Both the position numbers and the translations under genes were made by a program. Positions 1-64,000 of a DNA stretch of 64,000 bases are shown in pieces. Within the stretch, counting starts at the first letter, position 1, and each line of letters begins with the position of its first letter. The stretch lies in contig NC_082732.1 in NCBI RefSeq assembly GCF_030144855.1, positions 11,036,001 through 11,100,000 on the forward strand. The letters run 5' to 3'. The DNA comes from Hypanus sabinus (lineage: Eukaryota). The notes beneath the pieces are model-generated. The model was not told where the DNA came from, made no database searches, and was given only the letters and a program-made list of their open reading frames with translations.

Positions 1-608
1 ACCATCGACAGTTCAAATGAAGTGCAAAACCTGAAAGTTGATCTGGAAGAAGTCATGAGGAAGAAAAAGTTGGAGAGAAGTGCAGTGAATACTGAACAGG
101 AGGCTGAAGAGACTGCGGGAGCAGTGCAGGCCACGTGTTTCCGTTTGGAGAAGATCAAACAGCAGCTACCGATCACAGGGATGAGGAAGAATACAGATTC
201 GATGGATGATGTGCTGGATGTGTGGTACATGCTGCCTTTTGCTGACTTTCCCTCGATTGAGGAAGAGACCTTTGGCCCTTCTCCCATTGAGTCAGGTGTA
301 GCGGGGAGGGTTAGCTGTGTGCAGTGTGGGGCATGAGTGAGAGGTTGAGAGAGGAGTTGGTAGTGGGCCCAAGGTATCCCCAGTTGTGTCCGAGCCTGAA
401 GGGTTTAGGTGAGGGGGTACGGAGGCCTCAGAAGGGTTAGGGAACTCCCAGATAGTTGGCCTAAGTAGCGCCTGAGGAACAGGGCGTGAGGGTTACTGTG
501 TGGGGAGGAGATGTCACTGTTTGTGCTTGGGTTACGGGGTGTTGGCAGGAAAGGTGGCGAGTTATTTAGTAGTCATGAGGACATGACTTTTATTTGGTGG
601 AGGGAGAG
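1..608 (+). mobile_element. 3' internal end of a Gypsy-type LTR retrotransposon (integrase C-terminal tail, 3' UTR, polypurine tract)
   Basis: Acidic low-complexity tail ([15 protein letters not shown]...EEETFGPSP). A decayed RRxQRVRxxPD-like motif lies near 420-460. A purine tract ggtggagggagag (596-608) directly abuts the TG start of an LTR. Confidence 0.7.
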
Positions 609-1274
609 TGTAAAGAGGGTTTCTTCTTTTTTGTTAACTAGCAGGAATGCTAATTTACTGATAACGAGAATGGTATTCCTTTGTAAACCAAATGGGGATT
701 AATGTTCTTTCTTCTGAGTCTGTAAGCTTTTGTTGACGGGCTTTTGGGCAGATCGGCGCGAGGGGGTCGAGAGAGAGGACGCAATACTCTAAGCTGGGCG
801 AGGATCGGACCCCAAAGGGGGGTCCGAGGCTGGGAGATTCTCCGAGGAGGGGGGGATGAAGCTAGATGTGCTTGGTTGACCACTCGGAGGGTCCTGAGCT
901 GTTTGGAGAGTCCGAGGAGTTCGGAGGGTCCTGAGCTGCGAGTCGAGGAGTTCGGAGGGGATCGAATGGTGGCCAGAAGACTTCAGTAATTGAGCTCCAA
1001 CGGCTGTGCACGAAGTGGTTTGGACTTTGATAAGTTTGGCGCCTTTTCTTTAATTTTCTCTTCATATATACTGTATCGTTATTAATCACTTAGTTATAGT
1101 AACCTTTATAAATTGTACTCATTTAATCGCATATGGTGTACTGTCTGTTTTTGGGTGAGGCGGGGACATCACACAGCATCCACACCAGCTGATTACCCAG
1201 TTTGGCGGGGCTGAAGGCTGCTCCCCCTAGACAAGAATGAGCTGAGCGAGCCTGAGGCGACCCAGGGGGTTACA
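609..1274 (+). mobile_element. 3' LTR of the Gypsy element (666 bp)
   Basis: Begins TGTAA at 609 right after the PPT and ends TTACA at 1274. It shares blocks (gtactgtctgtt, cagcatccacac, ccctagac) with the solo LTR at 21560-22165. Confidence 0.8.
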
Positions 1275-1851
1275 GGTGCATACGAGGCTTGCTCTCAGAC
1301 CTTTTCCTCCTCCCTTTGGTAAACTGCCCTATCAGCTTTGTTCTACTAAAAGCCCAGAGGAGTGTTCAGTTCCAATTAGGTAAAACCTAAATACTGGCTA
1401 ACTGCACTCTAAAGGCTTAAAAAAAGACATTTACCACTTCAAAAAACAAACACCACGTTTCAATTTAGCATCAATCCACCAAAGCATGAACTTCCTGCTC
1501 TGCCAGTCTGCGCACTTCAGGATTTACTCGTGATGCATCTGTGTGTCCTAACTGATTTTTCTGGATGGATAGGGCTGTTCCAAAAATGCATAACTCTGAT
1601 GCAGGGTCTCAAAATGAAACATTGACAATTCGTTTTCCCTCACAGATGCTACTTGACCTGCTGATCTCATCCAGCAGACGATTTGTTCCTCCAGGGTCCT
1701 GTCTTTACAGTCTCTCATGTCTCCATCCACATGCATGACCTGGAAAAAAAATGTAGTACAAAGTTAAAGAACCTAGTTTCTGTGCTAGTATCCTATCCCA
1801 GTGAACATATTCTTTATTATTTCTACGACTCATTTATTTACTTATTCATTC

Positions 1852-1989
1852 NNNNNNNNNNNNNNNNNNNNNNNNNNNNNNNNNNNNNNNNNNNNNNNNN
1901 NNNNNNNNNNNNNNNNNNNNNNNNNNNNNNNNNNNNNNNNNNNNNNNNNNNNNNNNNNNNNNNNNNNNNNNNNNNNNNNNNNNNNNNNN
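1852..1989. other. Assembly gap (138 N)
   Basis: Run of N. Confidence 1.
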
Positions 1990-1994
1990 TATTT

Positions 1995-2705
1995 GAACTT
2001 CCAGGTGAGGCAACACTTCACCTGCGAATCTGCTGGGGTCAACTATTGTATCCAGTGTCCCCAGTGCAGAGTCCTCTACAATGGTGAGCTCCATCGTAAA
2101 TTGGGGACTGCTTCATCAAGCTCTTCCACACCATGCACCACAAGTAGGACTTCTCAGTGGTCAAATATCTTAATCCCCTTCCCATTCCCATTCCAAGTTT
2201 CGGTCCATGGCCTCCTCTTGTGTCAAGATGAGGCCACCCTCAGGGTGGAGGAGCAACACCTTATATTCCGTGTGGGTAGCCTCCAACCCAATGGCATGCA
2301 TATTGATTTCTCCTCTGATAAACATAATCTCCCCTCCCTTCCTCTAGTCCCTAATTTGACCTTTCACCTATTCTCATCTGCCTATTACTTCCCCCTGGGT
2401 CCCCTCCTCCTCCCCTTTCTCCTATGGTCCACTCTCCTCTCCTATCAGATTCCTTCTTCTCTAGCCATTGACATTCCCCACCCACCTGGCTTCACCTACT
2501 TCCTTTTAGCTATCTTTGTTACCCTCCCCTTACCTTTTTATACTGGTATCTTCCCCCTTCCTTCTCAGTCCTGAAGAAGGGTCTCGGTCCAAAAAGTCGA
2601 CCATCTGTTCATTTCCACAGATGCTGCTTGACCTGTTGAGTTCCTCCAGCATTTTGTGTGTGTTTCTTTGGACTTCTAGCATCTGCAGACTTCCTCATGT
2701 TCATG
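1995..2705 (+). mobile_element. Penelope-like element 3' end (GIY-YIG endonuclease remnant plus pyrimidine-rich tail)
   Basis: Translation FQVRQHFTCESAGVNYCIQCPQCRVLYNGE...EEQHLIFRVGSLQPNGMHIDF matches the Penelope GIY-YIG C-terminus. The tail gtcctgaagaagggtctcgg...agcatctgcaga recurs at about 18130, 41040, 59400 and 61590. Confidence 0.8.
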
Positions 2706-4249
2706 TATTTGCAGTTTATCTTTTATTGCACATTTGTTGCTTGACCATCTTTCTATGCAACTTTCATTAATTCTCTTGTATTTCTTTGTTCTACTGTGAA
2801 TGCCTGCAAGAAAATTAATCTCAGGATGGCAGCTGGGGACATATACATGATAAATGTATTTTGAATTTTGAACTTTGGCTAAATGCCTGTTGTATTGATC
2901 CTTGACAGATGCCATCAGATGAAACAGGGAATTTGGTAGTTGCTGTGAAGTAATATTAACAACCACAGAAGTGCTGATTAATACAATCTCTAACCCTGTT
3001 AGCCATCTAAAGAAAAGGCTAACTATATTTCCAAGCGAGAGGTATCGCTGGAGCCACACCAGATATGTATATTCAGTAGAATCAATCACAAGGTAAAACC
3101 AATCCGTTGAGTTATGGCATTCACGAAAAAAGACAAAAGTATGTCATGGTAATATATCAACTGCAATTTTCTCCATCTTTAGTTAGATATATATCATTGT
3201 TGAATCATCTTCACAGACCATTAGTGCTCCAGGTTGTCGACTCCCCATTAGGAAAACCACAGGAGATCAGTTAGTATATGAAAAAGAATGGAAGAATATC
3301 AAATATTGTGCAATTCAATATTCAGGCAGTTCTTTTCTCTCCTCATTGTAAAAGAGTTTAAATCATTGTTGTTTCCAAGCCAACAGAACATTTGCAGTGT
3401 AGCTGTCTTCAAAAAAAAATGAAGAAAAATCTAAAAGTAACAAACAGTAATACCTAAACACTACTTAATGTCAGACTGATGGATGTCTTCAATTGCTGTG
3501 ATACACATTTGTCCTAAAATAGGTCACTTTTAGAATCTGTGGGATTATTCTCTCCTGTTCTACGACTGAACTTCCATTAAAGCATGTATATTAAAGAGAA
3601 GGGTCATATTTCATGGTCGCCTTAATGATCTTCATTAACTTTTCAGCCTGTAGAAAAGTTAGAGAATTTGAGGAAACTTTCAAAGAGCATCTATATTTAG
3701 TAATCATTTTTGATGAGATCAAAGGTATTGCTGATCTGAAAATAAAATACAAAGGTTGGACTTTCAACCACAGAGCAACTGTTCAACACAAATTTCTATT
3801 CATTGTTGAATATTGTTGACTGCTCTGACAAATCTCTGTTTCAATCAATACATTTATGGAATTTATTTTTAATCACCCACTTACCCTCTTCTCACATACA
3901 TCCAAGTGGTCACCAGCAAATTACATTTTATCAATATAGGACTTTGCATTTTTTATTTTCCAATTGTGTTCTTTTATGTAAAACATTGTGAACCAAATAG
4001 CCTTTCCAGCATTGAACTTTTGCATGTTCTATGGTAAAGACGTATATAATTTATGTTTAATTTATGTCCTTGTTTGTGACTGCTCTTCATATGATGCTAT
4101 GTGCACCACAATGGACATTAGTTGTTCTTTCTTGAATAGTATCGTATAAGTTGTGTTCAATTTATGTTTTTCTTGTGAATGCTGGATCACTAATTCATAT
4201 GAGATGGTGCTAGAAAGTGGTGACTTTTTGCATGAATGCAGTTTCCTCT

Positions 4250-4950
4250 TAAGTAAAAGGAAACGTGCAGATTATGCTGGCTTGCCCAAAGGATTGAAAT
4301 GCAGAACCCTTAGACCCCCACTCTCTACTATCCTGCTGGTGAATGCAGTCTCCAGAAAATAAAATTGATGACCTCAGTGTGAGATTGGCCAGCAGGAACT
4401 CAGAGTAAGACTGACCAGCAGGACATCAGGGACTATTGTGTACTTTGCTTCATGGAAACATTTCAGATGCAGTGCTGCAGCCTGTGCAGAACAGTGGAGT
4501 CTCTTAAAGATAAAGGAGATAGTCCTTTATCCTTTATCATGGGGCACAGATGTGACAGTTCTGTCTCAGTTCTGCCACTCGAACAGGAGCATCTAGTGGT
4601 CAAGTGTCATCCATTTTATCCGCCAAGGGAGTTGTCCATCATCATCACCCTGACAGCAGTGTTAATTCCACCCTTGGCCAGTGTAAAGCAGGAAGTGAAG
4701 GAGCTGACCACTGTGATTAGCAGCTATGAAACTGCTCACCCTGATACCTTCCCTGTCATCAGGGGTGATTTCAACCAGGCCAGTTAGAAGTCACTGACCA
4801 GCCACCACCAGCAAATCGCCTATGGGACCAGAGGAGCCAACACACTCGACCACTGTTTCAACACCATCAAGAACACTTACTGTACGATTCTACTTGGGGA
4901 ACTCTGATCACCTGGCCATATTTCTATATCCTTCACACAGGCAGAGACCT
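4250..4950 (+). mobile_element. Rex1/Babar-type LINE, decayed endonuclease region
   Basis: PLSTILLVN..., EHLVVKCHPFYPPRELS...ETAHPDTFPVIRGDFNQAS, TRGANTLDHC: AP-endonuclease motifs (GDFN, LDH, SDH). Confidence 0.7.
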
Positions 4951-4959
4951 GCAAGTTAC

Positions 4960-6660
4960 CTGCATGAGCACTCCCAAATCCCTTTGCACCTCTGATCTTT
5001 GAATTTTCTCCTCATTTAGAAAATAGTCTATGCATTTATTCTTTCAACCAAAGTGCATATCCATGCACTTCCTTACATTATATTCCATTTGCCAGTTCTT
5101 TGCCCATTCTCAAAATCTGTCTAATTACTTCTACAGACTCCCTGCTTCCTGAAAACTACCCTCCATGTACTGTTGTATCACATGCAAACTTGGCCACAAA
5201 GGCAGCAATTCAATCATCCAAATTATTGACATAAAATGGGAAAAGCATCATTCCCAACCCTGTCCCCTGCAGAACAATACTATTCACCTTCAGCCAACAA
5301 AGAAAGGCCACCTTTATTCTCCCTTGTGCCAGTCAGCCAATATGCTATTCATACTAGTATTTTTCCTGTAATACCATGAGCTCATGTCATATTATGCAGC
5401 TTCATGTGTGGCAAAGACTTTCTGAAAATCCAAGCAAACTATATCCACTGACTCTCCTTTGTCTATCTTGCTTATTATTTCCTCAAAGCATTCCAACAGT
5501 GTTGTCAGGCAAGATTTCCCTTAAGGAAACTACTGTATGCTGTCTTTAACCTACTTTTTCATGTGCCTCCAAGTTCCACAAAACCTCATCCTTAATAATG
5601 GACTACAACACTACACAACCACTGAAGTCAGCTAGCTGACATATAATTTCCTTTTATCTGCCTCCCTCTCTTCTTAAAGAGTAACTTTTGCAATTTTCCA
5701 GTCTTCCAGAACCATTCCAGAATCTGGTGATTATTGAAAAATCATTAATAATACTTTTCCAATCACTTCATCTACCTCTAGACTTCATCTAGTCCATTTT
5801 GTCCAGATGACTTCAGACCTTTTATGTTCCCAAACACCTTCTAGTTAGTAATAACAACCACACTCACTTCTGCCCCCTGACACACTCGTATTTCTGGCAC
5901 TATGCCTGTTTCTTCCATAGTGAAGACATAAGCAAAATATTTATTAAGTATACCCGTCAATTCTTTGTCCACAATTTCTGCTTCTATCTCCCAATGCTCG
6001 TGAAGTTCTGGTATACTGCTAATGCCTTCCAGATTACTACCTCTCCAGCATTATTGTTCAGTGGTCTAAAATCCACTCTCACCTCTTTTACTCTTTATAT
6101 ACTGTATCTGGTTGTTGGCGCGTGGCCTAGTGGGCAAGGCATCAGACTAGTAACCTGAAGGTCACTGATTCGAGCCTCAGCTGAGGCAGCGTGTTTGTGT
6201 CCTTGAGCAAGGCACTTAACACCACACTGCTCTGCGACGTCACCGATGCCAAGCTGCATGGGTCCTAGTGCCCTTCCCTTGGACAACATCGGTGGCGTGG
6301 AGAGGGGAAGACCTGCAGCTTGGGCAACTGCCGGTTTCCCATACAACCCTGCCCAAGCCTGCACCCTGGAAACTCCAGGTGCAGATCCATGGTCTCTCAA
6401 GACCGACGGATGCCACCACCACTGTATCTGAAAAATATTAATATCCTATTTTATATTATTGGCTTGCCTACCTTCATATTTAATCTGTTCTTAATTATTT
6501 AGTTGGTTTTTATAATTTTCCCAGTTCTCTAACTTCCCAATAACTTTCGCTATACTATATGCCCTCTTGCTTTTATGCTGTCATTGATTTCCCTTGTCAA
6601 CCACAGTTGTATCATCCTCCCTATTGAATAATTCTTCACCTTTGGATGTATCAATCATGT
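4960..6660 (-). mobile_element. Decayed CR1-type LINE ORF2 fragment, interrupted by a SINE
   Basis: The minus strand shows RT-region remnants (dfqkafdkv-like, kfvddt-like, qfnvekcevmhfg-like) with many frameshifts. The sequence is continuous across the SINE TSD. Confidence 0.6.
6111..6420 (+). mobile_element. tRNA-derived SINE with CORE-like central domain (310 bp), perfect 10-bp TSD
   Basis: TSD actgtatctg at 6101-6110 and 6421-6430. A box TGGCCTAGTGG (6123-6133), B-box-like GATTCGAGCC (6167-6176), CORE-like gtgtccttgagcaaggcacttaac, and a (cca)n tail. Confidence 0.85.
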
Positions 6661-7083
6661 ACCTCCCTCTACAATTGAATCCTTGACTTCCTCATTGAGA
6701 GTCCATAGTTAGTGCAGATCGGCAATGACATCTCCTTCTCACTGACAATCAATGCTGGCACACTTCAATGATGTGTACTTAATCCACTGCTCTTCTCCCT
6801 CTATGCTTATGACTATGTGACTTGGCACAGCTCAACATCATCTATTGTTGGCAGACTCTCAGATTATGGTGAGAAGGAGTATAGGAATGAGATAGATCAG
6901 CTCGTAGAGTGGTGTCACAACAACATTGCACTCAATGTTAGTAAGAATTAGGTATTGATTGTGGACTTCAGCAAGGGGACAAGCAAGGCAATGTAATTGT
7001 GAGATTGGCACAGGCATATATAGCCTAAAATTTGCTGCAATCCTCATTGAAAGAAGTGCTCAGTCTTTCACAAGCTCTGAATA

Positions 7084-7506
7084 CTACACAGCCACAGTCT
7101 CTGCTGCAGGATCTACATGTTCTGTGCAACAGGTTTGACAATTGTGCTCGTGAGTTTGCACATTCCAGCTAATTAGTATTCCATTATGTTGGTACAGTAT
7201 TTAACTCTTTTCTTTTTCTTCTAGTCTTGTCAAGACTTGACCAAAAGCACAGCAACTTTTACACTCCCTGCTTACCCTTATCCTTGTCCAGGAACAAAGA
7301 CTACCATTTTGACTGACGCTGCCAAGGAACGGTATTCATTTAATATCAGTTATTGCCTCCAATCACACTGTTGCCATTTAACTTTCCATTTCAGAGTATT
7401 AGTTAAGGGTCCCATTGGCCTGGTGTCCTGGTGTTCATTGTTTTCTTTTCCTTTAAATTCTGCAACAGTTCCCATTAAAGTCAGTGAACTGTTGACCCAT
7501 TTCAGC

Positions 7507-7555
<49 letters not shown>

Positions 7556-7584
7556 CTTGGGCGATATCCAAACATTTTACCACA
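7084..7584 (+). mobile_element. Decayed solo LTR (same family as 50024-50488), with internal (CT)n
   Basis: Alignable over its length to 50024-50488. Has an ATTAAA signal, (CT)n at 7508-7553 and a CA end. Confidence 0.6.
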
Positions 7585-9234
7585 AGCTTTTTCTAGCCAA
7601 TGACATAAAAACATGATATAACAGGTATAAATAAAATTGGCCCCAGCCTCAATCAGTCTATCTTTCACATCACGTCTACAGGGAGTTACTTAAGAAATTT
7701 TCTGACTGACACAAGGTAACCTGGAAATGGTTGTTATCATGCTTCACTCAGTTTACAATTGTAACCTACTGAGGAACAAAGACATTGCGCAACTGAATTT
7801 CTCAGCCAGAGAGTCTTTCACATTGTTTCTCTGAACAGGATCTAAATTTACATAATAACCTTGAAATTTGTTTTCAGAGAAATAAGTGTTTTGCAATCAA
7901 CAATCACTTGATCATTTAGTTAACCAAAGCTGCATGTTTTTTTTTCCCCAGAAGAGTTATTGGAGTTGTTGGAAAGATATAGACCATTCATTGCAAGATG
8001 GTTTTTTTTTTCTGGTGCTGTGTTACCCAAATGATATCTGTGCTAATGTAGTTCTCAAAACTTATCCCTTGCAAATTGAGTTTAGTAGCAACTAACCTTG
8101 TTTACTTTGATAAGACCTGGCTTTTAATAACAAGTAAATGCTGAAATTGAATGTCATGTAAAGGTTCAGAAACACTGTTGCTATAGACAGAGAATGGTAC
8201 AATCACCCTCCCCCCAATAAACTACAAACTGGATTTCTGCTGTTCACTCCCTACTCTCTTTGTAGCATGCAGTCATTCCCTTCTACACCCTCCAGTAGCT
8301 GGTTATGTTGTAGAGTCAGCCCTTATGGGATTAGTTTATGAGGTCAGAGCTACGAGATAAAGTGCAGGATATGTGATCCTGAATGCCTTCTGTTCCTGAA
8401 ACAGAGAAAAGCTATATCAGGGAGTCAGCTGGAGTTGTCTGGACATGCGTATGGAGATAACTAACACTACTTTAAATCCAGAACCAGCACAGGCAAACTT
8501 CTAGCCTCCTGTCCTTCATAAACTTAAGATGCCACTAAGTTCTTTACAGCTAATGAAACAAGAAGGATGACATAACATTTACAAATAATAATAATATAGC
8601 CCCAGCTCCAATCAGCCTCTCACACAAATGCATCTTACAACTACCTTCCCCACTTCTACTTACTTGGATTTGCTAGATTTTCCCATGCATCATATTTTCC
8701 TACATTCTCTGTAGTTCCTTATAAGTAAGAATGAAAAATCTCTGTAGTGGCAAAATAGTAAAATGGGACTTCCTGAATAATTCTGGATATTCATAATTAA
8801 ATTTCATTATATCTCTTGCAGGAAAAATGTATGGTACTGATTAATTCAACTCTTAGTTCATTAGAAGTTTCTAATGAGATGTCATATAAAGATTAAATCC
8901 TTCATCTTATACAGCTACTTATCTTGGTCATGACAATGATATTAGCATATGCTGTCTCTTCCTTCCAAGTAAAATTAACTCCAAACACTGAAGCTAGAAC
9001 GTCAGGACAGGTAAGAGAAATAAATTATTTGTCATTATATTATCCAGTACAATTTCTCTATCATGCTCCGTTTGTTATCAATTACTTGGGTTAAGTTACT
9101 GAGTTACAGCATTTCTGTAGACCAGTTCTCTAAGAAGGTGTGAACCATCTTCCTGCTGATTCATCCTCACGACTTTAGTATCTGAGCGACGGCTAATTTT
9201 GATTTATTAGTAATTAAGATCATCCCAGTGCAAA

Positions 9235-9780
9235 AAATGTATTTCTGAGGATTTATAAATCATTGGTCAGATTGCATTTTGTGCCCCCGTATCTGAGGAA
9301 CAATGTGCTGTCTCTGGAGAGGTTCCAAAGGAGCTTCACAAAAATGGTCCCGAGAATGAAAAGTTTAATGCATGAGGAATATTTGATGTCTCTGGTACTG
9401 TACTCAATGGATGAGGAGCAGATCTCATTGAAACCTACACTATGTTAAAAGGCCTGGACAGAGTGGACTTGAAGCAGATGTTTCTAGTAGCAGGTAAGTC
9501 TAGGACCTGAGAGCACGACCTTAAAATAAGGGGATGTCCCTTTAAAACTGGGATGAAAAGGAATTTATTTAACAGAGGGTGATAAATCTACTGAATTCAT
9601 TGCACTAGAGAACTGTGACGGTCAAGTAACTTGTGATTCATAAGTGCTTGATTACTAAGGCAGTTAAGGGTTATGGGGCGAAGATGGGAGAACAGGATTG
9701 AGAAAAATGTCAGTCATGATTGAACGGCAAAGCAAACTTGATGGGCTGAAGGTCTTGGCTCTGCTTTTATGGTCTTATAG
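9235..9780 (+). mobile_element. CR1-type LINE 3' fragment
   Basis: PYLRNNVLSLERFQRSFTKMVP..., followed by a 3' UTR with a tatggtctta tail. Confidence 0.75.
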
Positions 9781-9784
9781 CATG

Positions 9785-10135
9785 GAGTGGCAAGGTGGAG
9801 CTACATCTCCACCAAAGGAGGTGCAAGGCACTCCTTCCCTCCAGTAACCTGCAGGTTGCCCTTAGGAAAACTGCAGCACCTGCTTAGACCCCCAGTCAGG
9901 GTCACGTGAAGCCATGAGAGCAGATGGTGGATGGTCATATGAACAGGTGGTGCATATCAAAGGTCCTGGTTATGCGACCGCTGACACCAGGCAGAAAATC
10001 TCTGATGAGCATGGATAATGGCTGGGGCAGCCATCTTGTAGAAGGCAATAGCAAAGAAAAATCGGCCAAGAACAATAATGATCATAGACCACAATTGCCC
10101 ACGTCATACAACAAGGCAAGTAATGATGATGATGA
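9785..10135 (+). mobile_element. Non-autonomous SINE-like element with (GAT)n tail (relatives at ~38845-39205, ~43385-43750, and ~58035-58390 on minus)
   Basis: Four alignable copies in the window, with the shared core atgcgacc(a)ctgacaccaggcagacaatctctgaagag. Several end in gatgatgat. Confidence 0.65.
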
Positions 10136-10436
10136 GTGCTATGAAGTAGAAGTATGAAAAAGATCAAACACTGGCTTCTCAACACAAATAAGAATATATA
10201 ATAAATGTAGTCTTCCAGATATGCACCTCATCTGAGGAACAGAAAGCAAAGGTTCAGACAATGTCTCAGTGCCAATTCTCAGCAGCTGTAGGTGAACAAT
10301 AACTTTCCAGACATCTCACTCAGAAGAACATTTCTCAAAGTAAAATTCTGACAAACCCTGCGTTTTGAGAAACTGCCTCAAAGTTCGAAGATCAAAGTGT
10401 AAACTTCTAAGCAAAATTATTATCTAAGTTTGTGTA

Positions 10437-10929
10437 TACTCAGTGACCACTGTATCAGGTACTGGATTGGAAATCGGTGTGTTGCTCTCGCCCATGGCTC
10501 AGTGTGCTGTGCATTCAGAAATGCTCTTCTGCACACCAGTGTTGTAATGCGTGGATACATGAGTTACTGTAACCTTCCTTTCAGCTCGAATCATTCTCCC
10601 CTGACCTCTCTTGTTAACAAGGTGTTTTCACTCGCAGAACTGCCACTCACTGGATGCTTTTTTGCTTTTCACACCATTCTCTGTAAACTCTAGAGACTGC
10701 TGAGTATGAACATCCCAGGATATCGGCATTTTCTGAGATACTCAAAAGTCACTTAGATATAATTTTTCCCCAGTTTAATCATTGTTTTGGACAATAACTG
10801 AACTTCTTGACTATGCCTGCATGCTTTTATGCATTGAGTTGCTGCCACATAATTGGCTGATTCGGTATTTGCACTAACAGGTGTAGTTTGCAGGTGTACA
10901 AGTGTACCTAATAAAGTGACCACTAAGCG
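10437..10929. mobile_element. Tc1/mariner non-autonomous element
   Basis: Imperfect TIRs (actcagtgaccactgtatcaggtac / gtacctaataaagtgaccactaagcg) flanked by TA on both sides. Homologous to 36022-36476. Confidence 0.8.
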
Positions 10930-10951
10930 TATGTCACCATAAACTACCGGG

Positions 10952-11168
10952 TGTGGTGAACTAAATATACCTGTCTGGACACGCCCCTCTGCTGACTGCT
11001 CCTGTGGCTCCTCCCACAGACCCCGGTATAAAGGCGATTGGAGGCATTGCTCCTCCCTCAGTCTCCAGGATGTTGTGTGGTGGTCTCTTGCTGCTAATCG
11101 TGGTCTCTTGCTGCTAATAAAAGCCTATCATTCGCCTCCCGTCTCCGAGAGTTATTGATGGTGCATTA
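10952..11168 (+). mobile_element. Short solo LTR (217 bp)
   Basis: TGTGG start, gcatta end (CA>TA). TATAAA and AATAAA present. Near-TSD ccggg/cccgg. Internal ~19-bp tandem duplication gtggtctcttgctgctaat. Confidence 0.7.
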
Positions 11169-11174
11169 CCCGGA

Positions 11175-12125
11175 GATTCATTTTCTACCAAGTGTTTTAG
11201 AAAAGTAAGGGAATACAATAAAATTTATGAAAAACCTTAAATAACAAAGACTGACAAACAGCCTATGTGAAAAGGAAGACACATTGCGCGAATAATAAAA
11301 AAGGAAAACAATTATTATGTAGAACTTGAGTTGTAGCATCCTTGAAAGTGAATTGATAGGTTGTGGAATGTGTTTAGTGTTGATGGGAGTGAAGGTTTCC
11401 ACAATGCTTCAGAAGCCTGATAGCTGAAGAGAAATAATAGTCCCTGTACCTTGTGGTGTGGAACCTAAGGCTTCTGTACCTCTTTCCTGATAGCACCAGC
11501 AGCAAAAGAACATGGCCTGGAGTGGGGATCTTTGATGATGGATGCTGCTTTCTTGAGGCAGTGCTCCTTGTAGATGAGCTCAATGGTCAGCAGGATATTT
11601 CCTGTGATGGACTTAGCTGTGTCTATCAGGAGAGATTCTCTGATATTGCAACACCACAGAATTTAAAGTCATTGGCCCTCTCTTCCTCTGATGCCTTAAT
11701 GAGGACTGGTTCATGGACCTTCAGCTTCTTCCTCCTGTGATCGATAATCATTTCTTTAGTTTTGCTAGCATTGAGTGAGAGGTTGCTGTTATGGCACCAT
11801 TCAACCATATTTTCTATCTCCCTCCTATAAGCCAATTTGGTACCACTTTTGATTCGGTCAAAAATAGTGTTGTCATCAGCAAACTTAAATATGGCATTTG
11901 AATTGTACTTTACCACACAATTATAAGTATTAAGTGAGTAGAGCAGAGGGCAAAGCACACAGCCTTGTGGTGCACCTGTGCTGATGCTGAGTGTGGATTG
12001 TGGAGGAGATATTGCTGCCAGTCCATACGGTGTGATGTCTACAGGTAAGGAAATCGAGGATCCAGTTGCACAGGGAGGTATGGAGGCCTGAGTCTAGGAG
12101 CTTCGTGATTAGTTTGGAGAGATTG
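11175..12125 (-). mobile_element. Rex1/Babar LINE 3' part (RT C-terminus to tail)
   Basis: LCPLLYSLNTYNCVVKYNSNAIFKFADDNTI...LNASKTKEMIID; HVLLLLVLSGKRYRSLRFHTTRYRDYYF. Confidence 0.8.
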
Positions 12126-12129
12126 ATAG

Positions 12130-13520
12130 ATGGTGCTGGTGTTCTGTGGGCAGCTGACAGAACTATTAGATATATGCATTCTGAACTGTTATTGCTGCAT
12201 GATCTGCAGCCATCATTTCTCTTTAAGGAGTGCTCTTTTGAAACATTGATGTAAATGCATCAGCTATTTTATGATCGTCTGAAGGACTTGGCGAACTTGA
12301 CTCTCAGGAATGCAAGTATGGCACCTTAAGATGACCAGAAATGGTCCATCACTACAGGAAGACGTAGCTGACTTCAACTGTGGTTGAGTCAACAAAGAAC
12401 TTGACTACTCCATCAGGAGCCTGATACCTGAAGAGAAAGAATAGTCCCTGAACCTTGTGGTGTGGGATCTAGGATTTCTGTACCTCTTTCCCAATAACAC
12501 CAGCAGCAAGAGACCATGGCCTGGAGTGGGGATCTTTGATGATGGATGCTGCTTTCTTAAGGCAGTGCTCTTTGTAGATGTGCTAATTGTGGATGATTAT
12601 TGGCTAATATGCTGTCAATGGAGAGCAAGATAGAAGATCTGAGGACAGGATTGCTGTATTGGAGGGAAATAAGGGACTATTGCATTATCTGTTTCACTGT
12701 GACATGGCTCTTCTCCAACACAATGGAAATCCATCCAAACATTTCTCAGTCCACTAGATGCATCAGGAAAGGGAAGAGGCAGCAGTAACTGCTTCATTGT
12801 TGTGCCCATAAGTAGTGATCTTGTCACACTCTTGACCTCTCGACTTGGAGCATTTAATGATTAAGTGCTGGCTGTTTTACCTGCTGTGATCCTGGCTGCA
12901 GTGGACATATCGTCACAGGCAGATGTCAAGCAAGCACTTGATACGTTGATTGCCATGAGTGACAAGCAGGAAGTAGCCTACCCTAATGCCTTTCACATCC
13001 ATGTCAGAGTTTTCCATCAGGCTATCTTGAAGAAATCTCTGTCCAACTCCCATTAGCACATATGTAGCAGCCCTCGAGGACCCAACACAGTCGACCACTG
13101 CTATATTATTAAAAAGACTGCTGACTGTTCCATCCCTAGACCACATTTCAGGAAATCTGATCATCTGGCTGTCCTTTTTCCCATCTGAATATGGGCAGCG
13201 AGCTAAGGACAACAAAGAGGTGGTCACAGTAGCAAGGGAACAGCTAAGGGGCAGACAGGGCCATGTTCAAGAATCCTTCAGAGGATCTGAATATGCTCCT
13301 GTTGTTAAAGACTTTTTATAAAACCACTCGTGGATGGGTGTGCCCCACTAAATCATTCAACCTTCCCCAACCAGAAGCCCAGGTTATTCAAAAGAGATTC
13401 ACGATCTGCTGATGGCATTCAGGACGAGTGATCCAGGAAAATACAAGATGTCTGGGTATGACGTCAGGAAAGTCATCTCACATGTAAAGTCAGAATTCCA
13501 GGCCAAACTGGAATCACAAG
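12130..13520 (+). mobile_element. Rex1/Babar LINE 5' part (UTR and endonuclease), head-to-head with the preceding fragment
   Basis: LANMLSMESKIEDLRTGLLYWREIRDYCIICFTVTWL, later GKSDHLAV. Confidence 0.65.
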
Positions 13521-14249
13521 AATGTGTGGGAAATGGAGGGATGTGGACATTGTGTAAGAAGAAGGATCTAAATTTGTTTGGCATTTAATTAATAGTCTAA
13601 TTAATCATTTAGTTAGTCTAACTAATTAGCTTTGTGGGCCAAAGTACCTGTATTGTGCTGTAGGTTTTCCATGTTTCTAATTAGTTTGGCATAATATTGA
13701 GGGCTGAAGAGCCTGTTCATGTGCTGTACTTTCTATGTTTTATGCTATCAGCCAGTTTTAATAAAGGAACTAGATTATTTTCATATTATAAATAGACAGA
13801 TGGTATTTTTCTGAACATGCTCCTGTAATTAATGTGCTTATGCCTACTGTTAAATTGATTTTGTTTTCATTAGTAAATTTGCACCTCATGCCTCAGAATC
13901 ATTTTGTACCATGATAATCTTCATGTTAATTCCTGCCTTATTAATGTTCAGTTTCCCATATGGAAAGGGTGTGAAAATTAATACTGTTCTTGGAATATTA
14001 TAATCTGCCGAAGCAAATTCAACTGTCTATGTAAAGAAAAGGCTCTTAAATGGCCCTTTTAGAAGTGCTGGACACAGCCAATTAAATCCTGTTTAAAGTG
14101 CAGATGCTGTTCTAATATAAGAAACATGCCAGACAGCTTGCATGAACAAAGCAAAGAACAAGTTTCAGCAGGAAAAGATAACATAGTTGAAAACCAAGTT
14201 CACACCTGGATCTTTTCTCTTTCACATTCAAAATTATAACTAGTGACAT

Positions 14250-14745
14250 TGTGATGTGCTCGCATTGCAGACCATTGAGAGCTTTAAAGCAGGCAAGAGA
14301 ATTTTAAAATCAATTCTCGAAGATTCAAAAAGTCAATGCAGCGTAGCTAGAATGAAAACGATATGTTCCCTCTTCCTGATTTTAGTAAAAAGGCAAGCAT
14401 TCTGAATGAGTTGAAGTTGGTCAATAAATTGCTTTGAAAGCCAGAAAAAAAATTGCATTACAGTAATCTAGTCTATTTAATATAAAGGTCTGAATTAATT
14501 TTTCAGCATCATTATGTGACAGAAATGGACGTACCTTTGTACTATTTCTTAAGTGTAGAAATGCTGCTTTGGTCACTTTTCTTTATGTGAGATTTAAAGT
14601 TCAAATCTAAATCAAGGATAACACCCAGGCCTGTTGCTTTCAATTTTACAAGGGAAGCCAAGTTAACAAGATGATCAACAAGTTTATCTCTTTTGGGACC
14701 AGCTAGAAATATTTCAGTTTTATTTCCATTTAGTTTGAATCTGGT
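14250..14745 (-). mobile_element. L2 LINE ORF2 C-terminal fragment
   Basis: Manual translation with frameshifts: FKLNGNKTEIFLAGPK...GLGVILDLDLNFKSHIK/KVTKAAFLHLRNSTKVRPFLSHNDAEKLIQTFILNRLDYCNA...QLQLIQN. These are characteristic L2 motifs. Confidence 0.85.
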
Positions 14746-15012
14746 TTAAGTTTGTCCATCTGTATTCAAATCATTGTGAGGCAGAGGGTGCAGCTAGATG
14801 AAGATAATTTCTTACTGGCACTTTGAATGTTCGAACGTTTTAAATTATTTTTAATGTAAAAGTGGTTAATATTTTTAATCAATCGTATTTCCAAAGCAGT
14901 TGTGTCTTTGAAGTGAAGGCTTTTGGCAGCTGTCCCACTAATGTTTGGCTACCAGCAGGGGTCAGTAGGCTGCAGACTGGCCGGTATCTGCATTGAGTCT
15001 CACAGTTTAGAC

Positions 15013-16063
15013 CAGGGGTGGGCAAACTTTTTGATTTGTGGGCCACAAAGGGTTCTAAAATTTGACAGGGGGGCCGGACCAGGAGCGGATGGATGGAGTG
15101 TTTTGGTAAGACACCTCATAAGAGAAAATAAAATATCATGGGATATGTAGAAAACATGTGCTTTAATTTCAATTGAAAATGAACAAATGCATTACAACAA
15201 AATATCTGTCTTTGAAGTCCCATGGTATTTAGCTATTTATTGAAATGACTTTTAAAACACTGAAAATTAAATGAATAAAATACAACTTTTTTTAATAATA
15301 ACAGTTATTATTTTAAAGCACTGAAAATTCTGTTATCCTTCAAGATATTATCATCATCACTCTCCTCCTGACTGTCTTTATTTCAAAAACGGTAGGAGAT
15401 GCAGGTCTACTTGTCCTGCTCCTTCTTATTCAATTGTCCCCTGTGCCAAAACTCAACAACGACCAACACAAGGAGAGAACAGTGACAGCGCGCCAGTATG
15501 CGGAGCACGTTATTTGATCTGGAGCGCATTTTTTATTTTGAGAACGTACGTGCACCTGCGCACTACTCATGTCCATCACTTAACAGAAATGACATGTAAC
15601 ATGTAAGGCTTATTGAAAAAAATATTTTCAAATGCATTTTTTACATAACACAATGAAGAAACTTATTTTTAATTTCAGTGGGAACAGTGTTGTTGGTCTC
15701 CCTTTTTAGCCAGCGCATCAAAGTCTGGATTTAGTTTTGTTGTGGCGATTCTCAGGATGGATCTGAGGTGTTGGTCAGTTAACTTGGATCTGTGGCTGGC
15801 TTTGTTGATGTTCATGACGCTGAACGCCTGTTCACACAAATAGGTCGAGCCAAACAAAGAGTAAAGCGCAAATGTGGAGTAATACGCTGCACCTCAATAA
15901 AGGTCAATGTATATAGAGTGCATCATCTATTGGGAAAATGCCAGAACTGCGGGGAAAAAACGTTAACAAGGTTTATTCATATAATTTCATCAAGTTCTGC
16001 GGGCCGGATTAAAAAGCTTAACGGGCCGCATATGGCCCCCGGGCCGTAGTTTGTCCATGCCTG
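15013..16063 (-). mobile_element. Internally deleted hAT (Charlie-group) DNA transposon, 1051 bp
   Basis: Perfect 8-bp TSD gtttagac (15005-15012, 16064-16071). TIRs caggggtgggcaaact / agtttgtccatgcctg. GGCCC-rich subterminal repeats. Confidence 0.93.
15675..15857 (-). pseudogene. hAT transposase C-terminal dimerisation-domain remnant
   Basis: FGSTYLCEQAFSVMNINKASHRSKLTDQHLRSILRIATTKLNPDFDALAKKGDQQHCSH*, which fits the hATC motif (FGSTYxCEQxFS...RSxLTD). Confidence 0.9.
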
Positions 16064-16894
16064 GTTTAGACCTACTAAAGCAAACCCAATCACTGATCCT
16101 GGCATTGAGCCTGAGTCAGCTGCAGTCTAAGGATCTTAGATTCACTCCAGAAAGGGAATTGGATGACAGAGAAATCAAGCTAAAAATGAAACAGCTGAGA
16201 GTAACTGAAATGTGGGAAGTGATTCTTAAACAGTGCTCTCCTGAAACTAATACAGAAAGTAGTAGTTCCTAGTTTAAGGATTAATGCTACCTCTTACCAG
16301 TCAGCTAGTCAATAAATACAAGTAACCATGAGCTACAACAATGTTACAGTGATCCATATGATGTGCAAGACTATTTGCCTCCCTCTGAACAATATAAAGA
16401 TCCAACACTTAAACAAGGAGGACAAACAAGTGAAGCTAACTATAATGTGACTATCTGTGATACAACAGACTCGCTGGTTAGAAGAATATATAACAACCAA
16501 CACGATAGCAGAGGAGATGGGTAGAGGAGGAAAGAGCCTTGTTTATTGATGAAATATCATTCCTACATATAGCAACAAGATGAAAAGATACATTTATTGG
16601 GAATTCTGAATCTTTATTTTCTTTGCAAAGCATGTAAAACATTCTAGATATGCTTGCAATGTGCAATTGAAATCAAGTTCTCAAATTTGTTTGTTATAAA
16701 ATAACCTTTGCTTTTTTATAGGTGCAATTATTTTGCCACAGGAAATAGACTTACATTATCTTATTACCTGCCAGCAATGTCTCCATTACAGGAGATAGTG
16801 AAGAGACCATCTTTCATTACCTAAGACTGGAAATCATCACTTCCAGAAGCAAACTAGAAATGAAAAACATGAATCCTCAGGTCATCAAAGGCAC

Positions 16895-17535
16895 TCATAG
16901 CAAAAGGATTTCAGTACAGGAGCAGGGAGGTTCTACTGCAGTTGTACAAGGCCTTGGTGAGACGCCACCTAGAATATTGTGTGCAGTTTTGTTCCCCTAA
17001 TCTGAGGAAAGACATTCTTGCCATAGAGGGAGTACAGAGAAGGTTCACCAGATTGATTCCTGGGATGGCAGGACTTTCATATGAAGAAAGACTGGATCGA
17101 CTAGGCTTATACTCACTGGAATTTAGAAGATTGAGTGGAGGATCTTATTGAAACGTATAAAATTCTAAAGGGATTGGACAGGCTAGATGCAGGAAGATTG
17201 TTTCCGATGTTGGGGAAGTCCAGAACGAGGGGTCACAGTTTAAGGATAAAGGGGAAACCTTTTAGGACCGAGATGAGGAAAAACTTCTTCACACAGAGAG
17301 TGGTGAATCTGTGGAATTCTCTGCCACAGGAAACAGTTGAGGCTGGTTCATTGGCTATATTTAAGAGGAAGTTAGATATGGCCCTTGTGGCTAAAGGGAT
17401 CAGGGAGTATGGAGAGAAAGCAGGTACAGGGTTCTGAGTTGGATGATCAGCCATGATCATACTGAATGGTGGTGCAGGCTCAAAGGGCCGAATGGCCTAC
17501 TCCTGCACCTATTTTCTAAGTTTCTATGTTTCTAT
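16895..17535 (+). mobile_element. Young 5'-truncated CR1-type LINE
   Basis: YKALVRRHLEYCVQFCSPNLRKDILAIEGVQRRFTRLIPG...RTRGHSLRI...FFTQRVVNLWNSLP, with a (tttctatg)n tail. Nearly identical to 48590-49068. Confidence 0.92.
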
Positions 17536-17624
17536 CACCACATGTTTCACAGCAGTGAAATATTTACTGACAGGCACAAGACTTTTGTGGATGCTGGAAA
17601 TCTTGAGTGACACAGAAAAATTGC

Positions 17625-18230
17625 TGGAGGAATTCAAATTGGGGGATCACTTCGTTGAATACTTATGCTCCATCCACAACCAAAAGCAACCTGTTTTCAA
17701 TTAATATCCACATTCCCAAACCAACATGTCTTCCATGGCTTCCTCCTCTGCTACAAAGAGGCAAAGTGCAGGTTGGAAGAGCAGCACTTCATTTTCTTTC
17801 TGGGTAATTATGTAGTCTCCATCCTGATAGTCTAAATATCAATTTTTCTAACTTCCATTGTCCACTCCCCTCTTTCTCACCCTCCATTTTTGTTTCTTCT
17901 CCCATTCTAGTGGTCCTCTCACCCCTTCTCTTCTTCTCTTCCTCCCTTTGGTTTCCCACCTCCTTCATACTGCTCTGCTGTCAAGTTCCTGTTTCCTCAA
18001 CCTTTTCCATCTATCACCCACCAGTTCCTCACATCATTTACCCTTCTCCCTCTCCTGGACTCACCTATCACCTGCTCGATCGTATTCCTTTCCCTTTCAC
18101 CAACCATTTATTCTGGCTTCTTTCCAGTCCTGATGAAGGATCTCGACCCAAAACTTCGACTGCTTTTTCCAATCCATAGATGCTGCCTGATCTGCTTTGC
18201 TTCACTGACGTTTTGAGTGCATTGTTGCAA
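17625..18230 (+). mobile_element. Decayed Penelope-like 3' fragment
   Basis: Alignable to 2100-2705, with the same pyrimidine-rich region and gtcctgatgaagg...agatgctgcctga tail. Confidence 0.6.
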
Positions 18231-18639
18231 TATTTACCCAAAGGTTGTAAAGAGAAGGGCAAATTTGTACACAGCAAGATTGAGTAAACACCAGTAAAAT
18301 AAATCCACATAACTCTGTGGAAACAAAACCAAGGGATCCAGAGCAACATACAAATTCCTGAAGGAATTCAACGGCTCAGGCAGTATTAAGCTGGGCAAAA
18401 TGTCGACTGCCCATTTAACTCCAGAGATGCCATCTGACTCACTGAGTTCCTCCAGCACTTTGTATCCAAAATATCTGATAAATGTTGGGAAGAACAATGC
18501 CCTACATTACTTGCTCTACAATCTTCTAATATCACTTGAAAGCTTCGGGCTTGCATGCTTATAAGTCATTTGCTTGGTAAGCCTTATTGATACTCCAGAA
18601 CATTGGAGTATGATGAACACAGGGAGATACAGGTTGAGA

Positions 18640-18960
18640 ACTGCTGTCTCACTGCTCCAGAAACTTGGGTTCAGACCTGACCTCTGGTGCTATCTGTGCG
18701 GAGTTTGTATGTCCTTTCTATGACTGCAGGGGTATCATCTGGGTACTCCGATTTCCTCCCACATCCCAAACGTGTGGATTTGTAGTTTAATGGGCCACAC
18801 TGAATTCTCCTGAATTTGTGGATGAGTGTTGGAATCTGGGAGGAGTTCATGGCAATGCGGGGATATTAACTAGGATCAGAGTAGGATTAATGTAAGTCAG
18901 TGGGTAGTAGCTGGAGCAGACATGTTCAGTTAAGGATTTGTTCCTGTACTATTTAATTAT
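18640..18960 (+). mobile_element. V-SINE (HE1-like); further decayed copies near 22330, 26000 (-), 28750, 40210 (-), 41590 and 47530
   Basis: B-box-like ggttcagacc and V-domain core ggagtttgtatgtcc...gggtactccgatttcctcccacatcccaaa. Confidence 0.65.
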
Positions 18961-19389
18961 ATAACGCTCCAACTTTGACCTCTGTCCATAACCTCCTGCA
19001 TGTTCCAGTGCAGCTAAATTTGAAGAAAAGCACCTCAACTTCTACATGGACATGTTGCAATCTTCCAGATGCATTATTCCATTCAATAATTTTAGGTAAT
19101 GCATTTTTTTGGGTTTGTATCAGACCTGGCCACCTTTTCTGTAGGGTTATCCATCTGTAAACTGTTCTTTCCCACCAACACTGAATGATCTGCTAGGCAT
19201 TCCCTACATTCTCCTTTTGGTTTCAGGTTTCAACAACAGCTCTAACTTGCATTTCATGGTCTTTCCATCTCATTGTATTTGCTTTCTCGCTTTGGAATTG
19301 TCCTTATTATGCCATTAGTGGAAAAGATTACCTCACCATGTCAGAGATATTCTCTTTATTCTACCTGTACTTCACCCACCATCCCTGTC

Positions 19390-19865
19390 TACTATGTGGG
19401 GGCCACTGCACGGGATTGAAATAAGCTGCAGAAAGTTGTAAACTCAGTCAGTTCCATCACGGGCACTAGCCTGCCTAGCATCTGGGACATCTTCAAGCAG
19501 CAATGCCTCAGAAAGTCAGCGTCCATCATACAGCACCCACAAATCCCAGGACATGCCCTCTTCAAATTGCTACCATCAGGGATGAGGTACAGGAGGCTGA
19601 AGGCACACACTCAGTGATTCTGGGACAGTTTCTTTCCTTCTGCCACCCTATTTCTGAATGGACATTGAACCCGTGAACACTACCACTACTTTTTTTCCCC
19701 TCTTTTTGCAGTACTTAGTTAATTTAGCTTAAAAATATATACATTTCTTACCATAACTTACAGTTTTCATTTCACTGTAGCAGCAGTGTACTGCTGCCAC
19801 GTAACAGCAAATCTCACAGCATATTCACAGCATTTGTGATATTAAGCCTGATTCTGATTCTCTTT
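19390..19865 (+). mobile_element. Rex1/Babar LINE 3' end
   Basis: HPQIPGHALFKLLPSGMRYRRLKAH-type C-terminus, with a (ctgatt)n tail. Confidence 0.7.
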
Positions 19866-21298
19866 CTGATTTCCAGAGTTCACCAGTAGTTTGCACTTGT
19901 CGCTGTATTTACTGTAGTGTTTACTGTTGCCATCTGTGAGCTTCATGCAAGGAAAGAAATTCAATACACTCTAGAGTGCCTGCATCTGACAGTAATCTGA
20001 ATCTGAATGCTGACTTGTTTTTCTCTTTCCCATCCTGAAAAAACATCCTTGATCTGAAATACTGACTTTGTTTCCATTTCCACAGACGCTGACTAACTTG
20101 TTGAATGTTTTCAGAATTTTCTCTTTCTTTTATTTTGATTATTCGAGTGTGCTGATGAGCGACAAAGCATTAAGTTCTATATGCTGCAATCGGTTTCTAG
20201 GGAGTTTTATTTTAATTGTGCGTTGAGAAAGATCATTTAAGATAGAGAGATGAAGGTAAGCTTGGCTGTCAGTACATGGTGGGGCGGGGGTGTGTGTTAC
20301 CTGATGGAGATATACAAAATTATGAAAGGCATAAGTAGATAGCGTTAATAGGGAGAAACGTCTTCCCATGAAGAGATGGCTAATATGAGAGAGTGTAAAT
20401 TCAAAGGAAGGAGTAAGATCTTTAGAGGGGATCTAATGAGGAATCTTTCCACCCAGATGATGGCTTGCATTCTGGAATGCACTGACTGGAAAGGTGGCAG
20501 GATTGGAACATCTACAATTTTTAAGAAGCATCTGATGAACTTGAGACAGTTCCTGAGAAAAGATGTACCAGAATGCTTCCAAGGATGAGAGATTTAAATC
20601 ATAAATTTAGATACAACAAGCTGGCATTGTTCCTACTGACCAAGAAAACTGCAGAGCTTCTACTCTGGTTTCTTGTAACCTGGGGTGATTGTGGACAATG
20701 AAGCAGCCGGTAACCCTTCCACACATGAGTGGAGGGGATGGAAAGAGCCTCAAAATTCTTACCAGCAATAAACCCCCTCCACTCCCTCTGTCTATTACCT
20801 CAGTCACTGCACTACACTCACTTCTCACTGCCTGTGATACAGCTGGCATTTAGGGCAGCATTGAACGTCCTCCATCTCTGGCGGTGTTCAGCAGCTTCCT
20901 CTTGGTTTTCACTACTGTCAGTCACGCGAGTCCCAGTCGGACACTCAGGGATACTGTCGCTCTCACATTTAGAAGGCTGCTTCTTTGCTATTTCCACGAC
21001 AATTTGGTTTTACCAGTCAGACTTGTTAAGCCTGAGCTGAACCCCCGAACCTGGAGGGTCAGATAACCGCTCTTAGTCTGGCCTCTACCCTTTGAACTGC
21101 TTGGCATGGGTCACCCAACCAAGAGCTAAAGCATAAAGCCCTGACTCCACCCAACACAGCTCTCCATGTCATTAAGGCACACAAGCCCCAAACCCAACGG
21201 CAAGGTTCTGGTCCTCTTGGAGGTTTTTCCAATGTTACTCAATTATTAATCGCAACCTTCTTTTGCTACCCGGGTTATTACTGTTTCTACATCTAGAT

Positions 21299-21364
21299 CA
21301 GAGGTCCACAGACCCATCGGCTAATGGTAGGGCTCCATGGCTTAATAAAGATTTGGAACCCCTG
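21299..21364. mobile_element. Tiny hAT-type MITE (66 bp)
   Basis: cagagg...aacccctg termini, imperfect 8-bp TSD atctagat/atccagag. Confidence 0.5.
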
Positions 21365-21559
21365 ATCCAGAGGTATCAGCAGAGGTGAGTCAGTAGAGAA
21401 ACAGAGAAGAATCATGTCATTGAATCTGCAGAGATACCGATGCATAAAAAAGTGTGACAATTGTTGGTCACATCCATTCTTCTCTTTGTAACATCCACCA
21501 CTTCCACATCTTCAGGGGGAATTTACACTCCTCTAAATCCAACGACCGGTCTTTGAATA

Positions 21560-22165
21560 TGTAATGCCCTGGTTCATCTTTTTTTACTGTTATGTTGTTC
21601 TGTATTTGAATTTTGTTCTGTTCTCTGTAAGCTGCTTGTTTGGGTTACTGTTGAAGATAAGAGATAGGAGAACCGTGTGCCATCCGATTAGGAGGGTCGG
21701 ATTAAGGGGAGGTTTCTCTGGTGAGGGACACTAAGGTTGGGCTTGCGGCTTTTGTTAAAGGAGATGAAGAGAGAAAATGCCGAAGGGAAGAGGTCGTAGG
21801 ATTCAACCCAAAGCGGGGCCGTGATTCAACGAAGCCCGGGGTGAGATCGAAAGAGGACCGGCAAAGGGGAAACAGTGAGCTCGAACTTGTTCACATTATA
21901 CTGTTTCATTCAAATGGGCCTTCTTCTTTTTTTGTTCCTTCTTTACTAACCCTTTAATCAAACTAAGAAGTATAAAGCTAAAACTTTTAATTGTATGGGG
22001 TGTACTGTCTGTTATTTCATGGCACTTATTTGTAACAGGGTAATGGAACACGCAGCATCCACACAAATGGGGGTTTTGGGGTGGGCTTGCACCTCAATCT
22101 CACTCATTTGGTAGGACTGGAGATTATCTTCCCTAGACTGCAGCCGACGGAACCAGAGTGTTTCA
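21560..22165 (+). mobile_element. Solo LTR (606 bp), Gypsy-type, 4-bp TSD
   Basis: TGTAA...TTTCA termini, TSD aata at 21556-21559 and 22166-22169. Related to LTR 609-1274. Confidence 0.85.
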
Positions 22166-23336
22166 AATATAATCACCTATCCCTATAGTTCCTGCCTTCA
22201 GTTGACATGGTTCTAACCTTTGGAATTTCCCTTTTTAACGATTCTGATTTTGGGCTCTTTTAAGCACCCCCCCCCCACCCCCGCACCCCGCACACACAAG
22301 AAAACTCTGAAGCGGACGGTCTGTGAGTGGCAAGGTGGAGCTGCACTTTGTGACGCTGCCACACAGTTCTAGGGGTTCAGTTCTGACCTGGGAGCAGCCT
22401 GTGTGATTGTACGTGTTTTCTACAACATACCCTCATAAGGGTCAACAAGAAGCAGGAGAAGGTTGAGAGACATGTGTGGGGGAATAAGATGCAGAGCGAC
22501 AAGAAAATCATAAGAGGTGGAATGGAGATAATGTGATTGCTTCTTTGGACTTGATGGTATGAATAATCATTGTATGTGCCATCATAATTATAAAATCAAG
22601 CTTTAGAACAATTGCCCCACTATCTCTATATGGGGTTTGGGCCCAAATATTTATTTATTCATTTACTTATTGAGATACAGTGGCCCTTTGAGCCACACCA
22701 CCCAGCAATGCCCCCTATCTTAATGCTAATCTAATCAGGGGACAATTATACAATCATCAATTAACCTACCAACCCAGTTCTTCAAGGTGTACTCACACAC
22801 CTTAAAGGCAGCGATGGGAATCGAACCTGCGTGATCCATACTGTAAAGAGATGTGCTAATATTACTATTACTATCTGCAAGCCCGGGGTATTTTTCTGTG
22901 TTAAGGTGCTTAATTGAATATACATTGTTATTGTCTCTGAAAGTCCACAGTTGGGTGGTGATAGTGTTGACCACTCTGTAGTGCTTTTAGCAGCTCAGTC
23001 ACAGCCATGATCTTAGTACATAATAAAACGGGAGCACCTGGACTTTCAGCCTGTGAAACTAGTGCCAAACTCAACGCAGCTCAACAGAAAGCGTTGAGAA
23101 AGGAAGAGGCGAGAAGACAATCAGCCGTGATTTGTAATTAGTCATTCTGGGTTACTCCAGCAGAATGTGAAATCAGTTAAATGTAGACTGAATATGTCCC
23201 CAACAGTAGATTCTGAGGAATGTGAAAGTCTGATTTGTCATTCTACAAGGAAAGAACTGAAATTTCTGCAACTGGTGATGCATTTCAATGGGAGATAAAG
23301 GAATAGCTGATGGTGTGCTGTGCCACCTATCCTGTA

Positions 23337-24112
23337 GGCAGCGCGGCACACAGCAGCAGCGGCCTTTCGGATCTGGTGTTACTTTAGTTTTTTAAATTAA
23401 TTTTAAGGCACAATTAGGGTTTAGGGCAATGGATAACAGAGTGGCTATCTACCATCGCCAGATACTGCTACAATACAGAGATCGCCCAAAAACAAACCTT
23501 CATGAAAATCTGCTGGTCAGATTGCGCGACTTCGGCCTGCTGACTGAATCAGGCCTGCAGTCCTCAGAGTCGCTTGATGCCGGTGGCTGGAGGTGGGTAC
23601 ATCGTAAGCAGTGTGTGAGGAAGTGGAAATGACGCGAGCGGGCAAGAGTCCGTGCCAGGAAAAATGCAAGACCGAGTCAGCCGGCTCTCCCATCCATTCT
23701 GCTCTCCAGTGGTCGTTAAATTGGACTACATCTGTGGTAATGAAATACTCGGCGGGAGTACAGAAATGGATGGAATCCTGCATGCCGCTATTCAGCTGTT
23801 TATTTATGTAACAGATTTTCCCCCAAGCCATCGGACTACCAACATACTGCCCTTTGCTGTGCCTATTGTCTTGTTTATTATTTATTGCAATGCCTGCACT
23901 GTTCTGTGTACTTCATGCAGTCTTGGGTAGGTCTGTAGTCTAGTTTTTGTGTTGATGAAGTTTTGTGTTGTTTTGTTGTAGTTTTATTGATGTAGTTTTG
24001 TATTGTTTATGTAGCACCATGGTCCTGAAAAACGTCTCGTTTTTAATGTGTACTGTACCAGCAGTTATGGTCGAAATGACAATAAGAAGTGACCTGACAT
24101 GACTTGACTTGA
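23337..24112 (+). mobile_element. Internally deleted Rex1-like retroposon (5' UTR/ORF start joined to 3' end)
   Basis: GC-rich 5' end, short ORF YHRQILLQYR...RWVHRKQC, and a 3' gacaataa...(acttg)n tail. Confidence 0.55.
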
Positions 24113-24564
24113 GTAAGATGGAATAGGGTCATTTCTGTGAAGTATAGTGCAAAATCCAAACCATTAAGAAAGACAGTTTTCCTAATACAGTACTGACCTC
24201 TGCCACCCCTAAAAACTTTATTGGAAATTTCCAATCAGTCTGAAAAATCCTGTACTTGCACTCCCTGTTTCTTGTTATGTAGTCTACTCTAGAAACAGCC
24301 CTTTCATTGTGTACTTTCACTCTTGATCAGAAACCTATTAAATAGCACCTTATTGTAAGTCCTTAGAGCCCATATCATCTGCATTTCCTTGTCTATTACC
24401 TCATCAGAAAAAGTATTGTCAGTTAGGCAACATTTGCCATTATCAAATCCATGCTGACTTCCTCAGATTACACTGGTACTAAGTCCCTGATTATTGCCTT
24501 AGAAAATCTGTCATGACTGAAGTTAAACCAAAGCTGACCTGACCGGTCAGTGACTCGCCTTGTT

Positions 24565-25415
24565 CTCACTGTTACCATCAGGAAGGAGATAGAAGCCCGA
24601 CGGCACACACTCAGTGATTCAGGGACTGGTTCTTCACCTCTGCCATCTGATTTCTGAGTGGACATTGAAACTAAGAACACTATCTCACTACTTCTTTAAT
24701 TTCTGTTTTTGCACTACGTATTTTACTGTTTAATATATGTACTTCCCGTAATTCATGAGTTTTTTCAATTATTATATATTGCAGCATAAATGGGACTGCA
24801 GTTGAGAGGGTGAGTTCCTTGGTATACATATCACTGAAGATCTGACCTGGACTATACACAATGGCTGTATGGCAAAAAAATAGCACAGTGGTGTCTCTAC
24901 CAACTCAGGCGACTAAAGAGGTTCAGCATGAGCCCCTAAATCCTCAAGGCCTTCTACAGGGTCATCCAGACTGGCTGTATCACCACCTAGTATGGGAACC
25001 GCACCAACCTTGATCGCTAGGCACTGCAGAGAGTGGTATGGACAGCCCAGCACATCTGTGGATGAGAACTTCCCTCCAATGAGGACTTTTGTAGCAGCAG
25101 GTGTGTAAAGAAGGCCTGGAAGATCATAGCGGACACCAACCATAATCTGTTTCAGCTGCTTCCATCTGGCAAACAGTACCGCAGCATTAAAGCCAGGACC
25201 AACAGGCAATGGGACGGCTTCTTTCTACAAGCCATTAGATGTAAATTCAAATGTCTGTAAACTGCGATGGAGCCATAACGCAAAGATTTTTACACCTTGC
25301 GTTGTGGGACTGATGTAAGATTTAAATAAATTCAATTCAAATTCAATGCATTGTACTGCTGCCACAAAGACAACAGATTTCATGACATATGTCAATGATA
25401 TTAAACCTGATTCTG
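24565..25415 (+). mobile_element. Nested Rex1/Babar 3' fragments
   Basis: Inner copy (~24786-25347) with HNLFQLLPSGKQYRSIKART and an (aattc)n tail, inside an older 3' end with a (ctgatt) tail. Confidence 0.6.
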
Positions 25416-27235
25416 AGTGCTGTATTTATCCTTACACTTTTCTTCAAAAAGTGTGTAATCTTTGCTGTTTTCCATTTCTTGTGCACCATTCACCAAAACA
25501 GTAGAAATTTCAAATGTACCCCTGCAGTTTCATTACTTACCCTGCTTTGTAAACCCTGGTAACTAAGCCTGGTATCTAAGCCTGGTGACTTATCCAGTTT
25601 AAATGCATTACCTTCCTTTCTTGCACTTCCACTAAATACCTCCAATAGAACTCAAGGATTAATTCAGCAGCTGTGTGCTATGAGAAAACACAAGTTTGGA
25701 AACTAGGGCAATGAAATCATCTTGTGAGCTGGCCAGGTATGCCATCTGGTATGCCAACTAGACATTGTCACATGCAACTTCTGGTATTGTGTTGTCAACA
25801 CATGGCTCTTCACCAGAAGGAAAGGATTCAAAAGAGTCATGTGACACAGAAATAGATCCTTTAGCCCACAGTGTCTGTGCTATCAAGTACTTCATTTCAC
25901 TGATTATATTCTAATTTAGTTTACTCACATTTCCTTCAAATGCTCCTAACTTGCCACACAAGGGGCAAGTGACATTTTCATCTTTAGAAAATGGGAGGAA
26001 ACCAGAGTATCTGAGGAAACCCATGCAGTCACAAGAAGAACCCGCAGACTCCACATAGACAGCACTGGAGGTCGGATTGGGTGACTGGAACTATGAGGCT
26101 GCTTTGAGGTGACCGAAAAATATTGGTTGTGTGTTTTGAATTCCTTGAAGAAGCTTCACCTGTTTTTATCCTTTTATTATTTCTAATTGTAAGCTGCTGC
26201 CATGTTTGATAAACTCCTTGCTTCCTTGAACTTACACAAAGTACAATAGAACACTACAGTTGAAGAAAATGCTAATTGCATTCTCTGAAACTGCAAAAAG
26301 CAGTAATGTCTAGATCAGAGGCACTTTGATTAGAGTAGCATTCTAAATGTTTTGTGCTAGTTGTAATTTAAAACCTCATTTGACCTTTCGTGGCTTTTGG
26401 CAGAAGAAAGAAAATAGAAAGCATTTGGTTCAGGCTGTGCCTTTCATATTGTCAGCTTGCCCCAGAAAATGAAACAGAACAGGAGAAGGTCCTTGAACTC
26501 TTCAATAAAACGATGGCTAATTCCACGCCTCCAGCCCACTTTACTGCTGATTTTCTTAGACTTTTTATTCCTCCCTATCACAACCTTAAGTATAGTCAAT
26601 AACTGAACATTTGTAGCTCATTCTGGCAAAGAATAGCCATGGTTTTCTATCCTCTGCAAAATTTACCTCAGTCTTCTTTACCCAACTGCTTATCTTGAGA
26701 GTTGGTCCTCTTGTTCAAGATTCTTCTAGTGGAAATATAAGCCTATCATCTTCCACCTGTCAATTGCTTTAAAAATATTATGCATCTCAGATCACCCCTC
26801 ATTATTACCAACTTCACTGAGTGAAGTCCATTCCTATTCAACTCCTCTTCATAGGACCTTCTAATAACTTTGTGCTGACTGAAAAACAAGGATGTTTTGG
26901 GGTACAGAGTCCTAAAACTGCATACAGTATGCCAACTGATATCACCCTGAAGAAACTGAAGAAGACTTCCTTTATTTTCTTCAACTTCTTCCTTACAATA
27001 TAGAAAATATTCCATTGTCTGTCGAATTACCTATCAATGTATTATGTGCTATGTTTCAAGTTCTTATCAGCAGGCACAGCAAGATTACTTTGAACACCAA
27101 CATTTCCTACTTTTCATTCAAGCACTTAGAAATCATTATTAACTTATGCATTTTATGATGCAAATAACCTTCTTTTCCCTACATAATAGGCAAAATCATA
27201 TTTGCTTGCCGAACCTGTATAAATACACTTACAGG

Positions 27236-27432
27236 AGGAAATCTGCAGATGCTGGAAATTCAAACAACACACACAAAATGCTGGTGGAACACAGCAGACC
27301 AGGCAGCATCTATAAGGAGGAGCGCTGTCGACGTTTCAGTCCTGATGAAGGGTCTCGGCCCGAAACATCGACAGTGCTTCTCCTTATGCTGCCTGGCCTG
27401 CTGTGTTCCACCAGCATTTTGTGTGTGTTGTT
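27236..27432. mobile_element. Fold-back Penelope-tail mini-element with TSD
   Basis: Inverted arms 27262-27337 and 27362-27433. Direct repeat taaatacacttacagg at 27220-27235 and 27433-27448. Confidence 0.85.
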
Positions 27433-28866
27433 TAAATACACTTACAGGCTCTTTATATACTTACTGCTCATCCTTTGCCCCCCAACCTTTCACACTTTGT
27501 AACACATAATACATTAAGCCGCTCCTTTCCTTCAATATCATAATCTGCAGCAGTTTATGACATTGAAGAAAAGAGAACACATCTTCTAGAGCTGACAGCT
27601 TGCGTACTAGCATGTAGAAGAGGTGGCTGTACAGACAATAGAATAATTAGTGAAGATCTTCCAAAACTCCGTAAGTTCTGGCAACACATACAAATTGCTA
27701 GAGGAACTCTGCAAGTCAGGTGGCATCTCTGGAAAAGAGCAAATGGTTGACATTTCAGGCCAAGACCCTTCAAGAAAGAGGACTCCTGACCTCACAATCT
27801 ATCTTGTTATGTTCATGCACGTTGTTATCTACCTACACTAGAGCAGTTATAATTTATTCTGCATTCTGTTATTGTTCTACCTCAATACACTGTGCAGTGA
27901 TTGCCATGAACTGTATGCAAGGCCAGCTTTTCACTATATCTCAGTACCTGTGTCAATAAGCTAATTCTACGCTTCAAATCCTATTCCATCTGTGTTCTTT
28001 CCTTTGGATGCCTACTTTCTTCACAGAGTCCTCATTTTCATTTATTTTCTGGGTATCTATCCATAAATCTGGAAGCTTCTTTATTCTTCTCATCTCTGCA
28101 AGACTTTTTTTTTGCTCTACAGTTTTGATTATCTTCCTTAGCATTTCCACTGAGCCTCCGAGCTTGATCTTCCTCTTTGACAAGTCTTGGAACTTTTAAG
28201 ATCAACTAGTAATAACAAAATATTCATTTCAAAGCAGCTTGTGGTGCAAAAGTTGGCTAACATATTTGCTGATGCTGTGGTGATGAGTAAAGGTCAAAAA
28301 TACACTTCCAAAGTGAAAATTAGCAGAAAGCATAAGAAAAGATTGCAGTACCTTCTATGGCTAAATTTAAAAAAAGGAGGTAATCTCTGAAATAAAGACA
28401 CAAGAGATTCTGCAGATGCTGGAAATCTAGAGTAACATGCGCAAACTGCTATATTTCAGGCCTTGAACCTTCATTACTCCTTCAGTCATCAGTCCTTATA
28501 AAGATTCTCTGCTCAGATTGCCAACCATTCATTTTCCTCCATGAATGCTGCCTGACCTGTTGAGATACACCATGATTTTGTCGTATCAAAGCTAGATATA
28601 ATTCCAAAAGAAAAAAAAAACGTATGTGGACTAAATAAACCACAGGGTCATTAAACATTTTTTGTTTGCTCTTCAATGCAGAAAGTAAAATAATTGGACA
28701 ATAAATGGAGGAAAATCCATGGGTCTATTGACAATGAGGAACCTACCAGAATGGCACAGTGTCTCAGCTATTACAGCTACAGAAACCCAGGCTTAAGCCT
28801 GATCAATGGGTGCTATCTATGTGCAGTCTGAACATTCTCCTTATGAGTGCTTGCTTTCCTCTAGGT

Positions 28867-28937
28867 CAAGTGGTTTCCAACTCTTTTTATGCCATGGATT
28901 AAGCAAGGGGTCCATGGACCCAGGTGATGAACCCTTG
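28867..28937. mobile_element. Tiny hAT-type MITE (71 bp) inserted in a V-SINE
   Basis: caagtggtttccaac...gatgaacccttg termini, TSD ctctaggt/ctcttggt (7/8). Confidence 0.65.
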
Positions 28938-31489
28938 CTCTTGGTACTCTCGTTCCCTCCACAGTCTTGCAGGTTAGAATTCAAAGTCTGAATCAGAATC
29001 AGGTTTGTTATCACTGGCATATAATGTCATGAAATTTGATGTTTTGCAGCAACAGTACAGTGCAAGGCACAAAGACTTACTACAGATTAAATTAAAAAGT
29101 AAAATAGATATATAGTTCAAAAGAGAGTAGCTAGGTAATGTTCATGGATTCATGGACCGTTCATAAATCTAATGACAGAGGGGAAGAAGCTGTTCCTGAA
29201 ATGTTGAGTGTGGGTCTTTAGGCTCCTATGCATCCTCCCTGATGGTAACAATGAGGAGAGGGCATGTCCTAGGTGGTAAGAGTCCTTAATGATGGATGTG
29301 GACTTTTTGAGGCACCAACTTTTGAAGATATCCTTGTCGAGTGAACAAATCTCTGCTGGCTCTTATGATCCAGTTCATAATAGTCTCTACACCAGGCAGA
29401 GGGTGTAAACTTAGTCACTTCATTGTGGGCACTGATGCCACTACTATGAGGATGATGCTGCCAAAGGATAGTGCTAGAACCTTGGTCTTGGACAAGGTTT
29501 AATTGATACAACTTGCGTATTGGACTCTGTAGTTGATGTTATGATGTGTTGGTGTTTTCTGGCCTCTCCTTTTTTTGTTGCTATATTTGTGGGATTTTAA
29601 TCTGTGGCCTGAATTCAGCATCTGACACAGTGCCAGGTTGAACTGAACTGAGCTAAGCGGAATATTACTGGACTTTTTTGATGACTTTGTGGATTGGTGT
29701 TTTATTTTCTAATTTTTTTTTGCCATTTGTGTGATTTGCTTTTTTTAATGTTGCGCGTTGAGTGTCTGATGTTTTGTTTTTGAACAACTTCCTTAATTTT
29801 CTTTGTTTCATGGCTGGCTGTCATGGAAGACAAATCTCAGGGTTGTATACTGCATAGAGATTTTGATAATAATGTGGTGCTCAAGAAGGAAAAATCTACA
29901 TTTAGGGATTCTAATCTTTCAGGACCTGCCCTCTTTTCATTTTTCTATCATCCAGGAGGAGGTACAGAAACCTGAAGATGCACATTCAACATTTTCAGAA
30001 GAGCTTCATTTCCTCTGCCATCAGATTTTTGAAAGGTCCATGAAGACATGAACTACCTCACTATTTTTGCTCTCATTTTGTACTCTTCATTTATTTTTTT
30101 TTATATTATCTTATTGTAATGCTTAGTTTTTTAATGCATTGCACTGTGCTGCTGCCGCTAAACAATAAATTTCACGATATATGTTAATGACGATAAAGCT
30201 GCTTCAGATTCTCATGCAACCAGAAAGAATGCTTTCCACCATACATCGATAGAAATTTTCTGGAGTCTTCAGTGACAAACAAAATTTCCTAAAGCTGTTA
30301 ATGAGGTGTAGCTATTGACATGCCTTCTTCTTGATGGCATCAGTATGTTGGAACAGAGATGTTGATGGGAGGTTAACCTGGCTCTGTATATTGCTCCAGA
30401 CATGTAGGTGAGTGGCAGGTTCTGATCAGAGCTACTTGGAATAGGGAGAATAATAAAATAATTAGATGAATGTAGTGTTAGTGTAAATGGGTGCTTGATG
30501 GTGGTCATGAACTTAGCTGGCCAAAGGAACAGTTTCTATTCCATATGACAGTAACTCCACTTGCTTCAGTTACTTTAAAACAAATGCACAGAAAAATGGG
30601 GAGGCTGAAACAGCTGACACAGAATGAACAACAGTTATATCCTAGAAAAGTATTAGAATTGTCAAACATGATTTCCTCTTCATATAACAATGTTAATTCT
30701 GCCTAATTATTTTCGGCTGTTCTAGGCATTCCAATTTTTGTATAATAGTCTTATAGTAGCAAAATAGAAATTGTCCTTGAGCCTGGTGGCAACTGATTTC
30801 AGGCTTTTTAAAACCTTCTGCCTAATGGAAGAAAGCAGAAGAGAGAATCTCTGGAAAGTGTGGGGTCCTTAATTATTTTAGCTGCTTTACTGAGGTAGTT
30901 ATAAGTGTAGACCGAGTCAACAGAGGGAAGTTTGTGATGTATTGAGGTGTATCCATAACTCTCTGAAGCTTCTTGATGTCCCAGGCATAGCAATTACTAA
31001 GTCATTATGCACCCAAAAAGTATCCTTTCCATAAAGCAGTGATAAAAACTGGTAAGGGTTGTCTTGGACAAATCAAGAACTATTGGAGATCAGCTGAGGA
31101 GTAGAAGACGTTGGGAATCTGCCAATAGAGTTTGAGTTGAGGAGAGCTTGGAAGTTTTTGAAAAAGGATACTGTAGATAAAGATAAACAATCAGTTCAGT
31201 AAAAGCATGGATAAATATTCATAAGGCATGAAATTCATTCTTAGGAACATTTCACATTAACCTTGGCCGTCTTGTTGAGAATCTTGAAAGCAAATAATTC
31301 AACACAATTTATCCACAATGATTCCTCAAATGGGCATTAAATTGTGTGTAAAATGTAGATGCCAGAATGGTTTAATTGGCAGCTCACTCATCCATGAGCT
31401 AAAAGTCTCCCTACTCCCTACTGATGCCCACACACTGCAAAGCAGTATGAAGATTAAGGTGGTGATGTATCCCGATGAGATATGGAACT

Positions 31490-32235
31490 AAGATGACACC
31501 ATTGTTGCTGGAGAAATCTCAGACAGTGATGAGCGGTGTACAAGAGTAAGATAGATCAGATGGTTGAGCTGGAACTCAAAGACAACCTCTAATTCAGCAT
31601 CTGAAAGACCAGGGAATTGATTGTGGACTTCAGGAAAGAGCACAAACCAGCCTTTGTTGAGGAGTCACTGGTGGAAAGCGTGAGTAGTGGATGTGGGTGC
31701 TAACATCTCCAAGGATCGAACCTGGGCACAACACATCGGTGCAATCACAGGGAAGGCACACCAGCGGCTCTGTTTCATTAGGAGTTTGAGGATAATTGGC
31801 ATGTCACCAAAGATTCCTGCAGATCTCTATAGGTTTATGGTGGAGAGCATTCTGATTGGGTGCATCTCAGCCCCTCATTCATAGGATAGCAAGAAGCTGT
31901 GGAAGGTTATAGACTCAGCCAGCATAACTCTACTATCATTGAATATATGTTCAAAAGGCAGTGCCTCAAGAGGGCAGCATCCATTGTTAAGGAACCTCAC
32001 CATCTGGAATATGCCCTCTTCAAGAGCCTGAAGATCCACACTCAATGACTCCAAAGCAGTCCCTTCCCCTCCTCTAACAGATTTTTGAATGCTCCATGAA
32101 TACCACTTCTTTATTTTTTCCTTTGCACTATTTACTTTTTTAGTCATTTACATCTTTGCACTGTACTGCTATTGCAAAACAACAAGTTTCATGTCATATA
32201 TATTTCTGATAATAAAACCGATTTTGATTCTGACT
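31490..32235 (+). mobile_element. Rex1/Babar LINE 3' fragment
   Basis: DDTIVAG..., TWAQHIGAITGKAHQRLCFIRSLR...VESILIGCI, with a (ctgatt) tail. Confidence 0.75.
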
Positions 32236-35200
32236 GATTCTTCCTTTTTATTTGAATATTAGTGAATAGTCCCATGGCCTAATTGCATTTTGGAGTTATG
32301 GCTTCTAGCTCCACTGATAATGTTTGAAAGACACCTGGAAGCTGCTGGATCCTGATGCTTTTGCAATCCAAATGTGGTTTGCAATTCAAGACGAGGCATA
32401 AAACTTATTGCTAGAAATTTTATTCAGCATTGCAAAAAGCAAAGAATGGACAAAGAAAGACAAAGGAAAGAGCAGCTATGTTCACCTCATACTCAAATTC
32501 CAGTGATAATAATTAAGCAATTAAATAGACAGATTCAAGTGGCACTAGAATGTACTAGACGTTTCTAGACAAATGCAGAAGTGACTATAACATAAGTGCA
32601 GGAAATTTCACAGAACAATTATGTGTATATAGGTGATGACATAATAATGCAAGCACGCATTGGAAATTCCAAGAAAGTGCAAGAAAATACACAAAAAAAT
32701 AACAATTCTACATCCTAATCCAACAAAGCATTTAAATTGTATTGACCAAAATAATTGCTTGTAAACTGATCATTTGTTTTGCTGAAGTATTCTTGTGTAA
32801 AATATGGTTACTGTATTTATATTATCTCTGATAACTGTTGTGTGAATTCACAAAGGATTTCCACGACTGCTTTAAAACTGTGGAACATAAAAGCAAATTG
32901 GTGCATGTTTTGTGGATTTTACTTTGTTGGAGAACTTGCTAAATCAATTTAGCTCATATTAATTGGTATTCAGTTGCCTTATTTCATGCTGGTCTGCCTC
33001 CTTGCTTGTGACTTGGGTGAACTAACTATGTTCCAGTGCCAAAGACAACTCAATAAAATATACCTTCCAAATGTTTTGTTGCATTACGGTGTAATTTAAT
33101 TATTAGTACACTTGGCTGACTACTGTTCGGCTGTCTTAAAGGGGTCAAATGTACATTTTCTGCTCAATAAATTGTGATCAGTGCAACTGAGGCTAAATGA
33201 AACGGGTGCCTACATATCACTGGGTTGAAACCCCCAGTACATTAGAGCAGAAATGTGCCTGGAGCTTGTGGAGATTACAATACAAATGAAGGAACCTGAC
33301 AGCTGTAAATCAGCCCTTTAATTCTTTGGATTGTTTCAAAGACATTTTTTGCCAGCACTTACATATTATTGATTTTCCAGCCTATTTGCTGACAACTGGA
33401 ATTTCTCGACATTCTTCACCACAGTAGACTGATGGAATGAATTATTTTAAGATGTCTGCTTTTTTCTGATCATCTCTTACATTAGCCATTCAATTACATC
33501 AGAAAGTAGATGGAGAGACTGAATAGATTTCTGTACCACTAGGGAAATAAGGTACTGGGCTGAAAGCAGATGGAATCAGGTAGCACTGGAAAATCTTGTC
33601 GCTGTTTTAAAATAACACTATAAGTTGACCAGCTGAACAATATCTTGTTAGCATCACCTTTCAGACATGAACACAAGAAAGGCAGGAGATTACTGAAAAA
33701 TCTAATAAGACTTACATGAAGGGGAAGGTAAAAGGAACTTATTGCTTAAAAATGCACATGCCCTTAAGTCTGAATTTGATCAAACTAGCAATTTCATAAA
33801 AAAAGTCAAACAATTTTAAAATTTTGACTTTTATTGATATTGATTTATTGTTGTCACGTGTACTGAGATATAGTAAGAGCATGTCTTGTGTACTGTTTGT
33901 ACAGGTCAAATCAATTACACAGTGCATTAAGCAGTAAGAATGCAGAATAAAGTTTAACACCTACAGTGTATTGCAGGTAAACAATAAAGTACAAGAGTAC
34001 AGAAGGTAACTCCCACATTCACAGAGGGAACATGCAAACTCCAAACAGACAGCAATAGGAAGCAAAGCCAGAATCAAATTTGTGTCTCTGGGGCTGTGAT
34101 TGAGGCTGAAACGCTAATTACTACAATACTGAGTCAGCTATTCATTGAACAAAAGAGTCAATGGGAGATAAACTAGCAACTATGGGAATATGCAGAGATG
34201 CTGAAATTTATCATGCATATTTTGGTTTTCATTCTTTCTGTGCCTGATCTTCATTGTGTTTTCTGTGGCTGACCTCCTACATCAGAATAATGATGACATT
34301 TCACCATCCACGCAATAACTGGGGTTTGTCAGGTGATGAGAAATACTGCATGTTTTCTTTAGCTTTTAAATATAGTTACCCATCTTTGGGCATTTTCAAT
34401 ATTTGCAAGATTTTGCCATTTGGAATAATTAGAGAGTTTCTATTTGCTGAAGGCAGCCTCCTCAAGAAAATTAAATATGATCGAATAGGAGGAATTCAAA
34501 ATATCATGAAACAGAAGCATAATATCTAAATGGAAATTGTAGAGCTTTGAGATAAAGAAATAGATAAGCATTGGGGTGAAATGTTATCCTGGGTTGACAG
34601 GAAAGTGGCATTAAAGAAAAAAGATATGGATAGGAAAGATTTAGAGGGAGGTGGGCTAAGTGCAGGCAAACTAAACTAGTTCAGTTAGATGAGTTGGACA
34701 GCATTGTCAGGTTGGACCGAATGGCCTGTTTTACCTGTGTATAACACTATGACTAAGTGAATCTGAGGTTCCAATCCCATCTATTTAGATGGATCTATCA
34801 TATGTTTGTACATCTGTTGCAGGCAGGTTGCAGTCACACTTCTTGTATCATTAAGCCATCACTTCAACTTGTGTTCTTCCTTCTTTGAAATGATTTCTTC
34901 TACTTCCTTCATAGATCTCCCTGCATATAAAATCTCTCCTACCTATATTCACACTATCCTCTGCCTTAATATATTCCATATTAACTTGTGATTATGATTA
35001 TGGATGATTAGGCAATGCATCATATTCTTGTTACACTCTTCAATTCTTTCCCCATTCCTCTCCAAGCCTCATTCCTTTAAAGTTGCACCCTAGGAAAAGG
35101 GAATGGGTAAATTAAGATCACAAAAGATTGCTTAATGAAAGAACTTATAATGTGTCAGGACAGTGTTTCTACTGCGTGCGTCCTCTGTTGGGTCTTCATA

Positions 35201-36021
35201 AAACTTCCGGAATGAATATTAACACAGGTAGGACTCAGGTAGTCACATGATAACTTCACAAAACTATAAAATCAATGTAGCAAATGCCACATTGTTTGAG
35301 CTCAATAGAATTTAATGCAAGCCCTGGTTAAAACCCACAACTTAGAGTTGAGCTATCTAGAGACAGATGGAACTAATTGTAAACTCATAGGAAATAGATG
35401 TTTTAGTATCTTCATGGATTTGTAAAATTGCTATCCATAGAATTTGTTTTATTTTCTGACAGAATCTCTGCAGTGTCACTGAAAATTTATCATCAAATAT
35501 CCTGACTGCTTGCACCATAGTGAGTTTTGGTAATTCCAATCACAGGAATGCAAAATACAGCAGAGTAGGGGTCATGGGCATAGTCCTCCCCACAGTGGCA
35601 GCATCTACATGAAGCACTGCCTCAAGAAGGTGGCATCTATTATGCATTCACCAGCTCTCATCTCAGCGGGCAGTATTTGCCTGACATAGACAACAACCAG
35701 ATGTGAACAACAGAATATCTTTCTCTAGTGTTTAAGTTGATCTATTTCTCCACAGCTGTAAAATCCTCCTCTGAAATGACCTCTATGAATCGCTTGCTGT
35801 TGCTTTTCGCAATTCTCTTTTTAACTGCAATTTGCCTCCATCTACTTTTTGGCACTCTATGGGATTTGCACAATGTTCGCGGTGTAACTGAAATGAGATA
35901 TTTTGAGGAGGGAACGTAAGTCCACAGAATCAGTGTGAGGGGAGAACACAGTGGGCATGGAAAAAGAGAGCTTAAAATTCTGACAGGCTTCCTGATTCTG
36001 AATCTGCCAATGAAGTAAGAA

Positions 36022-36476
36022 GACTCAGTGGCCTCTTTATTAGCTACCCCCTGATGTTATAACATATGATCATTTCAGTCATTGTCACCTTCCTTCAGCT
36101 TGAAGCAGTCTAGTCATTCTCCTCTAAACTTGTTGATTAACAAGGTGCTATCATCCACAGAATTGCCGCTCACTGGATTTTTTTTTTTGTTTTTTGCACC
36201 ACCCTCTGTAAACTCTAGAGACTGTTGTGTAAGAAAACCCTAGGGGTTCAGTAGTTTCTGAGATACTCAAACCACCCCGTCTGGCACCAACAATCACTCT
36301 ACAGTCAAAGTCACGTTGAATATTTAGCATTCTAATGTTTAGTTTGGAAACAATTGAACTATTTGACCATGTCTGCATGCTTTAATGCATTGTGTTGCTG
36401 CCACGTGTTTACCTGATTAGATACTTGCATTAACAAGCAGGTGTATAGAAATACCTAATAAAGTAGCCACTGAGTG
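36022..36476 (-). mobile_element. Tc1/mariner deletion derivative with transposase N-terminal HTH remnant
   Basis: TIRs actcagtggcctctttattag / ctaataaagtagccactgagtg followed by TA. Minus-strand DFDCRVIVGARRGGLSISETTEPLGFSYTTVSRVYRGWCKKQ...SSERQFCG. Confidence 0.85.
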
Positions 36477-36824
36477 TATGTGAGCTGTAGCTATTAATTC
36501 TGTTAATCACGCAAAATGTTGCTCATTGGTCTAGACCCGGATAAACAACACCACAAGATTTTGTTTGCTCTATGAAACAGAGAAGTGAGATATTGTGAGG
36601 TTTCTGATCTGAGATCCAGTAAGATACACAAAAGGGCATTATCAAAGAGCTTGCAAATCACCAAATTGTGGAGGGATCCAGAAACCATGGGAGTTCCACT
36701 GTATTTCCTCTTTCTGTTAAGCAGTAATGGGGGTTGAAGGACAGTTCAGAAAGAAAGCTGTCTCAGCCTATGCCCAAGTACCCTTTTCTATTGTAGGCAC
36801 TAGATCAAATTCCTGCTCTGTCCA

Positions 36825-38125
36825 TTTAGATTCAGTTTATTGTCACTTAGAAACCACAAATGCAATGCAGTTAAGAAATGAGATAACGTTCCTCCAGAAT
36901 GATATCACAAAAGCATATGACAAAACAGACTACATCAGAAAATCCACATAATGTTGGGCAATCCACAATCCAGAGTCCGGAGAGGCTGCTGCATATTAAT
37001 ATTGTGCTACCATCTTAACGCCTTCCCTGGAAAGGAGCTCCAAATCCACCAAACAAAACAAGACCAAAAACTAAAGCTACAAGACCTGAACAAAACCATA
37101 CAGTTACAACATATAGTTACAACAGTGCAAACAATAGCATAATTGATAAAAAAAAAAAGACCATGGGCACAGTAAAAATAGTCCAAAGATGTTAAAAGAC
37201 TGTAAGTTCAAAAGAAACCACCACACAGTTTCCACAAGTCCTCAGGGTCCCAATAGACTCATCATCCCATGCAGGCAGCAGAAGGGAATACCCCCGCTAT
37301 GGACTTCCATGGCGCCACCCGACTCAGCCTCGCAGACGCAGCACACAATGAAAGCTCCGTCGAACCCAGCCTCGCAGACACAGCACACACTGAAAGCTCC
37401 GTCGAACCCAGCCTCGCAGACACAGCACACACTGAAAGCTCCGTCGAACCCAGCCTCGCAGACGCAGCACACAATGAAAGCTCCGTCGAACCCAGCCTCG
37501 CAGACACAGCACACAATGAAAGCTCCGTCGAACCCAGCCTCGCAGACGCAGCACACAATGAAAGCTCCGTCGAACCCAGCCTCGCAGACACAGCACACAC
37601 TGAAAGCTCCGTCGAACCCAGCCTCGCAGACACAGCACACAATGAAAGCTCCGTCGAACCCAGCCTCGCAGACACAGCACACAATGAAAGCTCCGTCGAA
37701 CCCAGCCTCGCAGACACAGCACACACTGAAAGCTCCGTCGAACCCAGCCTCGCAGACACAGCACACACTGAAGGCGACCTGATCGCAACGGACTCCAAGT
37801 CCGTCAAACCTCCGAGCCTCCGACCAATCCCTCCGGCACAACTTCTTCGAGCACTATCCTCTACCAAGCTTATTAAGATGGCCCCGCTAACGGCCATTGG
37901 CAACACAACCCTGAGGACTGGGGGCCTGTTCTTCCCAGCAGAGACCCAGACCTCACAGCAGCAGCAGTAACGAAGAAGGTCTTCCTGGAGATTTTCAGAT
38001 GTTCCTCCGTGCTCCCACATCTGTTTTTCATCCGATTATGATTGCGCACGGCACCCCGCTTCACAAATAACAGATAATCAGCTCTGCAGTGGCCGTTGCA
38101 AGCTGTATCGTGCCGCCATCTTGGA
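36825..38125 (-). mobile_element. Non-autonomous ~1.3 kb retroposon carrying a minisatellite
   Basis: The minus strand begins ccaagatggcggcacg and ends gacaataaactgaatctaa (Rex1-like tail). CpG-rich, so probably young. Confidence 0.6.
37326..37772. repeat. 42-bp minisatellite, 10 full units plus a partial unit
   Basis: Unit agcctcgcagac[a/g]cagcacaca[a/c]tgaaagctccgtcgaaccc. Head-to-tail, no spacers. Confidence 0.97.
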
Positions 38126-40419
38126 TTCACGAATCTAACCTGTTCTAAGTGTGCAGGACATTCATTTCAGCAACCAGTCCCCGTCAGTTTCCATCTATCC
38201 TTTACACTCTTTTGTCCGTGGGCAGCTTGTTACTCACTCTGTGGCCCACTCCTTTACTCTTCATGTTCTGACTTCAGCTTTTATCTACTACGTGCTAACA
38301 ATCTGAACAGTTTCAAATACATTATGCATGCAACATTAAATTTTTTTACTTTTTCTGTTACATCTATGAAGAATTCAGTGAGTGTTGTTCAGAATGATCT
38401 TTACATTTGGAATACACACTGCCTGAGAATGTTAATGGTGGTTGACAGGAAAACCTTTAATTTCCTCATTCTATTTGTTCTTTTCAGTTTTTATTTTCCT
38501 TCCCCGATATACACGCTGACTCCATTTTGCTCTGTTTGAGTAATGATGCAGGATTTTCACATGAAATATTGACAATTCCTTTCCCCCATTGATACTGTGT
38601 GAGACTCTGAAATGCTCCAGCAGGTTGTTTGTTGCTCAGGATCCCAGCATCTGCAGTCTCTTGTAACTCTCTTTGATCATCCAGCCAGCCACTTGACAGA
38701 ATTCACACATCTGGAGAACTAATCTTCAGCTAACATGAAATCAGAGGTAAAGTACCTCTCAAGGTGAGAGGGGAAAGACTTTTTTACACTAAGTATGGTA
38801 TACAGTGATGGAATAGTGGGATGAGGTGGAGAAACGTCTCTATAAAGATAGGTATAAGATCCTCCTTCCCTCCTCTAGACTGCAAGTCTCCCTTGGGCAA
38901 GGTATGGCTCTTGTTTAACCTCCCAAATAAGGCTGAAGCCATGGGACCAGCTGCAGTGGATCACATGTCCAGACTATGCGACTACCGACACCAGGCAGAC
39001 AATCACTGAAGTGTATTGATAATGGTTGGGGTCACCCGCCTTATAAAGACACTGCCCAGAAGAAAGCAATGGCAAACCCCTTCTGTAGAAAAAATTACCA
39101 AGAATAATCATGGTCATAGATAGAGGAAAGAATAGGAGCATAAAAACAGATGGAAGACCATGAGCACCCGCATCATACAGCATGGCACATAATGATGATG
39201 ATGATATATGGTATACGATGCCAAAGAAAGTGGTTGAAGCAGGTGCAATAACAGTTTTTAAAGCACATTTGGACAGGCACATGGATTGGAAAGGTTTAGT
39301 AGCTTACGGGCCAATCAAAGGCAAATGGAACATGCTTAAATGGGTATCTTGGTCAGCCCGGATCAAGTTGGGCAAAGGGTCTTTTTATGTTGTATGACTA
39401 AGCCTCTATTTAGCCCTCTGAGTCTATGCTAAATATGAGGCACCGTTTAAGAAAAATCCCACACTAATCCCATTTTAGGTAGACAGATAGATAAGGAAAT
39501 TACAGTGCCATTGTAGCATTACAAGTGCACAGATATACAAATATTAGAAGAGAACTACGAAAAAAAGTTACCTTAAAAATAAGATATACAAGATTTACAA
39601 GTCAATTACAACATTTACAAGATTTCCAAATTCACAATGGTAGTGCAAGGATTACAGTAATAGGTGCACATTCACACCATCCAGATAAGAAGCAGTATTA
39701 CACAGTACTGCACAGGGTGCACATAATAACACGGTGAGATAGACAGAGTTAAACAGATCTTAAAGAAAGCTCTGAGGAACAGAGGTTAACATCAGTCTGA
39801 CAGGAGGGAGTCATCACTTCCCCAGCTATAGGTTGACTCATTATAGAGCCTGCTGGCCAAGGGTAAGAATGACCTCATATGGCACTCTTTGGACCAGCGC
39901 TGTTGTCTTAGTCTGTTACTAAAAGTGCTCCTCTAGTCAGCCAAGGTGGCATGCAGAGGGTGAGAAACATTGTCCAGAATTGCCAGGATTTTCCTGAGGA
40001 TCCTTCATTCTACTACAGCCTCCAATATGCCCACTTTAACTCTTATAACAGAGCCTTTCTTATCAGTTTATTGAGCCTGGTGACATCACCCATGTTGACG
40101 CCATTGCCCGAGCACAGCACCACATAGAAGATTGTACTGGTGACAAAAGACTTTATTTTACCCACATTTCTATTAATCACTCCCTCACTCCCAAATTCTA
40201 GCACTCATTCACACAATTTGCAGTAGCAAAGTAATCTCCCAATGCACCCTTCTTTTGGGAGGTGGGAGAAGACCAGAACGCCTGAGTGAAACCCACGCAT
40301 TCTCAGAGAGAACGTGGAAACTCCACACAGACAGCACCTGCGGTCTGGATTGAACCTGTGCCTCCAGAGCTGTCAGCTTGCACAACAGCGCTGCCCACAA
40401 AACACATGACTAATATTCT

Positions 40420-41178
40420 GTTTTCCTCCTCCCTTTCCTTCACTTAAGGCCCCAAAAAGTCCATCCAGGCAAGGCAACACTTCATACCTGAATCTGTTGG
40501 GGTTATCTATTGTATCCAGCACTCCCGTTGCAGCCTCCTCTATACTGATGAGACCTGACATAAATCAGGGGCCGCTTTGCTAACACTTTTGTTCCTTCTA
40601 CCTAAAACAGAATTTCCTGGTGGCCATACATTTTAATTCCTATCCACAATGTTGTTCCGACATGTCAGACCATGGCCTCCACTTCTGCCATGATAAGGCT
40701 ATTCGCAGTTTGGAGGAGCAACACATCATATTTCGTCTAGGTAGCCTTCAACCTGATGGTATAAACATCAATTTCTCCTTCAGATAATTTTCCTTCCCCT
40801 TTTCTTCTTCTTATATTACCCACTTTGGCCACTTAACTACTCTCCTCACTTGCCTATCACTTCCCCTTGAAGCCCCTCCTTCTTCCCTTTCTCCCTAGTC
40901 CATTCTCCTCTCCTATCAGATTCCTTCTTCTCCAGCCCTTTCCCTTTCCCACTCACCTGGCTTCACCTGTCTAGCCTTCCAGCTAGTCCTCCTTTCCCTC
41001 TTCCCACCTTTTATATTCCCGTGTCTTCCCCTTCTTTTCCAGTCCTGAAGAAGGGTCTCAATCCAAAACGTTGACTGTTTATTCATTTCCATAGATGCTG
41101 CCTGACCTGCTGAGTTCCTCCAGCATTTTGTGTGTGTTGATCTAGATTTCCAGCATCAACAAAATCTCTAATGTTTAT
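40420..41178 (+). mobile_element. Penelope-like element 3' end (GIY-YIG remnant)
   Basis: GPKKSIQARQHFI.ESVGVIYCIQHSRCSLLYTDET...EEQHIIFRLGSLQPDGINI, with the same tail as 1995-2705. Confidence 0.8.
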
Positions 41179-42414
41179 GATAATATAATCACAGCCTTTC
41201 AGTAGTCTCATAAGTAAGTAGTAAGTAATCAGCTTTATTACTTACATATTTTCTTGCTTTTGTTCAACAACCACATTCGTCTTTCTTCATAGAGTAATAC
41301 AGCATACCACTGTGGGAGGAATATTATCACAGTGATAATTGTTTCAGAAATTTTGATGACTCTTTTACGTAGATTTCTGAGCTATTTAATTTAAATTATC
41401 ATGATTATCTGCTATACCTTAACAGAGCATTGGACATTCTCCAATACTTTCAATTTCCTTTCTCATTAAAGCTTGGCCAATTTAAAAAATAGTGCCAAGT
41501 CGTACAGGGATAATTTTGTTCCAATGCATTGAAAAATGATTGAAGGTTTTCCAGCTCACAGCCTTAGTCCACAGTGGAGATCCAGAGGAGAGGAGGTGGC
41601 GTTGTGGCATCACACTTTTACAGAGCAAGCAACTCCGGGTTTTGTTCCCTCTGCTCTCTGTAAGGAGCTTGTAGGTTCTCCATATAATCACAGAGGCTTC
41701 CTCCAAGTGCTCTGGTTTCCTTCCACATTCCCAACATGTACGGGTTAGCAAGTTAGTCTGTCATGTGGATGTAATTGTGCAGCATGGGCTTCTTGTGCAG
41801 AAAGGTTCTGTTACCTTGATGTATCTCTAAATAAATATACAAACTACTTTCCTAATGCTTTTAAATCTTTCTCAATATATTACTGACACTTGTCGCGTTT
41901 TACCATGTTGTAACATATTATGACTTACAGTAATATCCTTGTATTTTACTTTCTTAATGAGATTTGTGAAATGTATTTCACGTGAGTATTGAAAGCAAGG
42001 CATTTATTAATTGGCTGTACGAAAGAAAAAGTGGCAAGGTGCCAACATTCAAACCTTCACAACACTGCCAAGATGACAAAAAATCCATGCCAATATTAGG
42101 TGTGTGCTTGCCAGAAAGCCCAGCTGGCACTTTACCCAGAGAGTACATTTAACTTAACATCCACTCACCATTTTGCAAAATGAAAACTAAGAACAAATAA
42201 TTCATTCACTCAGAGAACAATGACAAGCAGATGCAGCATTGAAATTTTGTCAAAACTCAGATATTTGCAAATTACTAAATAAAAAGCAGGAAATTTGTTG
42301 AAAAGCTCTGTAGTTTCCCTGTTGTGAGGTTAATTTTAGTCTGAAATGAATCATGGAACTTTCTCAATGGTTAATGCATAAAAGTAGCATGGAACTGAAT
42401 TACAGGTTGGATAG

Positions 42415-42925
42415 AACATAGAACAGCTCAGAAACAGGCCATTCAGCCCAAATTTATGCCGAACCAGCTAAAATGCAAATCAAAAATGCCCAAACACTAA
42501 TCCCTCCTAACTACACAGTTAATATTCCTCCCTCCTTTTTACATCCATGTGCCTATCCAAACATCTCTTAAAATGTATTTGCCTCTACCACCTTACCAGA
42601 GGGTGCATTCCAGGCATCCGCCCCTCTCTGAGTCAAAAACTTACTCCTCACATCCCTCTTGAAACTACCCTCTCTTACCTTCAACGTATGCCTTTTGGTA
42701 TTAGACATTTTGCCCTTGGGAAACAGAACCTCTCTGTCCACACTGCCTATGCCTCTCACAATCTTATAAACCTCTATTTGATCTCCCCTCAGCCTCCGGA
42801 GAAATCCAGAGAAAACAACCCAAGTTTATTCAGCCTCTTGTGATAGCACATGCGCTCTAAATCAGGCACACTGATAAACCTCTTCTTCACCCTCTCCAAA
42901 GCCTCAGCATCCTTCCTATTTTTCC
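42415..42925 (-). mobile_element. CR1-type LINE 3' fragment
   Basis: RKDAEALERVKKRF...LGLFSL; NTKRHTLKVREGSFKRDVRSKFLTQR...WNA; (ttctatg) tail. Confidence 0.8.
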
Positions 42926-44289
42926 AAAGGATCCCAGGCTCGAGCCACACTCTGCCGATGTTCTCAGCTATAGAGCCACTAGGAATAACCCAGTGGACGG
43001 CAGTATTCTCAGGGTGCAGTAGCACAAAGCTAAACAGCATAATTTTTCCCAACTTTGGATCCGTTTGGTTCATGCAGCTTGTTGATAATGACCTTCCAGG
43101 TTTGCAGATAGTGAACAACATGGTACCAGGTGACATGTAATGCATGTGCAACGGTATCCTGGTTAGGACTCAGGTGACTACTTGCATGAAAGGGCACGAA
43201 ACTGTAGGAGGCTCTGCCAAAAGTGTCTGTATATTGGAAAATAAAAGTCGTGCTTTCAACGATTTGCAATCTACTGTATATATTTTTTGTAAAATCATAG
43301 GAAGTCAGATGCCTACAGCTCCAATACTTTGCACACTTATTTACCTGTCTTTCATACTTCAAAGTAATTATATACATGTTTTTGAATGGCAGGATGGAGA
43401 TACATCTCTGTCAAAGGAGGTGTAAGGCACTCCTTCCCTCTCCTAGTCTGCAATTCATCCTTGGGCAAAATGTATCATCTGCTTAGTCCCCCAATCATGG
43501 CTATGTAAAGCTATGGGAGCAGGTGGTGGATGGTTGTATGAGTGGCTGGTACATATCACAAGTCCTAGTAATGCAACTACTGACGCCAGGCAGATGACCT
43601 CTAAAGAGTATTGATAATGGCTGGGGTCACCTGTCATGTAAAGACACTTTCCAGAAGAAGGCAATGACAAACAACTTCCTTGGACAGATTTGTCAGGAAT
43701 AAACATGAGTGCCCACATTATATGACACGGCACTTAATGACAACGACGATACGTGTTTAAATGAATTGGACTTTTACAATGCATACAAAATATATTAAAC
43801 AAAGAATTAAAGGTTTTCTTAAGAATTTATTTTTCCATTTTCAATTTGGAAGAAGTTTAACGAATTTAATTTCACAGTCTCATTTCAGGAATCGATTAAA
43901 AATAGTAGACTGCAAAAATTTACCTCCTATGTGATAGCATTAAGCCCTTTAAACTGAAAAGTTGGTTGCAGTAATTTCTAGTAATATATTTTGTTAAAAG
44001 TGATCTTGAAACATTACTTCATAACAAAATAGGATCTATATTACAACATGTCACTATCAGGCAGTCTGTTTGATTGAATCTTGTTACCTTCGTATCTTTG
44101 TCTTCCTCTAGTGGTCATAACTTGATATGTGGTATGATTCTACAGATATAATCATCTGCGTTGGTGTGTGCATTGCAGCTGAGCTTGTAACTTTCCCACA
44201 CATTGACATACTTCAAGGGTCATGAGAAATTACTCAACAATGAAACCATCTGAAAGGAGCAGATTCCAATTGTAGTTCTTGTTGATATC

Positions 44290-45070
44290 AGAATGAGAAT
44301 CAGGTCTATTATCACTAACTGTAATGACATGGAATTTGTGGCTTTGAGGCAGCGGTACACTGCAAAAAACATCAAAATGCTATAAATTACAAAATAAATA
44401 GTGCAAAAAGGGAAGGTAATGTTCATGGGTTCATGGATTGCTCAGAAATTTGATTTTGGAAGGGAGGTTGTCGCTTTGCTGCTGTTCGTGCATGGGAGGG
44501 GAAGTAGGGGGATCTTTAACGTTTTTCCAGTCACTCATTCTTAGGGAAACGCTTCCATTTTCATGGATATCTGGAGAGGACAGAATTTCAGGATGTGTAT
44601 ATAGCACACATTTCTCTGAAATTAAATGGGATTATTGAACTATTCGAGAACTATTCCTAAACCACTGAGTGTGGGCCTTCAGGCTCCTGTACTTTCTTCC
44701 CAATAGTAGTAATGAGAAGTGGGCATGTCCCAAATGGTGAGTGCCTTAGTGATGGATGACACCTTCTTAAGACACCATCTCCTGAAGATGCTCTTGTTGG
44801 TGGGGAATGTTGTGGCTCTGACGAGCTAGCCAAGTGTACAATCTCTGCAGCTTCTTTTGATCCTGCGTATTGGAAGTCAGCAAACCACCTGACTTCTATA
44901 GAACTTTGTAAGAGTCTTTGGTGACATAAAATCTCTTCGAGCTCCTTATGAAGTGGAGCTGTTAGCATGCATTTGTTACAAATGCATCAGTGTGCTGGGA
45001 TGAGGATAAAGACTCCAAGATGCCCAGGAACTTTGAGCTGCTCACCCTTTCCATCTCTGACCACTCAGTG
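44290..45070 (-). mobile_element. Rex1/Babar LINE 3' fragment(s)
   Basis: (ctgatt) tail at ~44290-44305 and HALLITTIGKKVQEPE-type C-terminal remnant. Confidence 0.55.
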
Positions 45071-46699
45071 AAATCCATCTCTGAGATTAAATCAGGCCAG
45101 ATCCTGGACATATTATAGAAGATCCTACAGACTGGTACAAATTCATAAAAATTCTTAATATTGCTTTAATTGTTGTGCTCTGGAACTAGAACAAATCATT
45201 AGGAAGCTAATGAATGTCAAGACAATTGTGGATGAGATCTATCTGCGTTTTCAAGATCAGGCAAGCAGAGCTGGCAGCCTAGGAACATGAAACTACCTCC
45301 AAAGACCAATGAAGATTCCAAGGTAAAATATATCAGCAGTTAAAAGTGAATTTATTGATCCACTTTGGATATTCAATATCATAAAAATCCAGTTTAAAAA
45401 ATGTTTCTCTGGAGCAGAGGTTCCCAACTTGGGGTCTTCAGATCCCTCAGTTAAAGGTAGGGGTCCAAGGCTGGGGAACTCCTACCACAAGCAGCTACAG
45501 CTCTGCAGAGTTGAAAATTCCAAAGGCCCATTACCTCTTGAGAGAAAATATTGCTCCTTATCCCAGTCATAAATAGTTTATCACTGACAATGAGGCTCTG
45601 ATCATTTGCTCGAGGTCATTTAGCCAGGGAAAACATCCTTTCTCCTTCCAACCTTCCAAGTCCAAGTGCTTTGAGATTTCCACAATGTATTATAAACTCC
45701 AGAGAATCAGTTGCCACAGCAAACCCAATCTAATGAATCTTCACTGTACTCCCCCTATAGCAAGGACATCCCTTTTTAAACAAAGAAACTAAAACTGTAC
45801 ACAACACTCCAGGTTGGGTCTCACCAATGCTGTTAATAAGTGTGAAGGTTGGAGTCGGCTTTGACATTGCACATTGTGGTGATTCACTGCATGTTTTACT
45901 AGTTGCTGATGATTCACGCAGCTTGACTTCTCAGATCTATTCAATGTTTATCCAATTTAGGGTCATACAACATGACATGTTTGTGATATGGAAACAGAAT
46001 TCCGTCTCCACAAGCTATGCTTCCATAAAGTTAGATAGATTTCCATTATCATCTGTGAGTGACAGATCATTAATTATAGCAAATAATGAACCTAATGCAT
46101 TTCAATCCTTTCACAGCACCATTGAGAACAGTGATCGATAAAGCAGAGACTAGTTTGTATATGAAGTAGTTGGATAACGTTAAGTAGGCCATATCAAATA
46201 TTTGTATTCTTAACACTGCTGACATTTAATAATGGAATGAATTTGTTCCTGATGTATCTCAAAGCCTGTCTTGTTATTGCATTGAACTTGATTCTGCTAC
46301 TCTGACTCCATGATGTTACATTCTACAAATTATTCATTTTTTAAATCCACTTCACTGGAATTTGGTACTACACCACCTTGGAAAGCTCCATCTCCCCTGA
46401 GGAACAGGCACCCTCTCTCTGGCTACACCTGAAGTAAGGAGGATTTTGACCAGGGTAAACCCACACAACACTGCACGGTTGGACAATACACCTGGTCAGG
46501 TGCTGAGGGATTGTGTGGCCCAGCTAGCAGAGGCCTTAACAGATATCTTTAATATTTCTTTGAAACAGTCCACTGTCCTTGCAGGCTGCAAATAAGATAC
46601 CATCATTCTGGTGCCCAAATGAGCAATGGTAACTAGCCTAAATGATTACTACTAGGTGGCACTAACTTCAACAATCATGAAGTGCTTTGAGTGACCGGT

Positions 46700-47250
46700 A
46701 ATGGATTCACCTATATTGAACCCTTTCCACTCAGCCTAATGCTCAGTCTTACTGCTGAACCTAAGTTGCTCTGCTGTCTGGAATCTGTTAAAACTTGCTC
46801 ATCAAGTTATTATTGCTTTTCCATTTTGTTACCAGATTCTTTTCACCACACTCTGTCCTTGATATGTCAATGTTTCAACCACCAACCTTCATTTCTGTGC
46901 ATATTCTCTGCATGCTGTGTGACATCTTTTCAACTCTTCCTTTGCTGTCCAATATTGATTGGTCTGTCACTGATACCCTTCAGGGATCATTCAGTCTGGC
47001 TTCTCTCTGGCATGTAGTCCACATTAGACCATCGCTTTATTTTCTGTTGTGCTCTGTCCTCATCAAGCATCCGACATCGCTGGAGCATGATGTGATTCTG
47101 AACCTTTATTTTGGTGGTTTGATCTCTTTGACTCTCTTGATGTTATCTATACAGTAGTCTCCTGCTCTTCCCTTCTGAGAAAATTGTATAAATCAGTTCC
47201 TCCAAGGGTCAGCCTTTACTTGCCTATTCAATATCCTGTGTGAATCACTC
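46700..47250 (-). mobile_element. Possible highly decayed Gypsy RT/RNaseH fragment
   Basis: Scattered motif remnants on minus (FRITS-AP, KEELKR, VLTDS..LGSAV..EWK) in the expected order. Weak. Confidence 0.3.
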
Positions 47251-48589
47251 TTGCTGTCTCTTTCCTTCTAGCACTCACTCTAAATCAGTTTCTTTTTTTT
47301 ATTCTATAATCCAGCACAAACTCATTTATCTCTTTCTTACCTGATAGAGTGCAGAGCATTTTTTTTTTACCCAAAATCCTTCATCTCTCTTTTGACTCGG
47401 CATCCTCGAAGGCCAGTCATTCTTTGCTTTGCTCTATGAATCAATCCATTTTATATATTTCTCTCCCATTCATTAAATTCTGTTTTTTTTTCTAACTCCA
47501 AACTGTACAGCTGCCACAGAACCGCATGCTTTCAGACGTTAATGAAACCTTCTCGTTGCCCTGGAAACCCACTGATTCCCGGTGCTGTCCATGTGGAGTT
47601 TGCACATTCACATTCCACTGGAAGTTCCAGCTTCCTGCCACATCCCAGAAATGTTCTGGCTGAGTTACTGTGCACAACTCCTATTTCATGGGATTCGCAG
47701 GTGATCCAGGATTGAGTTGATGGTTATATGAGATAGAGCAGGTTGGAAGGAAACGGATGGGGAAAACGGACTGAAGGAATTGTTTTGAGGGCTAGCATTT
47801 GCTCAATGTGCTGAATAGTCTCTGTGTATGTAGTAACAATTGTTGTGTGTATTTCACACAGAAATACTTGCAGCTTCTTTGATTTTCTGGCATATAGAAT
47901 ATAGGACATAGAACACTGGACATAAAAGAACACAGCACAGTATTGACTCCCTATATATGCCGAACCAAATAAATATACTCAATAATAAATCTAATACTTC
48001 CTGATATTCCACCATGTGCACATACTGATTTTTCACCATGAATATTTTCTTGGTTCTTATCAGCCTTACTCATCTATACAGATGCAACTTAATCATGGTT
48101 CTTTATACCTTGCCTCTTCAACTTCCTGTATAAATATCTGTTAAATATGGTAAATATATCTGATTCCACCTCCTGCACCACCACATTCAGATAACTGCCA
48201 CACTCTGCATAAAAAAAACCTTCCCTCATATCCCTTTTAAAACATCTTTCAATCAGTTAAGCACATCATCTCCCCCCTCCACTCTCAGTCCAGTTGCAGA
48301 GTTTCAACCGAAAATGTTGGCAATTTCTTTACTCCCAGTGAAGCTGCCTCTATTCCCCAAAGCCTTCCAGCAGATTGTTTGTTATATTTATACCTCCTTG
48401 TTTTTGGCACCATTCAGCTATCTACTCTATCTATGCTTCTCATAATTTTATAGACTGTACCTCTATCAATTCACACTTCAGCCCTCTTCATTCCTGGGAA
48501 AGCAAACTCAGTCTATCTAATTATTCTTTATAACATCCTGGTGAATATCCTGTGCACTCTCTCCAGTGCAATCATATCCTTCCTGTGCT

Positions 48590-49068
48590 GAAGGTTCACC
48601 AGATTGTTTCCTGGGATGGCAGGACTTTCATATGAAGAAAGACTGGATCAACTAGGCTTATACTCACAGGAATTTAGAAGTCTGAGGGGGGATCTTATTG
48701 AAACATATAAAATTCTAAAGGTATTGGACAGGCTAGATGCAGGAAGATGTTGGGGAAGTCCAGAACGAGAGGTCACAGTTTAAGGATAAAGGGGAAGCCT
48801 TTTAGGACCGAGATGAGGAAAAACTTCTTCACACAGAGAGTGGTGAATCTGTGGAATTCTCTGCCCCAGGAAACAGTTGAGGCCGGTTCATTGGCTATAT
48901 TTAAGAGGAAGTTAGATATGGTCCTTGTGGCTAAAGGGATCAGGGGGTATGGAGAGAAAGCAGGTATAGGGTTCTGAGTTGGATGATCAGCCACGATCAT
49001 ACTGAATAGCTGTGCAGGCTCAAAGGGCTGAATGGCCTACTCCTGCACCTATTTTTTATGTTTCTATG
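48590..49068 (+). mobile_element. Young 5'-truncated CR1-type LINE nested in an older minus-strand CR1
   Basis: Near-identical to 17040-17535. The flanks (atccttcctgtgctg | tgtcaaccagaagtgctcacaata) read as one interrupted older CR1. Confidence 0.9.
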
Positions 49069-50023
49069 TACTGTGTCAACCAGAAGTGCTCACAATATCA
49101 CAACACTGTGCTCACAACACTGAGACTTCACAGGTCGCAGTTGGTGGTGACCACTTTCTTATCCTTATCAGTAACATTGCTTACTTTCCTATGTGCTTTT
49201 ACAACATCTTTCCACCTAAACACAGTATCAGTAGCCTTAGTACATCCAAGTCACTGTTTTTGATTTATTCCCTCTCCATCACTGGCTTCTGGGGCCTGCT
49301 CCAACGTTCTGAAGTGCTCAGCTTGGAGAGGCCCCATTTTCATTCAGATGTCCAAAAGCCCGTTTCTGGGATGGTAGGACAGATTTATGAAGAGATTCTA
49401 AATCAATTAAGCTTATATTTGTGCTGGAGAATAGTGAAAGGTGTTTCAAAAGGGATATGAGGGAAGCTTCTTCCACACACAGTGGAAAGTTATAACGTTC
49501 CACCAGGGCTGGACAGATTCAATGCAATAAGTATACTCTCAATGACTAGATACTTAGGGATCAGGGATCACAGCCAAGGATGTGTCTAACTGAACAACAG
49601 AGATGGGGTAAAACTTCTTCATCCAGAGAGACTGGTGAACTGAACACTGTTGAAACTAAGTCTGTAGATAGATATATTCAAGAAGGAGTTTGTTATACAG
49701 TAACAATCTTATAGTTGGCCTTCAGATGATTTGGAAAGCCTGAAAGTTTGACATTTAGCATGCTTGAAGCTGGCTTCAAGTTTTCCAAGCTGGTCACATT
49801 CCCTCTGGTACACTGGGGCATTGGTTCTCATGTCTCCTTTGATACATTTGTGTCCTGGTTCTCACACTCCCTGCTGGTGCCCTGAGTCCCGTAACTCCTT
49901 CAAATTTACTGGGTGCTGTTTCTGTGCTACCTTTGAACACACCATGGCCCAGTTTATCCATCCTCTTTAAACTTAACAGGTTCAATGTATAACTTATTGT
50001 ATTACACTCTAATATTAATAGTA

Positions 50024-50427
50024 TGCCACAACCACAGACACTGTTGTTGGGTCTACGTGTCTGCAGAGGCAGGCTGCAGATCAGATATGCCAAGCTCACT
50101 CATATAGTGTGTTATTATGGTGGCATTTAACTCCCTTCTTTTCATTCTGGTCTTGTCAACACTTGTCCAAAAGCACAGCAACGTTTACACCCCCTGCTTG
50201 CCCTCATCCTTGTTTGGGAAAGAGAACTACCATTTTCACAGATGCTGTAAAGGACCCGTATTCATTTAGTATTTAGTCATTGATTCCCGCTGCAGTGTTT
50301 TTATTTACTTTTCCGTTTGAGAGTTTTAGTTCACGTCCCTGTTGGCCTGGTATTTATTGTTTTCATTTTCCTTTAAATTCTGCAGGTGTTCTCATTAAAA
50401 TCACTGACCTACTGACCCACTTCAATG

Positions 50428-50461
<34 letters not shown>

Positions 50462-50488
50462 CTTGGGCCATATCCAAATGTTGTGTCA
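50024..50488 (+). mobile_element. Solo LTR (465 bp) with internal (CT)n
   Basis: Terminal inverted repeat tgccacaac / gttgtgtca (8/9), ATTAAA, (CT)n at 50429-50458, degenerate flanks tagta/aagtg. Confidence 0.7.
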
Positions 50489-50789
50489 AAGTGTGGATAA
50501 ATTTTCACAGATATTATTGGTGTGAAAAATTATATCCCCCTTTATTTTTAGATCCATGTCTAAAATTAATAATTTTAAATAATATTAAGAAGGAATAACA
50601 TCAAATAGTCCTAAAAAAAACCTGTTGTTATTGAAGTTAGATGATGAACTGTGATTGGTAGAACAAATTGAAGGGCTGAGTGGCCTGCTCTGTGTGTTAC
50701 AGTTGTCTTCAACATCATCAATCCTGTTTGCCTATACTCTTCCTTCCCCTCCAGCATTACAAGGTTGGGGGTGTTGTGGTTAGTGTGCA

Positions 50790-51396
50790 GGACAGAATAT
50801 AGCATTAATGGTAAGACTCTTGGCGGTGTGGAGGATCAGAGGGATCTTGGAGTCTGAGTCCATAGGACAATCAAAGCTGCTGTGCAGGTTGACTCTGTGT
50901 TTAAGAAGGCATATGGTACAATGGCGTTCATCAACCGTGGGATTGAATTTAAAAACTGAGAGGTAATGCTACTACAGCTATATAGGACCATGGTCAGACC
51001 CCACTGGAGTGCTGTGCTCAGTTCTGGTTATCTCACTACAGGAAGGATGTGGAAACTATAGAAAGGATACAGAAGAGATTTATAAAGATGTTGCATGGAT
51101 TGGGGAGCATGCCTTGTCAGAATAGGTTGAGTGAACTTGGCCTTTTCTCCTTGGAGTGATGGAGGATGAGAGGTGACCTGACAGAGGTGTATAAGATGAT
51201 GAGAGGCATTGATCGTGTGGATAGTCAGAGGCTTTTTTTCCCAGGGCTGAAATGGCTAACACGAGAGGGCACAGTTTTAAGGTGCTTGGAAGGAGGTACA
51301 GAGGAGATGTCAGGGGTAAGTTTTTTATGCAGAGAGTGGTGAGTACGTGGTACGGGCTGCCAGCAACGGTGGTGGAGGAAGATACTATAGGGTCTT
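50790..51396 (+). mobile_element. CR1-type LINE ORF2 C-terminal fragment
   Basis: QRDLGV.VH...LYRTMVRP.LECCAQFWLSHYRKDVETIERIQKRF...NTRGHSFKV. Confidence 0.8.
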
Positions 51397-52929
51397 ATTC
51401 CCCTTACATCTAAAAAACTGAATTTCCTTGTATCCCTTCAGAGCCATCCACTCATATGATGTATCTTTCACTTTTCACCACTGCCAGACATTATTTGCAA
51501 CCCTCCTTCTCTATTCCTCCATTGCTAGGCAGTTGTCAGACTCTATTCTCTAGAAACTCTTTCTTTCCCAGCTCCTGGCATGTTTACCAGCTCCCTTTTC
51601 TACAAATTGCCCTGCTTCTGCTACTGGCTTCTGCCTGCCCATTTAGCTCTAAAGCTCTTTGAAGTATATTTTTGTCAATGAAGAATTTTGGTAGAGTCCA
51701 GGCTGTTACCAGAGGAATATTACTGAGTGCATGCCTGATATCGGTGAGGATGTCTAATGAACCTAATGTTTCTAGTAAGATTTCAGCATGCTTGGTTGCA
51801 GCAGCCTCTCCAGGTCCAAAAAAAAGGTATAATTGTATGTCCTATGCAACTTTTCTACGATCACAGGACACTGCAGGATAATGAGAACATCAGGTGCTGC
51901 GGGCCCGACTCACTGGTATGCTGCTCGATGCGGTGGAGCTGGGCTTGTTGCCAGCGGCTACACCCACACACAAGGAGGAGGGTGTCAGAGGTGGTGTGCA
52001 GAGGCAGTGTCCGGTGCAGCATATGATGAAAATGGTCATGATCTTATTATCGCAAGATCCTGCTGGGCATTGGCGATGTAGGATACTGCAAGGCTGGTTT
52101 ATTGGTTCATTGGCGAGCCCGATAGCGGGGGAGCTCCGTGGGCTCGCTTGTTGTGCGGACCAGGCCCTCGTGCCAGAGGGTCACGGTAGCAGCCACCCAG
52201 GGAACGAGGCAATAGAGCTGAGAGAACTGGAGCCCGTACTGCATTGCGAGCTGGCCCCTTCCATCGGTGCTGCCCTCTAGTGTTCACTCAGTGGAAGACG
52301 AGCTGGATTGTGTCATCTGCTGCTGCACTAGCATGTGATGAGGACTACTGTGTCATCAATCAGGGCCATGACACTCAGGGACTTGGGCTATCTGTATACA
52401 GTATGCTTGTAACTGTGTGTTTTTCTGCTATCCTTACCATATGTGTTATGTGTGCTGTGTGCTCTTTGTAACAGTTGGTACTGTGTTTTGCAACTTGGCC
52501 CCAGAGGAAAGCTGTTTCATTTGGCTGTAGTCATATGCATGGTTGAATGACAATTAAACTTGAATTTGGAAATTGGAACTTAAAGTGATAACGTGACCAC
52601 AACTTCAGAATTAGAATCAGAATTGGGTTTATTATCATGGGCATGCAATGTGCAATTTGTTAACTTAGGGCCATTTCAGATATAATTGAAAATTTATCTT
52701 CCATGAACCAAGTCTAATGATCTTGGAGAGTGCCAATGAAGACATGACCAAAATTCATCAGATTAATGGCACTGAAATCAAGGACAGTCATGGGTGAAGG
52801 GATTGATGAAATATAATAGGTACTGACAGGTTGTGCAGTTTACCTCCTTTCTTGGCTCTCAGAGGGATGGACCCTTGTGTGTCTGTGTGAGGATGCTTTG
52901 GTTATGACACAAAAATGTAACTGTACAAG

Positions 52930-53520
52930 TAAGGCTGCAATGTTGAGGCTTTAAAAAGCACTGTTGAGGCCTCAACTTTACGATGGAGTATTGTGAGCAG
53001 CTCTGAGCTCCTTATCTAAGGGAGGATGTGCTAACACTGCAGAGAGTTCAAAGGGTGTTCACGAAAATGATTCTGGGATTGAAAGGCTTGTCATATGAGG
53101 AATGTTTGATGGCTCTGGGACTCTACTCTCTGGAATTCAGAGGAATGAGGGGTGGGCTTATTGAAACCTGTCAGATGCTGAAAGGCCACAATGGAGAGAA
53201 GGACAAGGTCTAAGACCAGAGGACACAGCCTCAGAATAGAGGGACATCCTTGTAGAACAAAGATGGGGAAGAATTTCTTGAGCCAAAGAGTGGTGAATCT
53301 GCAGAATTCATTGCCATGGGCAACTGTGGAGGTCAAGTCTTTGGGTAATATAAGGTAAAGGTTAATATACTCTTGGATAGTCAGGGCATGAAGGGATATG
53401 GGAAAGAGGGAGGATATTGGGGTTGAGTGGGAAATGGATCAGGCATGATGAAATGGTGGAGCAGACTTGATGGGTCAAATGGCCTAATTCTGCTCCTATA
53501 TCATATGGTCTTATGGTCTT
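52930..53520 (+). mobile_element. CR1-type LINE 3' fragment
   Basis: LTLQRVQRVFTKMILGLKGLSYEECLMALGLYSLEFRGMRGGLIET, with a (tatggtct)n tail. Confidence 0.8.
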
Positions 53521-53754
53521 AATGATATAAAATGGAGACTACAAAGCATAATGGATTAGTTGAGGCAGCCTCTGTTAGGGTTATGGGGTTTAGGGCATCA
53601 TGTGGAAAAATCGTTGTGTTTCTAGTTTTGATAAAACTGGACCTGTAAGAATGCAGGCTGTAGGATGAAATGAGAAAGGCCAGTCCACACACAACTTAAC
53701 CTAGACAAATGAAAGGTAATACTAGCTGCTAGCGTGGCTTTTTCAGTTCCAGGT

Positions 53755-54427
53755 TGTGCTGTCTTTACGACAGTTAATTAGTTTATAATATTTTCACTTA
53801 GTAATTCATTTGTTAGTATTTTCTAGTTAGAATTAGAAGTGTTTAAAGTATATTCATTGCATGTAAAATATATCAGCATGCGATGATGTCACATCCAGTT
53901 TCGCCGCGTCCTGTGGGAAAATACCGGTTTGAGATTAATGCGAGGGTGGGGGCTCACCACGAGGCACACCTGAGCAGAAGTTGTTTTGCAGGCATTAGAA
54001 ATCACAGTGAGAGCAACGCTGTAAGTTAATAGATAATCGATATATTGAACTAAGATGTTAATGCCGATCCTGTTAAAAGTAACGACGGTCGATAATGTTT
54101 ATGCTTTCGTTAGTTAAAGAGTTGCGGATAGTTTGCATTGAAGTGTATTTAAAGTAGTCAATGGAGCAGGTAAACTCTCCCTGTATACTGCACCTTAGTG
54201 TAATGTAGTTATAGTCATCTTTGCAAGTATTTACAATTGAAATGTGATATTAAGGAAGGAACAAATACTGTATCAATCTTGTATTGTTTTATTAACAGTT
54301 TTCACCATATGTTAATGTGAAGAGTGAACAGTAAATGGTTAATCTTACTGCGATCTGGTTTCATTGACTGTGGTTTATCTCGATGTTGAATTCGGCGTTA
54401 TTAGTACACCCGAAGGAGAATGTTACA
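53755..54427 (+). mobile_element. Solo LTR (673 bp) with perfect 5-bp TSD (possibly BEL/Pao-type)
   Basis: TGT...ACA termini, TSD caggt at 53750-53754 and 54428-54432, CpG-retaining interior. The superfamily assignment is inference. Confidence 0.85.
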
Positions 54428-55289
54428 CAGGTAGTCAAAGGTGCTTAGCATCCTACAGGAGTGCATTGACTGGGTGGATGTATAAGAAATGATACCTTGG
54501 GATTAAATACACTGTTTATTTATTCATGTCAGATTGCTGCTTGTAAAAGTAACAAACTTGGATGTTGCAGCGAAGTAGGAAGAGCCAACAGGGTGCAGGC
54601 GGCCCCACGGACTTGTTATATTTGCATGAAGAGACTTCTGCTCCAACGAATAATTGTTCCAAAGTCGAAGATATGCATTCAATCCTTTAGCAGCAATTGT
54701 AGCCAGAGTGTAAGCTAAGTATAGTTGAGATGTATTGAGTGGCCATCAAAAAATATGACATCCATTGGCTCCTGGACTAAATGAAACTGACAAAAACAAA
54801 GCAGGAATGAGTAACTAAATGCCACACTTTTACAATGCTGCCAACCATGTGACTAGTTACATAATAAACACAATAAATACACAAGATAGAATACAATGCA
54901 GAGAGATGATAGATGCATGGCTTCAACATGGGGCATGAGAGGAAAATGGGTCAATACGTCATTCGTGAAGACAAAAGACTAGTTGATGCTCAGTTTAATA
55001 CCCTGCATCAGTACTGCGAGTGCAGAGGGGACAGAGTCACTATTAAGAAGTGAGAGTGAAGAGTGAAATTGTGGTTTTCATGCATTCGATGGAACCTGGT
55101 GAGGATGTCGATGATGGGGAGATGGAGGGAGTCTCAGCAAGAACAAGAAGGCAGTAGAAACCACAGGGTGGGAGAAGTGAGGGAAAGAATCACAAAACTC
55201 ATATAAAAGAGAGAAGGAAATCTTGAAGTTGGTTGTGAGCCCTCTTGATCGAGAGAAGATTGACACTATCATTGCAGCCATCAAGTGCA

Positions 55290-55960
55290 GTCATTCAGTC
55301 TGGAGAATACAAACTGGCAATATGCAGCTTTCCTAAATTGTATCTCGAGGAAAATTTCCTGAATATAGAATGGAGAGAGAGGAAGTTAACTTTTACACTT
55401 AATATTTAGCAGTCTATAACAAATAAAGCAGAACAGACTAAAGGAAAGGTGTTATTGTATCCTGTTTGCCACAAGTGGAGAGAAGTTTTTCACATAAGGC
55501 CTGAGGGAATGCAATAGATACATCATTATGAGTTCCCTGGAGATAAAACAATTGACCATTACCAGCTTGCTCCTTGGAGTCAGAAACAGGGAGTATCCTT
55601 CAGCACTTATTTTCAAAGTGCTAGGATTATTAGCAGAGACCCAGCATGTTGCAAATCTGAAGGACTCGCTCATTGCTGAGGAGTATTTGTCAGGCAGTTT
55701 ACCAAAGGGAGCAGTTGCTACATGAGACAAAATGAACTCCATAAATGTATATTCAGATATTAAAGTTATATGGTTGACCAAGGCTAGTACATAACCCTTG
55801 GACGGCCAGCAAAAAGAAATACCCACAGTTGAAGTGTGAGACCAAAGATAGTAAAAAGGAAGGAATGCCACATTTGGTTAAGTTTTGCAAGTATTGTGGG
55901 AAATATCATGAGGAATGAAAGAGAAATGCCGAAATGGGAAAAGGCGAATCCAAAGCAGAT
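55290..55960 (+). mobile_element. Decayed Gypsy gag fragment
   Basis: QKQGVSFSTY / LGLLAETQHVANLKDSLI / FCKYCGKYH remnants resemble Gypsy gag with a zinc knuckle. Confidence 0.5.
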
Positions 55961-56334
55961 TGGAAAATGAGCTGTATATCTGGTAGATAATGAAGATAAT
56001 ACAGATAGCCTTGGAACAAGCTCTCAAGGTTTTGTATCTTCTGCCCAATGGGAGAGAGGAGAAGAGAGAATGACTGGGGTAGGAGTGGTCCTCAAGTACT
56101 TTTGCTGCTTTCCTGTGGCAGAGAGAAATGTAGAAAGAGTCAATGGATAGGAGGCAGGTTGTGTGATAGACTGGGCTGTGTTCACAACTTTCTGACATTT
56201 CTTGCTCCATTGCCATACCAAGTTGTGATGCATATCGACAGGTTTCTTTCTGCAGTGCCTTAAAAATTGTTAAGAGTCATTAGGTCATCATCATTATGCG
56301 CCGTGTTGTATAATGTAGGTGATTATGCTCTTTC

Positions 56335-58035
56335 AGAATCAGAATCAGGTTTACTATCACTGGCATGTGTCGTGAAATTTGTTAACATAGCAGCAGCAGT
56401 TCAATGCAATATGTAATAAATAAATAAATGAATGAATAAATATAAATACAGTACACATATACTGAATAGATTAAAAACAGAAATATATATGTTAAAAAAG
56501 TGAGGTAGCATTCAAGGGTTCAATGTCCATTTAGAAATTCCATGGCAGACGGGAAAAAGCTGCTTCTGAATCGCTGAGAGTGTGCCTTCAGGCTTCTGTG
56601 CCTCCTACCTGATGATAACTGTGAGAAAAGGGCATTCCCTGGGTGCTGGAGGTCCTTAATAATGGACACTGCCTTTCTGATACACCGCTGCTTGAAGATG
56701 TCCTGAGTTAGTACCCAAGATGGAGCCAACTAAATTTACAACCCTCTGCAGCTACTTTTGGTCCTGTACAGTAGCCCCCTCCCTATACCAGACAGTGATG
56801 CAGCCTGTCACAATGCTCTCCATGGCACATCTATAGAAGTTTTTGAGTGTACTTGTTGACATACCCAATCTTTTCAAACTCTTAATGAAGTATAGTCACT
56901 TCTTTGCAACTGCACCGATATGTTGGGACCCAGTTAAGTCCTCACAGATCTTGATAGCCAGGAACTTGAAACTGCTCACTCTCTCCACTTCTGATCCCTC
57001 TATGAGGACTAGCATATGCTCCTTCATCTTACCCTTCTTGAAGTCCACTATTTGCTCTTTCGTCTTACTGACATTGAGTGCAAAGTTGCTGCAGTGACAC
57101 CACTCCACTAGTTGGCATATTTCATTCCTGTTTGCTCTCTCATCTGAGATTCTACCAACAATGGTCATATCATCAGCAAATTTTTAGATGGTATTTGATC
57201 TATGCCTAGCCACACAGTCATGGGTATAGAGAGAGTAGAGCAGTGGGCTAAGAACACACACGCGAGGTGCACCAGTGTTGATCGTCAGCGAGGAGGAGAT
57301 GTAATCACCCATCTGCACAGATTGTGATCTTCTGGTTGGGAAGTTGAGGATGCAGTTGCAGAGGGAGGTACAGAGGCCCAGGTTCTGTAACTTCTCAATC
57401 AGGATTGTGGGAATGATGGTATTAAGTGCTGAGCTACAGTCGATGAACAGCATCCTGACATTGGTGTTTGTGTTGTTTAGGTGGTCTAAAGCCGTGTGGA
57501 GAGCCATTGAGATTGTGCCTGCTGTTGACCTCTTGTACTGATAGGTAAATTGCAATGGGTCCATGTCCTTGCTGAAGCAGGAGTTTAGTCTAGTCATGAC
57601 CAACCACTCAAATCATTTCATCACTGTAGGTGTGAGTGCTACTGGGCAATAGTCATTAAGGCAGCTCACATTATTCTTCTTGGGCACTAGTATAATTGTT
57701 GCCTTTTTGAAGCAAGTGGGGATTTCTGCCCTTGGCAGTGAGAGGTTGAAAATATCCTTGAATACTCCCGCCGGTTGCTTGGCACAAGTTTTCAGAGCCT
57801 TACCAGAAACCCTACCCGGACCTTCTGCCTTGCGAGGGTTCACCCTCTTTAAAGGCAGCCTAACATCGGCCTCTGAGACATTGATCACAGGGTCATCAGG
57901 TGCAGCAGGGATCTTCACAGCTGTAGTTATATTCTCCCTTTCAAAGCAGACATAGAAAGTGTTGAGTTCATCTGGTAGTGAAGCATCGCTGCCATTCATG
58001 CTATTGAGTTTCGCTTTGTAGGAAGTAATGACTTG
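56335..58035 (-). mobile_element. Rex1/Babar LINE, RT domain to 3' tail, frameshifted
   Basis: CLNDYCPVALTPTVMK; DPLQFTYQYKRSTAGTISMALH...VRMLFIDCSSALNTIIP...TGAPRVCVLSPLLYSLYTHDC; LNVSKTKEQIVDF; (ctgatt) tail at ~56335-56348. Confidence 0.92.
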
Positions 58036-60339
58036 CAAACCCATGACCATCCAAGACCATGATTGTTCTTCGCAATCTTTTCTACAGAAGTGGTTTGCCA
58101 TTGCCTTCTTCTGGGCAGTGTCTTTAAAAGATGGGTGATCCCAGCCATTATCAATACTCTTCAAAGATTGTCTGCCTGGTGTTGGTGGTCGCATAACCAG
58201 GGCGGGACACGTGCACCAGCTGCTCATTCGAACATTCACCACCTGCTCCCATGGCTTCATGTGACCCAGATTGTTGGGGAGGGGGAATTGATGCTAAGCA
58301 GGTGCTACACCTTGCCCAAGGGTGACCTACAGGCTAGAGGAGGGAAGGAGTGCCTTACACTTCCTTCAGAAGAGATGCATCTCCACTCCGCCACACAACT
58401 CATCAGGGTGCATGTTGTATTTCCTTTAGCTTTTGAGTGGCCTTGCTGTAGTTTCTTGCTATTGTCCACATGGCTGAATCAGGACAAGTTGATGGTGATA
58501 CTTACACTTAAGAACTTGAAGTTTTTAACCATTTTCTCTTCAGCGTTCCTTAATTCAGACAGGGCAAGTGCTCTCCACGGCTTCCTGAAATTAATAACGG
58601 GCTACTTTGTGTTAATAAAGGAACACACAATTGATTCTGAGTGATAATTTAGTTGTTTTGTTTGCTTTAGCTCTTTGTATTGAAGGAAGGAAATAACATG
58701 TGTGATATGTTTCATAGAATCCATGAAGACATGAATTTGTACACGAGTACATTTGTTCCTGTAACACTATCAACCCTTGAACATTTGTGTCAAGTGACTA
58801 TCCGTAGCCTGGTGTTGCAACTGTATTAGAGGGCAGACAGTCCCAGAGAGACTGTTGAAAGAAAGCAACTGTATGCAAATTGTTCCATAAATAATGCAGC
58901 TTTGTCTGTAGTTTAAATCACAAATTATTTCCAGTCCCTTGGAGAGATGAAAGGAATATACTCAGATAATCACCAGCCATTGCAGCTGACTACTGTATAA
59001 TGGCTGTACTGGGTCATATAGACATACTCTTGGTATCTTCAAACTGTGATGGGTCGCTTTCAGCTCTCCAGATGTGGTTTAATATGTCTGTCAGTTCTCC
59101 CTCGGATTCAATATCACGCTGAACAAAATAAGCAGAATACTGACACCCACCTCAGCAGGAGTGAAATTCTGCCTGGACAGCCTAGAATCTGCAAGTATGA
59201 ACACTGAATTATCTATCTCCTGACAGCTTTGCTTTACTCCACCCCTCCCCCCCAGTAGCTTTTCTTTCCCCTGAGCCATGCTTCTTACCCCTCTTCCCAT
59301 CTGCCCATCACCCACTCACTGGCTCCCTTTTGCCCATCCTACCTCACTGTTCTACGCTCTGCCTTCCTCTGCTGCTAGAAGCTATCGTCTTTAACCCTGA
59401 ACGTCCTGAAGAAGGGTGTTGGCCTGGAAAGTCAGCCGTTTGTTCATTTTCATGGATGCTGCCTGACCTGCAGAATTTCTTGCATTTATCTTCAACCTTT
59501 TGTCATTCGCACTTACTGTATCACCTCGCATCCTGTTACGCACAATTTATATTTGAGAGGTAGAACATGTTTGTATCCAGTAAGTATGTAGTGTTCTGCC
59601 TTACACATATCAAGTGAGATCTTTCCGTTGTCCCTGTGGTTCTCTAAACTTTACAGCATATCACTCTGGTACCCATATTTAACTCAGCAAGCCTGGATGT
59701 TGTCAACTTCCTTATATAGACCTGCTCAGCTAAAATTTCTACTTCATGGTCAGTCAAATGGGATTGAGGCATTCCAGCTTTACTACTAATGTGAATGCAG
59801 GCCACTTTGGGAAACAAACAAACTCATTTTACAGACATCTGTAAATTGAGTTTTTCCTTAAGTTGGAAAATACAGAAAAATCACTCTGTATAATAATCAT
59901 ACCACCATAGTATTAAATAATGGCATCAAAATCTCATGATTAATAAAAATGTTCTTTAAAATTGAGAGAGAGAGAGAAAACAGTTCTGCTGTTCATAGGA
60001 AGGACTGGGCGTATATCAGATTTTTAAATTATGTAGGGGTTATCTATAAGTTAGACAGTTCTGAACCAGGGACAGCCTGAAGTCTATTATATTTCTAATT
60101 ATTTTTGCCTACTTGAAAGATTAAACAACTGAGAGCTATGGGGAACTGGCAAATCGAGCTGAGGCCATTTTGGATCAGCCGTGATTGTATTGAATAGTGA
60201 GTTAGCATTGAGGAGGCCTGGTGGCCTATTCCTGCTCTTATTTTCTTGCATTCTTGTTCTTGTTCTGTTTCTCTGTCATTCTGGGAATTTGTACAAGTTG
60301 CAACATGTGTAAGTTGCACTAGTCCTTTAAGATGTAGTG

Positions 60340-60419
60340 CAGGGTTTCTCAACCTCTTTCATGCCATGGACCAATTCCATTAAGCAAAGTGTCCATAAAC
60401 CCCAAGCTGGGAACCCCTG
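60340..60419. mobile_element. Tiny hAT-type MITE (80 bp)
   Basis: cagggtttctcaac / gctgggaacccctg TIRs. Interior homologous to 28867-28937. Confidence 0.65.
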
Positions 60420-60894
60420 ATTTGTTTCAACTTTACAAGTCAGTGTTTGCACCAAATTCTTGTGGATGTGATCAACATTACTTATCAATTCCCAATTAAG
60501 CAGCATTTAAAAATGCTGTCTTCAGCACTTTTGGTCTAGAAGTTACACAATTATATCCACAATCCTCCAATTTGAACTGCTGCACTTGCTGATTTGCCTG
60601 CTTAATGGTCCCAACAGCACTTAGTTTTGTGGAAGTCTTCCAGAAATGTGTAGCAAATAAATACTAGAGTTCCCCTTCTGGTAGGGAATGAAGTGACTGA
60701 TACTTACGTTGGAATGGTAAACATGCAGTAATCTTTGTCTTTGCAAGTTCAATTACACTGTTCAGCAAAGAAGCAGGACCTTCAGTTGATTGTGTCTATG
60801 TTGGTAAAATTAAGAACCCATATATTAATCCATTTATCAGCCTTACATGCCATGCCAATTCAAGTTCTCATTTAAATAATTTTTAAATCTTATG

Positions 60895-61330
60895 CCCATA
60901 GGATATAAGGGCAGAATTAGGATATTCAATCCATTAAGTTTCCTCCACTATTTAACTGCATTCTTCCAGTATCCCTTTACCCCCTTAGCAGTCAAGGACC
61001 TATCACTCTTTGCCTTAAATACACCCAAAGGCTTGACCTTCACAACCTTTAATGGCAAGAAATGCCACAGATTTAATACCCTCTGGCTGTAGAAACCCTC
61101 CCTCATCTCAGCTTTAAGGAAAGTCCTTTTATTCTGAAGGTGTGCTCTCGGATCCTGAACTCTACTAATAATGGAAGTGTCCTCTCTATCTCCACCCTAA
61201 TCACGCATTTTAGTATTTAGTTGTAGGTTTTAATGAGATCCCCCCCCCCCCCGCCCTCACCTTTCTGAAATCCTCACATGCTAGTTCTTTCACTCCTATG
61301 ATCATTTTTCTGAATGTTACCTGGACCCTT
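60895..61330 (-). mobile_element. CR1-type LINE 3' fragment
   Basis: Reverse complement of a CR1 C-terminus and UTR (cacagatttaataccctctggctgtagaaa, ttttattctgaagg). Confidence 0.6.
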
Positions 61331-61376
61331 CATTGATTTCTGAAGGCAAAGTATTAAAAAAGGCAGAAAATGGAAG

Positions 61377-61715
61377 TAACACATACAAAATATTGGTGGA
61401 ACACAGCAGGCCAGGCAGCATCTATAGGGATAAGTGCTGTTGACGTTTTGGGCTGAGACCCTTTGTCAGGACTGACTGAAAGGAAAGATAGTAAGAGATT
61501 TACCCCACCCACTCCAGTCTTCTCCTATCAATTCGCATTTTCCCCTCCCCCTCCTATTTCCAAATCTCTTGCTATCTTTCTTTTCAGTTAGTCCTGACAA
61601 AGGGTTTCAGCCCAAAACGTCAACAGCGCTTCTCCCTATAGATGCTGCCTGGCCTGCTGTGTTCCACCAGCATTTTGTGTGTGTTGCTTGAATTTCCAGC
61701 ATCTGCAGATTTCCT
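61377..61715. mobile_element. Fold-back Penelope-tail mini-element with 12-bp TSD, inserted just upstream of Gypsy gag
   Basis: Inverted arms ~61378-61501 and ~61562-61685. TSD agaaaatggaag at 61365-61376 and 61716-61727. Confidence 0.9.
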
Positions 61716-61757
61716 AGAAAATGGAAGAACTTGTGTTCATGGTGACAATAAACAGAA

Positions 61758-62948
61758 ATGGTTGGCTACATTGGAAAGACAGACACATTTGATTACACAG
61801 AAGAAAAAAGTATTTTATATACTGAGCAAATTAAGCAGCATTTTGAAGCAAATGAAGTAGCCAAAAAAAAGTGCCAATTTTGCTGAGTACATTGGATTTA
61901 AAGGCAAACAGTGTGCATCAAAGGTTGACTGCTCTGACCAAACCTGCAGAAATAAGCTTTGCTGCTATTGTGAAAGATATGCAGGAATATTTAGAACTGA
62001 AGCCTTTGTTGATTGCAGAGCACTTCAGGCAGGTTTCATAAGTGGAATCAAAAAGAAGGGCAGTTCATTTCAGTGTGTGTGGCTAAATTGAAGAGATTTT
62101 CTGAACTTTGTCAGTTCAGAGCTTAAAGATACACAAGAGATCATTTAGTTTGTGGAATTTTACAGTACAAGGAAGCATTCAGAAATGGCTCCCAATTGAA
62201 GTCCAGCTTATATTTAAAACAGCAGTTGAAATCATTGATTGCAGACAGACGCAGTTGATCTGTAGAGAGGAATGAAAGTGAATGTGAATACAATTGCAGC
62301 ATCCAAACAGAAACTAGCCTGGCCAAACAAATTGTGCTACCATTGTAGCAGAGATCTCACATACACCAAAAGTATGCAGAATTACGGTTAAACCTGCAGA
62401 AAATGCAACAAGGTAGGACACACACAAAGAACATATTGGTCAGACAAAAATAAATAGACTGCGTAGGGAAAAGAAAAGGTTAAAAAATCGAATTGTAGTT
62501 TCAAAAATCTGCATGCTGTTTGTGAAAAATCTGATAATGATCAGAGTTGCACAGGACCAAGCAGCCTTCAGATTTACAATGTGAAAATTAACAATAGACA
62601 AGCAATGTGGCTTACACCAGAAGTGAACAACAAATTAGTTAAAATAGAAATAGACACTTGTTTGGCTGTTTTAGTAATTCTACAACATGAGTTTGAGAGG
62701 CACTGAAGAATCTAAACTGCAGCCTGTAGATATCCAACTGGAGAAAAGATAACTCCTGTAGGAATTACATCTGTAACAGTGAAATACAACAAGCAACAAG
62801 CCACATTGAGGTTGTATTGTGGGGGTGGGGTTGGCTGAGACAGCTACAATTTGACTGAAGATCCATTCACAATTTGCATGCCACATCCCCTGCAATGAAG
62901 CCATATGAAAGCAAATTAGGAAAGGTACCGGATGATTCCACAACTGTC
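61758..62948 (+). mobile_element. Decayed Gypsy gag-protease region
   Basis: MVGYIGKTDTFD...YTEQIKQHFEANEV...PILLST...KPLLIAEHFR...RDHLVCGI. Knuckle TCRKCNKVGH at ~62390-62425. Protease KIEIDTC at 62641-62661 (DTG decayed). Post-protease WLRQLQFD...KLGKVPDD. Confidence 0.88.
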
Positions 62949-63549
62949 TCCATGCTGGACACCATGAATACTTGCCCAACAGAGGACAAAGATGTGTTGG
63001 TGCTGACCTCTGTGCCTCTGGTTGGAAAGAATAAGGAAGGACACTGTTGCTCAGAGGAAGCTTGGAAGTGGCTAATGCAGTGGTCTAACTACAAGAGCTT
63101 TTGTAGGCACCATATCTGAGAATGCTTCTAATATGTTAATCAAGCAGTTACTAATTAAATGTGGCTTTGTTTTAAGCTGGAAGGGAGTACACGGAGTTTC
63201 AGCAAAGTTGCAAGCATCTGGTTTTTGTGAATTTACAGAACCAGAATCTACTCCTGTGTGCATTGAAGTTATTGCATAAACTTCAAGCGGGAGACAAAAA
63301 AACTGCTAGTCAAAGAAGACCGACAGACCAAAGTCCAGCAAGATGAAAGGAAAGCTAAAAAACAAAGGAGTCAATTGAGATACAAAAACAAAGGGTTTGT
63401 CAGATGATGTTGTGGATGTGGAAACTAAGAGAAAAGATCAGATCATAAAGGGAGCTATAGAAGGACTAATAAGAGAATACTCCACTGATCTAAGTGGACC
63501 TTCCCAAGATCAAGATGCACAAAGAAGAAGAAAAAGGAAGAAGAAGAAA
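62937..63549 (+). pseudogene. RBM25: Intron-less RBM25 fragment (retrocopy): N-terminal flank, RRM and following helix, embedded in a Gypsy element
   Basis: Manual translation across frameshifts: VLVLTSVPLVGK / SGLTTRAFVGTISENASNMLIKQLLIKCGFVLSWKGVHGVSAKLQASGFCEFTEPEST / LCALKLLHKLQAGDKK / LLVKEDRQTKVQQDERKAKK / KGVN*DTK...VDVETKRKDQIIKGAIEGLIREYSTDLSGPSQDQDAQRRRKRKKKK. This is colinear with vertebrate RBM25 as recalled (TTVFVGNISEKASDMLIRQLLAKCGLVLSWKRVQGASGKLQAFGFCEYKEPESTLRALRLLHDLQIGEKKLLVKVDAKTKAQLDEWKAKK...DEETKRRDQMIKGAIEVLIREYSSELNAPSQ). At least 3 frameshifts and a TGA at 63376. The 5' boundary is uncertain (62937-62990). Confidence 0.93.
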
Positions 63550-63818
63550 TGTGTCCAGAGCTGTCTGAAGCACTTCCTACTGTCTCAGATTCAACTCCAA
63601 CAATCACCAAAGAGGAGGCCCAGGGACTTGAGATTGGGGTGGCTACCACTGTCAGAACCATTTCCCACAGTCTCAGATTCAGCTTCTACAACCACTACAG
63701 AGAGGCCCCAGAACCTGAGATCGTTTCACAGCCAGTCACACCTACCAAGCAGAGAGATCTCTCTAGTCAGGAAAAACGTTATCCCACAGGAGTAAGAAGC
63801 CCTAACGCAAAATTAGAC
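63543..63818 (+). mobile_element. Gypsy integrase C-terminal tail
   Basis: P/E/S/T-rich CPELSEALPTVSDSTPT...EAPEPEIVSQP ending in KRYPTGVRSP..L, the RRYPxRxRxxPxRL-type terminal motif of Gypsy pol. No clear 3' LTR follows within the window. Confidence 0.75.
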
Positions 63819-64000
63819 CCTCATTCCCAGACTCCAGTGTCTTCCTTTGAAATGGTTTAATGTTTTGAAGTCACAGAACATAACACTCAATATTGCTCAT
63901 GACATTCCACAAAAGGTCTGACCATTGCCTTACAAAGCCTCAGCATTACAAATCTGCATTTAGATGTTGTCAGATTCTTCTCTTCCACCACCCTTTAAGT

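Follow-up and report, generated by a model that had tools for sequence, protein, structure and literature searches.

A decayed block of probable retroelement origin carrying an intron-free RBM25-family fragment in Hypanus sabinus, likely the result of template-switch capture

A disabled, intron-free fragment of an RBM25-family gene lies within a 2.15-kb block of decayed, Gypsy-like sequence in a 64,000-nucleotide stretch of Hypanus sabinus DNA (the window). We regard the block as a likely dead LTR-mediated retrocopy, generated by a double template switch onto a co-packaged RBM25 mRNA in a Gypsy-type particle. Such a capture had been proposed from a sequence-only reading of the window; no other explanation fits as well, and the contrary results which that reading had listed were not seen, but the mechanism has already been described across animals (Tan et al., 2016, PMC5131818; this and the other papers are cited from the available part of their text), and the block is probably not a new kind of element.

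The translated segment 63031-63549, with stops written as X, was searched with phmmer against 1.84 billion nameless representative sequences, which yielded 198 matches at E ≤ 0.001, the best with E = 4.9e-40 over query residues 3-173. The name RBM25 was assigned because of the domain layout of the homologues rather than a named best match: 23 of the 26 long homologues scanned, out of 35 listed of at least 580 amino acids, contain both an RRM and a PWI domain, and an N-terminal RRM plus a C-terminal PWI is the layout of RBM25 (PMC3553564). Judged by this layout, the insert belongs to the RBM25 family. A profile of the family, built from 22 RRM+PWI homologues (one fused model was dropped), gave a single match across the six frames of the window (63082-63546, E = 7.4e-33). 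Pfam placed RRM_1 in the frame 63076-63276 marginally below threshold (E = 0.0004, 20.6 bits versus a cut-off of 20.7), the Atlas neighbours of the RRM frame are RRM clusters at 0.92, and a PDB sequence search with the piece returned only the CstF-64 RRM (E about 1e-3). Word-index searches matched the piece to 2 of 18 near-length proteins and to none of 970 candidates among longer proteins; the blank is weak, since full-length RBM25 was missed as well. For one 359-aa protein, possibly human, the match is confined to query residues 2-62 and lies at residues 278-338 of the protein. Altogether, these searches bear out the earlier claim of an RBM25-family piece on the + strand, in the same sense as the gag-like frames; the piece had been estimated at about 610 bp, and the length with tool support is 513 nt.

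A frameshift-aware alignment resolves 63100-63549 into four consecutive frame segments with no gap above 2 nt, and therefore the fragment contains no intron. It is truncated at both ends, spanning positions 48-203 of the 736 profile positions (54-203 in the frameshift-aware part), and is disabled by three frameshifts and one stop (63073). No poly(A) was found downstream of the fragment, and no significant target site duplication (TSD) around it. The best repeat of the junction zones is an 8-mer at 62943 and 63579, which was rejected as a TSD of the piece because a length of at least 8 was reached in 21 of 300 shuffles. The intron-free state and the lack of poly(A) and TSD agree with what had been read from the sequence alone.

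The evidence that introns were lost is indirect. Among the 54 listed matches of at most 160 aa, 32 begin to align at query residue 106 or later; in 8 of them the unmatched N-terminal part has sufficient length to extend to the RRM, and two short matches with such late starts sit on contigs of 1.9 and 2.6 kb. Starts at about residue 106 are what gene calls limited to one exon of a genomic contig would produce, which would indirectly imply an exon boundary near query residues 106-128 and the loss of at least one intron. A second exon boundary is possible at query residues 37-43, where 9 of the 150 matches listed (198 in total) begin. We assume that human RBM25 has four introns within the span matching the fragment and that both fragment ends would fall close to exon edges in that layout; a literature search found no exon map for vertebrate RBM25.

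The fragment ends in a pure purine run of 29 nt at its 3′ junction, which is a candidate switch or priming site and was rejected as a poly(A). On the 5′ side, about 43 nt (62994-63036) that we take to resemble RBM25 precede the fragment. The adjoining stretch of about 45 nt (62949-62993) is assigned to neither source; it may represent an RBM25 exon that has diverged, sequence from a third template, or filler. A stop-free frame (62859-63119) runs across this junction, and the original fusion of element and RBM25 may have been in frame, for which the chance expectation is one in three; an intact chimeric ORF was rejected.

For the sequences flanking the fragment we infer a Gypsy identity and a common origin. 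Gag, protease, linker and integrase tail presumably stem from a Mag-like Gypsy element of cartilaginous fishes and stand in the right order, and both flanks presumably come from one Gypsy family. In the knuckle region, Pfam zf-CCHC matched 62392-62430 (E = 0.0017, 18.8 bits, below the cut-off of 20.8). The gag-like frame that opens with the ATG at 61758 meets a stop after 42 codons. For the gag-like frame 61856-62038, the nearest Atlas clusters are unnamed eukaryote clusters at 0.90-0.92; one cluster at 0.88 carries Retrotrans_gag in 18% of its members, which is a lead only, and a PDB sequence search with the gag piece gave no match. The protease-like region has D-T-C at 62653-62661 where D-T-G is expected, and found no support in Pfam, PDB (designed-repeat noise only) or fold searches. 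Its single-sequence fold (pLDDT 55) gave no Foldseek match at E ≤ 0.001 and a best VIA Z of 5.5, to unrelated beta-sandwiches, and is uninformative. The tail-like segment was blank in Pfam and in the word-index search (0 of 129, a weak blank given that the index also missed full-length RBM25). Within it lies a 74-nt direct duplication (63561-63634 and 63649-63721, 78% identity, 14-nt spacer), which may reflect one more template switch or be typical of the family. Taken together, Pfam, PDB, NCBIfam, fold, plasmid, prokaryote-genome and word-index searches yielded no Gypsy homologue of either flank. The sequence-only reading had described the order gag, knuckle, protease and tail; tools weakly support the knuckle and the gag, but not the protease or the tail. 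It was correct that reverse transcriptase (RT), RNase H and the integrase core are absent between the protease-like region and the tail: none has a Pfam match in the six frames of 61600-64000, and 62948 to 63550 leaves no room for them.

The sequence-only reading had listed neither the site of the block nor the tail duplication or the missing LTR pair and polypurine tract. The whole block splits an antisense LINE remnant, which is older and presumably CR1-like, at one point. The left half of the remnant aligns from 60866 to about 61329 to all four other copies in the window with scores of 130-186, compared with shuffled maxima of 38-45, and its alignment end is fuzzy, between 61314 and 61376. 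The right half aligns to two of the four copies (scores 54 and 43, shuffled maxima 39 and 33). The halves are colinear across the block within 15 and 58 nt, and the joined flanks align over the junction to the copy at 53 kb with a score of 88, compared with 46 and 49 when taken apart. Boundary scans place the block ends only within about 61328-61730 and 63860-63894. The SINE-like hairpin next to the left half consists of two inverted pieces and is bounded by a perfect 12-bp TSD (61365-61376 and 61716-61727). A similar hairpin is present at 27258-27437. An Rfam search of 60500-64000 gave one sub-threshold miRNA match, which lies on the SINE-like hairpin and was rejected.

Several other features were observed in the window. 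On the minus strand, a decayed LINE with reverse transcriptase (56600-58000; RVT_1 at 57184-57609, E = 1.1e-8) is unrelated to the RBM25 block, and a stop-free frame of 141 aa at 55452-55877 has no Pfam match. Two young LINE 3′ copies (17039-17505 and 48590-49045) share 94-96% identity. A 42-bp tandem array at 37325-37772 comprises 10.7 copies with 97% matches and is open in five of the six frames. Positions 1-330 (+) form a coding-like stop-free frame in a stretch of 51% GC, possibly a host exon, with no Pfam match.

Neither LTR is complete in the block. The final stretch of about 75 nt is in our view the 3′ end of an LTR (R-U5). Self-comparison revealed no LTR pair (63790-64000 against 59000-61760 scored 21, shuffled mean 22), and the LINE leaves room for at most about 60 nt of LTR on the left and about 80 nt on the right; in insects, the LTRs of Mag elements are 119-304 nt long (PMC3286476). 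The 12-nt stub found where the 5′ LTR is expected matches the reverse complement of the 3′ end of the block at 7 of 8 nt, which may be chance or a collapsed LTR. The motif directly after the stub would, by the TGG rule, act as the primer binding site (PBS). No polypurine tract (PPT) was detected: there is no purine run of at least 9 nt after 63618, and neither a PPT nor a U3 precedes the final stretch. A PBS for tRNA-Ser or -Leu and a 5-bp TSD are the expectation for the Mag clade (PMC3286476). No 5-bp element TSD was found, and a 4-bp TSD was rejected, the best terminal duplication agreeing at only 3 of 4 nt.

Features of the RBM25 block and of the LINE remnant around it. Positions refer to the window.
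Feature	Position	Strand	Basis
LINE remnant, left half	60866..61376	-	aligns to four other window copies
Hairpin-shaped SINE-like insertion, later, outside the capture	61377..61715	.	arms 91% identical, relatives in window
12-nt stub ending in CA where 5′ LTR is expected	61728..61739	.	sequence
PBS-like motif starting with TGG, 18 nt 5′ of the gag-like ATG	61740..61750	+	sequence
Decayed gag-like region over three frames	61758..62325	+	weak Atlas neighbours; otherwise presumed from prior knowledge
Degenerate double zinc-knuckle region	62326..62454	+	Pfam zf-CCHC, sub-threshold
Protease-like region and start of protease-RT linker	62566..62948	+	presumed resemblance to Mag-like Gypsy
5′ junction zone: about 45 nt, then about 43 nt RBM25-like (presumed)	62949..63036	+	
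RBM25 fragment, intron-free: RRM and downstream helical and K/R-rich stretch	63037..63549	+	phmmer, profile, frameshift-aware alignment
Pure purine run, 29 nt, at 3′ junction	63521..63549	+	sequence
Integrase-tail-like segment	63550..63810	+	identity presumed from prior knowledge
About 75 nt ending in AACA, resembling LTR 3′ end (R-U5)	63811..63885	+	terminal CA; identity presumed from prior knowledge
LINE remnant, right half	63886..63976	-	alignment 63892-63976

In the capture that we favour, an RBM25 mRNA would have been packaged, presumably side by side, with the RNA of a Mag-like Gypsy element. Reverse transcriptase, travelling 3′ to 5′ along the element, would have left it at the integrase tail, which presumes that the 3′ switch came first, and joined the RBM25 mRNA at the purine-rich lysine/glutamate stretch. 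After copying about 510-560 nt of spliced coding sequence it would have switched back to the element immediately past the protease, whereby RT, RNase H and integrase were skipped; microhomology may have been present at the switch points. The product would then have entered the old LINE remnant and decayed. The LTR pair and the PPT might be missing through later deletion, or reverse transcription might never have been completed.

We favour template-switch capture because the insert has RBM25-family identity, a contiguous alignment and indirect evidence of lost introns, and because the knuckle and gag-like signals upstream lie in the same sense, with everything contained in one block at one LINE site. 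The truncation at both ends together with the lack of poly(A) and TSD also speaks for it, since this matches the retrocopies described in PMC5131818. Against it count the lack of a Gypsy homologue for either flank, the absence of both LTRs where both are expected (PMC5131818), the lack of a convincing integrase TSD and the stretch of about 45 nt at the 5′ junction, which it does not explain. The copy in the block makes no protein and cannot move, because its frames are dead and it has neither an LTR pair nor a PPT; thus, in its present state, it offers neither coding nor mobile potential and is not itself a mobile non-autonomous element. The earlier suggestion of a non-autonomous family carrying an RRM finds no support in this copy, whose RRM is broken.

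A tentative and rather unlikely extension of template-switch capture is that the block is the fossil of an unfinished minus-strand cDNA reaching from the PBS to the end of U5. From PBS to U5 is exactly as far as minus-strand DNA extends until plus-strand transfer takes place; the idea depends on our assumption about the LTR end. A faulty first jump would have carried strong-stop DNA to the integrase tail, so that PPT and U3 were passed over; synthesis would then have moved to the RBM25 mRNA and back to the element after the protease, which makes at least three switches in one particle. Fixation in the germline with no LTR pair might have been achieved by break repair, or by integrase if it used the CA end that had been copied from the PBS. 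If true, this would be a natural capture of a host gene in which the LTR element at no stage produced a provirus-like copy, and an integrated intermediate of reverse transcription would matter more than a further retrocopy.

The main rival, an origin in two steps, is unlikely: here a resident Gypsy element would later have received an RBM25 mRNA or cDNA, through target-primed reverse transcription by a LINE or through capture at a double-strand break, and about 3 kb of pol would have been deleted. Internal priming in A/G-rich runs is established for LINE-type reactions, and the purine run at the 3′ junction fits it equally well. Furthermore, cartilaginous fishes commonly carry retrocopies, whose abundance follows non-LTR content (10.64898/2026.06.26.734816), pieces of spliced mRNA that lack poly(A) are captured in break repair (PMC4516963), and the repeated 8-mer may be counted in its favour. 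However, an 8-mer of this kind is no more than chance predicts, part of the tail-like sequence would lie between its two copies, and poly(A) is absent. The two steps also need a rare small target, an insertion in sense and a large deletion that removed precisely the pol core.

Quite improbable, in our judgement, is that a single capture occurred in a master copy whose LTRs were complete, and that this master copy multiplied as a non-autonomous element and left the block as a truncated daughter. Secondary spread is known for two fly retrocopies and for maize Bs1 (PMC5131818), and the stop-free frame across the 5′ junction is compatible with such a family. On the other hand, self-comparison and profile search revealed no second RBM25-element copy within the 64-kb window, and the block copy lacks both an LTR pair and a PPT. 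Nor was a chimeric RBM25 protein found, which weighs little, as the word-index searches also missed full-length RBM25. A rearrangement at the DNA level or an assembly chimera, in which a Gypsy remnant was joined to an unrelated, older RBM25 pseudogene, is very improbable: several deletions and a duplication at the locus would suit it, but the only Ns in the window are at 1852-1989 and none is near the block, the LINE is colinear across the block, and what we take to be the Gypsy order is kept on both sides.

A literature search found no earlier account of an RBM25 capture; the supplements of a retrocopy survey of 244 genomes, which counted 14,081 retrocopies in cartilaginous fishes, could list the locus (10.64898/2026.06.26.734816). 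If template-switch capture is right, the block extends LTR-mediated retroposition, by a single decayed example, to a lineage that the six species of PMC5131818 do not cover. It would also suggest an LTR route for some of these 14,081 retrocopies, which the survey, in its available text, links to non-LTR elements. Many copies, if found, would point to a mobile element carrying the RRM of a splicing factor, which would matter more.

Among known systems, processed pseudogenes made by LINEs resemble the RBM25 piece in being intronless and disabled, but the piece has no gene 3′ end, poly(A) or TSD, and by these hallmarks it is not a LINE-type processed pseudogene. RT-product-mediated break repair (RMDR, PMC4516963) likewise yields truncated pieces of LTR elements and spliced mRNAs that lack LTRs, TSD and poly(A), with short extra sequence at the junctions. 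Its pieces are randomly truncated, whereas the block appears to run from the PBS to the LTR end with the order of the element kept. In maize Bs1 and in the human FAM8A1 pseudogene within HERV-K, host exonic sequence inside an LTR element replaces pol (PMC5131818), as it presumably does here. Bs1 exists in 1-5 copies and is cited as possibly coding (PMC5131818); in the block, by contrast, the frames are dead and the ends required for movement are missing. The closest description is that of LTR-mediated retrocopies by Tan et al. (2016, PMC5131818), who report this structure in all 15 assembled polymorphic retrocopies of the fly and elsewhere in mosquito (1 of 3), zebrafish (5 of 7), chicken (4 of 10), mouse (8) and human (3). 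According to the available part of that paper, these copies show microsimilarity and lack poly(A) and TSD; secondary spread occurs, LTR remnants can disappear with time, and in four older vertebrate cases the LTR remnant has been lost on one side. The block lies outside their six species, is much more decayed and has no LTR pair. It shares with them an mRNA truncated at both ends, in sense orientation and lacking poly(A) and TSD, that presumably replaces internal ORFs of an LTR element, disabled as in the older cases (PMC5131818). The block probably belongs to this class of LTR-mediated retrocopies.
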